Of a stretch of 64,000 bases of DNA, positions 1 through 64,000 are shown piece after piece; position 1 is the stretch's first letter; every line of letters begins with the position of its first letter. The notes under the pieces are model-generated. The model was not told where the DNA came from. It saw nothing but the letters and a program-made list of their open reading frames with translations, and did not search any database. The DNA is from Candidatus Oxydemutatoraceae bacterium (GTDB lineage: Bacteria; Pseudomonadota; Gammaproteobacteria; Poriferisulfidales; Oxydemutatoraceae): the NCBI GenBank assembly GCA_965219575.1, contig OZ244779.1:972769-1036768 (forward strand), in the 5' to 3' direction. The position numbers and the translations under genes are program-made.

Positions 1-2284
<2,284 letters not shown>

Positions 2285-2338
2285 AACGCTCAAACAATTT
2301 TGAGCTTAAAACACATAACAATTGAATCAATATACGAG

Positions 2339-2782
2339 AAGAACCGCCGTTTGTTGCAGTGGCACAAACGGCGTTACTTTGTACAAAAACTTAGCATGGA
2401 TGTGTAGGACGGACAAGCGAAGGCTTGGGGCTGTTGAAAAAGTCCCGTCCTGCAAGAACCCAACCGCTTGCGCCGTATGGTTTTGGTTTCCATAAATCGG
2501 GTGAATGAATGTATAAATCATGCCGATCAGCGCGTTACGGGCAGAACATAGCCGCCGATTGAGCCAGTAGGTCAATCGGCAATTTAATTTTAGTCCGCCC
2601 CTACATTGTATGAAACACTTTTTCAATAGCCCCAAGACGTAACCACCTTGTCAGGCTGAATAGAACCGCCGATTGAACCGGTAGGTCAATCGGCGTGACT
2701 TTGTTCAGAACCTCAACATGACTGCTAAACGCATGCATTGCAAAATGCATAGGTTGCCCCTCTGAAGGAGGGGAATGTATCG
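2339..2782. repeat. Composite intergenic repeat mosaic containing a MITE-like unit at 2427-2633
   Basis: GGGGCTGTTGAAAAAGT at 2427 and ACTTTTTCAATAGCCCC ending 2633; internal CCGCCGATTGA..TCAATCGGC hairpin and GTCCGCCCCTAC REP half; the same modules recur in more than 10 other intergenic regions of the window. Confidence 0.9.
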
Positions 2783-2800
2783 TCCCTACTGCCGATGATT

Positions 2801-3772
2801 CTATTTTTCTACAGCCTGATATTTTTTGTTATCATTGGTATGCACGACAAAAGGAGAGGTTGGCCATCGATGTTTAATCCTTGTTATCAGATGCATTGGA
2901 ATCACACCGACGGTGAGTCCGTTGCTGAACTTACCTTTGATAATCTGCGGACTTATGTAGATATAATTAAGCAACGAACGCAACCGGCATAGTTTCCCCG
3001 GACAGCGTAGTTGCAATAACTTCGCTTCAATGCGGTGTAGCAACAGTGGTGTAAATCTTTGTCCCCATGCCAAGACTCCCGGTAGTATCGGTATTTTCCG
3101 CCATTTCCCTTCAACTCTGCCTGCGCTACTCCACCAGATAGTTGGTTGGTGCATTTCCCAGCACGCCTCGGGATCTTGTAAAAGTATTTCGTTCATAGAT
3201 TTTTGATCTAGAGACCATTCAGCTTCTGCTACTTGTCGAAAATAGTCTTGGGTGCGAGCATTGGCACGGCAAAGAAAGAAGCCTGCACAGAGGGTGAAGT
3301 GATAACGAATAAAATGCGATTTTGGTCCGTGGGTGCCCTGAGATATAAGCAGATCAAACTCGTTATGCTGCGCTAGCCAAGGGCGAGGATCTTGCAACCA
3401 AAACGCATCGGCATCGCTATGGATAAAATCACGCCCCGACTTGGCAAGTTCATAGAACAAATTTTTGCGTAGTGAAAAAATTATTTGTGCTTTGGATTTT
3501 TCATTTAGGTTATTCAGGCTGTGAGGAGTCACATCCGGAAATAAATCGTATAGATAAACTGCGCAAGTACCATGTCCTATTTCGTTTAGCCAACCGATTA
3601 ATTCTTTGTCTAGGCAGATAATTCGCCAATGGTCGCAAGTTAACAGGGCATGGTCGATCCATTTACTTATAACATTTCGGTAGTTAAAAGTTCCGAACAC
3701 GATTGTCACGGGTGTTCCGTCAATCGGATCAAACGGCGAAAATAGATCTACAACCATAATTTTATTTTTCAT
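2801..3772 (-). CDS. Nucleotide-diphospho-sugar transferase (GT77/PF03407-like) glycosyltransferase, copy 1
   Basis: FIHSDADAFWLQDP (DxD), LCAGFFLCRAN, DQxxMN and C-terminal VVHxN motifs match the Nucleotid_trans pattern. Confidence 0.75.
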   Translation of the reverse strand: MKNKIMVVDLFSPFDPIDGTPVTIVFGTFNYRNVISKWIDHALLTCDHWRIICLDKELIGWLNEIGHGTCAVYLYDLFPDVTPHSLNNLNEKSKAQIIFSLRKNLFYELAKSGRDFIHSDADAFWLQDPRPWLAQHNEFDLLISQGTHGPKSHFIRYHFTLCAGFFLCRANARTQDYFRQVAEAEWSLDQKSMNEILLQDPEACWEMHQPTIWWSSAGRVEGKWRKIPILPGVLAWGQRFTPLLLHRIEAKLLQLRCPGKLCRLRSLLNYIYISPQIIKGKFSNGLTVGVIPMHLITRIKHRWPTSPFVVHTNDNKKYQAVEK

Positions 3773-3917
3773 CTATAATCCAAAACACAAATGCCGGGTT
3801 ATTCCTTTGAAACTCTTTAGTTAGAGAGGTCTAATTTGTTTTATATACCACGACATCTACACATCCTAAAATAACTATCATTCAAGTATTAGAACATAAC
3901 ACCGTAATCGGCATCTC

Positions 3918-4868
3918 TCATGATTTTTTCTTGTTACCATCAATATGTACGACAAGAGGAGAGGTCGGCCACCGGTAATCAATTCTTGTTACTATATGCA
4001 TTGGAATCATACCGACGGTCAAGCCATTGCTGAACTTACCTTTGATAATACTCGGACTTATGCGGATATAATTAAGCAGCGAGCGCAACCAGCATAGTCT
4101 CCCGGGGCAGCGTAGTTGAGATAACTTCGCTTTAATAATGCGGTATAGCAGCAATGGTGGAAATAGTTTTCCCCATGCGAGCGCAACACACAGTGGCATC
4201 GGTATTTTTCTCCATTTTCCGGACCATTTGCCCGTACTACTAAAGAAAAGAGCTGGTCGGTGTATTTCCCAACGTGCCTGCGAGTCCTCTAGGAGTAATT
4301 TGTTCATGGTCTCTTGATCTTTCCATTTTTCGATTGCCTTTACTTGTCGAAAATAGTTTTGAGTTTGAGCATTGGCACGGCAAAGAAAGAAGCCTGCACA
4401 AAGGGTGAAACGATAGCACTTAAAATGTGCCTTTGGTGTATATGTTCCTTGAGATATAAGTAAGTCAAACTCGGCATGCTGTGCCAGCCAAGGGCGAGGG
4501 TCTTGCAACCAAAACGCATCGGCATCGCTATGGATAAAATCACGCCCCGACTTGGCAAGTGCATAGAAAATTTTTTTGCGTAGCCCGAAAATCATTTTTT
4601 CTTTGGATTTTTTATTTAGGTTATTCAGGTTGTGAGGGGTCATATCCGGAAATAAATCGTAGAAATATACTGCACGATCGTCATGTCCCATTTCGTTTAG
4701 CCAACCGACCAATTTTTGGTCTAGGCAGATAATTCGCCAATGGTCGCAAGTTGACCGGGCATGGTTAATCCATTTACTTATAACATTTCGGTAGTTAAAA
4801 GTTCCGAACACGATTGTCACCGGTGTTCCGTCAATCGGATCAAACGGCGAAAATGGATCTACGGTCAT
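3918..4868 (-). CDS. Nucleotide-diphospho-sugar transferase (GT77/PF03407-like) glycosyltransferase, copy 2
   Basis: Tandem paralogue of 2801-3772 with long identical blocks (PFDPIDGTPVTIVFGTFNYRNVISKW; SGRDFIHSDADAFWLQDPRPWLAQH). Confidence 0.75.
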   Translation of the reverse strand: MTVDPFSPFDPIDGTPVTIVFGTFNYRNVISKWINHARSTCDHWRIICLDQKLVGWLNEMGHDDRAVYFYDLFPDMTPHNLNNLNKKSKEKMIFGLRKKIFYALAKSGRDFIHSDADAFWLQDPRPWLAQHAEFDLLISQGTYTPKAHFKCYRFTLCAGFFLCRANAQTQNYFRQVKAIEKWKDQETMNKLLLEDSQARWEIHRPALFFSSTGKWSGKWRKIPMPLCVALAWGKLFPPLLLYRIIKAKLSQLRCPGRLCWLRSLLNYIRISPSIIKGKFSNGLTVGMIPMHIVTRIDYRWPTSPLVVHIDGNKKKS

Positions 4869-4929
4869 AATTTTATTTTCTCGTTGAAGGGAAAGTGGTA
4901 AATATCGTACGAAGTATCACGAGTTGTAT

Positions 4930-4935
4930 TATAAT
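4930..4935 (+). promoter_or_regulatory. Putative sigma70 -10 box (TATAAT) upstream of the sulfotransferase trio
   Basis: Perfect TATAAT in the divergent GT/sulfotransferase intergenic region; no clear -35. Confidence 0.35.
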
Positions 4936-5018
4936 GTGTGTCCAGAATTACACAAACCAATCAGTGGCTACAATCATTTGCATCTTTGTGTCTTGTTGTT
5001 TTCGCCCCGAACTGTATC

Positions 5019-5978
5019 ATGGATAGACAAACTATTTTAGAACTCGTACAACCGAAAAGAGATTTGTGGGAGAAATCTTCTAAAGATATACGAGTGATGT
5101 TATTGACCATAGGTTTTCCCGGTTCCGGGTCGTCGTTAGTCGGTTATTTACTAACGGCACACCCCAATATAGTTATGGCCGACGAACCTCTTGTTTATAA
5201 GCACGGGAAACGTATTTCGTCTCATATAAATGATATAAATGGAATAAAACTAGAGGGTACGGATTGTTTATATTCAGTTGAATTTAGTAAGATGTTTAAT
5301 GTAATTTTCGGTTTAGATTATGTGCGATGGTTAAGGGCAAAAATGAGGGACTCCCCGAAAGAAAATGAGCCTATTTCTTTTGCTAAGAAATACGCAGGGG
5401 ACTCCTATATATTAAGACGATATATTCTAATACCTGATCAATATCAAGGCTGTTTTAAGTCACCGAAGGTTATAGGAGTCAAACACTCTCGTGATAATGT
5501 GGAATGTTTATCTATGGCTAAAGTATTGAAAATTTTCAAGGAGAGGTTGGAGGAAAGAGGAGTTCGCTTGAAATTTATTTTAATGGCCCGAAATCCTTAT
5601 GACATGATTAGCATTAGACTGAGAAAGACTATATCCTACCAGGATTTTATTCAAAAGGAAGTAAAAACAAACGCTATATCGTTTATTGAAAGGTTATCTA
5701 AAAATAATGTGGAAATCCTTAAGCAAGTAGACTCCGAAGATGTATTTATATCTAAGCACGAGGAAATGGTTGCCGATCCGAGGCTACAGTTGACAAAGCT
5801 ATGTGAATTTCTACAAGTGCCGGCATCTTCGGATTATCTAAATAGCTGTGCTTCCTACGTTGACGAAAAACCTAATAGAAGACGATTTCAATTTGACTGG
5901 ACATCGGAGCAAAAACAAAAGGTTGCATCGTTGATAGAACAATACGACTTTTTCTCGGGATACGATTGGGAATCGTAA
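5019..5978 (+). CDS. Sulfotransferase-fold protein (TPST/Sulfotransfer_3-like), copy 1
   Basis: 5'-PSB-like GFPGSGSSLVG..LTAHP, 3'-PB-like MARNPYD, HEEMVADP..LCEFL. Start moved to ATG 5019 by alignment with paralogues (ORF track starts at 4938). Confidence 0.75.
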   Translation: MDRQTILELVQPKRDLWEKSSKDIRVMLLTIGFPGSGSSLVGYLLTAHPNIVMADEPLVYKHGKRISSHINDINGIKLEGTDCLYSVEFSKMFNVIFGLDYVRWLRAKMRDSPKENEPISFAKKYAGDSYILRRYILIPDQYQGCFKSPKVIGVKHSRDNVECLSMAKVLKIFKERLEERGVRLKFILMARNPYDMISIRLRKTISYQDFIQKEVKTNAISFIERLSKNNVEILKQVDSEDVFISKHEEMVADPRLQLTKLCEFLQVPASSDYLNSCASYVDEKPNRRRFQFDWTSEQKQKVASLIEQYDFFSGYDWES

Positions 5979-6006
5979 ATAGAGCAACAAAAAGTAGCTT
6001 AAAAAG

Positions 6007-6945
6007 ATGGCACGACACTCGTATAAAAAAGAGCTTTTAGAACTTATACAACCGAAAAAAGATTTATGGGAGAGGTCTTTTGAAGATGTACGAGTGATGT
6101 TATTGACTATAGGTTTTTCCGGCGCGGGGTCGTCGCTACTCGGATATTTACTAACCGCACACCCGAATATGGCTGTTGCCGATCAACCTGTCATTTTTTC
6201 CGGTGAGCCGGTTGCATTGGATATAAACGATATAAATGGAGTAAATAAAATAAATGGTCTATACTCGGCAGACTTGAATAAGATATTTAATGTGATTTTA
6301 GGGGTGGATTATATACGATGGCTAGCAGTTAAAGAGAAAAGAGAAAATAATAATACGCTTTTTTCTGAAGCTAAGAGACAAAAACGCTATATATTAATGT
6401 CTAATCAATATCAAGGTCGTTTTGAGACACTGAAGGTTTTAGGAATTAAAAACTCTAGGCAAACCGCAGAATTTTTATCCGATAAGCGTCAATTCGCAAC
6501 CCTCAAAAAAAGGCTTGAGGAAAGGGATATTCGCATGAAATTCATTTTAACGGTTCGCAATCCTTACGATATAATTGCCAACAAAACAGGCAGAACGACT
6601 CAATATAAAGCCGCCCCCCAAAAGCCGATAACCACAAAGGCTATATCGTTTGTCGAGAAATTGTCCGAAGAGAATATAAAACTTGTTGAACAAGTGCCCT
6701 CCCAAGATGTGTTTGTATCTAAACATGAAGAGATGGTTGCAGATCCGAGTCTACAGTTGACTAAGCTATGCCAATTTGTACAAGTGCCGGCATCTCCCGA
6801 TTATCTAGACGACTGTGCTTCTTGCGTTGACGAAAAACCTAATAGAAGGCGATTGGAATTTGATTGGACATCGGAGCAAAAACAAAAGGTTGCATCGTTG
6901 ATAGAACAATACGACTTCTTCTCGGGATACGATTGGGAGTCATAA
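6007..6945 (+). CDS. Sulfotransferase-fold protein, copy 2
   Basis: GFSGAGSSLLG..LTAHP, VRNPYD, HEEMVADP; C-terminus identical to copy 1. Confidence 0.75.
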   Translation: MARHSYKKELLELIQPKKDLWERSFEDVRVMLLTIGFSGAGSSLLGYLLTAHPNMAVADQPVIFSGEPVALDINDINGVNKINGLYSADLNKIFNVILGVDYIRWLAVKEKRENNNTLFSEAKRQKRYILMSNQYQGRFETLKVLGIKNSRQTAEFLSDKRQFATLKKRLEERDIRMKFILTVRNPYDIIANKTGRTTQYKAAPQKPITTKAISFVEKLSEENIKLVEQVPSQDVFVSKHEEMVADPSLQLTKLCQFVQVPASPDYLDDCASCVDEKPNRRRLEFDWTSEQKQKVASLIEQYDFFSGYDWES

Positions 6946-6983
6946 ATAGGATAGCAGGGAAGGCTAAAGAGATGGTATGCCCC

Positions 6984-7928
6984 ATGAATAAGCAAACACT
7001 ATTAGAATTAGTACAACCGAAAAGAGATTTATGGAAGAAATCTTTTGACGACGTACGGATGAGGCTATTAACCATAGGTTTTTCCGGTTCCGGGTCATCG
7101 TTAATCGGCTATTTACTAACCGCACATGCCAATATGGCTGTTGCCGATGAACCTAGTATTAATAATTGCAAGGACCCGGTTGCATCAAATATAAATGATA
7201 TAAATGGAATAGACCTACAGGATATAGGTTGTCTATATTCGGCGGACTTAAATAAGATATTCAATGTAATTTTAGATTTAGATTATGTGCGATGGCTAGT
7301 GGCAAAAAAGAGAAAACCTTCAAAGGAAAATAAGACTGCTTTTTTTGCTAGGGGTGGTAGAAAAAAGCGTTATATATTGGTACCCGATCAATATCAAGGT
7401 CGTTTCGAGAAACTGAAAGTTTTAGGAATAAAACGCGCTCTAGGAAATTTAAAGAGTCTATCTAACAAGGACATATTTACGACCTTCAAAAAAAGGCTTG
7501 AAGAAAAAGGTATTTGTTTGAAATTCATTCTAGCGGTTCGCAATCCTTACGATATGATCGCCAATAAAACAAACAAAACGATTCAATACAAAGACTCCCG
7601 CCAAAAGCCAATAACAACAAATGCTATATCGTTTTACGAGAAATTGTCCGAAGAGAATATAAAGCTTGTCGAACAGGTAGCTTCCCAAGATATATTTGTA
7701 TCTAAACATGAAGAAATGGTTGCAGATCCGAGTCTACAATTGACTAAACTATGCCAATTTGCACAAGTGTCGGCATCTTCCGATTATCTAGATAGCTGTA
7801 CTTCTTGGGTTGTTAGAGAACCTAATAGAAGGCGATTGGAATTTGACTGGACATCGGAGCAAAAAGAAAAGGTCGCATCGTTGATAGAACAATACGACTT
7901 CTTCTCGGGATACAGCTGGGAGTTATAA
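6984..7928 (+). CDS. Sulfotransferase-fold protein, copy 3
   Basis: GFSGSGSSLIG..LTAHA, VRNPYD; start ATG 6984 (MNKQTLLELVQPK) by alignment with paralogues. Confidence 0.75.
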   Translation: MNKQTLLELVQPKRDLWKKSFDDVRMRLLTIGFSGSGSSLIGYLLTAHANMAVADEPSINNCKDPVASNINDINGIDLQDIGCLYSADLNKIFNVILDLDYVRWLVAKKRKPSKENKTAFFARGGRKKRYILVPDQYQGRFEKLKVLGIKRALGNLKSLSNKDIFTTFKKRLEEKGICLKFILAVRNPYDMIANKTNKTIQYKDSRQKPITTNAISFYEKLSEENIKLVEQVASQDIFVSKHEEMVADPSLQLTKLCQFAQVSASSDYLDSCTSWVVREPNRRRLEFDWTSEQKEKVASLIEQYDFFSGYSWEL

Positions 7929-8006
7929 ATAGGATAGCATGGGGGAAAGGAAGCAGAATGATATGCGATAATCTACAAATTCCGCCCTCTTTTTTTATGA
8001 TAACCA

Positions 8007-8015
8007 TGCTATAAT
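8007..8015 (+). promoter_or_regulatory. Extended -10 promoter (TGcTATAAT) upstream of a small ORF and the 5S rRNA
   Basis: Perfect TGnTATAAT followed by an AGGAG RBS at 8031-8035. Confidence 0.55.
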
Positions 8016-8043
8016 TAGCGAAAATATTTAAGGAGTGAAATAT

Positions 8044-8130
8044 ATGAAACCTGCTATAACCAACTTAATTGCCACAGTCTCTTTTATCGCAGTTTTTGTC
8101 GTCTTGGTATATCTTATAGCCAATTACTGA
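8044..8130 (+). CDS. Putative 28-aa single-TM small protein (MKPAITNLIATVSFIAVFVVLVYLIANY)
   Basis: AAGGAG RBS 8 nt upstream, extended -10, uniformly hydrophobic; below the ORF-track length cutoff. Confidence 0.55.
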   Translation: MKPAITNLIATVSFIAVFVVLVYLIANY

Positions 8131-8165
8131 TACGATATTGTTGCAAAGACTGCAAACGGCTTATT

Positions 8166-8284
8166 TGCTTGGCGGCCATAGAGCGTTAGTACCACCCGAT
8201 CCCATCCCGAACTCGGAAGTGAAATGGCGTATCGCCGATGGTAGTGCAGGGCTTCCCTGTGTGAGAGTAGGACACCGCCAAGCG
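8166..8284 (+). rRNA. rrf: 5S rRNA
   Basis: TGCTTGGCGGCCATAG..CACCCGATCCCATCCCGAACTCGGAAGTGAAA..CGCCGATGGTAGT..GAGAGTAGGACACCGCCAAGC with complementary termini. Confidence 0.97.
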
Positions 8285-8344
8285 TTTATTTAATACGCTG
8301 CTACCGTATGGATAAGCAGAGTTTTCTTTTTTGTTCTAAGATTT

Positions 8345-9130
8345 ATGGACTACGACCTTGAATTTTTTTTGGTGCTTGCCACCGTCATAACCGGCTTGCT
8401 CGCTTTGGCTCTCAAAGTCTATCGCAAGTCCGACGGCTATGATAAGAAATCGGCACAAACACCCGGCTTATCTTTTCGCATCGCCGATAACGCAGCTTCT
8501 TTCTTCCCGATTCTACTGATCGTTCTATTGATACGAAGTTTCATAATAGAACCGTTTAGAATCCCCTCGGGCTCGATGCTACCGACTTTGGAAATCGGAG
8601 ATTTTATTATGGTCAACAAGTTCACTTACGGACTCAAGCTACCGGTGCTACACAACACGCTGATAGGAATGGATACGCCACAAAGAGGCGATGTTGTGGT
8701 TTTTCGCTATCCTAAAGACTCGACCAAGGACTATATCAAACGCGTTGTCGGTATTCCCGGCGACAAGGTCGTCTACAAAGACAAACAACTGCAGATCAAC
8801 GGTGTCCCGATTACCCAAGTGGAGGACGGCAACGAACCCTACACAAGCATCTACGGTACCGACTTATTCGAGAGAACCGAGTATTTGGGGGATGTTAAGC
8901 ACAATATCCTCGTTGCCGATATTTCTATGAGAGGATTAGAAAATGAATGGCAAATTCCCGAAGCCAATTATTTCGTGATGGGAGATAATAGAGATAACAG
9001 CAACGACAGCCGAGTTTGGGGATTTGTTCCCGAACGAAATCTGGTAGGGAAAGCATTCTTGATTTGGATGAACTGGAATCATCAAAAAGGAGAAATCGGA
9101 TTTTCCAGAATAGGCAACAGCATACGGTAA
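8345..9130 (+). CDS. lepB: Signal peptidase I
   Basis: EPFRIPSGSMLPTL (catalytic Ser), DYIKRVVG (Lys), GDNRDNSNDSR. Confidence 0.97.
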   Translation: MDYDLEFFLVLATVITGLLALALKVYRKSDGYDKKSAQTPGLSFRIADNAASFFPILLIVLLIRSFIIEPFRIPSGSMLPTLEIGDFIMVNKFTYGLKLPVLHNTLIGMDTPQRGDVVVFRYPKDSTKDYIKRVVGIPGDKVVYKDKQLQINGVPITQVEDGNEPYTSIYGTDLFERTEYLGDVKHNILVADISMRGLENEWQIPEANYFVMGDNRDNSNDSRVWGFVPERNLVGKAFLIWMNWNHQKGEIGFSRIGNSIR

Positions 9131-9143
9131 ATACAACTCGAAT

Positions 9144-9782
9144 ATGGAACTCGAAAAACTTTTAAGCGAAGATTTTAGAAACCACCGATTATTCAAACAA
9201 GCAATCACGCACCGCAGCTATGCAAAAGAACATAACGAACGTCTAGAGTTTCTCGGCGATGCCGTTCTGCAACTATTAATTTCGGAGTATCTTTATAATA
9301 ATTTTTCCGACAAGCCGGAAGGACAACTTACCCGAATGCGTGCGCGCTTGGTACGCAAAGAAACATTGTCCGAGATAGCGAGCGAACTCCATCTAAGAAA
9401 ATGGCTCCAATTAGGTCGCGGACAAAGAACCGGTCAATTAAGCAATGCCATATTGGCGGATGCCTTAGAAGCAATCATAGGCGCATTTTATCTATATCGA
9501 GGTTTGCAGCCTACATGGCAGTTTATCCGGCAAATTTATGCCGAGCACCTCAAGCAATTGTCCGGTTCCGACAACTTTAGCGATGCTAAAAGCCGGTTGC
9601 AGGAATATCTACAAGCACGCGGTTCTCCTCTCCCCGAGTATCAACTCAAACAGTCTACCAAGCAAGGCTTTCATATGATATGCAAGGTTGGACAAGGACA
9701 AACCGAAGGTAAGGGGAAGACTAAACGCGGTGCCGAACAACAGGCAGCTCATTTAATGTTGCATAAGCTAGAGCGTAAGTAA
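9144..9782 (+). CDS. rnc: Ribonuclease III
   Basis: NERLEFLGDAVL signature, ADALEAIIGA, C-terminal dsRBD (DAKSRLQEY..AEQQAA). Confidence 0.96.
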   Translation: MELEKLLSEDFRNHRLFKQAITHRSYAKEHNERLEFLGDAVLQLLISEYLYNNFSDKPEGQLTRMRARLVRKETLSEIASELHLRKWLQLGRGQRTGQLSNAILADALEAIIGAFYLYRGLQPTWQFIRQIYAEHLKQLSGSDNFSDAKSRLQEYLQARGSPLPEYQLKQSTKQGFHMICKVGQGQTEGKGKTKRGAEQQAAHLMLHKLERK

Positions 9783-10732
9783 TGGGCACTCAAGCTACAC
9801 CGAATATACCGACTACATGCCGTTGCGGGTTTGTCGCTTTGTGTGGCAGACCGAATGTAGGGAAATCAACCCTGTTCAACCGCTTGATCGGGCACCATTG
9901 GGCTGCGGTAACGCACAAAGCGCAAACCACCCGCCATAACATACAAGGTGTATTGACCGAAGGCGATGCCCAGATGATCTTTATAGACTCACCGGGGTTG
10001 AACGAGAGCATACACCATCCCTGGAATCGAATGCTAAATCGCAATGCCAAGGCAGCGATGCTGGGTGTCGATCTAGTGATGCTGGTTGTCGATAGTAGAA
10101 TGTGGACGAATGCCGACGATTCGGCATTGAAGATTATACAATCGGGTGTCTCACCTTGTGTTTTGGTGCTTAACAAAACGGACTTGCTCAAAGAAAAACA
10201 ATCGCTGCTGACTACAATAGATAAAATTCGCGAGCATGGTTTTTCTGCAATCGTGCCGCTCTCGGCGCGCAAGGATAAAGATTTCGGCAAGCTCAAAGCC
10301 GAGATTAAAGCACTACTCCCGCAAGCCGATTTTATCTTCAAAGGAAACCCGAATAACCATCAGAGACCTAAAGTGATTGCTCAGGAATTGGTCTACGAAC
10401 AAGTCATGCGCTATCTGCACGAAGAAATTCCCTATACGATGGATGTAGAAGTTTCAACGGTTGAAATACAGGAAAACCGGTTGCATATAGAAGCCTTTTT
10501 ATGGGTGCTGAAAGATAATCAGCGTGCCATCGTAATAGGCAAGCAAGGCAGTCGGCTTAAGGCAATAGGAACCGCCGCGCGAAAGGCGATAGAGAGTACG
10601 CTTAGCCTGCCGACCTATTTGAAATTAAATGTTAAGACTCAAAGCAAGCAACACGGTAAACGTATGCTTCGGAAACGAGCCGAGGATGATATCGCGATGC
10701 TAAAAAATCAACCCGAAACAAACGGACTATGA
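9782..10732 (+). CDS. era: GTPase Era
   Basis: [28 protein letters not shown]-domain VIGKQG; follows rnc. Confidence 0.95.
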
Positions 10733-11472
10733 AAAATTTTCGAACCACTCTGGGCGTTAATATAGACCATGTCGCAAACTTGCGTCAAGCTCGCTACACA
10801 CCCTACCCGGATTTTCGCCGCGCCGTTGCCGAAGCCGAAGCAGGGGGGGCTGACGGGATTACGATTCATCTGCGCGAAGACCGCCGACACATACAGGATG
10901 CCGATGTCTATCTCGCTCGTGAATGTGTCGGCACACACCTGAACTTGGAAATGGCAGCGACGGCCGAGATGCTTGAGATTGCGCTTCGGGTCAAACCCGA
11001 TTATTGCTGCTTGGTGCCGGAGAAACGCGAAGAACTTACCACCGAAGGCGGGTTGGATGTGTATAAACATCGCAAGCGTATTGCAGATATGTGCGAGACG
11101 CTGCGTGCCGCAGGTATTGCCGTTTCGCTCTTTGTAGAACCCGATTTGTCCGTTTTAGAGTTGGCGGTGCGGTGCGGGGCCGGGATCGTTGAACTACATA
11201 CCGGCGAATACGCAGTGGCAACGGGCGATGCACGACAGCAAGCACATCGGCGTATCGTAGATGCCGCTCGTCGAGGCACGGAACTCGGATTGCAAGTCAA
11301 CGCCGGACACGGCTTGACATTGGATAATGTAGGAGCTATCGCCGCGATTCCGCAAATCCAAGAATTGAATATCGGTCATGCCATTGTTGCCGATGCCATT
11401 TTTATCGGTCTTAAAGAAGCGGTGCGAGCATTCAAGAGAACCATAATGCTAGCCGACGAGTCGTCAAAATGA
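10729..11472 (+). CDS. pdxJ: Pyridoxine 5'-phosphate synthase
   Basis: [47 protein letters not shown]. Confidence 0.98.
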
Positions 11473-11837
11473 TTTACGGCATCGGCATAGACATTGTTAG
11501 CATAGACAGAATCAAACGCATACTGGAAAAATACCCGAAGCGATTTCCTAAACGCATTCTTCACCCGCAAGAGTATACCGACTATAGCGAGCGCAAAAAC
11601 AAGGCGGCTTTTCTTGCCCGTCAGTTTGCCGCCAAAGAAGCGGTTAGCAAAGCTATCGGTAGCGGTTTTGCCGAAAACCTGTACCCTAAATCGATACTGA
11701 TTAAACGCGACCGATACGGCAAACCGCATGCCACACTAGATCAAAGCGAGAAACAAACAACCGAACGAACCATCCTAGTGAGCATCAGCGACGAAGCAAG
11801 CTATGCGGTCGCCCAAGCTATCATCGTCAAACCGTAG
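11469..11837 (+). CDS. acpS: Holo-ACP synthase
   Basis: [26 protein letters not shown]. Confidence 0.96.
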
Positions 11838-11845
11838 TAACAAAT

Positions 11846-11942
11846 TATCCCTCTGCTGTGGAGAAGGGCAGGCGTGACATTGTGCAAAACCCTAAGATGC
11901 TTACAAAATGTAAAGCCTCTCCACGGGGTGGTTCACAATCGT
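11846..11942. repeat. Degenerate repeat modules (hairpin plus GGCGTGACATTGTGCAAAACC element end)
   Basis: Similar to 26360-26490 and the reverse complement of 43280-43350. Confidence 0.7.
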
Positions 11943-11954
11943 GCTTCCGACAAA

Positions 11955-12809
11955 CTACTTAACCCAATCGATTTTTTTTCTGATCTTTTTATTGTATTCC
12001 AACGCCGCCTCGAGCAAGGTCATTTCAATATCCTGCTCCACGGCATAATGATATAAAGCACCCGAGTCCTTAGGCAAACATTTTCCTCCCCAGCCCCGAT
12101 CGCCGTCGTGTCCCGGCACATTATAGTGACTGCCGCCCAACCTCGAATCATAATGTAATATCGTTGCGATGTCTTCCCAACTGTCGGTGCTATCCATCTT
12201 TTCGAATAAATCGTAGAACTGATTCATCATGCTGACCTTCATTGCCAAATAAGTATTCCGCATATACTTAATGTAAGCCGCATTAATCGCACTACAATAT
12301 CCCACCCTACACGGTTGGCATTCGCTGTAATCTTCATACAATTTTTGTAATGCACGACTATGCTCGGGGTTGCCGCCGATCACTCTGCAATCGGGATTCA
12401 AGAAATCATGTATCGCATTTTTCTCCGTCAACAGCTCGGGTGATATAACAATATTCATATCCGGCCATGCCACGAGATACGCCTTTACTTTAGAAGGCAG
12501 CACGGTGCTTGCAATCACAACAATTTTAGAACCCGAAGATTTCTCTTGCGCTATCGCCTCCATACAGCCGTCTAGTATGGTTGAGTCAAATTTCCCGTAA
12601 ACATCATCGGGTGTTTTTAGTTTTTGGGGAGTAGGCACGCAGATAAAACTAAACTCGCAAGCACGATAAACTTCTGCAGTCGAGTTGCAAAACCTCTCGC
12701 CGCTGTCGGTGGGATAAAGCGGGTCGTATATATAGAGCTGTGCCTTTTTCTCAAATCCCTTGGCAACCGCCTTGCCGACCGTGCCGTAGCCTATAATGCC
12801 TATATTCAT
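11955..12809 (-). CDS. Short UDP-glucose/GDP-mannose dehydrogenase-family protein lacking the C-terminal domain
   Basis: GIIGYGTVG Rossmann fold, FICVPTP, STVLP, SPELL, GWGGKCLPKD catalytic Cys; only 284 aa. Confidence 0.85.
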   Translation of the reverse strand: MNIGIIGYGTVGKAVAKGFEKKAQLYIYDPLYPTDSGERFCNSTAEVYRACEFSFICVPTPQKLKTPDDVYGKFDSTILDGCMEAIAQEKSSGSKIVVIASTVLPSKVKAYLVAWPDMNIVISPELLTEKNAIHDFLNPDCRVIGGNPEHSRALQKLYEDYSECQPCRVGYCSAINAAYIKYMRNTYLAMKVSMMNQFYDLFEKMDSTDSWEDIATILHYDSRLGGSHYNVPGHDGDRGWGGKCLPKDSGALYHYAVEQDIEMTLLEAALEYNKKIRKKIDWVK

Positions 12810-12857
12810 TTTGATTAAATTCCCCTTATGTTCAAGATAAAAATGCTGATTATAACA

Positions 12858-13299
12858 AATAGAACCGCCGTTTGTGCTACCGCAACAAGTGGTGGTCGTT
12901 GATTAACCCTAAAGGTTCCGATGCTAATTAGTCCTAGTACATGACAGGGTTAATATCAATAAACAGGCATGATATGTAATCGTGAGGACAAGCCTTTTGT
13001 AGGGGAGGACTGGTATGTCCTCCCGTCCGACCACGCAACCGTGATAAGTTTCTGCACAATGTTACGCCGATTGATCGGGCGGACATGTTAGTCCGCCCCT
13101 ACAAGCGCAATCGGCGGTCATTGATTAACCTTGAAGGTTCCGATGTTAATTAGTCCTAATACACGATAGGGTTAGTATCAATAAACATTTACAAGATGTA
13201 ATCATGAGGACAAGCCCTAGCTTGTCCGCCTCACACAACTGTGTTAAGTTTCTGCACAATGTTACGCCGATTGCCCAACTGGAGCAATCGGCGGTTCTA
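12858..13299. repeat. Repeat mosaic with two copies of a ~100-bp module (12894-12994, 13116-13216) and REP hairpins
   Basis: Direct repeat offset 222 bp; GTAGGGGAGGAC..GTCCTCCC and GGGCGGAC..GTCCGCCCCTAC hairpins; TTCTGCACAATGTTACGCC twice. Confidence 0.85.
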
Positions 13300-14751
13300 C
13301 TTGCGCCAAAACATCGGGGTGAATAATATCAACAATGCAAAAATTTCAAGCCGTCCTAGAATCATCGCAAAGCATAAGATCCATTTATTGGCATCGCTGA
13401 GTATAGCGTAGTGTTCACCGACGGTGCCGAGCCCGGGACCCAGATTATTAATCATTGCCATCGTCGCCGAGAATGCGGTTTCTTGGTCCAGCCCGGTTGC
13501 CATCAGCAATAACAAAATGACGATGATGCTTCCTATATACGCGGAAAAGAAACCCCATACCGATTGTATTACTCGGTCGCTCAATGCCATATCGTCTATC
13601 TTCAGCAACACAAATGCACCGGGATGGACGAGTTGTTTCATCTCTTTAATACCTTGGCGTAACAACAGCCAGAAACGGATTACTTTCATGCCGCCACCGG
13701 TGGAACCGCTACACCCTCCTATGGAACTCGCGAATAACAGTAGCAAGGGTACAAATCCCACCCACATATAGTGCGGTGCCACGGTGTATCCGGTCGTTGT
13801 CGCAAAAGAGACGGCACTGAAAGCACCTATCAAAATAGACTCTTTTAGTGTACTCGCATGTGCGGTGTACAAAAACGATACGGTGAGTATCGCAACGATT
13901 AAAATGACCGATAGAAACACTCTAAACTCGGTGTCTCGCCAGTAGTTGGTTAAAGTGTGGCGATGCCAAGCTAAGAAATGCAAACTAAAATTAATGCCGG
14001 CAATCAACATAAAGATCATCGCAATAATCAATACTGCCGGGTTGCCCGAGAAATATCCGAAGTTTTGATCGTGCGTGGAAAAACCACCGATCGAGACGGT
14101 AGAGAAGCTATGGCACAAGGCATCGAATTTTGACATGCCCGCCGCCCAATAGGCTACCGCACACAGCGCGGTTAAGGATAAATAGATATAGACCAACATT
14201 CTGGAAATCTCGCTGACTCTGGGCAGTGGCTTCGTTTTACGCGCCGAGGACAACATTTCGGTACGGTACAACTGCATGCTACCGACACCGAGCATCGGGG
14301 CAACAATAACCGCAATGACGATAATGCCGATTCCGCCTATCCATTGTAGAAATTGGCGGTAGAACAAAATAGTGTGAGGGACGGTGTCTAAAGTAGGCAG
14401 TACGCTTGCGCCGGTAGTAGTCAAACCGGAGATCGATTCAAACACCGCATCGTGTAGGGTCATTCGTGGATTGTCGCTGAGATAAAGCGGTAATGCTGCT
14501 GCCATCCCCAATACCACCCACGCCAGCACAACCATCAAGAAAGCTTCTTTCAAGTGCGTTTCGCCACGGCTATTGCGGTTCGGAAACCATAATAGCAAGC
14601 CTACGGCAAGAACGACGGCAAAGGACAAAATAAAAGCACGGTTGCTCTGTTCCCCGTACCAAATGTCTATAGGTAACGGCACCAGCATGACGATACTGAA
14701 TAGCATCAACAAAAGGCCTAATGTGCGTTGTATAGACGGCAGGTGTATCAT
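13297..14751 (-). CDS. trkH: Trk potassium uptake permease
   Basis: FESISGLTTTGA, QWIGGIGII, GGCSGSTGGGMKV, NNLGPGLG, GRLEIF. Confidence 0.96.
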   Translation of the reverse strand: MIHLPSIQRTLGLLLMLFSIVMLVPLPIDIWYGEQSNRAFILSFAVVLAVGLLLWFPNRNSRGETHLKEAFLMVVLAWVVLGMAAALPLYLSDNPRMTLHDAVFESISGLTTTGASVLPTLDTVPHTILFYRQFLQWIGGIGIIVIAVIVAPMLGVGSMQLYRTEMLSSARKTKPLPRVSEISRMLVYIYLSLTALCAVAYWAAGMSKFDALCHSFSTVSIGGFSTHDQNFGYFSGNPAVLIIAMIFMLIAGINFSLHFLAWHRHTLTNYWRDTEFRVFLSVILIVAILTVSFLYTAHASTLKESILIGAFSAVSFATTTGYTVAPHYMWVGFVPLLLLFASSIGGCSGSTGGGMKVIRFWLLLRQGIKEMKQLVHPGAFVLLKIDDMALSDRVIQSVWGFFSAYIGSIIVILLLLMATGLDQETAFSATMAMINNLGPGLGTVGEHYAILSDANKWILCFAMILGRLEIFALLILFTPMFWRK

Positions 14752-16133
14752 CAGTAAATTGCTGCAACCATAAAAAGTTTTTCCACGCTGGGGATGTGCT
14801 TTTTACTTTTGACGAACACGATCACATGATCCTCGGCTTCGATAACCCTATCTTGAGTTACCGATAATATATGCTCGTCTCTTAGAATCATGCTGACCAT
14901 AACACCGGGTGGCAAACGGACTTGATTCAAGGGTCGTCCGACGACTTTGGATAAACGGGCATCACCGTGAACCACAAGTTCTATGACTTCGGCGTCACTG
15001 TGTTTCAAGGTATGTGTAGCAACCGTATCTCCTTTTCTAAGATGGCATAGCAACGAACCGAAAGAGGCTTGTTGCGGTGATAAGGTTATATCTATGTTGA
15101 CATGATTCAAATGTACTAGTTCCAAATAGCTCTGACGATTTATCAATGCCAACACATGGCTCGCACCCAAGTGCTTGCAAAGTAGGGCGGCTAAGATATT
15201 GTCCTCCTCCCTACTGGTTACCGCGCACATCATATCGGTGCGTTTAATATTCTCGTCTATTAAGATATTTTCGTTGGTTGCGTCGCTGTGTAGCACGATC
15301 ACTTTATTGTCCAGCTGTTCGGCAAGCATCTTGGCGCGTGCGATATCGGGTTCGAGTAGTTTAACTTTGTAGTCGTCTTGCAAAAGTTCGGCGAGGCTCA
15401 TACCGATGCGCCCACCGCCGGAGATCATAATCGTTTTAAGGGGGTGATAATCGCAACCCAGTGCTTTCATGATTTGTGAGACATGTGTTTTAGGGGCCAC
15501 GAAAAAGACTTCATCGTCGACTTTTATCACCGTTTGTCCGTCTACAAAACGAATTTCTTCGTCTCGGAAGATAGCCGAGAGATGCATCGGGATTTCGGAT
15601 GCCGATTGTATAATTTGCGATACTGAGCTACCGACCCACGAACCGCCCTGCCGTGCCTTGACGCAAACCATCAGCAGACGACCGCCCCCCAATTCGGCAA
15701 TTTGTATGGCACCCGGGTTTTCTATCAGCAGTTTGATGTTATGCGCAACCAAGAGTTCCGGGCTGACGAGCACATCTATAGGAACAACATCTTTACCGAA
15801 CAGTCTGTTTTTTTCCTCCAGATATCCTCGTGTGGTGACTTTTGCGATTTTAGTTGGAATATCGAAAATGGTATGTGCAATTCTACAAGCGATGATGTTT
15901 TCTTCATCGCGATCGTTTAATGCGATCAACATATCGGCATTTTCGGCATCGGCTTGTGCCAGAACCTCCGGATGCGACCCTTGTCCGACGATTGTTCTCA
16001 GATCGAATACGCTTTGTATGTCTTGGAATAATCGGAAATCTTTATCAACCAAGGTGACATCGTTGTTCTCTTCGGCTAAATTGAGTGCCAGCGCAATGCC
16101 CAAGTGGTTAGCACCTAGAACGATAACTTTCAC
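14751..16133 (-). CDS. trkA: Trk system NAD-binding subunit
   Basis: Tandem RCK domains (MKVIVLGA; IMISGGGRIG), HGDARLSKVVGR; adjacent to trkH. Confidence 0.95.
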   Translation of the reverse strand: MKVIVLGANHLGIALALNLAEENNDVTLVDKDFRLFQDIQSVFDLRTIVGQGSHPEVLAQADAENADMLIALNDRDEENIIACRIAHTIFDIPTKIAKVTTRGYLEEKNRLFGKDVVPIDVLVSPELLVAHNIKLLIENPGAIQIAELGGGRLLMVCVKARQGGSWVGSSVSQIIQSASEIPMHLSAIFRDEEIRFVDGQTVIKVDDEVFFVAPKTHVSQIMKALGCDYHPLKTIMISGGGRIGMSLAELLQDDYKVKLLEPDIARAKMLAEQLDNKVIVLHSDATNENILIDENIKRTDMMCAVTSREEDNILAALLCKHLGASHVLALINRQSYLELVHLNHVNIDITLSPQQASFGSLLCHLRKGDTVATHTLKHSDAEVIELVVHGDARLSKVVGRPLNQVRLPPGVMVSMILRDEHILSVTQDRVIEAEDHVIVFVKSKKHIPSVEKLFMVAAIY

Positions 16134-17395
16134 TATGCTTTTTTCCTCACCGTCGGGCTTATACCCAAGGATTTTAATTTACGATACAAATGCGTTCGTT
16201 CCATGCCGGTGCGTGTTGCCAATTTTGATATATTTCCGTCTACTATACGCAATAATTGCTCAAAGTAAATACGCTCGAATGCTTCGCGCGCTTCGCGCAA
16301 CGGTTTTTGCAAAAGTAAATCCATGTGGGTGTCGCTACTGCGTATTTTTTTCAATGCGAGACGTGCTTCGCCGGTTGAGATCGCTTCGTCTTTATTTTGT
16401 TGCAATAGATAAATCACTAAATCGTCGAGTTCCTTCATGTTGTTCGGCCAGGTATGCTGGCGCAGATAATTTTGTGCAGAAATAGAGAAGCCTCTGTAAT
16501 TGAGCATTTTATTCGCACAGTTATAATCTATGCAGGCGTTGAGTAACTCCGGAATATCTTCTATATGTTCTCTAATCGGAGGGAGATATAAAATTTCTCG
16601 ATTAAATAGCTTGACCAACGGTTTGATCAGCGTACCGTCGTTCCCGAGTTCGTCGGGTTTTCTATCGCCGGTTGCGATAATGCGCCCGACAATCTTTTGA
16701 GACAGCATCTCGGCTAAGGCTTTTTGCACTTGCGTGCCCATTGCCGTAATATCTCTGATGAGCAAGGTACTATTTGCGTCGTGTGTAATATCGCCGAGCG
16801 AGTCGGCATTGATGTCGGAAAGCGCACAAGGCGATGCCAATATCGTAACGGTATGGTTTGCTCGTTTCCCCAAGGAGTGTATGTATTCGGCAAAATTAAC
16901 CTTGCCGGTTCCGACCTCTCCGTAAATAAATAGCGGCGTATCCGATTTGGCTAGGCTTTGAGCTTGTTGGCGTAGATGCAGGGCGGTTGCGCTCGAGCCT
17001 GCGAAAGTGCGCACGGTTGAGGTGCTATTATCGGACAATGCGTGCTTGACGGCTTTTAATAATTTAGCCATCGTCAAAGGCTTCTCCAAAAAGGCTGTAG
17101 CCCCCAGACGAGTAGATTCAACAGCGGTTTCTATCGTGCCGTGTCCCGACATCATAACGATAGGAAGTTTATTCTCATAATTGCGTCTACATTCTTTCAA
17201 CAAACTAATCCCGTCTTCTTTAGGCATCCAAATATCCAGTAAAACAAGATCGGGCAGTGCAAGTTTTAGTTGCTTACGCGCATCGTCCGCATCCTTGGCG
17301 GTACTCACCTGATAGCCCTCGTCTTCCAATATCTCTTTAACCAGGGTACGGATATCGGGTTCGTCGTCTACCACTAAAATATGATTTTCTCTCAT
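16133..17395 (-). CDS. ntrX: NtrX-like response regulator (REC-degenerate AAA+-Fis HTH)
   Basis: ILVVDDEPDIR, LLDIWMP, MSGHGTIETAV, GEVGTGK, LREAREAFER..GMERTHLYRKLK; conserved DUF4390-ntrY-ntrX-trkA context. Confidence 0.85.
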   Translation of the reverse strand: MRENHILVVDDEPDIRTLVKEILEDEGYQVSTAKDADDARKQLKLALPDLVLLDIWMPKEDGISLLKECRRNYENKLPIVMMSGHGTIETAVESTRLGATAFLEKPLTMAKLLKAVKHALSDNSTSTVRTFAGSSATALHLRQQAQSLAKSDTPLFIYGEVGTGKVNFAEYIHSLGKRANHTVTILASPCALSDINADSLGDITHDANSTLLIRDITAMGTQVQKALAEMLSQKIVGRIIATGDRKPDELGNDGTLIKPLVKLFNREILYLPPIREHIEDIPELLNACIDYNCANKMLNYRGFSISAQNYLRQHTWPNNMKELDDLVIYLLQQNKDEAISTGEARLALKKIRSSDTHMDLLLQKPLREAREAFERIYFEQLLRIVDGNISKLATRTGMERTHLYRKLKSLGISPTVRKKA

Positions 17396-19569
17396 TTTCT
17401 ATTCGTCGGTGTATCGTTCAAAGATAAGGTTGTACGCAATGTCACACCGATGATACTACCTATATCATCGTTTGTGTTAGCGATATGAATTTCACCGCAA
17501 TGCTCTTCCACAATTTTCTTGGCAATAGCAAGCCCTAAACCCTGTCCTTTTTCCTTTGTGGTGACATAAGGTTCAAAAGCATTTTCAATAATGTTGCGAC
17601 TAAAACCCGGACCGTTGTCCTGCAAAGTGATTTGTATCGTATCGGGTTTGGGCATCGTCGTTGAAATACGGACTTGCGGGTCGGGTGTTTGTTCCAAAGC
17701 CTCCAGGGCATTGGTTAAAAGGTTATGCAGTAGTTGCCGTAGTCGTGTTTCGTCGCCGTTGATCATTGCCGAGGGTTCGAACGGTTGCCATTCGATATTT
17801 ATTTTTCCGGAGTAACCGTAGAAATCGACGAGTTCGCCGATTAGCGCGTGAAGATCGATCTCTTTTAGTTCCAAGGGTGCGTCGCCTTGAGAAAATTGTC
17901 TGAACTCATTGACGATTTTACCCATCGCATCGACTTGATGAATGATGGTGTCCGCCGAGCGTTCGAGAAAAGCCGAGTCCGATTCGTCGAGCTGCGTGTT
18001 TAGTTTGTTCTTTAAACGCTCGGCGGACAGTCGTATCGGTGTCAGGGGGTTCTTAAACTCGTGTGCCATACGGCGCGCTACATCTTTCCATGCCCGATCT
18101 CGTTGCGCTTGCACTAAATCGCTGATGTCGTTGACGACTACCACATAGCCGCCGTCGGGCAATTGTGCACCTCTACAAAATAGGGTTTTATTCTTTTCTG
18201 CGACACATAGATCGATTTCCCAATATTGTTGCTGTTCGGTTTCGGCTAAATTCTCCTTTAGGGCAATATAGAATTTCTTCAGCCACTCTTCGGCGGTTGT
18301 ATGTTGCAGTGATTGGTTTATCAAAGTGCCCAAGGAGACCGACAATATCTCCGATGCCGCAACATTAGCGGTCTTTAATTTGAGATCTTTGTCCAAGCTC
18401 AAAACGCCCGAAGAGAGATGCTTCAGTAAGGTTTCCAAGTAAGCGCGTTGTTTCTCCAGCTGCATCCTGTTAGTGTCGGCAACCTCTTTCGCTTCACTTA
18501 ATTTACGCGCCATGCCGTTAAACGACATGGCCAATTCACCGAGTTCGTCTTTAACGGGAACTTTAATACGCGTGTCGAGTTTACCCGCCGAGATATCTCT
18601 GGTGCCTTTGGCAAGTTGCAAGATAGGTGCAATGAGCCGATGCGTATAGAAAAATGCCGCCCATATCGCAAAAAGTATTGAGAATAACAAGACTAAAATC
18701 AAAGTGAGTCTAAAACTTTGCTTGAGTGCGTCGCGTAGAAAAATCAGGTTATTGTATTCGTCGTAAGCCTCTTCAACATTCCTGGTTAAGCGGTTGATGC
18801 GCTCGGGCATAGGATAGAGTACCTGCAATAATCGCTTGGATCCGAGTATCTCTTCGGGTTCTACGGGCAATACCAAGCGTGCATAAAAATTATTCCTTAT
18901 CAGATCTAAACTAACATAGGGACTGCCTTGCAATACCCTGTGTACTACGGCTTCGGGCAATAAAACCGGTAGCATATTTTCCATGTCCCCGCCGTAAGAA
19001 GCTATGATCTCACGGTTGGTATTCAGTAGCGTAATTTCGCTCAGACCGCGCTCGTCGGATAGAGAGCGCAAAACAAAAGACGATAATTCGGCAGGCGTGT
19101 CGGATATCTCTTCTGCCATCGCCACCGCATCTTGTTTCATTCTTTGCAACTGCATGTTCAGCGACCAATTTCCCAGTTCAAGAGAATTATTCAATGCGTT
19201 CTCTACATCCACATTAAACCAGCTGTCTATGCCGTCTTCCAGCATTTGGTCGGAAAACATGTAAACGATGATTGCCGGCACCAATATCGATAAAGCCAGT
19301 ATAAAACTTAAACGCAAGCGAAGTTTTGCTCCGAGTTTATGGTTATATAAATCTCGGATCAACTTTACGAGATTCACTATGACCAAACCGCCGAGTACGA
19401 TCAGCATCAACACATTAAAGGCTAGGAACCAGCCGTGATATTGATCGAAGAGTCTGGAATTTTGAACCAAACCACCGAGAGAGAACAAAGAGATCAGCAC
19501 CAGTAAAAAAAGGCCTAAAACAGGCAGAAGCGGTTTTGAAAATTTATCTAGAGCGACCATTGATGCCAA
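17392..19569 (-). CDS. ntrY: NtrY-like sensor histidine kinase (HAMP-PAS-HisKA-HATPase)
   Basis: AWKDVARRMAHEFKNPLTPIRLSAERL, DNGPGF, GQGLGLAI. Confidence 0.9.
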   Translation of the reverse strand: MASMVALDKFSKPLLPVLGLFLLVLISLFSLGGLVQNSRLFDQYHGWFLAFNVLMLIVLGGLVIVNLVKLIRDLYNHKLGAKLRLRLSFILALSILVPAIIVYMFSDQMLEDGIDSWFNVDVENALNNSLELGNWSLNMQLQRMKQDAVAMAEEISDTPAELSSFVLRSLSDERGLSEITLLNTNREIIASYGGDMENMLPVLLPEAVVHRVLQGSPYVSLDLIRNNFYARLVLPVEPEEILGSKRLLQVLYPMPERINRLTRNVEEAYDEYNNLIFLRDALKQSFRLTLILVLLFSILFAIWAAFFYTHRLIAPILQLAKGTRDISAGKLDTRIKVPVKDELGELAMSFNGMARKLSEAKEVADTNRMQLEKQRAYLETLLKHLSSGVLSLDKDLKLKTANVAASEILSVSLGTLINQSLQHTTAEEWLKKFYIALKENLAETEQQQYWEIDLCVAEKNKTLFCRGAQLPDGGYVVVVNDISDLVQAQRDRAWKDVARRMAHEFKNPLTPIRLSAERLKNKLNTQLDESDSAFLERSADTIIHQVDAMGKIVNEFRQFSQGDAPLELKEIDLHALIGELVDFYGYSGKINIEWQPFEPSAMINGDETRLRQLLHNLLTNALEALEQTPDPQVRISTTMPKPDTIQITLQDNGPGFSRNIIENAFEPYVTTKEKGQGLGLAIAKKIVEEHCGEIHIANTNDDIGSIIGVTLRTTLSLNDTPTNRK

Positions 19570-20126
19570 TCCGACGATAAGGGCTCGGGGTACGATAGAT
19601 AACTTTTAAGCCGTAGTAATAGCGGCAAGTCCGCTCTGGATAGCTTGATGCGAACTCGCATATGCGTTGCTTGCGATAAAATCAGCGACGACTTTTCGAT
19701 AATAGCCATGTTGCTATAACGTCCCAAGAACATCAGAGCACTGCTTAAGGAATTAAAATTCGCCTGTTGATTTAAGTCTAGGTCTTCGACTACATAGTGT
19801 CGAGTCAAGGCATGAAAATGTAGTTTTTTACGCCACGCCTCGTCTAGTAATTTTTTATTCGGCAACACCCTCCTTTTTTCAAAGATTTCGACATCGGCAA
19901 TAAAATTCAATTGGGTCCCGGTATTAACCGCGGTAATCAGAAAATCGGGCAAATCAAAACTCGCCTGCATGTTCAGGTATATTAGATCGTCCTTGGTGTC
20001 GGGCGATAAGTAGCTAATCGTAATAGGTGTCGTCGGTTTTTTAGGCGAGACCTGTGCTTCAATAATGCCGGAGAACATTACAACCGACAAAGCGAACGAT
20101 GATATGTATAGAAAATACTTTTTCAT
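19548..20126 (-). CDS. DUF4390-like exported protein
   Basis: Signal-peptide-like MKKYFLY.., LHFHALTRHY, LSRADLPLLL, SDWHQW; position upstream of ntrY. The ORF-track extension to 20204 is repeat-derived. Confidence 0.7.
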   Translation of the reverse strand: MKKYFLYISSFALSVVMFSGIIEAQVSPKKPTTPITISYLSPDTKDDLIYLNMQASFDLPDFLITAVNTGTQLNFIADVEIFEKRRVLPNKKLLDEAWRKKLHFHALTRHYVVEDLDLNQQANFNSLSSALMFLGRYSNMAIIEKSSLILSQATHMRVRIKLSRADLPLLLRLKSYLSYPEPLSSDWHQWSL

Positions 20127-20143
20127 GACTGATAAGTATAACA

Positions 20144-20204
20144 AAGAGAACCGCCGTTTGTTGCAGTAGCACAAACGGCGTGACATTGTGCAGAGACTTA
20201 GCAT
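20144..20204. repeat. Repeat module AGAACCGCCGTTTGT..ACAAACGGCG plus element end
   Basis: Near-identical to 2340-2398. Confidence 0.85.
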
Positions 20205-20295
20205 TGGAATGATTAGGTTTTCGTTATAATGCTATATCACGATGTTCATATCAAAGTGATAAAATCTTTTATTCTAAAATTTTACTGTCAACATA

Positions 20296-21306
20296 ATGAT
20301 TAGAATTATATGTAATCTTTGGCGTAGCTTTAAGGCTTTAATCCTTGCTATTTATATATTTCACATCGTACTACGAGAATTTTATAACTATAGAAATTCG
20401 TACATAGGTGTCATTTTGTCTCGTTTCAAGGGACCGAATAAAGGATTTTTTTTCTCTTTTTTCATACGAGCCGTTATATCTTCTGCGAGAACAGCTTATC
20501 GAGAATCTTTCAAAGTACCGTCAAAAAACCTATCCTTATCGACTCAATTTTATAAGATAATCGGAGTAGCATGGTTTGGCGAAAAAATAGGTATCAATAT
20601 CAAGGTGGATTCTCCCGGTTTGGATAATCTTTTTGAGAACCTTGCATTAACACATTCACAGAGGTATCAATTTGTAGATAACAGACAACTTGGGCTTGAC
20701 GCTACGATACTATGGGAAATCTATGCAAAAACCGTGATTCCGTCCGAGTACGGCTACAAAGTGATCTCAAAGTTGGCAATTAAGGAGGAATTTTCTAGCC
20801 AAGCCGACGAATGGGTTGATAGCAATCTGCAAGAGGATTGGGTGGCTGTTCACTACAGAGGATCCGATCGTAAAGTAGTAGTTAAACATAGATTGATAGA
20901 GAGAGAATCCTATATTGCTTATTTAAAGGAGGTTTTGGATGATCGTTGTAATATCTTTGCCTGTTCCGATCAGGCGCAATTCATTGAACAAATAAAAGAG
21001 GCATTCCCCGGTAGAGTTTTTTGTAGAAAGATTATTCGATCTCGGGACAGTAGGCCCTTACATAAAGATAAAGAATACCGTGGCACCGAACAAATGAAAG
21101 ACGCATTCATGGATATCTTGATTCTATCAAAGGCAAAACTAATTTATACGACAGGGTCATGGTTTGTAGATGTAGTTAGATTTTTTAATCCGTCGGTCAA
21201 AATTATTTCTTTATCGAAATTTAATTATCATCGGAAAATTGATAACTTCATTTCAGTGCCTCAAGCACATCTTATAAACAAAGAAAGTAAACAAAATACC
21301 AAGTAA
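20296..21306 (+). CDS. Fucosyltransferase-like protein (NodZ/GT23-type fold)
   Basis: VAVHYRGSDRK motif I, IFACSDQ motif II, AFMDILILSKAK..TTGSWF motif III; AT-rich. Confidence 0.7.
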   Translation: MIRIICNLWRSFKALILAIYIFHIVLREFYNYRNSYIGVILSRFKGPNKGFFFSFFIRAVISSARTAYRESFKVPSKNLSLSTQFYKIIGVAWFGEKIGINIKVDSPGLDNLFENLALTHSQRYQFVDNRQLGLDATILWEIYAKTVIPSEYGYKVISKLAIKEEFSSQADEWVDSNLQEDWVAVHYRGSDRKVVVKHRLIERESYIAYLKEVLDDRCNIFACSDQAQFIEQIKEAFPGRVFCRKIIRSRDSRPLHKDKEYRGTEQMKDAFMDILILSKAKLIYTTGSWFVDVVRFFNPSVKIISLSKFNYHRKIDNFISVPQAHLINKESKQNTK

Positions 21307-21357
21307 TTTTGATTAAAATATCTATCTATCAAATTTACGCTAACCGTAATTTCCCTA

Positions 21358-22041
21358 CTAAAAAATTTCGGCAAGCCAGCGTGTCCAAGCATCTAATACG
21401 CGTCGGTCTATGCTGTGCGCCAATTCGTCGAATATGTGCGACTGCACATGAAAGCCGGCGTCTTCCAGCAGCTTCGGCATTGCGCTTACGGCTGTGTGCG
21501 GGATGATCGGGTCCAGGGTGCCGTGGGTTAATAACACCGGTGTGCCGCTATCGTCGGGTATCGGCTCTCCGCGTGGCAAATAACCCGACCATGAGAAAGC
21601 TCCGGCGAAGCGTTTCGTTTCGTTGAATAAGCTATACATTGCAAGTGCACCGCCTTGTGAAAAACCTCCGACGATAATTTTATCTTCGGGCACTCCGTCG
21701 GCAATCAATTCATCGACCAATTGCCTGATCAGTTTTAAGGATCTCTCCAGACCCACTTTGTCTTCTTGCGGCTGAGCGTCTTCCAATGCAATGATATCAA
21801 ACCATGCCGGTATTTTCATTCCGCCGTTCAATGTCACCGGCTGTATCGGTGCCTGTGGTATGAAAAAAGAAATTCGGTCTTTATCGGGAAAAGAGAGCAT
21901 AGAGAGACCGGCAGCGAAATCGTCGGCGGAAGCACCCAAGCCGTGCAACAGAATGATGCCGCCGATAGCGTTTTGCTCGGCAGGTTGTTTAATGCCTTGC
22001 CAATTTCCTTTGGGGTTTGTAGTGTTCAATGTTTGTGTCAT
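21358..22041 (-). CDS. Phospholipase/carboxylesterase (alpha/beta hydrolase)
   Basis: LLHGLGA, PVTLNGGMKIPAWFDI, GGFSQGG, HGTLDPII, AHS. Confidence 0.92.
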   Translation of the reverse strand: MTQTLNTTNPKGNWQGIKQPAEQNAIGGIILLHGLGASADDFAAGLSMLSFPDKDRISFFIPQAPIQPVTLNGGMKIPAWFDIIALEDAQPQEDKVGLERSLKLIRQLVDELIADGVPEDKIIVGGFSQGGALAMYSLFNETKRFAGAFSWSGYLPRGEPIPDDSGTPVLLTHGTLDPIIPHTAVSAMPKLLEDAGFHVQSHIFDELAHSIDRRVLDAWTRWLAEIF

Positions 22042-22067
22042 AACTAAGTCCTTTATATGTTAATTCA

Positions 22068-25000
22068 TTATCGAGGTTCACCGAATCCGCCGCCACCGGG
22101 TGTTGCAATGATTAGGGTGTCGCCCGCCTGCATTGCAACGGTGGTGTTTGCCGCTAATAGCTCTATGCTTCCGTCTTTGCGCCGTACGCTATTTTGTCCG
22201 CATAATCCGGGGTTGCCTCCGTTTAGTCCGAAAGGTGCTATTGTACGATGACTCGATAATATCGACGCACTCATAGCTTCTAAAAAAGTTATTTTGCGAA
22301 CGACACCGTCGCCTCCACGATATCTGCCGTCGCCGCCGCTACCGATGCGTATACCGAAGTTTTCTAATAATACCGGGAACCGTGACTCTAGAATTTCGGG
22401 GTCGGTGAGTCTGGAATTCGTCATATGAGTGTGAACCGCACTCGCACCGTTAAAGCCTGCGCCGGCACCGGCACCACCGCATAATGTTTCGTAATACTGG
22501 TATTGTCGGTTACCGAAACTCAGATTGTTCATCGTGCCTTGCGAGGCGGCGAGGATACCCATCGCACCGTACAGTGCGTTGACAATTGCTTGCGAGGTTT
22601 CAACATTACCGGCGACGACCGCAGACGGATAGTTCGGGTTCAGCAGGCTATTTTCGGGAATAACGAGGTGTATGGGTTTTAGGCAACCCTCATTTAGCGG
22701 TATATCGGCGTTGACCAAGGTGCGAAAGACATATAATACCGCTGCCCGAGCGACTGCAGCCGGCGCATGGAAATTAGTATCGGTTTGCCCGGATGTGCCG
22801 GTAAAATCGACGATTGCCGATCGTTTATCCTCGGCAATGGAAATTTGAACCTTGATGACAGCATCGTGTTCCAAAGGATAGACGAATTGTCCGCTATGCA
22901 AAGTCTTTAGCGCATTGCGCACCGCAATCTCGGCGTTATCCTGTATATGTCGCATATACGAGCAAACCGTTTTTAGACCGAAATCGTCTATCATGTTTTT
23001 GAGTTCGCTAACACCTTTTTGGTTTGCCGCAATCTGTGCCTTCAAGTCGTCTATATTAGTGTTTATATCGCGTGCCGGCCATGCAGTGCTTGCCAGCATC
23101 TCCCGAAGTGCCTGTTCGTCAAAATAACCGTTGCGTACCGCTAAAAAGCAATCTATCAAAACGCCTTCTTCCTGTATGCGGCGGCTGTTCGGTGGCATAG
23201 AACCCGGTGTGATGCCACCTATGTCGGCATGATGCCCGCGGCAAGCAACATAAAATAACGGCTTTGTGTTATCGGAGGTGTTATTTTGTTGATAGAACAC
23301 CGGCGTGATAACGGTGATATCGGGCAGATGTGTGCCGCCTTGATAGGGACTGTTCAAGACATAGGCATCGCCGTCTTGCATCGTTGCCCGGCATTGCGCA
23401 ATGACTGCGCGTACCGTCTCCCCCATAGAACCTAAATGCACCGGCACATGTGGTGCATTTGCTACCAAACCACCGTCCTGATCGAATATCGCACAAGAAA
23501 AATCAAGTCTTTCTTTGATATTAACCGAATGTGCGGTGTTTGCAAGCGTGATGCCCATTTGTTCGGCGATGGACCTATAAAGGTGATTGAAAATTTCGAG
23601 CTTTACCGGATTCGGTTTAGCCGTATCGTCTTTGTTTAGGCTCGGTGAATGTTTGCTTAACGATTTTTGACTTTTGAGCAATAGATTATTTCGGCCGGTA
23701 ATTTCCGCTTGCCATTGTGGTTCTACCACGATGGTCTGGGTTTGTTCTACGATCAAGGCAGGCCCCTTTATAGATTGATCGGGAGACAGTGCGCTGCGTT
23801 CGTATAGTGTAGCTTCCTGCAGACCGTCGCTCGTATGAAAACCGATTTGCACCGGTTTTATTGCCTTTGTTGGACGATCTGCCGAAGCGGTGTGCGATTT
23901 TACCTCGCCGCTCATTGTGGTAATTGCTTCTACCGATAGGCTGGCGATAATAAGCGGGGTATCGGGTAATGTAAAACCGAATCTTTGTCGATGCAGTGCT
24001 TCAAATGCCGTACGTAAATTGTCATGCCGATTGAAATCAAGTTCTAAGCTAAAGTCGCTGCCTTGATAGCGGATGTGAATACGCCTAATAATACGGACCG
24101 GATTTGAGTCGGTGTTGTGTGCGGTGATTTCAGTTTTAGCTTGTGTTTCCAGTGTCTGCCATATAGGATCCAATGCTGCGCTGTCGGCTTCCGCTATCGG
24201 TCGTTCAACGCTGCAGGTGCGCAGTGCGCTTGAGTTGGCAAGTCCTATGCCGTAGGCGGATAGCACGCTTGCAAGCGGATGTATCAATATCTGCTTGATG
24301 CCCAATAGGTCGGCAACACGACACGCGTGCTGCCCGCCGGCACCTCCGAAGCAACACAAGGTATAGCGGCGTATGTCATGCCCGCGCTGCACCGATATTT
24401 TTTTTATCGCTTGTGCCATATTGTTGACCGCAACCGAAAGAAAGCCTGATGCGACCTCGGTGTAAGTGCGGTGTTCGTCGTCGGCAGCGTTGATCCTTTT
24501 GCTTAGGGCTAGAAATTTTTTCAAAACGATGTTTAAATCCAAACTCTGTTTCCCGTCGTCGCCGAACAAAGACGGGAAATAATCGGCTTGTATGCGACCT
24601 AAAATTAGGTTGCAATCGGTTACGGTTAGAGGACCTCCTTTGCGATAACACGCAGGTCCCGGGTCGGCTCCTGCCGACTCCGGTCCCACTTGATAACGCC
24701 CGTTGCGAAACTGGATAATAGAGCCGCCGCCTGCTGCGATTGTATGTATGTTCAACATCGGCGATTGCAAATGGATGCCGGCAACTTGACTATCAAAAGT
24801 ACGCTCGTAGTGTCCCGAGTAGTGCGAGACATCGGTTGAAGTGCCGCCCATATCAAAGCCGATGATATGCTTAAATCCCGATTGCAAGCCGGTTTCCACC
24901 GCACCGACGATGCCGCCGGCGGGACCCGATAATAAGCTATTCACGGCTCTAAAGTTATTGGCATCGCTCAGCCCGCCGCTTGACTGCATGAATGAAATTT

Positions 25001-25754
25001 TCACGCCCGGCAGTGCCTCGGATATGCGGCGCACATAGCGTAGCAATACCGGCGATAGATACGCATCAACTACGGTCGTACCGCCGCGCCCGACGAACTT
25101 TATCATTGGACTCACTTCGTGCGATGCCGAGATTTGTGTGTATCCTATCCGCTCGGCAATTTCGCACAAGATTTTCTCGTGAGACGGATATTTATAGCTG
25201 TGCATCAAACAGATAGCACAAGTGCGTATGCCGTCGCGATATGCCGATTCGAGCAGGTGCTTTGCTGCCACCGTATCCACCTCGGTCAGCACATTGCCGT
25301 TTGCATCTATGCGCGCATCTATTTCTACGACGCGCTCGTAAAGCGGGTCGGGCAGTTTGATATCGAGTGCAAATAGTTCGGGGCGTGCCTGATAAGCGAT
25401 GCGCAATACATCGGCGAAGCCTCGGTTGACAAGTAGCATAGTTCGATCGCCTTTGCGTTCCAACAATGCATTGGTTGCCACGGTCGTACCCATGCGCACC
25501 GCAGCAATCCGTTCGCCGGGTATGGGTGCGTCGGGAACCCCTAACACATCCCTGATACCTTGCAAAGCCGCATCGGAATAGCGTTGCGGGTTTTCCGAAA
25601 GCAGTTTATGGACGACTAATTCGCCGTCGGTATTTTTCGCAACGATGTCGGTAAAAGTGCCGCCTCTATCAATCCAAAAATGCCATTTGCTATTCCCCTC
25701 TTGTGGAGGGGTGTCAGGCTTTGCTTGACCGGCTGGTCGTAAAATCGTCTGCAC
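22068..25754 (-). CDS. oplA: 5-oxoprolinase (fused hydantoinase A/B type)
   Basis: [63 protein letters not shown]; exact start uncertain because it lies in a repeat. Confidence 0.93.
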
Positions 25755-26541
25755 TAGTCTATTCCCTTCTTGTGGAAGGGTGACAGGCTTTGCTTAACGA
25801 GGTGGTTGCAGAAGTGGGGCTGTTGAAAAAGTATTTCATAGAGTGGTAGGGGCGGACTAGCATGTCCGCCCGATAGGTCAATCGGCAATTTTAATGTTCG
25901 CCCTAAAGTACCGTTCTGCACAGCCGTAACCGCTTGCGCCGTGAATTTATAATAACCACCAAGCCGTAGGGGCAGTATAAAGCCGCCGATTGAGCCGGTG
26001 GGTCAATCGGCAACTCTGATGTCTGCCCTTAAGTACTGTTCTGCACAGTCGCAACCGCTTGCACCGTATGGTTTTGGTTTCCATAAATTGGATAGATGTA
26101 TAAATTGTACAGATACGATGCAACTGTTGAAAAAGTATCGTCAGCGTGCAACCGTAACCGCTTGCGCCGTGAATATTTGCAAACCACCCGTAGGGGCGGA
26201 CTAGCATGTCCGCCCGTAACGCGTTGTGCCTACACGATTTATACATTCATCCATCCAATTTATGGAAACCAAAACCAAATGGCGCAAGTGATTGGATTCG
26301 TACGATGCCGCACTTTTTCAACAGTCCCATCGTATCTGCACAAATATAGTGCTGGTTAATTCCCTTCCTGTGGAGGGGTGTCAGGCGCAATAGAACCGCC
26401 GATTGAGCCAGTAGGTCAATCGGCGTCACATTGTACAGAACCCTAGCATATATACAAAATATAAGCCTTTCCATGGGGTGGTTGTGTCGTATCCGCACCA
26501 GTCTATTCCCCATTCGTTAAGGTTCTGCACAATGTTACGCC
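25690..26541. repeat. Large nested repeat mosaic (~850 bp)
   Basis: CCCCTCTTGTGGAGGGG hairpins; MITE-like unit 25816-26328 (GGGGCTGTTGAAAAAGT..ACTTTTTCAACAGTCCC); GTAGGGGCGGACTAGCATGTCCGCCC REPs; 120-bp element 26422-26541 with ~21-bp terminal IRs. Confidence 0.92.
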
Positions 26542-26555
26542 ACCTGTGCTATCGC

Positions 26556-27968
26556 TTAATCGGGAAGTTTTTGTGCAAGATACGCGCGGGCATTCGCAAT
26601 TTGTTGCCGAACACCTGCGCTACCGCCGTGGGTGCGTTTATTCTGCAATGCGGTTTTAGGATTCAGCACCTTAAATGCGCTACTATCCAATGCCGAATGT
26701 AAGACCTGCAATTTTTCTACGGGAAGTGCATCTAAAGAACAACCCTCCTGTATTGCCAGCTTGACTGCTTGCCCGACTATTCGGTGCGCATCCCGAAACG
26801 GAACTTGCTTGCCGACCAAATAGTCTGCTAGATCGGTTGCCGTGGAGAAACCACTCTGTGCCGCCTTGAGCATGTTTTCACGATTCACCTCGAGTGCCGG
26901 TATTATCTCGGCGAGAATCAAAACCGACGGCAAGGTTGCATCGAGCGCATCGTAGACGCATGCTTTGTCCTCTTGATTATCTCGGTTATACGCCAAAGGC
27001 TGTGCTTTCATCAATACCAGCAATGCCGTCAACGCACCGGTGGTACGACTACTTTTGCCGCGTATCAGTTCGGCTATATCGGGATTTTTCTTTTGTGGCA
27101 TGATTGACGAACCTGTACAATGGCGATCCGCCAAAGTGATAAAATCAAATTGTTGCGACGACCACAATATCAGCTCTTCGCAGACGCGTGATAGATGCGA
27201 CATCAACAACGCACAACACGAGCAGAACTCTATCGCAAAGTCGCGATCCGAGACCGCATCCAAGGAATTATCCGAGATCGCTTCAAAACCGAGTAATTCG
27301 GCTGCGTAGAGTCTATCCAAATCATAGCTGGTTCCGGCACAAGCAGCACTTCCCAAGGGCAACACATTGACGCGACGGCGCGCATCGTGCAAGCGGGCGG
27401 TGTCGCGCTTCAACATTTCAAACCACGCTAATAGATGGTGTCCGAAACTAACCGGTTGAGCAACTTGCAAATGCGTATACGCCGGCATCACGGTTTCCGC
27501 CTCGTTCTCGGCAAGGTCAACCAGACTTTGCTGAAGTTTATGCGTTGCTTCCAGCAACAGGTCTATTTGACTGCGTAAATAAAGTCTAAAGTCTGTTGCT
27601 ATCTGATCGTTTCTGGAACGCCCGGTGTGCAATTTCTTTCCGACTTCCCCCAGACGCTCGGTCAAACAAGCCTCTATATTCGTATGTATATCCTCAAGCG
27701 AGGTGTCCCAATTAAAGCGGTCTTCCGCTATTTCCTCTCTAATTTGATATAAACCCGAAATCAAAGACTCTGCCTCTTGGTCGGTCAACACCTGCGCCTT
27801 GAGTAGCACCTTGACATGTGCCACCGAGGCTTCTATATCCTCGGCATAGAAACGTTTGTCATGTTCCAGCGAGGCGGTGAAAAGCTCAACCTGCCGCTCG
27901 GTCGATTCGGAGAACCGCCCCCCCCATAATTTGTCTTTTGTTTGTTTTTCGCTCATCGCACTATCCAA
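26556..27968 (-). CDS. argH: Argininosuccinate lyase
   Basis: LWGGRF, LHTGRSRNDQ, GSSIMPQKKNPD, YNRDNQEDK; start may be the internal ATG (MSEKQ). Confidence 0.98.
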   Translation of the reverse strand: MDSAMSEKQTKDKLWGGRFSESTERQVELFTASLEHDKRFYAEDIEASVAHVKVLLKAQVLTDQEAESLISGLYQIREEIAEDRFNWDTSLEDIHTNIEACLTERLGEVGKKLHTGRSRNDQIATDFRLYLRSQIDLLLEATHKLQQSLVDLAENEAETVMPAYTHLQVAQPVSFGHHLLAWFEMLKRDTARLHDARRRVNVLPLGSAACAGTSYDLDRLYAAELLGFEAISDNSLDAVSDRDFAIEFCSCCALLMSHLSRVCEELILWSSQQFDFITLADRHCTGSSIMPQKKNPDIAELIRGKSSRTTGALTALLVLMKAQPLAYNRDNQEDKACVYDALDATLPSVLILAEIIPALEVNRENMLKAAQSGFSTATDLADYLVGKQVPFRDAHRIVGQAVKLAIQEGCSLDALPVEKLQVLHSALDSSAFKVLNPKTALQNKRTHGGSAGVRQQIANARAYLAQKLPD

Positions 27969-28104
27969 TGTTTAATCATCGGATTATAAACTAACATCTA
28001 CCGTGTTTGACTACAAATATTTCGAGCGTCCCGACGGCGGTTAATCATTGCATGATGTCGCCGTAGCTTTATACTAGGATACTCTTATACAACCCTAAAT
28101 TATT

Positions 28105-28668
28105 ATGCCGGTGAATTTACACGAACAACTGAACGGTGCCTGCGAGCTGATTAAAAGCGGCGGTGTCGTTGCGTATCCGACCGAAGCGGTATTCGGTTTG
28201 GGCTGCGATCCTATGAACGAACACGCCGTACAACGTGTATCGGAGATTAAAAAGCGACCGCAAGACAAAAGCTACATTCTAATCGCCGATGACTTTGCCC
28301 GATTGCATCCTTTTTGCGCGACTATAGACGACTCACGATGGCAACAAGTTAAACGGGATTGGCCGGGACCGTATACTTGGGTGTTTCCGGCAACCGAATT
28401 ATGCCCTCGTTGGCTTTGCGATAAAGAAATAGGTATCGCGGTTCGGGTGACCGCACACCCCGTTGCAGCTGCATTATGCAATCTTTGTGGACACGCCTTA
28501 GTTTCTACGAGTGCCAATCTCAGCGGCGAACCACCCGCTAAAACATGGCAAGAGGTAAAAGCGACATTCAACGATACGGTTGATTATATCGTTTGTGCCG
28601 ATGTCTCCGACCCGACCGGAAAACCTACGATTATTCGCAATGCGACGAGCGGCGAGAGAATCAGATAA
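28105..28668 (+). CDS. tsaC: Threonylcarbamoyl-AMP synthase (Sua5/YrdC)
   Basis: VAYPTEAVFGLGCDP, WPGPYT, VSTSANLSG. Confidence 0.95.
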   Translation: MPVNLHEQLNGACELIKSGGVVAYPTEAVFGLGCDPMNEHAVQRVSEIKKRPQDKSYILIADDFARLHPFCATIDDSRWQQVKRDWPGPYTWVFPATELCPRWLCDKEIGIAVRVTAHPVAAALCNLCGHALVSTSANLSGEPPAKTWQEVKATFNDTVDYIVCADVSDPTGKPTIIRNATSGERIR

Positions 28669-28689
28669 TGATTTCAGGGGCAGACTTTG

Positions 28690-29195
28690 CATTCCCCCCT
28701 GTGGAGGGGTGGCAGGCGCAACCTGACGGGGTGGTTGCGCCGTATCTGCAAAAAGTATCCACGAACCGTAGGGGCGGACTAGCATGTCCGCCCGTAGCGC
28801 GTTGGTCGGCACGATTGATACATTCATCCACCCGATTTATGGAAACCAAAACCATACGGCGCAAGCGGTTCCAGCCGTGCAGAACGGTACTTTAGGGCAG
28901 ACACACAGGTCTGCCCCTACGACTTTGTGGTTATCATAATTATGTGGCGCAAAGCGATTGCAATTGTGCAAACACAGTACTTTTTCAACAGCCCCTGCGT
29001 ATCTGCACTATTTTACACATTCGTTTATCCGATTTATGAAAACCAAAACCATACGGCACAAGCGGTTGCAATTTTGCAAAAACAGTACTTTTTCAACAGC
29101 CCCGTCGTATCTGCACAAAGTATAGTGCTCGTACATTCCCTTCCTTTGGAGAGGTGTCAGGCGTAATAGAACCACTGATTTAGCCAGTTGAGTAA
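28690..29195. repeat. Repeat mosaic between tsaC and hemF
   Basis: Intact CCCCCCTGTGGAGGGG..CTGACGGGGTGG module, inverted REP pair, two TACTTTTTCAACAGCCCC ends. Confidence 0.9.
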
Positions 29196-29246
29196 GTAGC
29201 GATTCTATTTTCGATAACTCCTTTATATACCTTATAATCTATTAGC

Positions 29247-31283
<2,037 letters not shown>

Positions 31284-31710
31284 TATTATGGAAACCATTA
31301 TTTGTTGGCGCAAGCGGTTGAGTTTGTGCCGAACGGTACGGGCAGACATAGTAGGGGCGGACTAGCATGTCCGCCCGAAACATATCATGTTTGCACGATT
31401 AACGCGTTCACCCATTAATATTATGGAAACCATTATTTGTTGGCGCAAGCGGTTGGTGTCGTGCAGAACGATACTTAAGGGCAGACACACAGGTCTGCCC
31501 CTACAGGTGGGTTGGATAATTATGTGGCGCAGGGCGGTTGCAATTGTGCAAACACAGTACTTTTTCAACAGCCCCGTCGTATCTGCACAAGTGCAGTGTC
31601 GGTACATTCCCCTCCTGTGGAGGGGTGGCAGGCGCAGCCTGACGGGGTGGTTGTGTCGTATCTGCACAATTTATGGAAACCAAAACCAAATAGCGTAAGC
31701 GGTTGCAGTT

Positions 31711-32550
31711 ATGCAAAACGGTACTTTTTCAACAATCCCGGATTTATACGGGCTGATAGGCTCACCCGTCAAACATAGTATCTCCCCTAAAGTTCACAAC
31801 TATTTCGCCGAACAAACGCAACAAGCGATACGCTACGAGTTGGTTGAATCTTCGCCCGACGACTTTGTCGGAACCCTACATCGTTTTATAAAAAGAGGTG
31901 CAAAAGGAGCGAATATCACCTTACCTTTCAAGGAACAGGCGCGCCGCATCGCAGAAACCGTCAGCTCGCGGGCGCGTATTGCCGACGCTGCCAACACACT
32001 CTTTATCCATAACGAGCAAGTACTATACGCCGATAATACCGACGGCATCGGCTTCGTCAAAGATTTATCGGAACACTGCGGCGTTGAACTTGCCGGCAAA
32101 ACAATTTTAGTAATCGGTGCCGGCGGTGCTGCCCGAGGCATCATCGCACCCTTGTTGCAAGCGCAAGTATTAAAATTGGCTCTCACCAATCGCAGTATGG
32201 AGCGTGCGCGCAAACTCGCTCGGGAATTTGAAGACATAGGCGATCTAGAACTATACACCTTTGCCGAACTACAAAACAAACACTTTGACGGCATCGTCAA
32301 CGCAACTTCGGCGAGCCTCTACGACGAAATGCCGGCGATACCGCAATCCGTGCAAACACAATGGGGCTACGATTTAGTCTATCGCGCAAAGCCGACCGTG
32401 TTTATGCAACGGCTCGGCGATTGGGGTGTGGACTCGGTATTCGACGGATTAGGGATGCTCGTCGCACAGGCAGCCGAATCATTTTATCTGTGGCGCGGCG
32501 TTACCCCACAAATCACCCCCGTGATTACTACCCTGCGCCAACATCTATAG
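31711..32550 (+). CDS. aroE: Shikimate dehydrogenase with repeat-derived first ~10 codons
   Basis: YGLIGSPVKHSISP, GANITLPFK, AANT, NTDGIG, GAGGAARG, VNATS, DGLGMLVAQAAESF. Confidence 0.96.
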   Translation: MQNGTFSTIPDLYGLIGSPVKHSISPKVHNYFAEQTQQAIRYELVESSPDDFVGTLHRFIKRGAKGANITLPFKEQARRIAETVSSRARIADAANTLFIHNEQVLYADNTDGIGFVKDLSEHCGVELAGKTILVIGAGGAARGIIAPLLQAQVLKLALTNRSMERARKLAREFEDIGDLELYTFAELQNKHFDGIVNATSASLYDEMPAIPQSVQTQWGYDLVYRAKPTVFMQRLGDWGVDSVFDGLGMLVAQAAESFYLWRGVTPQITPVITTLRQHL

Positions 32551-32557
32551 AGACAAT

Positions 32558-32725
32558 CATTCCCCTCCTGTGGCGGGGTGGCCTATGCATTTTGCAATGT
32601 ATGCGTTAGCAGTCATGTTGAGGTTCTGAACAAAGTCACGCCGATTGACCTACTGGTTCAATCGGCGGTTCTATTCAGCCTGACGGGGTGGTTGTGGCGT
32701 ATCTGCGCTAGTATAGTGCTGGTAC
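32558..32725. repeat. Repeat mosaic (inverted match to 2640-2780)
   Basis: CCTATGCATTTTGCAATG..GTTCTGAACAAAGTCACGCCGATTGACCTAC..TCAATCGGCGGTTCTATTCAGCCTGAC. Confidence 0.88.
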
Positions 32726-32826
32726 CGATATTATCTCTTCCTTACAAATGCTATATCAGATGTCATTTTTATGGTAATTTTGACATCAAACTATACATTT
32801 TTTAACTTTTGTGCTAATCTTTCGTT

Positions 32827-33978
32827 ATGTACAAAAGAATCTTTACCCCCTCAGACAGATCTTTCTTTGTTTTAGGACCTAGAGGAACGGGTAAATCCAC
32901 TTGGCTTAAAAACCGCTATAAAAAAGCCATTTTTTATGACCTCCTCAATCCTTCTCTTTATCTAAAACTTCGTAGAAACCCGGAATTATTCCGCCAAGAG
33001 ATATCCGCTATCCCCGAAGATTCAATCGTTATAATCGACGAAGTCCAAAAACTTCCTATTCTGTTGGACGATGTTCATCATTTTCTGGCACAAAGGGACA
33101 ACAACAAACAATTCATCCTATCGGGTTCTAGTGCTAGAAAACTCAAAAAAACTTCGACTAATTTACTGGGAGGACGAGCCAGTCAAAGCTATTTTTATCC
33201 TCTGATTTATTCCGAGCATCAAATAGATAAATGGGATGATGTCCTACGATTCGGGACTCTACCCGAAAGCCTTAACCTAAAAACAGTGAAACAAAAAATA
33301 GAATTTTTAGAATCTTATTCGCTAATCTATCTGCGAGAAGAAATACAACAAGAAGCCATAGTAAAAAACGTGAGCAGTTTCTCTAATTTTTTAGACATCG
33401 CCTCCCTATGCAATGCCCAAACAATCAACATAGCTTCGTTGGCAAGAGATTCGGGTGTTGCCAGAACTACCGTTATGGGATACTTTCAAGCACTGGAAGA
33501 CACGCTCATTGGTTTTTGGCTCCCTGCATGGAGGACAAAAGCACGAGTCAAAACGGCAATTCATCCTAAATTTTTCTTTTTTGATACGGGTGTCGTCAGA
33601 GCTTTGAGAGGGCAGTTGAGAGAGCCCATACACGATTACGATAAAGGGTTTCTTTTGGAAACTTATCTGCTCCATGAACTGAAAGCATGGAATCAGATTC
33701 ATGACTGGGGTGCAAAAATCAGCTTCTGTAAAACATACCATAATTCCGAAATAGACTTTCTTGTAGAAATAAACGCGCAAAGAATCGGAATAGAACTTAA
33801 ATCTTCTAAGGTTTGGAAGAGGGAATTCGGCAAATATCTTAACAAAGTCAAAGCGCAGAAATTTATCGATAGAGCTATCGGAGTTTATTTAGGTGATAAA
33901 AATCTAAAAGCCGATTCATTAGATGTCTATACACTTAAAAATTTCTTAAAAATCTTAGAGAAAAATACACTGATCTAA
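32827..33978 (+). CDS. AAA_14 ATPase with DUF4143 and C-terminal PD-(D/E)xK-like motif
   Basis: GPRGTGKST Walker A, IIDEVQK Walker B, SGSSARKL, PKFFFFDTGV, EIDFLVE..IELK. Confidence 0.88.
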   Translation: MYKRIFTPSDRSFFVLGPRGTGKSTWLKNRYKKAIFYDLLNPSLYLKLRRNPELFRQEISAIPEDSIVIIDEVQKLPILLDDVHHFLAQRDNNKQFILSGSSARKLKKTSTNLLGGRASQSYFYPLIYSEHQIDKWDDVLRFGTLPESLNLKTVKQKIEFLESYSLIYLREEIQQEAIVKNVSSFSNFLDIASLCNAQTINIASLARDSGVARTTVMGYFQALEDTLIGFWLPAWRTKARVKTAIHPKFFFFDTGVVRALRGQLREPIHDYDKGFLLETYLLHELKAWNQIHDWGAKISFCKTYHNSEIDFLVEINAQRIGIELKSSKVWKREFGKYLNKVKAQKFIDRAIGVYLGDKNLKADSLDVYTLKNFLKILEKNTLI

Positions 33979-34076
33979 AGCATATTGGATAAAGTCTAGC
34001 TAAACGGTTTGTATTTATTACAGCTGAGTAGGCGACGAATATTTAGTATCCTTTTATGATTTCTTAAAGTTTTAAC

Positions 34077-34164
34077 GAAGAGGCGACCAAATGGCCAAAG
34101 GCATCAGTCTTGAAAACCGAAGATCTCGCAAGCGATTTGGGAGCGAATCCGTCCCGCACTGCCA
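34077..34164 (+). pseudogene. Degenerate tRNA-Ser(TGA)-like sequence
   Basis: 88 nt; D-loop-like TGGCCAAAGGC, anticodon arm TCAGT-CTTGAAA-ACCGA, long variable arm with GCAA loop, corrupted T-loop GGAGCGAATCC, ends in GCCA; acceptor stem does not pair. Confidence 0.55.
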
Positions 34165-34192
34165 ATATTGCGCAAAAGTGACAATATAGAAT

Positions 34193-34269
34193 TCCATATT
34201 ATCATTTAGAGGCCAAAACGATAATATGGATATTTATATTATCATTTAAGGGCGAAAATGATAATATAA
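34193..34269. promoter_or_regulatory. Two tandem spaced palindromes (ATATTATCATTT-N-AAA(C/T)GATAATAT), 40-bp period; putative operator pair
   Basis: Directly visible inverted repeats at 34193-34230 and 34234-34269. Confidence 0.5.
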
Positions 34270-34365
34270 GTTCAATTCACATATAAATGAGTAGCCTTGA
34301 CCTTGACCTTCCCCAATTTTCAGGGCTAAAACTTAAATGAGATCTTTATTAGTCGTAGGATAAGT

Positions 34366-34629
34366 TTATTTCACAAGAAATACATCTAATATTTTTTCAG
34401 CCTTTGTATCGTAATGTAGTTCAAACTGTTCTTTTTTCCCGTTCACATTTCGTTCGGTTACAAAAACTCTGTCATGAAAAGTTATCTTGTGTTCCGTGTA
34501 TGGTAACTCTTCAAATTTCAGTGACCCGGAAATTACCCAAATCCCTCTTGAGGTTTTTTCCAAAAAACTTTTTGCGATTTTTTGCAAACCTTTCTGCTCC
34601 AAGTTCATGATTGAAATATGTTGTGCCAT
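34366..34629 (-). CDS. Hypothetical protein (87 aa), co-oriented with the PLD nuclease gene
   Basis: ATG-started ORF 12 nt downstream of the PLD gene, same AT-rich composition; no family recognised. Confidence 0.65.
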   Translation of the reverse strand: MAQHISIMNLEQKGLQKIAKSFLEKTSRGIWVISGSLKFEELPYTEHKITFHDRVFVTERNVNGKKEQFELHYDTKAEKILDVFLVK

Positions 34630-34641
34630 ACTACTTAAAAA

Positions 34642-35559
34642 TTAACGACCTTGATAATTTTTGCCTTTTTCAGTCAAGGTATAGAGGCCTCTTTGGTCTT
34701 TTGAACGAATAAATAAGTGCATATTTCTAGGGCTGTTGCTTTCATCTTCGTTATAATTCAGTTCACCACGAATAGTGTTGTCTAAGGTATCCATTTTGTG
34801 AGGCAATTCTTCATCTTTTAAAATTTTTTCCACTCCCTCATAAATTTCTGACAACGGCACCCACTTTTGATCACCGGTTAATTTTTCCTTTATGACATTA
34901 ATAATTAGTGATTTAATTGTGGGAACAGTACCGGGCAAGGTCTCTTTTTTATCTTGCATTTCTTTGATAACTTTTTGCAATCCTTTATCTTTTCTTGCCT
35001 GATCTTCATTTTTAGAAAATACACGATAAATATCAGAATATCCTGTCAAATAATCCTCATCGGGAGCAAAAACTGAATCGGTAAATTTCACTGAATTATA
35101 AATTGCTTGCAGTTGAGAAAAATAAATTGGTTTTTTTTCTTTAATGATCGTATTAACTTCAAAGTTTGACATCAAACCTCCTTTTGTTAGATTTGTACTC
35201 CCGACGATTCCTGTCTTTTCTTTCTCGTTTTCAAAAAGGTAAATCTTTGGATGGAAAACAACGTCAGTTTTATTCTCATTTTTATCACCAAAGCAGTAAA
35301 AATTAATTTTGCGATATTGTTTCCTCAAATTTAAAAAATAGCTAATTGATTCCGGATCGGTTGTCTTGAAGTCAAGACCGGCAATCAACTCAATATTTCC
35401 GTCGTTGTCCAAACACTGTTTCAAGGAGTTATCAATTTCTTTTATGCCTGAATACTTTAAGAATGCTACGGCAATTTGCACGCCATTTGCATCTTGCAGT
35501 TCTTGTTTGATGATCTTTCCGATTGGGTAATCCTGATTTGAAAGAAGTTGTATAGGCAT
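34642..35559 (-). CDS. PLD-superfamily (HKD) nuclease domain fused to a C-terminal winged-helix-like domain
   Basis: IAVAFLKYSG, GLDFKTTDP, FHPKIYLF, VGSTNLTKGGLMSNFE; C-terminal LSEIYE..TIRGEL..GLYTLTEKG. Confidence 0.8.
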   Translation of the reverse strand: MPIQLLSNQDYPIGKIIKQELQDANGVQIAVAFLKYSGIKEIDNSLKQCLDNDGNIELIAGLDFKTTDPESISYFLNLRKQYRKINFYCFGDKNENKTDVVFHPKIYLFENEKEKTGIVGSTNLTKGGLMSNFEVNTIIKEKKPIYFSQLQAIYNSVKFTDSVFAPDEDYLTGYSDIYRVFSKNEDQARKDKGLQKVIKEMQDKKETLPGTVPTIKSLIINVIKEKLTGDQKWVPLSEIYEGVEKILKDEELPHKMDTLDNTIRGELNYNEDESNSPRNMHLFIRSKDQRGLYTLTEKGKNYQGR

Positions 35560-35789
35560 ATATCTCTAGGGTCAAGGCTTAAGTAAGTTATCATTATAAG
35601 CCATCTCGCAGGTGAAGGGTATAGATGACGTGCCCCCATTTTAGAACAACCTGCCAAGTGGGTTTTCACACCGTCGCTCTCAAAGATGCATTGGGGATTT
35701 AACACCCCAATGCACCCATGCGGATGGATTATTATAATCTATGTACTTATTTTTTTATTGTGGAATTAGGTAAGATTACTGAAAATAGT

Positions 35790-36012
35790 GTCGCCTGTTG
35801 GCCTACCGGCTCAATCGGCAGTCATTTGTCTTGTGAAAAGATCGAAAATTAAACAGTCATCGTATCATGCATAGTACGGTGACGTTTTCCTCAAATTTAG
35901 TACCAATGCTAAAGTTAGTTTTCCCGATAAACTAGAGAAGTTAAAAACATTACAGGAGAACGTAACATGAATAGAAGCACTGATTGACTTACCGGCTCAA
36001 TCGGCGGTTCTA
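35790..36012. repeat. Two degenerate GATTGA..TCAATCGGCGGTTCTA hairpin modules closing the AT-rich island
   Basis: CCTACCGGCTCAATCGGC near 35802 and AATAGAAGCACTGATTGACTTACCGGCTCAATCGGCGGTTCTA at 35970-36012. Confidence 0.7.
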
Positions 36013-36087
36013 CTTTGCCCCCGATATGTCATAATAGCAACCTCACCGGTTTCTCATAGAGGTATCTAGTAAAAATAGTTAAAGCAA

Positions 36088-36765
36088 ATGAAGGATTTAA
36101 TTTGTCCATCCATACTATCCGCCGATTTTGCGCGATTGGGCGCGGATGTTGTCGCAGTGCTTGAGGCGGGTGCCGATATGATTCATTTTGATGTCATGGA
36201 CAACCACTATGTGCCTAATCTAACTTTCGGACCGATGGTTTGTAAGTCATTGCGTGATTACGGTATTACCGCGCCGATTGATGTGCATTTGATGGTGCAG
36301 CCGGTCGATCGGCTTATTACGGATTTTGCCGAAGCGGGTGCCGATTACATCAGTTTTCACGGCGAAGCGAGTGAGGATAGCGAGCGGAGTTTGCAGTTGA
36401 TTCGCGAGCAGGGTTGCAAGAGCGGGCTGGTGTTCAATCCCGATGTTTCGATAGACGGGCTGGAGCGAGTCATTGATCGGGTGGATATGGTTTTACTGAT
36501 GTCGGTCGTGCCGGGGCGAGCTGCCCAACAATTCATTCCTTCGACTTTGGATAAGGTCAGGCAAACGCGTGAGCTTCTGGATCGGTATGCAACATCGGTA
36601 CGGCTGGAGGTGGACGGTGGCATTAAAACGGAGAACATTGCCGAAGTGAAGGCTGCGGGTGCCGACACTTTTGTGGCCGGCTCGGCGATATTCGGTAGCG
36701 ACGATTACCGGCGCACCATTACCGAGATGCGCGACCGCATCAACAATGCCGATAAAATGCAATGA
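36088..36765 (+). CDS. rpe: Ribulose-phosphate 3-epimerase
   Basis: [46 protein letters not shown]. Confidence 0.97.
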
Positions 36766-38234
36766 TTAGCCGTAGTGAATACGAGCAGCTGGCAGCGCAG
36801 GGTTACACCCATATTCCTTTGGTGCGGGAACTGCCTACGGACTTGGACACGCCGGTCGGGGTTTATCTAAAGCTGGCAAACGACCCCAATAGTTATTTGC
36901 TTGAATCTGCAAGCGAAGGGCGATACTGGGGGCGGTATTCAATCATCGGAACCCGCTGTAGTAATTATATTTGCGTGAACGATTTCACCGTTAGTTTATA
37001 CGAGGACGGTCGCCTGAGTTCCAAACAAACGGTGTCCGATCCGTTGGCGTGGATAGACGATTATCTCGCTAGTTTCAAAATTGCAAAGGTAGAGTCGTTG
37101 CCGCGTTTTTGCGGCGGCTTGGTCGGTTATTTCGGTTATGAAACGGTATGCTATATAGAGCCCAAGTTAGGGCATAACAACAAGACCGATGAACTCGGCA
37201 CGCCCGACATATTGCTATTGGTGTCTATGCAGATTGCGGTGATTGATAACCTCAGAGGCACGTTGTCGTTGATAGTCTATGCCGATGCGTCAAAGACCGA
37301 CGGCTATCAACATGCGGTAGATGCTTTGGCACAACTAGAGACTCGGTTGCACGAACCGCTTAAACATCCGCCGTCCGCAACGATTAAGGTGCCGGATAAA
37401 GATAGCTTTGCTTTCGGTTTCGAGCGAGCCGCCTATATGGATGCCGTAGAACAATGTCGCCGTTATATTATTGACGGCGAGGCGATGCAAATCGTTTTAT
37501 CGCAGCGCATGCAAGCACCTTTTGAATGTGATGCGTTCAATCTGTATCGTGCGTTAAGACGGTTGAACCCTTCGCCCTATATGTTTTATTTTGATTTTGA
37601 TGATTTCAAAATAGCGGGTTCTTCGCCGGAGATTTTAGTGCGCAAAGAGGCCGACTGCCTCACCGTGAGACCGATCGCCGGCACCCGTCGCCGAGGCGAG
37701 ACCGATGCCGAAGACTTGCGGTTGGAAAAAGAGTTGTTGTCGGATACCAAAGAGCTTGCCGAACATCTGATGTTGATAGACCTAGGGCGCAACGACATCG
37801 GGCGCGTATCAAGGGCGGGGAGTGTAAAGGTAACCGAGAAAATGTTGATAGAACGCTACTCGCATGTTATGCACATCGTCTCCAATGTCGTCGGCACAGC
37901 GAAGCAAGATATCGGTGCCATAGAAGTATTGCGGGCAACTTTCCCCGCCGGCACCGTCTCGGGTGCGCCCAAAGTGCGGGCGATGGAGATCATCGCCGAA
38001 CTGGAACCGATCAAGCGCAATATCTATTCGGGTGCGGTCGGTTATATAGGTTGGAACGGCATTATGGATACTGCGATTGCGATACGCACTGCGGTCATCA
38101 AGGAGCAGACATTATTCGTGCAGACGGGTGCCGGTTTGGTCTACGACTCCGAACCCGATAAAGAATGGATGGAGACGATGAACAAAGCGAATGTATTATT
38201 CGCTGCCGCACAAACGGCAAAAGATTTTGTTTGA
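36762..38234 (+). CDS. trpE: Anthranilate synthase component I
   Basis: [50 protein letters not shown]. Confidence 0.97.
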
Positions 38235-38247
38235 GGCTGGTTGAGAG

Positions 38248-38832
38248 ATGATACTGGTTATAGACAATTACGATTCCTTCACTTATAACTTAGTGCAGTA
38301 TCTAGGGGAACTGGGTGTGGAGACTCGGGTTGTGCGCAACGATAGCATAGACACCGATGCGATCGACGACATCAAGCCGCAGCGGATTTTAATCTCTCCC
38401 GGTCCCGGCATGCCCGACTCCGCAGGTATATCGCTTGCGGTGATAGAGCGTTTTGCAGAACACATTCCTATACTCGGGGTCTGTTTAGGTCATCAAGCGA
38501 TCGGTCAGGCTTTCGGTGGCACCATAAGCCATGCGAAGCGTATCATGCACGGTAAAACCTCGCAGATTCATCATACCGGAATAGGTCTGTTCACCGGTAT
38601 AGACAGCCCTTTTCAGGCAACCCGATATCACTCGTTGGTGATTGAAGCGGAGTCTTTGCCCGAATGTTTGGAGATGAGTGCGTGGACCGAATTAGACGAT
38701 CATCAACAAGAAGAGATTATGGGGATACGGCATCGTAGTTATCCTACGGTGGGTGTGCAGTTTCATCCCGAGTCTATATTGACCGAATACGGTCACAAAT
38801 TACTGAAAAACTTTCTTGAAGATGCAATTTAA
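38248..38832 (+). CDS. trpG: Anthranilate synthase component II (glutamine amidotransferase)
   Basis: [34 protein letters not shown]. Confidence 0.96.
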
Positions 38833-39850
38833 CAAGCTGATAGACAAACTTGTCGGCGGTCGTAACCTATCGCCGGAAGAAATGAGAGGTGTGATGGAGA
38901 CCTTGATGCGCGGAGAGATGGATGCCGTTCAAGCCGGTGCTTTGCTGGTTGCGCTACGCGCCAAAGGTGAGTCCGTGGAGGAACTGACGATCGCCGCCCG
39001 AACGATGCTTGACTTTGCGATAACACTGGACATTCAAGCCGACCACCTACTGGATACTTGCGGTACCGGCGGCGACGGTGCTACGACTTTTAATGTATCC
39101 ACCGGCTCGGCATTGGTTGCCGCAGCCGCCGGCGCGGTTGTAGCCAAGCACGGCAACCGTTCGGTTTCAAGCCATTGCGGTAGTGCCGATTGTCTGGAAT
39201 TGGCAGGAGTACGCATTGATTTATCCGCCGCTGCGGTGCGCGTGTGCATAGCAAAAGTCGGCATAGGTTTTTTGTTTGCCCCTAACTTTCATCCGGCGAT
39301 GCGCCATGTTGTCGGCATCCGCAAATCGCTCGGTGTGCGCACCGTGTTCAATCTTTTAGGTCCGCTAACCAATCCGGCACGCGCACCGTATCGGGTCATC
39401 GGAGTATTTGACCGTGCTTGGCTTGAGCCGATGGCACAAGCAGCGGTTGCACTAGATGTTAAGCGGGTGATGGTGGTACATTCGGAGGACGGTTTGGACG
39501 AAATAAGTCCTGCATCACCGACACATATCGTAGAAATCACCGACGGCAAAACCCGACGATACACATTGACCCCCGAAGACTTTGCTTACGACCCAGTAGC
39601 ACTATCGGCGATACAAACTACATCGCCGCAACATAGCTTAGAAATGCTCAAAGCCGCACTTGAAGGCAATACACCCGCCTCACAAGCAATTGCGATGAAT
39701 GTCGGCGCGGCACTTTATATTGCGCAACTGGCAGCCGATGTCAAAGAGGGTGCCGAGACGGCGATGCGTACGATGCGCTCAGGGCAAGCCTCGGACAAAC
39801 TACAAGCATTGATCGAAGCCAGTCGAGCAGAGGCAGCGGACGATGCCTGA
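38822..39850 (+). CDS. trpD: Anthranilate phosphoribosyltransferase
   Basis: [37 protein letters not shown]. Confidence 0.97.
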
Positions 39851-40655
39851 GCGGCAATCCATACTGCCTGAGATACTCGCACATAAACGACAAGAAATTG
39901 CCGAACTGCGCGAACGGCACAGCATAGACACACTCAAGGACTACGCACAAGAGCAGGGTGCGCCGCGCGGCTTTGCCCGTACATTAAAGGGACGCGTGGC
40001 AAATAAACAAACCGCAATCATCGCCGAGATTAAGCGTGCGTCTCCCAGTAAAGGCTTGCTATGCGAAGACTTCAACCCACTGGAAATTGCCCGCAACTAC
40101 ATGATGGCAGGGGCAAGCTGCTTATCCGTACTCACCGATAAAAAATTCTTTAAGGGTTCGGGACCGATACTCGATCTAGTGCGCCGTCACTGTATGCTAC
40201 CAACCCTGCAAAAAGACTTCATCATAGACGAATATCAACTATACGAAAGCCGAGCCATCGGTGCCGACTGCATCTTGCTGATTGTCTCCGCGCTGCCCGA
40301 CGACGCACAACTACATGCTCTATACGGCAAGGCACGCGAACTCGATATGGATGTGTTGGTAGAAATACACGATGTAGCCGAGCTGGAACGCGCCCTAAAA
40401 CTTGACGGCATTGAACTCATCGGCATCAACAACCGCAACCTCCGTACTTTTGAAACCAAACTGGAAACCAGTATTGCGCTTGCGTCACAAATCCCCGAAG
40501 ACAAAGTCGTGATTAGCGAGAGCGGCATCAACACCCCTGCCGACATACAAACACTCGCCGAACATCATATACACGCCTACCTGATAGGCGAAGCCCTGAT
40601 GACCGCTCCCGACCGAAGTGCCAAATTAAAAGAACTGCTTGCAGGAACAATATAA
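39843..40655 (+). CDS. trpC: Indole-3-glycerol phosphate synthase
   Basis: IAEIKRASPSKG, SVLTD, KDFII, LVEIH, GINNRNL, SESGI. Confidence 0.97.
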   Translation: MPERQSILPEILAHKRQEIAELRERHSIDTLKDYAQEQGAPRGFARTLKGRVANKQTAIIAEIKRASPSKGLLCEDFNPLEIARNYMMAGASCLSVLTDKKFFKGSGPILDLVRRHCMLPTLQKDFIIDEYQLYESRAIGADCILLIVSALPDDAQLHALYGKARELDMDVLVEIHDVAELERALKLDGIELIGINNRNLRTFETKLETSIALASQIPEDKVVISESGINTPADIQTLAEHHIHAYLIGEALMTAPDRSAKLKELLAGTI

Positions 40656-40861
40656 AATCGCCGATTGAGCCGGTAGGTCAATCGGCGTAACATTATGCAA
40701 AACCACGATGTAAAACGAAATGTAGGGGCGGACTAGCATGTCCGCCCGTAACGCGTTGCGCCTGCACGATTTATACATTCATTCACCCGATTTATGGAAA
40801 CCAAAACCATACGGCGCAAGTGGTTACAGTTGCACGCTGACGGTACTTTTTCAACAAACCC
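40656..40861. repeat. Repeat mosaic between trpC and the second ATPase
   Basis: CGCCGATTGAGCCGGTAGGTCAATCGGCG, REP GTAGGGGCGGACTAGCATGTCCGCCC, ATTTATGGAAACCAAAACCATACGGCGCAAG, TACTTTTTCAACAAACCC. Confidence 0.9.
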
Positions 40862-41987
40862 AGGTGCTTAAATTTTTCAAGAACCTTTCTACATTAAGAA
40901 TTTGAATGTCTTGATAGCTATAATCTTTCGGACCGGTGTAAAGAAACAGAAGGTCGCTTTCAGGGTAATCTTTCTTAAACTCGAGTAGTCCCTTAAAATC
41001 CTTTTGGTTAATCCTTTCTCGGCATTTTACTTCGATGGCCTTAAACCCTTTCTCCCCGTAGAGAATGAAATCCACTTCTAAATGTTTCCTCGTTCTCCAG
41101 TAGAAAATTTCGTAGCCTAATTGGTGAATTTCATTGTGTGCCGAAATTTCCTGCAAAACGAGGGTTTCTAGTGCAATTCCATTTAGATAAGAACTAGAAT
41201 CTAAAACGCCTTGCGGTCGTATCGCCCTGAACACACCCACATCAAAAAAATAAAACTTCCTTTTATTCATTAGAGCCCGTTTCGCTCTTTTTGAAAAAAT
41301 GGGAAGTTCATAAGATAAAAGAGTATCCCTTAAAATGGAGAAATAATTTTCCACGACTTTTGCCGACACATGGCAATCTCTCGCGATATTGGTCATGACA
41401 AGAGGAGAACCCTGAGCAAAGCTCGCACTTTCTAAAAAGCGACTGAAAGCGGGAAGACTTCGGGTTAATCCTTCTTGTTGGATTTCCTCTTTCAAGTAGA
41501 CTTCAATATAACTTTTTAGAAAAGCCTTCGGGTTTTCCGATGAGAATACTTTAGGTATATGACCTAACTCCAGAGAAGTTTTTAAGTCAAAGTCATCTTT
41601 TAACTCTGCTACGCTAAGGGGATACATGAGGCATCTTAAAGCCCTACCGGCAAGGAGGTTAGTTTGCTCTCTCTTTAGCTTTCTTGCACTTGAGCCGGTG
41701 AGAACAAAAAGAAGTTTCCTTGTTTCTATGAGCCTATGCACTTCATCTAAAAGAGCAGGAACTTTCTGAACCTCGTCAATAACAACCCATCCCGTATAGT
41801 CGGAGGGAATTTGTTGCGATAGCCTCTCGGGAGAGGCAAGGAAGCTCTGGTACAGGGAGGACTGGAGAAGGTCAAAAAAGAGGGCTTTTTTGTAGAAAGA
41901 CCTTATAAAATGAGTTTTTCCCACGCCTCTTGGACCGAAGAGAAAAAAACTAGATTTTTTGGGAGGAGTAAATAGCCTCTTATACAT
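40851..41987 (-). CDS. AAA_14 ATPase with DUF4143 and PD-(D/E)xK-like C-terminus, paralogue 2
   Basis: GPRGVGKT, VIDEVQK, TGSSARKL, KFYFFDVGV, EVDFIL..AIEVK. Confidence 0.88.
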   Translation of the reverse strand: MYKRLFTPPKKSSFFLFGPRGVGKTHFIRSFYKKALFFDLLQSSLYQSFLASPERLSQQIPSDYTGWVVIDEVQKVPALLDEVHRLIETRKLLFVLTGSSARKLKREQTNLLAGRALRCLMYPLSVAELKDDFDLKTSLELGHIPKVFSSENPKAFLKSYIEVYLKEEIQQEGLTRSLPAFSRFLESASFAQGSPLVMTNIARDCHVSAKVVENYFSILRDTLLSYELPIFSKRAKRALMNKRKFYFFDVGVFRAIRPQGVLDSSSYLNGIALETLVLQEISAHNEIHQLGYEIFYWRTRKHLEVDFILYGEKGFKAIEVKCRERINQKDFKGLLEFKKDYPESDLLFLYTGPKDYSYQDIQILNVERFLKNLSTWVC

Positions 41988-42270
41988 GGTTCTATTTTAG
42001 CGCAAAAAATAGAATAGTAAGGACACTTTTTTACTAAAAAATAGAGTTGTAAGGGCATTTATTTCCAAAATCCCTATAAGCCTTTGAATTTCAATGGAAA
42101 AAATCTCTCCAATATCAACGCTCAACCCAATGCTAAGAGAAGCTGCTGGAAAAGTATCCACGAGCCCTAGATAGTATGGATGACCAGCTTTGCTGAAAGT
42201 TGGTTAAACTTTCATTTTAGTTCCCCTCTTGGGAGGGGTTTAATTAACCACTAAACAAAGGAGGTCATCC

Positions 42271-42552
42271 ATGACTAGTATACTGTATGTTGGCATTGAT
42301 GTTGATGATAAGAGTTTCACTGCCACAGCCATTTCTAAACACAATAATTATCATTCCATTAAAACGCGTCCGGACTTTGCATCATTGCATAAGGCAATCA
42401 CCAAAATCGCTTTGCCGGATGAACAGATCAAAGTCTGTTATGAGGCGAGCTATTTAGGCTTTTCATTAAAGCGACAATTTGATGCTCTGGGCATTCACTG
42501 CACGCCGCACCGGTGGTTGAGTAAGCTCGCTAAGCAAGAGGCTGCCAGATAG
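42271..42552 (+). pseudogene. IS110-family transposase N-terminal (DEDD RuvC-like) fragment
   Basis: YVGIDVDDKSF and CYEASYLGFSL motifs, AGGAGG RBS; only 93 aa. Confidence 0.85.
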
Positions 42553-42800
42553 AGTTCTGAGAGACCGAGGGAGTTGAAGCTAAAGTCAATGACAAGTTCC
42601 GAACTTAGATGCCGTCCTAGAGTGTTCGCCCATAGTAAACTGCCATGCGTGGCAAGGCAACTGACCGTAGATTAAGGGGCACAGTTCATCCAATTGACTT
42701 ATCATATGGTAATGTGAAAACAGAGTACACGAATATGAGGTTGATAATACTGACTCATTAGTTGAGTACTTTAGCGGCACTTCGTTCTGTCTCTCATCGG
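42553..42800 (+). ncRNA. Putative bridge/seekRNA of the IS1111-like element
   Basis: Stems TGAGAGAC/GTCTCTCA, AAGTCAAT/ATTGACTT, AGAGTAC/GTACTTT; target matches GTTCGCCC (42624) and ACCGTAG (42664); junction matches ATATGAG (42733) and ATACTgaCTCAT (42747); boundaries approximate. Confidence 0.65.
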
Positions 42801-43402
42801 CATAGCATGATGCCGTTAACAAAGAGATAAAGCAGGTGCACGAAAGCCGCCACGGCAAGTGGCGCATACACATACATAAGGCATGCTTTAAGAGGGGTGG
42901 CGCATTGCTATCGCTCGCTCCTTGTTGGCATCATCTGTGCCGTCATTTAACCTTTGAGTTCTGGTGACTTTTGGGAATGTAGACTTCGGTAAAAATTTAA
43001 CTTGACAAGCTGGTCATCCATATGAGGGGCTTATATGTCCGCCCGAACACGCGTCGTGTTAGCATAAATAAAATCGTACGCCATCCAATTCATGAAACCA
43101 AAACCATCCAGCGCAAGCGGTTACGGCTTTACAGAACGGCACTTAAGGGCAGACATCAGAGTTGCCGATTGACCTACCGGCTCAATCGGCGGCTTTATAC
43201 TGCCCCTACAGGTGGTTTGGGTAATTAGGGGGCGCAAGCGGTTGGACTTGTGCAATGCCCGCACTTTTTCAACAGCCCCACGACACAACCACCCCATAAA
43301 AAGGCTTTACATTTTGTAAACATGTTAAATCTGCATAACATCACGCCGATTGAGCCAATAGTTTAATTAGAGATGATACAATTATCTTTTTATGAGGATG
43401 CA

Positions 43403-43684
43403 ATGGACAACAAAGATTTAGAAAAGTTAGCCAAGCTGGCTCGTTTGAAAATAGCAGACGGCGAACACGAAGCGTTGGTAAATTCCCTCAACGAGATATT
43501 GGGTTTTGTGGAACGTTTGAATACCGCGGAAATAGAAGACATAGTGCCGCTTTCTCATCCCTTGGATATGCATCAAAGGTTGCGGTCGGACGAGGTCGCA
43601 GAACCCGACGAGTCCGAGCGGTTGCAAGAAATTGCACCCGATTGGCACGATAGTTTCTATACCGTTCCCAAAGTATTGGATTAG
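43403..43684 (+). CDS. gatC: Asp/Glu-tRNA amidotransferase subunit C
   Basis: LAKLARL, PLSHPLD..LRSDEV, VPKVLD; GAGGA RBS before ATG 43403. Confidence 0.95.
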
Positions 43685-43691
43685 GATTTTA

Positions 43692-45152
43692 ATGCTGGGC
43701 TATACACTAACCGAACTTGCCCGAGGACTACGCAAGGGTGATTTTTCAAGCACCGAACTGACCCGTTTTTTTCTTGACCGCATTGAAAATCACAACGACA
43801 CCTTAAATGCGTTTATCACGGTGACCGCCGACCAAGCGTTGCAATGTGCCGAACTAGCCGATCGGCAATCGTACGACGAGCAAACCCACCCTTTACACGG
43901 CATCCCGTTTGCGCATAAAGATTTATTTTGCACTCGCGGTGTGCGTACCAGCTGTGCTTCCAGAATGCTCGATAATTTTATTGCCCCCTACGATGCAACC
44001 GTAACAACCAAATTAAAACAGCTTTGCATGCCGATGCTGGGCAAGACCAACATGGATGAATTCGCAATGGGTTCTTCGACCGAAACCGGTTTTTACGGTG
44101 CGGTGCATAATCCTTGGGACGAGGACTGCGTGCCGGGGGGTTCCTCAGGTGGATCGGCAGCGGCGGTTGCCGCCTCGTTGGCACCGTGTGCAACGGCAAC
44201 CGATACAGGAGGCTCCATCAGACAGCCGGCAGCATTTTGCGGCATCACCGGAATCAAACCCACCTACGGGCGAGTCTCGCGCTACGGCATGGTTGCTTAT
44301 GCTTCCAGTTTGGATCAAGCCGGCGTGTTGGCGCGCAGTGCCGAGGATTGTGCGTTATTGTTGCAAGCCATCGCCGGTTTTGACGAGAAAGATTCTACCA
44401 GCACTTCGCACCCGGTACCCGATTATGCACAGGCTTTGGGTGACGGACTCAAAGGTTTGCGTATCGGTGTGCCGCAGGAATATCTGTCCGAGGATTTGGC
44501 ACCGCAGATTGCCGACAATGTCGTTGAAGCGATAGCGGTATTCAAAGACCTGGGATGTGAGATTGTGGATTTGAATCTACCGGCACTGGATTATGCGGTA
44601 GCCGCCTACTATATCATTGCGCCGGCCGAATGTTCGTCTAATCTGGCGCGCTACGACGGGGTACGCTACGGCTATAGATGTAAGGACGCACACGATCTGT
44701 CGGATTTGTATACCCGTTCACGCGCCGAAGGTTTCGGAGACGAGACCAAGCGCCGTATTCTAATCGGCACCTATGTATTGTCGGCAGGTTATTACGATGC
44801 GTATTATTTGAAAGCGCAAAAGGTGCGGCGCCTAATCAGAGACGATTTTATGAACGCTTTGGAAAAAACCGATGCGTTAATCGCCCCGGTATCGCCGACC
44901 ACCGCATTTAAGATAGGAGAGAAAATCTCCGATCCGGTGACGATGTATTTATCCGACATCTATACGATTGCGGTGAACTTGGCAGGGGTGCCGGCGATTG
45001 CTTTGCCTTCCGGCTTTATCGACAATAAACCGTTGAGCGTACAATTAATAGGTAGACATTTCGACGAACTTACTTTGTTTAAGCTGGCGCATCGCTATCA
45101 ACAACAAACCGACTGGCATCGGACGATGCCCGAACACTATAAAAACGCATGA
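43692..45152 (+). CDS. gatA: Asp/Glu-tRNA amidotransferase subunit A
   Basis: [45 protein letters not shown]; start set at ATG 43692. Confidence 0.98.
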
Positions 45153-46594
45153 ATACCGATCATTGGCAAGCGACCATCGGTCTAGAAATACACATGCAGC
45201 TCAACACTCGTAGCAAGCTGTTCTCGGCTGCCGAAGTGCGTTACGGCGGCAAAGCGAATACGCGTACATGCATGATTGACGCGGCATTGCCCGGAGTATT
45301 GCCGGTTGCCAACGAGGCTGCAATAGATATGGCAATCGCTTTCGGCTTGGCGGTTGAAGGCAATATCGCTACCACCACCGTGTTTGCCCGCAAAAATTAT
45401 TTTTATCCGGATTTACCTAAGGGCTATCAGATTAGTCAATACGAAAACCCGATAGTTTCCGGGGGGCGCGTTCCGATTGAATTGGAGGACGGCAGCGTTC
45501 GCTATATCTTGTTGGAGCGCGCACATTTGGAAGAAGATGCCGGCAAGTTGATTCACGGCACCTACGGAGAACTCAGTTGTGTAGATCTAAATCGCGCCGG
45601 GACGGTCTTGATAGAAATAGTTTCAAAGCCGGTGATGACCAGTGCCGGTGAAGCGGTTGCGTATATGAAGCAAATACATGCGATAGGGTGTTACTTGGAC
45701 ATTTGCGACGGCAATATGCAGGAAGGTTCGCTGCGCTGCGATGCCAATGTGTCTATCCGAGCAAAAGGAGACGACAAACTGGGTGTTCGCACCGAGACCA
45801 AAAATCTAAACTCGTTCCGCTTTATAGAAAAAGCCATACTGTATGAGATCGATCGTCAGATCGAGGTACTGGAACACGGCGGACGGGTTGTGCAAGAAAC
45901 CCGACTATACGACCCGGCGTTGGATGAGACGCGGGTGCTACGCAGCAAAGAGGAGGCCGAAGACTATCGCTATTTTCCCGACCCCGACCTGTTGCCGCTA
46001 CGGTTGAGCGATGAACGGATTGAAGTGCTGCGCGAGCGTCTTCCGGAATTAAAACATAGCCGATGCCGAAGGTTTAGCGAAGACTACGGCTTGAGTAAAG
46101 ACGATGCCGAACAGCTGACCAAAACAAAAGCAACGGCGGATTATTTTGAACGATGTGTCGATCTATCCGCCGCCGAACCTAAATTAATTGCGAATTGGAT
46201 GACCACCCGGTTTGCCGCGCTGTTGAACCGAGATAAACTCGGTGTAGAAGACGCGCCTATAAGACCCGAGGACCTCGGCGAACTTTTAGACAACATAGCC
46301 GAGCAGAAGATATCCGCCAATAACGCAAAAGCCGTACTGGAAAAAATGTGGGCGGAAAAACGTTCTGCCGAAGATGTGATAGACGAACTGGGATTGGAAC
46401 AAATCGGCGATGACTCGCAACTCGACGACATCGTCGATGAAATACTACGGGATAATCCTGAACAAGTGCAACAATACCTCTCGGGTAAGGAGAAAGTATT
46501 TGCTTATTTTATCGGGCAAGCGATGAAAGCCAGCAAAGGGAAAGCCAACCCCGGCAAACTGTCCGAGTTATTCAAAGCGCGTCTCAAAATGTAG
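45149..46594 (+). CDS. gatB: Asp/Glu-tRNA amidotransferase subunit B
   Basis: [48 protein letters not shown]. Confidence 0.98.
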
Positions 46595-47076
46595 GGGCGG
46601 ACTGGCATGTCCGCCCTAAAGTTTAGTACTAGCACAAACCCAACCGCTTGCCACATAATTATAATAACCATTTGTAGGGACCGACCAACGTGACGTTGTT
46701 CAGACCTCGAAATTTGTAGGGGCGGACTAACATGTCCGCCCTAAAGTTTAGTACTAGCACAAACCCAACCGCTTGCCACATAATTATAATAACCATTTGT
46801 AGGGACCGACCAACGTGACGTTGTTCAGACCTCGAAATTTGTAGGGGCGGACTAACATGTCCGCCCTAAAGTTTAGTACTAGCACAAACCCAACCGCTTG
46901 CCACATAATTATAATAACCATTTGTAGGGACCGACCAACGTGACGTTGTTCAGACCTCGAAATTTGTAGGGGCGGACTAACATGTCCGCCCTAAAGTTTA
47001 GTACTAGCACAAACCCAACCGCTTGCGCCACATAATTATAATAACCATTTGTAGGGACAGAATGGTGCGCTCCTAC
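46591..47076 (+). repeat. 125-bp tandem repeat (~3.7 copies), each unit starting with a GTAG REP hairpin
   Basis: GTAGGGGCGGACT(G/A)(G/A)CATGTCCGCCC at 46591, 46716, 46841, 46966; units nearly identical. Confidence 0.97.
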
Positions 47077-47111
47077 AAAGGGATTTTTTAGTTACCTTGT
47101 ATAATTGCGTC

Positions 47112-50100
47112 ATGCTTTTAGTCCATAATTATGAACCGCAATCATACGAACAACAACGTCTATTGAAACAACTGCGGTTTATAGACCGCAACATCATCGG
47201 CATAGAAGTTGCCGAACTTTATTTTCTGCTGTCCAAAGACGATACTGCCGAGACCATAGATATAGCGAAGGTATACAGTCTGTTGGATATTCAAGACACA
47301 CACGGTGGGCAGGGGTGGCCGTGGCCGTCCGAGATAGATAATCTGCTTTATGTTGTTCCGCGGCAAGGAACGATTTCGTCTTGGTCCAGCAAAGCGACCG
47401 ATATTTTCAATATATGCAATATGGATTCGGTTGCTCGGGTAGAGCGCGGTTTTTGTTATCGTTTGCAGTTGGCTGCACGGAAATTTACATATAGCGATGC
47501 GATAAAAGCGCAGTTGCACGACCGTATGGTGGAGACGGTTTACTCCACTCGCAAAGAGATAGACGCTTGGTTGACCGCCGCACGATTACACGGGAATACG
47601 CTTCAAAACAAAAAGGTCGATAACCGGACAGCGGCTATTCGGCATCGTCAAACACTGGTCTCGGCACAGCGTATATCGACTTTCGTGAACGAGAACGCGA
47701 ACGGTTTAGGTTTATCGGAAGCCGAACTATCCCGATTTGCAAAATACTATATCGGGGTTGAGCGCATGCCTACCGACACCGAGTTAATGATGTACGCGCA
47801 AGTCAATTCGGAACATTGTAGACACAAGCTATTCAATGCACATTGGCTACTGGATTCAAAACTTCAAGAGCAAACATTGTTCGAGATGATAAAGAGTACT
47901 CGCCACGCGCTCGATAATGTTGTATCGGCTTACGAAGACAACGCTTCGGTCATTCGGCATGGCGCAAGTATCAATCGTTTGCAAATAGATCCGTCTCATA
48001 GGCACTATGTTTACGGCAACGAGGAACGGTTTTATTCGATCAAAGTGGAGACCCATAATCACCCGACGGCGATCTCTCCGTTTCCGGGTGCGGCAACCGG
48101 GTCGGGTGGTGAGATCAGGGATGAGAGCGCAACCGGACAGGGTGGATGTCCGCGCATGGGTTTGGTCGGTTTTAGCTTGTCAAACCTTCGTATTCCCGGT
48201 TTTGAACAACCTTGGGAAGATGCGCCGGTATATCCCGCACACATTGCGTCACCGTTGCAAATAATTAGCGAAGGTCCGCTCGGTGCCGCCCGTTTCAACA
48301 ACGAGTTCGGTCGCCCTTGCGTGTGTGGTTATTTTAGAACCTACGAGGGACAAGCCGAGACCTACAGATGGGGATATCACAAGCCGATCATGATTGCCGG
48401 CGGCTTAGGGAGTATATGCAAGGAACATATCGCCAAGCAGCATTTCGATGCCGATACACCCTTGGTTGTTTTCGGTGGTCCGGCGATGCGTATCGGCTTA
48501 GGCGGCGGGTCGGCATCTTCGGTCGGTGGCGGTAGTGCTTCGCACGAATTGGATTTTGCATCGGTGCAACGCGATAACGCCGAGATGCAACGTCGTTGTC
48601 AAGGTGTGATAGAACGGTGCATCGAAGAGTCGAATAATCCGATACACGCGATACACGATGTAGGTGCCGGCGGGCTTGCCAATGCGCTACCCGAGTTGGC
48701 ACACGGTGCGGGGAGAGGGGCGCATATAGACTTGCGTGCGATTCCGTGTGCCGACGACACCTTGTCGCCGATGGAGATTTGGTGTAACGAATCGCAGGAA
48801 CGATATGTTGCGGCAATAGATAAGCATTTGTTGGATAGGTTCAAGGCGTTTTGTGCACGTGAGCGATGCCCTATGGCGGTAGTCGGACGAGCAGTGCCGG
48901 AGCAGATTCTGGTATTGGAGGATCGCCTCTATCCCGAAGGCACCGCGCAGCGTATGCCGGTGAATATACCGATGGCGGTGTTGTTTGAAAAACCGTCCGA
49001 CGATCAACGTCCGCTAAAGCAAATAACCCGCACGCCTACGGTTCCTTGTCAATGGCAAGATATAGACCTCAACGATGCGATTGAACGAGTACTCAAAATG
49101 CCTGCGGTTGCCTCGAAGTCTTTTTTGATCACTATCGGCGACCGTAGCGTAACCGGTTTGATACATCGCGACCAGATGGTGGGGCCGTGGCAAGTACCGG
49201 TTTCCGATGTTGCGGTATCGTTGATTGATTATACCGGGAATGGCGGTGAGGCGATGGCGATGGGAGAGCGCACGCCCGTTGCGGTACTCGACGCAGCGGC
49301 ATCCGGACGGCTTGCGGTTGCCGAGGCGATATTGAATATATCGGCGGCCGACATACGCGAATTAAATCATATCTGTTTTTCGGCAAATTGGATGGCAGCG
49401 TGCGACTCGGCGGAACAAAGGTTCGATCTTTACAACACGGTGAAGGCGGTGACGGATCTGTGTAAAGCACTTCGTATCGCAGTACCGGTCGGTAAGGATT
49501 CTCTATCGATGCAAACCCGTTGGCAAGACGCAAGGCAACATTACCAAGTCAACTCGCCGGTATCGCTCATAGTCTCCGCTTTTGCACCGGTCGCATGCGT
49601 AAAAGATACTTTGACTCCACAGCTCGATACCCGATCATCGGCGAATCGCATTTTTCTGATCGATGTGTCGGGCGGGGATCATCGCTTGGGTGGTTCGTGC
49701 TTGATGCAAGCGTATAAACGGGAAGCGGAACCGCCCGATTTGGATAACCCGCAACGGCTGATCGATTTTTTTGAGTTGATGCGCGAATTGCGTGATGGCC
49801 GTACTGCCGATCGTAGAGATTGTCGCATACTGGCTTACCACGACCGTTCGGATGGTGGCTTGCTGGTTGCATTGATGGAGATGGCATTTGCGGCACATTG
49901 TGGTGTGCGTTGCGAGTTGAACGAGCAAGACGAATTGCTACCGGCATTATTCGGCGAGGCACCCGGTGTGCTGATACAGATCAGCGAAGACGGCACCGAG
50001 CAAATGTACGAACTTATAGAACGATATAAGGATACATTGAGGGTTCGCGAGATCGCTCACATTTTGGAAAAGAAGAACTTTGAAGTACACCACAAGGATC

Positions 50101-51095
50101 AATCGTGGGTTTGGGATTTGATGCATCTGAAACGATGGTGGAGCGAGACCGGCATGCATATACAAGCATTGCGCGATGATCCGCAATGTGCCGAAGAGGA
50201 AATGGATACTTTGTGCGATGCACATAATCCGGGTTTGCGCGCCGAATGGGATTTTGCTCTGCCCGATGATTCGAACTATGAGCCTACGACCTCGTTTGAT
50301 GCACAGAGTTTTGCTATCAAAGCCGAAAAACCCAAAGTCGCTATCCTCAGAGAGCAAGGTGTCAACGGTCATAAAGAGATGGCGGCAGCATTCGAGCAGG
50401 CAGGTTTTGCCGCCTACGACATACACATGAACGATTTGATCAACGGCGAGGCAGACCTGAAGTGTTTTCAAGGTTTGGCTGCCTGTGGGGGTTTCTCTTA
50501 CGGAGATGTGTTGGGGGCAGGTGCGGGTTGGGCACATTCTATATTGATGCACGACCGTAGCCGAGAAACCTTTGCAGAATTTTTCAACCGCACCGATACC
50601 TTTACATTCGGTGTTTGCAACGGCTGTCAAATGCTATCGCGTATCAAGGACATCATTCCCGGTGCCTCACATTGGCCGGTATTTGTGCGCAACCGTTCAA
50701 AGCAATTTGAAGCGCGCTTGGTAAAAGTAGAGATAACACCTTCACCGTCGGTATTGTTGGCAGAGATGGTCGGTGCCCGTTTGCCGATAGTTGTTTCTCA
50801 CGGAGAAGGCCGAGTGCTATTCACCGCCGAACAAACAGCGGAGCATGCAATTCCGTACACATGCCTGCGTTATATAGATAACTACGACCGTAGCACCGAA
50901 CATTATCCTGCCAACCCCAACGGTAGCCGACAAGGCATGACATCGTTTTGCAATACTGACGGTCGGGTAACGATTATGATGCCTCACCCCGAACGCCTAT
51001 TCAGAACCGACCAATACTCGTGGCACGATTCCGAATGGGAACACCTTGCACCGTGGTTCGGATTGTTCCGTAATGCCTATAAATTTTGTAGCTGA
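47112..51095 (+). CDS. purL: Phosphoribosylformylglycinamidine synthase (large fused form)
   Basis: NSEHCRHK, KVETHNHPTAISPFPGAATG, HDVGAGG, GKDSLSM, GVCNGCQ, MPHPER; start ATG 47112 preferred over TTG 47097. Confidence 0.98.
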   Translation: MLLVHNYEPQSYEQQRLLKQLRFIDRNIIGIEVAELYFLLSKDDTAETIDIAKVYSLLDIQDTHGGQGWPWPSEIDNLLYVVPRQGTISSWSSKATDIFNICNMDSVARVERGFCYRLQLAARKFTYSDAIKAQLHDRMVETVYSTRKEIDAWLTAARLHGNTLQNKKVDNRTAAIRHRQTLVSAQRISTFVNENANGLGLSEAELSRFAKYYIGVERMPTDTELMMYAQVNSEHCRHKLFNAHWLLDSKLQEQTLFEMIKSTRHALDNVVSAYEDNASVIRHGASINRLQIDPSHRHYVYGNEERFYSIKVETHNHPTAISPFPGAATGSGGEIRDESATGQGGCPRMGLVGFSLSNLRIPGFEQPWEDAPVYPAHIASPLQIISEGPLGAARFNNEFGRPCVCGYFRTYEGQAETYRWGYHKPIMIAGGLGSICKEHIAKQHFDADTPLVVFGGPAMRIGLGGGSASSVGGGSASHELDFASVQRDNAEMQRRCQGVIERCIEESNNPIHAIHDVGAGGLANALPELAHGAGRGAHIDLRAIPCADDTLSPMEIWCNESQERYVAAIDKHLLDRFKAFCARERCPMAVVGRAVPEQILVLEDRLYPEGTAQRMPVNIPMAVLFEKPSDDQRPLKQITRTPTVPCQWQDIDLNDAIERVLKMPAVASKSFLITIGDRSVTGLIHRDQMVGPWQVPVSDVAVSLIDYTGNGGEAMAMGERTPVAVLDAAASGRLAVAEAILNISAADIRELNHICFSANWMAACDSAEQRFDLYNTVKAVTDLCKALRIAVPVGKDSLSMQTRWQDARQHYQVNSPVSLIVSAFAPVACVKDTLTPQLDTRSSANRIFLIDVSGGDHRLGGSCLMQAYKREAEPPDLDNPQRLIDFFELMRELRDGRTADRRDCRILAYHDRSDGGLLVALMEMAFAAHCGVRCELNEQDELLPALFGEAPGVLIQISEDGTEQMYELIERYKDTLRVREIAHILEKKNFEVHHKDQSWVWDLMHLKRWWSETGMHIQALRDDPQCAEEEMDTLCDAHNPGLRAEWDFALPDDSNYEPTTSFDAQSFAIKAEKPKVAILREQGVNGHKEMAAAFEQAGFAAYDIHMNDLINGEADLKCFQGLAACGGFSYGDVLGAGAGWAHSILMHDRSRETFAEFFNRTDTFTFGVCNGCQMLSRIKDIIPGASHWPVFVRNRSKQFEARLVKVEITPSPSVLLAEMVGARLPIVVSHGEGRVLFTAEQTAEHAIPYTCLRYIDNYDRSTEHYPANPNGSRQGMTSFCNTDGRVTIMMPHPERLFRTDQYSWHDSEWEHLAPWFGLFRNAYKFCS

Positions 51096-51107
51096 TTAAC
51101 TATAGCT

Positions 51108-52205
51108 ATGTCTTGTCCTATATATATTATCCATCTGAAGCGTAATCCGGAACGGCGGCTTTATATGCAAAGACAACTGGATGCCTTCGGCTTGGATTAC
51201 AGTTTTGTAGAAGTAGATGTTTTTGATAAATACGAATTGGAATCGAAGGCATACCGCATCCGTGTTGCTAGTATGTTGGAGATTGACGAGCAGGCTTTGG
51301 AAAATAAATATGCTACGGTGATAGATGATGTGAAAAATCATCGTAGAAATAAATACCATGAATTAGCGTTACTTGCTATCGGGTTGAGTCATATAAAAGT
51401 TCATAATTTGATGATAGAAAATAATCACGCGATGGCGTGTATATTAGAAGATGATGCAAAATTATTGCCGACTTTCCCCGAGGCTCTTAAAACCGCACCC
51501 GATTTAGAGTGGGATATATTACAGTTTTGTCACGAGCCTAGTTATTTTCTCTTTGCTCCATTTTTGATCCGTCATTTTTCTAGGATAGGGTTCCTAAAAC
51601 TTCCTAATCTTCGGTTATTCTTTTCTAAGAATTATGACGATATAGATAGACGGATAATCAGAGAATATGGTTTTGCTGAGCGGAAATATTCAAAGCCGGT
51701 GACCTATATAACAAAAACCATGCAACTATATCGTAATAGGCACAAAAGCATCATCAAATCTCTAATTCCCGAAATTATTATAAGTATTTTCATTCCCGGC
51801 ATCATCAGGAAATTCTTGGTTTCTAAAAGTCATTTACTACTTATAAATAACATCAGCCATACTACCGAATTGTTAAAGCTCAATACTACAATTGAACTAG
51901 GTATGTTTCCCGAGGAACCCAATCCAACCCTTATAACCGAACATCATTGCATTGCTAAGCCTAGAGGAGCAGTTGTGTCGACTACGGCGTATTTAGTAAG
52001 ACAATCGGCTATAGCCCAATGGAAACAAGAATTACTTTCCGAGAACCCTTTAGGTGTAGATCAGATTCCTTGGCAGTTATACAAAAATGAGCAAGTAAAA
52101 CTACGCATAATTAGCCCACCTTGTGCGACGGCTACTTATGGTTATCTAAAATATACAATGCGCCGTTCGGATATTCACTTTAATGTAAATAAAACAAATT
52201 TTTAG
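51108..52205 (+). CDS. Glycosyltransferase family 25 (LgtB/Lex2B-like), copy 1
   Basis: IYIIHLKRNPERR..M..QL, IGLSH, CILEDDA, WDILQF, STTAYLV. Confidence 0.85.
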   Translation: MSCPIYIIHLKRNPERRLYMQRQLDAFGLDYSFVEVDVFDKYELESKAYRIRVASMLEIDEQALENKYATVIDDVKNHRRNKYHELALLAIGLSHIKVHNLMIENNHAMACILEDDAKLLPTFPEALKTAPDLEWDILQFCHEPSYFLFAPFLIRHFSRIGFLKLPNLRLFFSKNYDDIDRRIIREYGFAERKYSKPVTYITKTMQLYRNRHKSIIKSLIPEIIISIFIPGIIRKFLVSKSHLLLINNISHTTELLKLNTTIELGMFPEEPNPTLITEHHCIAKPRGAVVSTTAYLVRQSAIAQWKQELLSENPLGVDQIPWQLYKNEQVKLRIISPPCATATYGYLKYTMRRSDIHFNVNKTNF

Positions 52206-52216
52206 GTTTAATCTAA

Positions 52217-52796
52217 TGATCTTCCTCCCAAAGTGGACAAAAAAGTTGGTGGTCAGCTTATATAATTAAGCGCACTTAAGTTAACTATATTAACCGGAGA
52301 AGATATTATGGCAAGACGAGTATACACAGAAGAGTACAAGCGAGAGGCACTCGATTTAGTGAAACTTAATGGTTCCTTAAAAGGCACGGCATGGGAATTG
52401 GGAATTGCTGATCGTACCCTGCGACGCTGGGCGCGCCAATATGAGAAACCGACATCGGCAAGTGAGTTAAAGCGTGTTGAGACTATGGAGAAAGATGAGA
52501 TTATTCGTAGCCGGGACAAAAAGATCCGAGAGCTTGAAAGGAAGGTCGAGTTTTTGACCGAAACCATGGCTTTTTTTTGCCAAGAGAGAAACAAGTGAAG
52601 TATCGGTATAGAGCGACCTCGTTATCAGGACTTGAGTTTGGAGGCAACTTGCAAGATGTTAGCAGTGAGTCGTAGTGGCTACTACAAGTGGCGTAGTCAG
52701 AAGGCCGATAAGATGGCACAGGGGCATCGGGAATGTATGCAGATTAGACGCGTATGGGAAGGCAGTGGCAAGACTTATGGTTCCCCGCGTATCTAT
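52217..52796 (+). mobile_element. Truncated IS3-family element, copy 1 (IRL, orfA 52308-52598, orfB stub)
   Basis: TGATCTTCCTCCC..AAAGTGGACA left end, orfA RRVYTEEYKREA..ELGI..TLRRW HTH, orfB CKMLAVSRSGYYKW..TYGSPRI; no DDE domain or IRR. Confidence 0.9.
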
Positions 52797-52843
52797 GTGG
52801 TTGTACGATGCCGGATACCTACTGCAACTGATTAACTATAGCT

Positions 52844-53938
52844 ATGTCCTGTCCTATATACATTATCAATCTGAGGCGTAATCCGGAGCGACGGCTTTAT
52901 ATGCAAAGACAGTTGGATGCCTTCGGCTTGGATTACAGCTTTGTAGAGGTAGATGTTTTTGATAAATACGAATTGGAATCGAAGGCATACCGCATCCGTG
53001 TTGCTAGTATGTTGGAGATTGACGAGCAGGCTTTGGAAAATAAATATGCTACGGTGATAGATGATGTGAAAAATCATCGTAGAAATAAATACCATGAATT
53101 AGCGTCACTTGCTATCGGGTTGAGTCATATAAAAGTTCACAACTTGATGATAGAAAATAATCACGCGATGGCGTGTATATTAGAAGATGATGCTAAATTA
53201 TTGCCGACTTTCCCCGAGGTTCTTAAAACCGCACCCGATTTAGAGTGGGATATATTACAGTTTTGTCACCAGCCTAGTTATTTTCTCTTTGCTCCATTTT
53301 TGATCCGTCATTTTTCTAGGATAGGGTTCCTAAAATTTCCTAATCTTCGGTTATTTTTTTCTAAGAATTATGACGATATAGATAGACGGATAATCAGAGA
53401 ATATGGTTTTGCTGAGCGGAAATATTCAAAGCCGGTGACCTATATAACAAAAACCATGCAACTATATCGTAATAGGCACAAAAGCATCATCAAATCTCTA
53501 ATTCCCGAAATTATTATAAGTATTTTCATTCCCGGCATCATCAGGAAATTCTTGTTTTCTAAAAGTCAATTACAAATAAATAATATTGGGCAGACTATCG
53601 GATTGTTAAAGCTCAATACTACAATTGAACTAGGTATGTTTCCCGAGGAACCCAATTCAACCCTTATAACCGAACATCATTGCATTGCTAAGCCTAGAAG
53701 AAAAATTGTGTCGACTACGGCGTATTTAGTAAGACAATCGGCTATAGCCCAATGGAAACAAGAATTACTTTCCGAGAACCCTTTAGGTGTAGATCAGATT
53801 CCTTGGCAGTTATACAAAAATGAGCAAGTAAAACTACGCATAATTAGCCCACCTTGTGCGACGGCTACTTATGGTTATCTAAAATATACAACGCGCTGTT
53901 CGGATATTCACTTTAATGTAAATAAAACAAATTTTTAG
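52844..53938 (+). CDS. Glycosyltransferase family 25, copy 2
   Basis: Near-identical paralogue of copy 1. Confidence 0.85.
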   Translation: MSCPIYIINLRRNPERRLYMQRQLDAFGLDYSFVEVDVFDKYELESKAYRIRVASMLEIDEQALENKYATVIDDVKNHRRNKYHELASLAIGLSHIKVHNLMIENNHAMACILEDDAKLLPTFPEVLKTAPDLEWDILQFCHQPSYFLFAPFLIRHFSRIGFLKFPNLRLFFSKNYDDIDRRIIREYGFAERKYSKPVTYITKTMQLYRNRHKSIIKSLIPEIIISIFIPGIIRKFLFSKSQLQINNIGQTIGLLKLNTTIELGMFPEEPNSTLITEHHCIAKPRRKIVSTTAYLVRQSAIAQWKQELLSENPLGVDQIPWQLYKNEQVKLRIISPPCATATYGYLKYTTRCSDIHFNVNKTNF

Positions 53939-53949
53939 GTTTAATCTAA

Positions 53950-54530
53950 TGATCTTCCTCCAAAAAGTGGACAAAAAAAGTTGGTGGTCAGCCTATATAA
54001 TTAAGCGTACTTAAGTTAACTATATTAACCGGAGAAGATATTATGGCAAGACGAGTATACACAGAAGAGTACAAGCGAGATGCACTCGATTTAATGAAGC
54101 GTAATGGTTCATTAAAAGGCACGGCAAGGGAATTGGGAATTGCTGATCGTACCCTGCGACGCTGGGCGCGCCAATATGAGAAACCGACATCGGCAAGTGA
54201 ACTAAAGCGTGTTGAGACTATGGAGAAAGATGAGATTATTCGTAGCCGGGACAAAAAGATCCGAGAGCTTGAAAGGAAGGTCGAGTTTTTGACGGAAACC
54301 ATGGCTTTTTTTGCCAAGAGAGAAACAAGTGAAGTATCGGTATAGAGCGACCCCGTTATCAGGACTTGAGTTTGGAGGCAACTTGCAAGATGTTAGCAGT
54401 GAGTCGCAGTGGCTACTACAAGTGGCGTAGTCAAAAGGCCGACAAGAGGGCACAGGCGCATCGGGAATGTCTGCAGATTAGACGCGTATGGGAAGACAGT
54501 GGCAAGACTTATGGTTCCCCGCGTATCTAT
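53950..54530 (+). mobile_element. Truncated IS3-family element, copy 2 (orfA 54043-54345)
   Basis: Same truncation point; T7 instead of T8 tract changes the orfA C-terminus. Confidence 0.9.
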
Positions 54531-54577
54531 GTGGTTGTACGATGCCGGATACCTACTGCAACTGATTAACTATAGCT

Positions 54578-55675
54578 ATGTCCTGTCCTATATACATTAT
54601 CAATCTGAGGCGTAATCCGGAGCGACGGCTTTATATGCAAAGACAGCTGGATGCCTTCGGCTTGGATTACAGCTTTGTAGAGGTAGATGTTTTTGATAAA
54701 TACGAATTGGAATCGAAGGCATACCGCATCCGTGTTGCTCGCATGTTAGGGATTGACGAGCAGGCTTTGGAAAATAAATATGCTACGGTGATAGATGATG
54801 TGAAAAATCATCGTATAAATAAATATCATCGATTAGCATTACTTGCTATCGGGTTGAGTCATATAAAAGTCTATAACTTGATGAGAGAAAATAATCATGC
54901 GATGGCGTGTATATTAGAAGATGATGCCAAATTATTGCCGACTTTCCCCGAGGTGCTTAAAATCGCCCCCGATCTAGAGTGGGATATATTACAGTTTTGT
55001 CACCAGCCTAAGCGCATTTTCTTTGTTCCATTTTTGATCCGTAATTTTTGCAGAATAGATTTCCTAAAATTTAGTAATCTTCGGTTACTCTTTCCTAACA
55101 ACTATAACAAGATAGACAGACGGATAATAAGAGAATATGGTTTTGATAATCCAAAATATTCAAAGCCGGCGGCCTATATAACAAAAACCATGCAACGATA
55201 TCGTAATAGGTACAAAAGCATTACCAAACCTCTAATTCCCAAAATTATCATAAGTATTTTCATTCCCGGCATCATTAGGAAATTCTTGGTTTCTAAAAGT
55301 CGTTTACTACTTATAAAAAACATCAGTCGTACTACCGAATTGTTAAAACTCACTACTACGATTGAACTAGGTATGCTTCCCGAGGAACCCGATCCAACTC
55401 TTATAACCGAGCATCACTGCATTGCTAAGCCTAGAGGAGATGTTGTATCGACTACGGCGTATTTGGTAAGACAATCGGCTATAGCTAAATGGAAACAAGG
55501 ATTACTTTCCGAAAACCCTCTAGGTGTAGATCAGATTCCTTGGAAGTTGTACGAGAACGGGCAGGTAAAGCTACGCATAATTAGCCCGCCTTGTGCGACG
55601 GCTACTTATGGTTACCGAAAATATACAATGCGTCGCTCGGATATTCACTTTGGCATAAGTAAAACAAATTTTTAG
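54578..55675 (+). CDS. Glycosyltransferase family 25, copy 3
   Basis: Paralogue with the same GT25 motifs. Confidence 0.85.
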   Translation: MSCPIYIINLRRNPERRLYMQRQLDAFGLDYSFVEVDVFDKYELESKAYRIRVARMLGIDEQALENKYATVIDDVKNHRINKYHRLALLAIGLSHIKVYNLMRENNHAMACILEDDAKLLPTFPEVLKIAPDLEWDILQFCHQPKRIFFVPFLIRNFCRIDFLKFSNLRLLFPNNYNKIDRRIIREYGFDNPKYSKPAAYITKTMQRYRNRYKSITKPLIPKIIISIFIPGIIRKFLVSKSRLLLIKNISRTTELLKLTTTIELGMLPEEPDPTLITEHHCIAKPRGDVVSTTAYLVRQSAIAKWKQGLLSENPLGVDQIPWKLYENGQVKLRIISPPCATATYGYRKYTMRRSDIHFGISKTNF

Positions 55676-55686
55676 GTTTAATCTAA

Positions 55687-56268
55687 TGATCTTCCTCCCA
55701 AAGTGGACAAAAAAGTTGGTGGTCAGCTTATATAATTAAGCGCGCTTAAGTTAACTATATTAACCGGAGAAGATATTATGGCAAGACAAGTATACACAGA
55801 AGAGTACAAGCGAAATGCACTCGATTTAGTGAGACTTAATGGTTCCTTAAAAGGCACGGCAAGGGAATTGGGCATTGATGATCGTACCCTGCGACGCTGG
55901 GCGCGCCAATATGAGAAACCGACATCGGCAGGTGAGTTAAAGCGTGTTGAGGCTATGGAGAAAGATGAGATTATTCGTAGCCAGGACAAAAAGATCCGAG
56001 AGCTTGAAAGGAAGGTCGAGTTTTTGACCGAAACCATGGCTTTTTTTTGCCAAGAGAGAAACAAGTGACGTATCGGTATATAGAGCGACCTCGTTATCAG
56101 GACTTGAGTTTGGAGGCAACTTGCAAGATGTTAGCAGTGAGTCGCAGTGGCTACTACAAGTGGCGTAGTCAAAAGGCCGACAAGAGGGCACAGGCGCATC
56201 GGGAATGTATGCGGATTAGAGACGTATGGGAAGACAGTGGCAAGACTTATGGTTCCCCGCGTATCTAT
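55687..56268 (+). mobile_element. Truncated IS3-family element, copy 3 (orfA 55778-56068)
   Basis: Same truncation point; the orfB start region is in frame in this copy only. Confidence 0.9.
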
Positions 56269-56315
56269 GTGGTTGTACGATGCCGGATACCTACTGCAAC
56301 TGATTAACTATAGCT

Positions 56316-57413
56316 ATGTCCTGTCCTATATATATTATCCATCTGAAGCGTAATCCGGAACGGCGGCTTTATATGCAAAGACAACTGGATGCCTTCGGCT
56401 TGGATTACAGCTTTGTAGAGGTAGATGTTTTTGATAAATACGAATTGGAATCCAAGGCGTACCGCATCCGTGTTGCTCGCATGTTGGAGATTGACGAGCA
56501 GGCTTTGGAAAATAAATATGCTACGGTGATAGATTATGTGAAAAATCATCGTAGAAATAAATACCATCGATTAGCATTACTTGCTATCGGGTTGAGTCAT
56601 ATAAAAGTCTATAACTTGATGAGAGAAAATAATCATGCGATGGCGTGTATATTAGAAGATGATGCTAAATTATTGCCGACTTTCCCCGAGGTGCTTAAAA
56701 TCGCCCCCGATCTAGAGTGGGATATATTACAGTTTTGTCACCAGCCTTGGCAATTTCGCTTTGACTCATTTTTGATCCGTAATTTTTGCAGAATAGATTT
56801 CCTAAAATTTAGTAATCTTCGGTTACTCTTTCCTAACAACTATAACAAGATAGACAGACGGATAATAAGAGAGTATGGTTTTGATAATCCGAAATATTCA
56901 AAGCCGGCGACCTATATAACAAAAACCATGCAACGATATCGTAATAGGTACAAAAGCATTACCAAACCTCTAATTCCCAAAATTATCATAAGTATTTTCA
57001 TTCCCGGCATCATTAGGAAATTCTTGGTTTCTAAAAGTCGTTTACTACTTATAAATAACATCAGCCATACTACCAAATTGTTAAAACTCAATACTATGAT
57101 TGAACTAGGTATGTTTCCCGAGGAACCCGATCCAACCCTTATAACCGAGCATCACTGCATTGCTAAGCCTAGAGAGAGAATTGGGTCGACCACGGCGTAT
57201 TTAGTAAGACAATCGGCTATAGCCGAATGGAAACAAGAATTACTCTCCGAGAACTTTCTAGGTATAGATGAGATTCCTTGGCAGTTATACAAAAATGGGC
57301 AAGCAAAACTAAGCATAATTAGCCCGCCTTGTGCGACGGCTATTTATGGTTACCTAAAATATACAATGCGTCGTCCCCAATATCACCGTAAGTTAGGTAA
57401 AACAGAGTTTTAG
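56316..57413 (+). CDS. Glycosyltransferase family 25, copy 4
   Basis: Paralogue with divergent C-terminus; not followed by an IS remnant. Confidence 0.85.
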   Translation: MSCPIYIIHLKRNPERRLYMQRQLDAFGLDYSFVEVDVFDKYELESKAYRIRVARMLEIDEQALENKYATVIDYVKNHRRNKYHRLALLAIGLSHIKVYNLMRENNHAMACILEDDAKLLPTFPEVLKIAPDLEWDILQFCHQPWQFRFDSFLIRNFCRIDFLKFSNLRLLFPNNYNKIDRRIIREYGFDNPKYSKPATYITKTMQRYRNRYKSITKPLIPKIIISIFIPGIIRKFLVSKSRLLLINNISHTTKLLKLNTMIELGMFPEEPDPTLITEHHCIAKPRERIGSTTAYLVRQSAIAEWKQELLSENFLGIDEIPWQLYKNGQAKLSIISPPCATAIYGYLKYTMRRPQYHRKLGKTEF

Positions 57414-57451
57414 GTTTAACCTACGAGTAGTTTATAGCAATTTATGATGAA

Positions 57452-58003
57452 TCATCTCCATTTGATGGAGCAGCCGATACCGGGAATTTGGTGTTCGGGT
57501 CCACGACCGGTTTCGGCAATTAGAATCATTGCTTCCAGTAGCTCCTGTTTTAAGTCGCCGCTGCTCTTCGAGGGACCGCTTGCATCGAGCCGTCCTCTAT
57601 ATTGAAGTTCAAAATCTTTGTTATAACCGAAGAAATCGGGTGTGCAAACCGCTCCGTAGGTCTTAGCGACCGCTTGGCTTTGGTCGTATAAATAGGGGAA
57701 AGGATAGGCAAATTTTTGGGCTATTTTTTTCATATTATCAAATGAGTCTTCGCTATATTCGGCGGGATCGTTGGACATAACCGCAACCGAATTGATACCG
57801 TAATCGAGCAACTGTTTGGTTTGAATACTTAGTTTTTTTTGGATCGCTTTTACATACGGGCAGTGATTGCATATAAACATGACCAGCAAGCCGTTTGCTC
57901 CCATGCAGTCGCGTGCGTTGTATGTTTTACCGTCGGTTGCCGGCAAGCTGAAGTCGTGCATCGCTTCTCCGAAATTGCAAACCGGTGTTGTTTTTGCTAC
58001 CAT
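57452..58003 (-). CDS. Thioredoxin-fold AhpC/TSA family protein
   Basis: FICNHCPYV, YGAVCTPDFF, YRGRLD, GCSIKW. Confidence 0.92.
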   Translation of the reverse strand: MVAKTTPVCNFGEAMHDFSLPATDGKTYNARDCMGANGLLVMFICNHCPYVKAIQKKLSIQTKQLLDYGINSVAVMSNDPAEYSEDSFDNMKKIAQKFAYPFPYLYDQSQAVAKTYGAVCTPDFFGYNKDFELQYRGRLDASGPSKSSGDLKQELLEAMILIAETGRGPEHQIPGIGCSIKWR

Positions 58004-58105
58004 AGTCGTTTATCTACTGAATGTGCTTGAATGCATGAGTATATTACCCGATTTTTTCGCATTATCAAATCTTAGAATAGAGAAATCCGGCAAAACGAGA
58101 ACTTA

Positions 58106-59239
58106 ATGACACGATTTTTTACTTCCGAATCGGTTTCCGAAGGTCACCCCGACAAGATCTGTGATCAGATATCCGACGGTATTTTGGATGCCTTGATAGC
58201 CGAAGATCGCAACAGTCGCGTCGCTTGCGAGGCGATGGTCAAGAATAACCATGTCGTTGTCGGAGGTGAGATTTCCAGCAGTGCCGATATTTGTTATGAA
58301 AGACATATTCGTAGCATTATTGCCGAAATAGGCTACGACGACCCCGGCTTGGGTTTCGATGCCGAACACTGTGGTATATCAATTTTGCTGGGTTTGCAGT
58401 CGTCCGATATCAGTCAAGGCTTAGAACGAGACGAGTCGCAAGGAGCCGGAGATCAAGGTTCGATGTTCGGTTATGCCAGCAACGAGACCGACGAATTAAT
58501 GCCCGCTCCGATTACTTATGCGCATCGCTTGCTCAAGCGACATTCCGAATTGAGACGCGCAAAGACATTACCGTGGCTGCGTCCCGACGCCAAGAGCCAA
58601 CTCAGTTTTCGCTACGAGGACGACAAACCGGTCGGCATATCGGCAATTGTTTTTTCTACCCAGCACGACGAAACGGTGTCGCTTGCCGATATCGAAGAAG
58701 CGGTGAGAGAGCAGATTATCAAAGAAGTATTACCATCGGAATGGTTGTCCGCCGATACCCGTTACCATATCAACCCGACCGGACGTTTCGTGGTCGGTGG
58801 ACCGGTCGGTGATTGCGGGCTGACCGGGCGTAAGATTATCGTCGATACCTACGGCGGCATGGCACGACACGGCGGCGGTGCTTTTTCGGGCAAGGATCCG
58901 TCCAAGGTAGATCGCTCGGCAGCTTATGCTGCGCGTTATGTTGCCAAAAATATCGTTGCAGCAGGTCTAGCCGAGCGTTGCGAGGTTCAGTTGTCTTATG
59001 CAATCGGTGTTGCCGAACCGGTTTCAATCTCGGTGAATACCTTTGCAACCGGTAATTTAGCCGATTCGGAGATCGCATCTTTGGTGAAAAAGCATTTTGA
59101 TTTACGACCTGTGGCAATCATCGAGGATTTGGATTTGTTAAACCCGATATACAAGCAGACTGCGGCATACGGACATTTCGGCAGAGACGATATAAAATTG
59201 CCGTGGGAAAGATGTGATAAGGTAGAATTGTTAAAGTGA
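58106..59239 (+). CDS. metK: S-adenosylmethionine synthetase
   Basis: [42 protein letters not shown]. Confidence 0.99.
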
Positions 59240-59266
59240 ACATAACCGATAAAAGGAGATTTACGA

Positions 59267-60577
59267 ATGAGTGTTACAGCGAAAGAATTGGAACAAGATT
59301 ATAGAGTAGCCGATCTAAGCCTGGCCGAATGGGGGGCTAAAGAGATTGCGATCGCCGAGACCGAAATGCCGGGGTTGATAGCATTGCGAGAACAATACGC
59401 CGGGCAGCAGCCGCTTGCCGGGGCGCGTATCGCCGGTTGCTTGCACATGACCGTGCAGACTGCGGTGTTGATACAGACTTTGGTTGCATTGGGCGCATCG
59501 ATTAGATGGGCTTCGTGCAATATCTTTTCCACCCAAGACCACGCCGCTGCGGCGATGGCGGTAGCCGGCATACCGGTCTTTGCATGGAAGGGTGAGAGCG
59601 AATCCGAATATTGGTGGTGTGTAGAGCAAACGATCAGAGGCAAAGACGGTTGGACACCCAATTTATTGCTCGACGACGGCGGCGATTTAACCAAAATGAT
59701 GCACGACGAGTTTCCCGAGTTGCTCAAGGAAGTGAGAGGAGTTTCGGAGGAGACCACCACCGGTGTTAGACGACTGTACGATATGTACGATAAGGGAGAA
59801 TTAGGGACGGTTGCGTTCAATGTCAACGACTCGGTTACCAAGTCAAAGTTTGATAACATCTACGGTTGCCGAGAATCTCTGATAGACGGAATTAAGCGCG
59901 CCACCGATGTGATGATTTCCGGAAAAGTTGCGGTAGTTTGCGGCTACGGCGATGTCGGCAAAGGATCTGCGCAGGCTTTGCGTAGTCAAAGTTGCAGGGT
60001 ATGGGTGACCGAAATAGACCCGATTTGCGCACTGCAAGCGGCGATGGAAGGGTATCGGGTTGTGACGATGGAAGAGGCTGCACCGCAAGCCGATATATTC
60101 ATTACCGCAACCGGTAACTATCATGTAATCAATCACGACCACATCTCGGTAATGAGAGACCAAGCGATTGTTTGTAATATCGGTCATTTCGACGATGAGA
60201 TAGATGTGGCAAGCCTAAAAGATTATCGGTGGATCAACATCAAACCGCAGGTTGATCAAATTGAATTACCCAACGGCAGACGTATTATTCTATTGGCGGA
60301 AGGACGGTTGGTTAATTTAGGGTGTGCGACCGGGCATCCGAGTTTTGTTATGTCCAATTCGTTCACCAATCAGGTACTCGCACAAATAGAACTCTGGCAG
60401 CATAGCGAACGCTATGGTGTCGGCGTACATACGTTACCTAAAGTACTCGACGAAGAAGTTGCACGGTTGCACTTGGCTAAAGTAGGTGCGCAATTAACGA
60501 GATTGAGTCCCGAACAGGCAGGATATATCGGAGTACCTGTGGAAGGACCTTACAAACCCGAGTATTACCGTTACTAA
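59267..60577 (+). CDS. ahcY: Adenosylhomocysteinase
   Basis: [53 protein letters not shown]. Confidence 0.99.
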
Positions 60578-60595
60578 AAATATCGTCGGACACCG

Positions 60596-61333
60596 ATGAG
60601 AGTGTCTAGAGTCTACTACCCGATAGAGATGAAGCCTCGGCAAAGGTTTGAGGTCGACGCTAAAGTACACCACTATCTGAATCGAGTGTTACGCCTTAAT
60701 ACCGGGGCATCGGTGCGTTTTTTTAATCATAAGGGACGCGAATTTCTATGCACACTGACAGACAAAGGTAGACAAAGTAGTACCTTTATGTGTGAAAACG
60801 AAGTTGAAGTACTCCCGGAAATCGATCCTAAAGTTAAGCTCTATTTGGCGGTTTGTAAAAACGACAGCATGGATTTTTCGGTACGGAAAGCAACCGAGTT
60901 GGGTGTGCACGAACTACAACCGCTGATTAGCGAGCGTAGTCTATCGCAAAGTGCCGCCGATAGGCGACGGTTGCACTGGCAAGGTGTTGCGGAAAGTGCC
61001 TGCGAGCAATGCGGCAGAGCGATTATTCCCCGAATAGCAGAACCTATTGCATTACGAGAAATTACGAAAATCGGAGGAGGCGATAAAGCAGTCATCTGCT
61101 GTCTCGACACCCCGATCTCAATCAAAGACCGAGCCGACAAGATTTTGACAAAGTTATTTGAGCGCAAAGCGATGCTACATTTGATGATCGGCCCGGAGGG
61201 TGATTTTAGTGCCGATGAAATTGCCCATGCGATATCACTGGGTTTTGAACCTGCCGGTTTGGGGAATTATGTGCTTCGTAGCGATACCGCCGTTGTTGCC
61301 GCACTAAGCGTCATACGCTTTTTGCGTGCATGA
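60596..61333 (+). CDS. rsmE: 16S rRNA m3U1498 methyltransferase
   Basis: HYLNRVLRL, KATELGV, ACEQCGR, IGPEGDFS, LRSDTA. Confidence 0.95.
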   Translation: MRVSRVYYPIEMKPRQRFEVDAKVHHYLNRVLRLNTGASVRFFNHKGREFLCTLTDKGRQSSTFMCENEVEVLPEIDPKVKLYLAVCKNDSMDFSVRKATELGVHELQPLISERSLSQSAADRRRLHWQGVAESACEQCGRAIIPRIAEPIALREITKIGGGDKAVICCLDTPISIKDRADKILTKLFERKAMLHLMIGPEGDFSADEIAHAISLGFEPAGLGNYVLRSDTAVVAALSVIRFLRA

Positions 61334-61495
61334 AGCTGTCGAAAAAATATTGCTAATCCACCTGTAGGAGCGAATCATTAAACCCAATGGATGAATGTGG
61401 GGCTGTTGAAAAAGTATCTACGAACCATAGGGGCGGACTAAAATTAAATTGCCGATTGACCTACCGGCTCAATCGGTGGCTTTATACTGCCCCGT
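61331..61495. repeat. Repeat mosaic between rsmE and mgtE
   Basis: GGGGCTGTTGAAAAAGTA, TAGGGGCGGACTAAAATTAAATTGCCGATTGACCTACCGGCTCAATCGG (inverse of 2550-2605). Confidence 0.88.
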
Positions 61496-61514
61496 TAATA
61501 TCTCTGTCACCAAC

Positions 61515-62852
61515 CTATATCAAAAACACCGTCGCCAATCCCAAAAAGACTACGACACCTACAATATCGGTGATGGTCGTCAACACCACACTACTGGCAA
61601 GTGCCGGGTCTACACCGAATTTCTTCAACACAATGGGGATTATCACACCGGCACCTGCAGCGCAAATCAAGTTGACGATGATTGCTACGGCAATGATGAT
61701 ACCCACTCCGATATCGTCAACCCACAAAATCGTAATGCTAGCGACGATGATCGCCCAAATGACACCGTTCAAGGAACCCACCGACGCTTCTTTGAGCAAC
61801 AGCATGGTAGGATTGCCTTCGTTTAAACGTTTGGTTGCCAGACCGCGTATCGTAATCATCAAAGTCTGAATGCCGGCTATCCCACCCATGCTTGCAACGA
61901 CCGGTACTAGAACGGCAAGTATGATGATTTGCTGTAGGGTATCTTCAAATAGACTGATGAACCAAGCGGCGATAAACGCGGTGAGTAAATTAACCCCCAA
62001 CCAAGATGCACGTTTTCTAGCCGAACTTAAAACCGGTGCATAGAGATCTTCCTCGCCCGAAGCACCGGAAAAACCGATACGCTCTTGCCGGGGTTCTTTG
62101 CGCAGTACATCCAAGACATCGTCTACGGTGATGCGACCGACAACTTTGTTATCCGTATCTACGACCGCAGCCGATACCAAGTCTCTATCTTCGAACAACG
62201 CAACGACTTCGCTCGCCGGCATCGAGACGGGTATCGCAGTTGCTTCGGTGCTCGTCAAGTCGACAATCAGCGTATCTTTATCGCAGGTGATCAAATCGCC
62301 GATCGATACAACCCCCGAATAGCGGTTCGAATAATCGACGACGATCAAATTATCGGTATGTTGCGGTAGTGTTTTTTTCATTTTGATATAGCGTATTGCG
62401 ACATCTAAGGTGATATTAGTACGCAGCGTCAAAACATCGGGGTTCATCAATCCCCCTGCGGTATCCGCATCGTAAGACAACACCTGTTCCAAACGCCGAC
62501 GACTCTGTGAGTCCATGCCTGCCAACAACTGTCGGGTCACGGTGTCGGGCAAGGGGTCTATCAGGGCGGCAAGATCATCTATTTCCATACCTTCGGTTGC
62601 AAGTAGCAATTCGTCGTCTCGGGTCAGTTCGATCAGGTTTTCGCGTACATCCTCGCTGACTTCTAATAAGATATCGCCCTCTAAAGCGACATCGGTCAGT
62701 TTCCATACGATACGGCGCTCCGGGATAGGTAGGGCTTCCAAAAGATTGGCAATTTCACCGGCATGCAAATTGCTCAGTAATCTTTTTACTTGATCTACTT
62801 TGCCTTTTCGGAGTGTCTCGGATAGATATTCCGGAGTGTTTTGTGCTTCCAT
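61515..62852 (-). CDS. mgtE: Magnesium transporter MgtE
   Basis: YDADTAGGLM, CBS pair (VGRITVDDV), ASMGGIAGIQ, DPALAS, TTITDIVG; start uncertain (62852 or 62873). Confidence 0.95.
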   Translation of the reverse strand: MEAQNTPEYLSETLRKGKVDQVKRLLSNLHAGEIANLLEALPIPERRIVWKLTDVALEGDILLEVSEDVRENLIELTRDDELLLATEGMEIDDLAALIDPLPDTVTRQLLAGMDSQSRRRLEQVLSYDADTAGGLMNPDVLTLRTNITLDVAIRYIKMKKTLPQHTDNLIVVDYSNRYSGVVSIGDLITCDKDTLIVDLTSTEATAIPVSMPASEVVALFEDRDLVSAAVVDTDNKVVGRITVDDVLDVLRKEPRQERIGFSGASGEEDLYAPVLSSARKRASWLGVNLLTAFIAAWFISLFEDTLQQIIILAVLVPVVASMGGIAGIQTLMITIRGLATKRLNEGNPTMLLLKEASVGSLNGVIWAIIVASITILWVDDIGVGIIIAVAIIVNLICAAGAGVIIPIVLKKFGVDPALASSVVLTTITDIVGVVVFLGLATVFLI

Positions 62853-62863
62853 ACTCGTGCCCG

Positions 62864-64000
62864 TTAAGAACAAAATTCGGCTATGCGCGCCGGGTCGGAA
62901 TGTGTTCGCATCCGCTGATATTTACGCTGTAGACCACCGACATCGCTGTCCATAATAATTTGTTTGATTTCAAGTAAGTTATTCGGGTGTACGCTAAATT
63001 CTCTCAATCCCATCGCCAACAGCAGCGTTGTATAACGGCTATCGCCTGCCATCTCTCCGCACATTGCTACCGGCACATTCAATCGCCGCCCGGCATCCAA
63101 AACGATCGATATCAAGTTGAGCACACCGGGGTGTAGCGGATTATACAAGTAGTTGACCTCTTCGTCTATGCGATCTATCGCCAACGCGTATTGAATCAAA
63201 TCGTTCGTGCCTATGGATAGGAAATCGAGCTTACGAGCGAAGGCCTCGGCGGCGAGTGCCGCAGCCGGTACTTCTATCATCCCACCTATTTTGATGTTCT
63301 GCTTGAAACGTCTTTTTTTATCCCTCAATTGCCGTTGCGCCGATTTATAAAATGCCATAATTTGTTCCAACTCGTCGATGCTGGTTAGCATAGGAATCAA
63401 AATGCGCACTTCTCCGTAAACTGAGGCGCGCAATATCGCTCGCAACTGCTGCAAAAACAAATCGGGATTTTTCAACGAGCGACGGATCGCACGCAAACCC
63501 AAAGCCGGATTGGGTGCCATCGGTCCCTCGTAATCCGGATCGAATTCTTTTTCGGCACCCAAATCCAAGGTGCGTATCGTCACCGGCCTATCGGCGGCAA
63601 CCCGCAATATCTTTTTATAAGCGGTGAAATGTTCCTCTTCTCCCACCTCTTTATAGCGGTCTGTATAAAGAAATTCGGTGCGATACAAACCCACACCCTC
63701 GGCACCGCTATGCTTAAAAGCGCGTACCTCCTCGCTCAACTCTATATTGGTCATCAGCTTGATATCGACACCGTCGCGGCTACGGGTCGGTTTGTTCTTC
63801 AACACCGCCAGCTGCTTTTGATGCGCTTTATCGGCTTTAATTTTTTGTTGATACAACTGTATCGTTTGCTTATCGGCACCTGCGATTAGTGCACCGGTGT
63901 TCCCGTCTATGATGACGGTTTCGTTTTCGCAGAGTAGATTGCGTACATTCGCTACGGCAACGATTGCCGGTATACCCAAGCTACGCGCCAAAATCGCAGT
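62864..64000 (-). CDS. ptsI: PEP-protein phosphotransferase (PTS enzyme I), 5' part outside window
   Basis: AILARSLGIPA, GVGLYRTEFL, IRTLDLG, NPALGLRAIR, MIEVPAAA, SIGTNDLIQY, MCGEMAGD. Confidence 0.92.
   Translation of the reverse strand, partial: TAILARSLGIPAIVAVANVRNLLCENETVIIDGNTGALIAGADKQTIQLYQQKIKADKAHQKQLAVLKNKPTRSRDGVDIKLMTNIELSEEVRAFKHSGAEGVGLYRTEFLYTDRYKEVGEEEHFTAYKKILRVAADRPVTIRTLDLGAEKEFDPDYEGPMAPNPALGLRAIRRSLKNPDLFLQQLRAILRASVYGEVRILIPMLTSIDELEQIMAFYKSAQRQLRDKKRRFKQNIKIGGMIEVPAAALAAEAFARKLDFLSIGTNDLIQYALAIDRIDEEVNYLYNPLHPGVLNLISIVLDAGRRLNVPVAMCGEMAGDSRYTTLLLAMGLREFSVHPNNLLEIKQIIMDSDVGGLQRKYQRMRTHSDPARIAEFCS

Follow-up and report, generated by a model that had tools for sequence, protein, structure and literature searches.

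A decayed IS1111-type insertion sequence with a predicted, still legible seekRNA directed at host REPs

Introduction

The genome of this Candidatus Oxydemutatoraceae bacterium (2.37 Mb, one contig, OZ244779.1, 47% G+C) is crowded with REPs. In the 64,000-nucleotide stretch of the contig analyzed here, referred to as the window, a truncated transposase frame is followed by a non-coding region in which a first-pass annotation had read short words matching the host REP and the ends of the element itself. The locus thereby raises the question of whether this region encodes a guide RNA, which sites such an RNA would address, and whether the element can still be moved. Elements of the IS1111 type with a seekRNA encoded 3′ of the transposase gene have been described, among them ISEc11, ISKpn4 and ISPa11, the last of which targets a REP of Pseudomonas aeruginosa (Siddiquee et al. 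2024, PMC11187229). In our assessment the locus is very likely a dead insertion sequence of the IS1111 type, within the IS110 family of RNA-guided DEDD recombinases, and its putative seekRNA (or bridge RNA) retains legible guides in a copy that is itself immobile.

Results

Anatomy of the element

The features of the locus are collected in Table 1. The outer bounds of the relic coincide with the limits of homology to full-length copies in congeneric genomes, in which the intact form measures approximately 1.75 kb (in L021 the gene spans 381–1529 and the element ends at 2046), and the length of 858 bp given by the first-pass annotation holds if both AG cores are counted. The 13-nt subterminal repeat near the left end is the reverse complement of the one near the right end, and the repeats are preceded and followed by terminal extensions reading AGATAGT on the left (core counted) and ATG on the right; repeats of this kind are 7–17 bp long in the IS1111 group. 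The same layout was found in distant kin, where it reads, from left flank to right flank, AG-AAGAT-ATGGATGACC ... GGTCATCCAT-ATG-AG, and it was seen in 30 of 44 loci, those in which the right end (and in most cases both ends) could be placed. Joining of the two ends would bring TTGACA to a position 18 nt before GATAGT (GATAAT in the G004 type), a putative junction promoter like those described for the family.

Table 1. Features of the IS1111-type relic and its surroundings, with positions counted from the first nucleotide of the window.
Feature	Position	Strand	Remarks
Whole IS relic	42169..43026	+	858 bp with both AG cores counted; internally deleted IS1111-type element
Left AG core dinucleotide	42169..42170	+	AG at both junctions in all compared copies
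Left end	42171..42188	+	5-nt extension ATAGT, then 13-nt subterminal inverted repeat ATGGATGACCAGC (42176-88; reverse complement of 43009-21)
Truncated transposase frame	42271..42552	+	93 codons; native part only 42271-42501 (77 aa)
Deletion junction	42496..42501	+	CACTGC microhomology; 895 bp of transposase gene gone, frame shifted
Original TAA stop of full-length transposase frame	42522..42524	+	C-terminus ..HAAPVVE of P0001 read from sequence; native 3′ non-coding region begins after it
Predicted seekRNA / bridge RNA	42579..42775	+	197 nt; outer stem GCUAAAGU (42579-86) / ACUUUAGC (42768-75); extent inferred
Target-binding domain (predicted)	42601..42687	+	Stems 42601-05/42683-87, 42611-13/42678-80 and 42616-18/42675-77; internal loop; distal hairpin 42641-54
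Target guide 1	42624..42633	+	GUUCGCCC plus AU; complementary to top strand right of core; covaries with right flank
Target guide 2	42664..42670	+	ACCGUAG; equals top strand left of core plus core; pairs with bottom strand
Candidate donor guide for left end	42697..42703	+	ACUUAUC; partial complement of left end
Donor-domain hairpin	42713..42722	+	UGU-GAAA-ACA; compensatory U-A to C-G in G003 copies
Donor guide	42733..42739	+	AUAUGAG; equals right end (ATATG) plus AG core; identical to 43020-43026
Extra non-coding stretch	42776..43001	+	Only in the elements of this genus; in distant kin the right end lies ~60-70 nt after the RNA
Right end	43002..43026	+	TTGACA (43002-07), subterminal repeat GCTGGTCATCCAT (43009-21), ATG, AG core (43025-26)
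Decayed REP half-site right of element	43027..43044	+	GGGC----TTATATGTCCGCCC, without GGAC of the REP arm; compare 20 genomic copies of AGGGGCGGACTTATATGTCCGCCC

The native 77 residues of the truncated frame are 96% identical to residues 1–77 of a 382-aa protein (P0001). Queried by itself, the 93-codon frame gave no match in Pfam. P0001 contains both PF01548 (DEDD_Tnp_IS110) and PF02371 (Transposase_20), which places the full-length relatives in the IS110 family, and it scores 176 bits against the NCBIfam model NF033542 (IS110 family RNA-guided transposase; cut-off 140). The loss of 895 bp is equally visible in the alignment of the L021 copy to the relic, which jumps from 611 to 1506, and in contigs of run X7, which break at the deletion junction and run on into the sequence of the full-length gene. 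As the original stop codon has been retained, the native non-coding region between it and the right end can be delimited and amounts to approximately 500 nt, which places the longer non-coding region after the transposase gene, as is typical of IS1111 elements. The junctions of the relic read ..CCGT-AG-IS-AG-GGGC.. (for the changes in its present flanks, see below), with one shared dinucleotide and no target duplication. In its anatomy the element agrees with the definition of the IS1111 group within the IS110 family, and its insertion point is the AG of a host REP; the first-pass annotation is borne out as to both the class of the element and the death of its transposase.

Copies of the element were found in three of the four congeneric genomes searched. 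One of these (G003) carries about five copies with 92–96% DNA identity to the relic, a second (G004) carries six copies with 75–81% identity, and the third (G001) has two fragments.

A conserved RNA downstream of the transposase gene

All structural support for an RNA is comparative, since the single-sequence fold (−43 kcal/mol) was no more stable than that of shuffled sequence (z = 0.01). Within the genus, all 26 proposed base pairs are retained in eight distinct congener sequences, three of them with compensatory changes, two of which lie in the outer stem. Among 28 distant kin, pairing reaches 98% in the stem next to the target loop, where AU/UA/CG and CG/UA exchanges occur, 82% in the hairpin that separates the guides, where both partners have changed in three pairs, and 99% in the donor hairpin, where both have changed in two. 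The donor hairpin is part of a conserved motif that nhmmer matched in nearly all distant kin. For the structure as a whole, the covariation score was 0.211, compared with 0.086 in shuffles (none of 500 reached the observed value) and at most 0.083 in controls with slid partners.

Sequence conservation follows the same outline. Between copies of the G003 and G004 types, the spacer before the RNA has diverged by 34%, the RNA by 12.5%, the extra stretch after the RNA by 21% and the right end by 4%, so that among the non-coding blocks only the right end has diverged less than the RNA. A profile built from distant kin only, without this genus, matched the genome at a single place, 42724–42751. A search of Rfam (evalue mode) with positions 41000–44000 gave no match; evidently the bridge and seek RNAs of this clade are not represented there. 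Among the sequencing runs listed as containing the stretch there was no RNA run, a result that speaks neither for nor against transcription. On these comparative grounds the segment is predicted to encode the seekRNA/bridge RNA of the element.

The first-pass annotation had drawn two domains, each closed by a helix, and had placed four guide words inside them. All of the strings it quoted are present in the window, namely AAGTCAAT (42583–90) and ATTGACTT (42693–700) enclosing GTTCGCCC (42624–31) and ACCGTAG (42664–70), and AGAGTAC (42722–28) and GTACTTT (42766–72) enclosing ATATGAG (42733–39) and ATACTGACTCAT (42747–58). Both closing helices also appear in the minimum-energy fold of the single sequence. 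They are not conserved, however: 92.5% of their pairs are kept, three pairs are broken without compensation in three of the eight distinct congener sequences, and no compensatory change was observed. The domain boundaries as originally drawn are not supported, and we use those of Table 1 instead.

Target guides follow the insertion sites

The host REP has the consensus ..(A)CCG-TAG-GGGC(G/A)GAC-N6-GTC(C/T)GCCC.., and counts in the genome were 268 for TAGGGGCGGAC, 80 for TAGGGGCAGAC and 63 for ACCGTAGGGGCGGAC, with 127 occurrences of the uninterrupted REP CCGTAGGGGCGGAC. Compared with these counts, the two REP matches originally reported are correct, both the 7/8 match of GTTCGCCC to GTCCGCCC and the exact match of ACCGTAG. 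In the relic, guide 1 (GUUCGCCC) can form seven Watson-Crick pairs and one U.G pair with GGGCGGAC, the commonest local REP, and guide 2 (ACCGUAG) corresponds to the local REP ..CCGT-AG; the flank of the relic itself has decayed and reads GAGCCCT-AG compared with GAACCGT-AG in the REP (a G to C change).

The 3′ parts of 13 copies were aligned within the genus, and two types of guide were apparent. Elements of the G003 type are inserted as ..CCGT-AG-IS-AG-GGGCAGA.. and combine guide 1 AUCUGCCC with the right flank GGGCAGA and guide 2 ACCGUAG with the left flank ..CCGT-AG. Elements of the G004/G001 type combine guide 1 UCCGCCC with (G)GGCGGA and guide 2 GCUUUAG with ..ACTTT-AG; the corresponding insertion in G004, ..ACTTT-AG-IS-AG-GGCGGAT.., lies at the opposite flank of the same REP hairpin. 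In each case the complement of the top strand stands 5′ of the complement of the bottom strand, the order that is found in the IS1111 group. The guide does not simply track the commonest REP variant (in G003, 23 occurrences of GTAGGGGCAGA vs 48 of GTAGGGGCGGA). Within the genus, substitutions are only weakly concentrated in the guides (hypergeometric p 0.03–0.07), and no conclusion was drawn from this.

We extended the comparison to distant relatives with 35–47% protein identity, taken from genome and metagenome collections. Their RNAs share a scaffold that reads, 5′ to 3′, ..CC(A/U)CG, guide 1, UAG ... CCUG, guide 2 ending in AG, followed by (A/G)U-N-(G/A)(U/A)GG ... A-N-CUU, AAUGCG-UUAACCAGCA-CGCGA and AUAUGAG. 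Guide 2 was read at the position that this scaffold defines, and for guide 1 a fixed window of 54 nt was searched for its best 7-mer. The guides of each lineage were then scored twice, once on the flanks of that lineage and once on those of every other lineage. The test set comprised 25 insertion sites from 14 lineages, two of these lineages coming from one genome; rows with missing or too short flanks (L050, L053, L101), rows that did not match the scaffold pattern (L061/L072, L075, L111) and all loci without both ends were left out. Guide 2 matched on average 3.46 of five flank nucleotides at cognate sites and 1.56 at non-cognate sites, and guide 1 matched 5.77 and 4.48 of seven, respectively. 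For both guides, cognate matches exceeded non-cognate ones in 14 of 14 lineages, and the observed values were not attained in any of 100000 permutations. L061/L072 fit poorly, with the right end ATAGGAG facing the RNA word AUAUGAG and weak flank matches. The guide-target covariation that the first-pass annotation had proposed to look for in homologous 3′ regions is thus found, and together with its presence in the nearest relatives it bears out the reading of the 3′ region as a guide RNA gene; the predicted target guides of the relic are aimed at the host REP.

A further extension of the guides by two nucleotides after each core, a so-called handshake, fits this genus by eye (AU vs AT) and was rejected as inconsistent in distant kin.

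The site as it was before insertion is not readable, as the genes flanking the relic are not syntenic in the congeners: an empty orthologous site was sought there and none was recovered, the ATPase gene on the left and gatC on the right lying far apart in those genomes.

Donor guides

The donor guide for the right end also changes with its partner. In a clade whose right end is ATACGAG or ATACGAA, the RNA word is AUACGAG (L057/59/60, L064, L087, L089/90, L101), in keeping with the role originally assigned to ATATGAG; this covariation comes essentially from one clade and would represent about one evolutionary event.

The fourth of the originally proposed guide words fared differently from the other three, which are supported beyond chance by covariation. 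The word ATACTGACTCAT (42747–58, + strand) had been read as a second donor guide, with 10 of 12 nt matching the bottom strand of the junction. This match, ATACTgaCTCAT, owes its existence to the loss of 4 nt in this copy and in no other; congeneric copies have ATACCGAACGACTCAT or ATCACGAACGACTCAT instead. Nor is an AUGAG/CUCAU hairpin or second donor guide conserved at this place, with 58.6% of cells paired in 28 kin.

A different stretch, upstream of the donor hairpin, is tentatively suggested to recognize the left end of the element in this genus. In G004 it reads AUUAUC, a 6/6 complement of GATAAT at that element's own left end, and in the G003/G000 type and the window it reads CUUAUC, which can form four matches and one wobble pair with GATAGT. 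In distant kin, the word adjoining AAUG is A-N-CUU, and in 13 of 16 lineages it can pair with the left extension at the variable base, the fourth (A-U in six, U-A in six and G-C in one). Relative to distant kin, the candidate in this genus is shifted a few bases upstream; in the window it falls inside the stem that the first-pass annotation had taken as a closing helix.

Alternative readings of the locus

The relic could in principle be a functional non-autonomous element that expresses its own guide RNA, is mobilized in trans and drives recombination between REPs, as the first-pass annotation had supposed. Both ends and the guides are present, and 63 ACCGTAGGGGCGGAC sites are on offer in the genome; moreover, transposase and seekRNA provided in trans mobilized mini-elements consisting only of ends, as described in PMC11187229, and a MITE-like module has been reported for ISPpu9 (PMC12288879). 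Against this, tblastn with the full-length protein found only the 77-aa fragment in this genome, leaving no cognate transposase. The genome does encode seven transposases of the IS110 family (four of 336 aa and three of 326 aa), all belonging to elements of two other types; these have other ends without the ATGGATGACC repeat, and their place of insertion is the REP loop instead of the AG site. The RNA occurs once in the genome, accompanied only by a 50-bp scrap of the left end of a second copy, so neither the several dispersed copies nor the resident transposase for its own ends that mark a MITE-like element were found in this genome. The RNA has acquired lesions specific to this copy, namely the 4-nt deletion and the substitutions C to T at 42626 (within guide 1, the source of the U.G pair), G to A at 42706 and C to T at 42751, and the flanks no longer fit the guides; alteration of the flanks stopped circle formation by ISEc11 in the experiments described in PMC11187229. 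Lastly, contigs of three studies contain the deleted form at the same site with zero differences over 41900–43059. Mobilization in trans and REP-anchored rearrangement are therefore speculation as far as this copy is concerned, and we consider a functional element unlikely. The relic is probably not active today; it is best read as a fossil rather than as an active non-autonomous element and, because the genome holds no cognate transposase, as an immobile one in which the guides can still be read.

The short matches might instead be due to chance or to captured REP debris, with no guide function at all. Each match spans only 7–8 nt, REPs are abundant and REP-like words common (ACCGTAG occurs 538 times in the genome), and the fold has no thermodynamic signal. 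This reading does not account for the same scaffold positions holding, in other lineages, words specific to each lineage that fit its own non-REP flanks, nor for the covariation of the stems flanking the guides, nor for a degree of conservation in the RNA that, among the non-coding blocks, only the right end surpasses, and we regard it as very improbable.

A second protein gene in place of an RNA (frame ~42645 to 42967 in intact copies) was rejected on codon statistics and deserves scarcely any credence: open frames of 108–141 codons do overlap the RNA in intact copies (stop-free for 141 codons in G003 and for 109 codons in G004 and G001, in the same register, with proteins 68% identical), but the substitutions at codon positions 1/2/3 (24/14/21) and the differing codons (11 synonymous, 34 non-synonymous) give no sign of selection on a protein, the frame has no Pfam match, most of the stretch is absent from distant kin, and the start of the frame lies inside an RNA hairpin while the frame itself is broken in the window.

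Discussion

Proposed mechanism

The reading that we prefer, a dead IS1111-type element with a legible guide RNA, suggests the following course of events. In intact relatives the transposase would bind the RNA, as extrapolated from ISEc11, ISPa11 and ISKpn4 (PMC11187229) and from IS621 (PMC11208160). The first domain of the RNA would present an internal loop closed by conserved stems, with a guide on its 3′ side that repeats the top-strand sequence to the left of the site together with AG. In the second domain, AUAUGAG would recognize the right end plus AG, and the short stretch upstream would probably recognize the left end. Pairing in this manner with the circularized element at its joined ends and, around AG, with both strands of a REP, the RNA may allow the transposase bound to it to synapse the circle with the REP, leading to insertion at AG without duplication. 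The present copy lost 895 bp of its transposase gene; three point changes and the 4-nt deletion within the RNA came afterwards, as did a 4-nt deletion and a substitution in the flanking REP.

A more speculative role can be imagined, in which the relic serves as a heritable address label. Were its RNA still transcribed, a cognate transposase acquired horizontally could be loaded with it and guided to the REP variant with GGAC, which predominates in this genome; alternatively, the RNA could act as a decoy that titrates the enzyme. Copies with 93–96% identity in a congener are a possible source of such an incoming transposase; even so, we hold this scenario to be improbable.

Significance and comparison with known systems

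RNA-guided IS110/IS1111 recombinases are being developed as programmable tools for genome writing, which makes examples of natural retargeting useful. Here the guide words are the main difference between two sister elements from congeneric, uncultured sulfur-oxidizing bacteria, and the two elements occupy opposite flanks of the same REP hairpin; approximately 13 independent lineages also display the guide-to-target rule for a clade of longer enzymes. For the genome itself the finding is an ordinary one, another dead insertion sequence amid REPs and two other types of live IS110-family elements. The relic is a clear example of the mechanism described in 2024 and not a new mechanism.

The core dinucleotide of IS621 is CT. 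Unlike IS621, the element studied here has the core AG. The two have in common, judging from the description of the IS621 bridge RNA by Durrant et al. (2024, PMC11208160), a single RNA with target-binding and donor-binding internal loops, each of which reads opposite strands on either side of the core dinucleotide, as well as a promoter formed from the joined ends, which here is putative and read from sequence. Relative to the same description, the RNA of the present element lies downstream, the order of its guides is reversed, and its subterminal repeats are 13 nt long instead of 2–3 nt.

Relatives that target REPs are already known (ISPa11, IS621 and ISPpu9/10), and a module lacking the transposase has been described as MITEPpu9 (PMC12288879). 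Among the papers listed by our literature search for orphan or non-autonomous elements with a bridge RNA, only the work on ISPpu9 and MITEPpu9 of Pseudomonas putida was relevant. According to that account (PMC12288879), ISPpu9 is likewise an IS110-family element inserted at AG within REPs, modules without a transposase gene likewise persist in the genome, and the small RNA Ssr9 is dispensable for transposition. MITEPpu9 is reported there to be multi-copy and to form circles with the resident transposase, unlike the single decayed copy found here, for which there is no cognate enzyme.

The closest likeness is to the IS1111 type. The subterminal inverted repeats with extensions of 7 nt on the left (core counted) and 3 nt on the right, the long non-coding region downstream of the transposase gene, the position of the top-strand match 5′ of the bottom-strand match in the RNA, and the REP target without duplication beyond the shared dinucleotide all agree with the description of IS1111-type elements and their seekRNAs in PMC11187229. 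Unlike ISEc11, ISKpn4 and ISPa11, this copy is a deletion derivative. The transposases of the clade are also longer, with 368–382 aa compared with the 330–350 aa stated for the IS1111 family in PMC11187229, and the motif given there as G-L-x-P-x4-S/T-G reads G-F-S-I-S-E-Y-S-S-G, in which the SG is retained and L and P are replaced. Together with a predicted RNA of 165–197 nt and the conserved scaffold UAAUGCG..GAAUAUGAG, these longer enzymes characterize a clade that is not close to any plasmid-borne IS searched (at most 35% identity for the closest of these relatives). As in the natural retargeting of ISEc11 relative to ISXne4 through changes confined to the guides (PMC11187229), the predicted guides of this clade illustrate natural reprogramming, here to two opposite flanks of one REP hairpin.

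Resident IS110-family elements in the same REP

The genome carrying the window (G000) also contains two further types of IS110-family element, one encoding a 336-aa protein and present in four copies and the other a 326-aa protein in three, the two being about 81% alike at the DNA level. The right ends of these elements directly adjoin ..GTCCGCCCCTAC, which places the elements in the REP loop; this REP family is the dispersed host palindrome into which the relic was inserted. One REP is therefore used at differing positions by three element types. The REP also occurs in tandem arrays: each unit of the array in the window holds one complete REP hairpin (TGTAGGGGCGGAC..GTCCGCCCTAAAG), and comparable arrays are found at other sites in the genome, e.g. 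around G000 470224-470996.

Features of the relic, its surroundings and related elements in G000
Feature	Location	Strand	Description
AAA ATPase gene with DUF4143 domain	window 40851-41987	minus	adjoins relic
Extra non-coding sequence	window 42776-43001		about 225 nt, between RNA and right end
REP-bearing tandem array	window 46590-47058		3.7 copies, 125-bp unit, 98% identity
Left-end scrap, second copy of relic's element	G000:C1:203104-203153 (L002)		50 bp, 86% identical
Two further IS110-family element types	G000 loci L003-L009, outside window		intact

The relic and copies of its element

The ATPase gene is found at unrelated locations in congeners, and the neighbourhood of the relic has therefore been rearranged. 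The left-end scrap is preceded by the REP-like flank ..CCGCCCA|TAG. Two copies in the congeneric genome G003 (L024/L043 and L027/L031/L042) carry some insertion; the distance between their left and right portions is 3.2-4.2 kb rather than 0.9 kb, and the transposase match ends at residue 298 in both. The extra sequence 3' of the predicted seekRNA contains several G+C-rich hairpins and is limited to elements of the relic's genus. A long open frame spans the equivalent stretch in intact copies, where a coding signal was sought and none was seen.

Core dinucleotide in distant relatives

Among the distant relatives, five loci (L057, L059, L060, L089 and L090) have AA instead of AG at the right junction, and guide 1, a predicted target-pairing word of the RNA, ends in UU instead of CU at the same loci. 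A target can therefore have a core dinucleotide other than the element's own.
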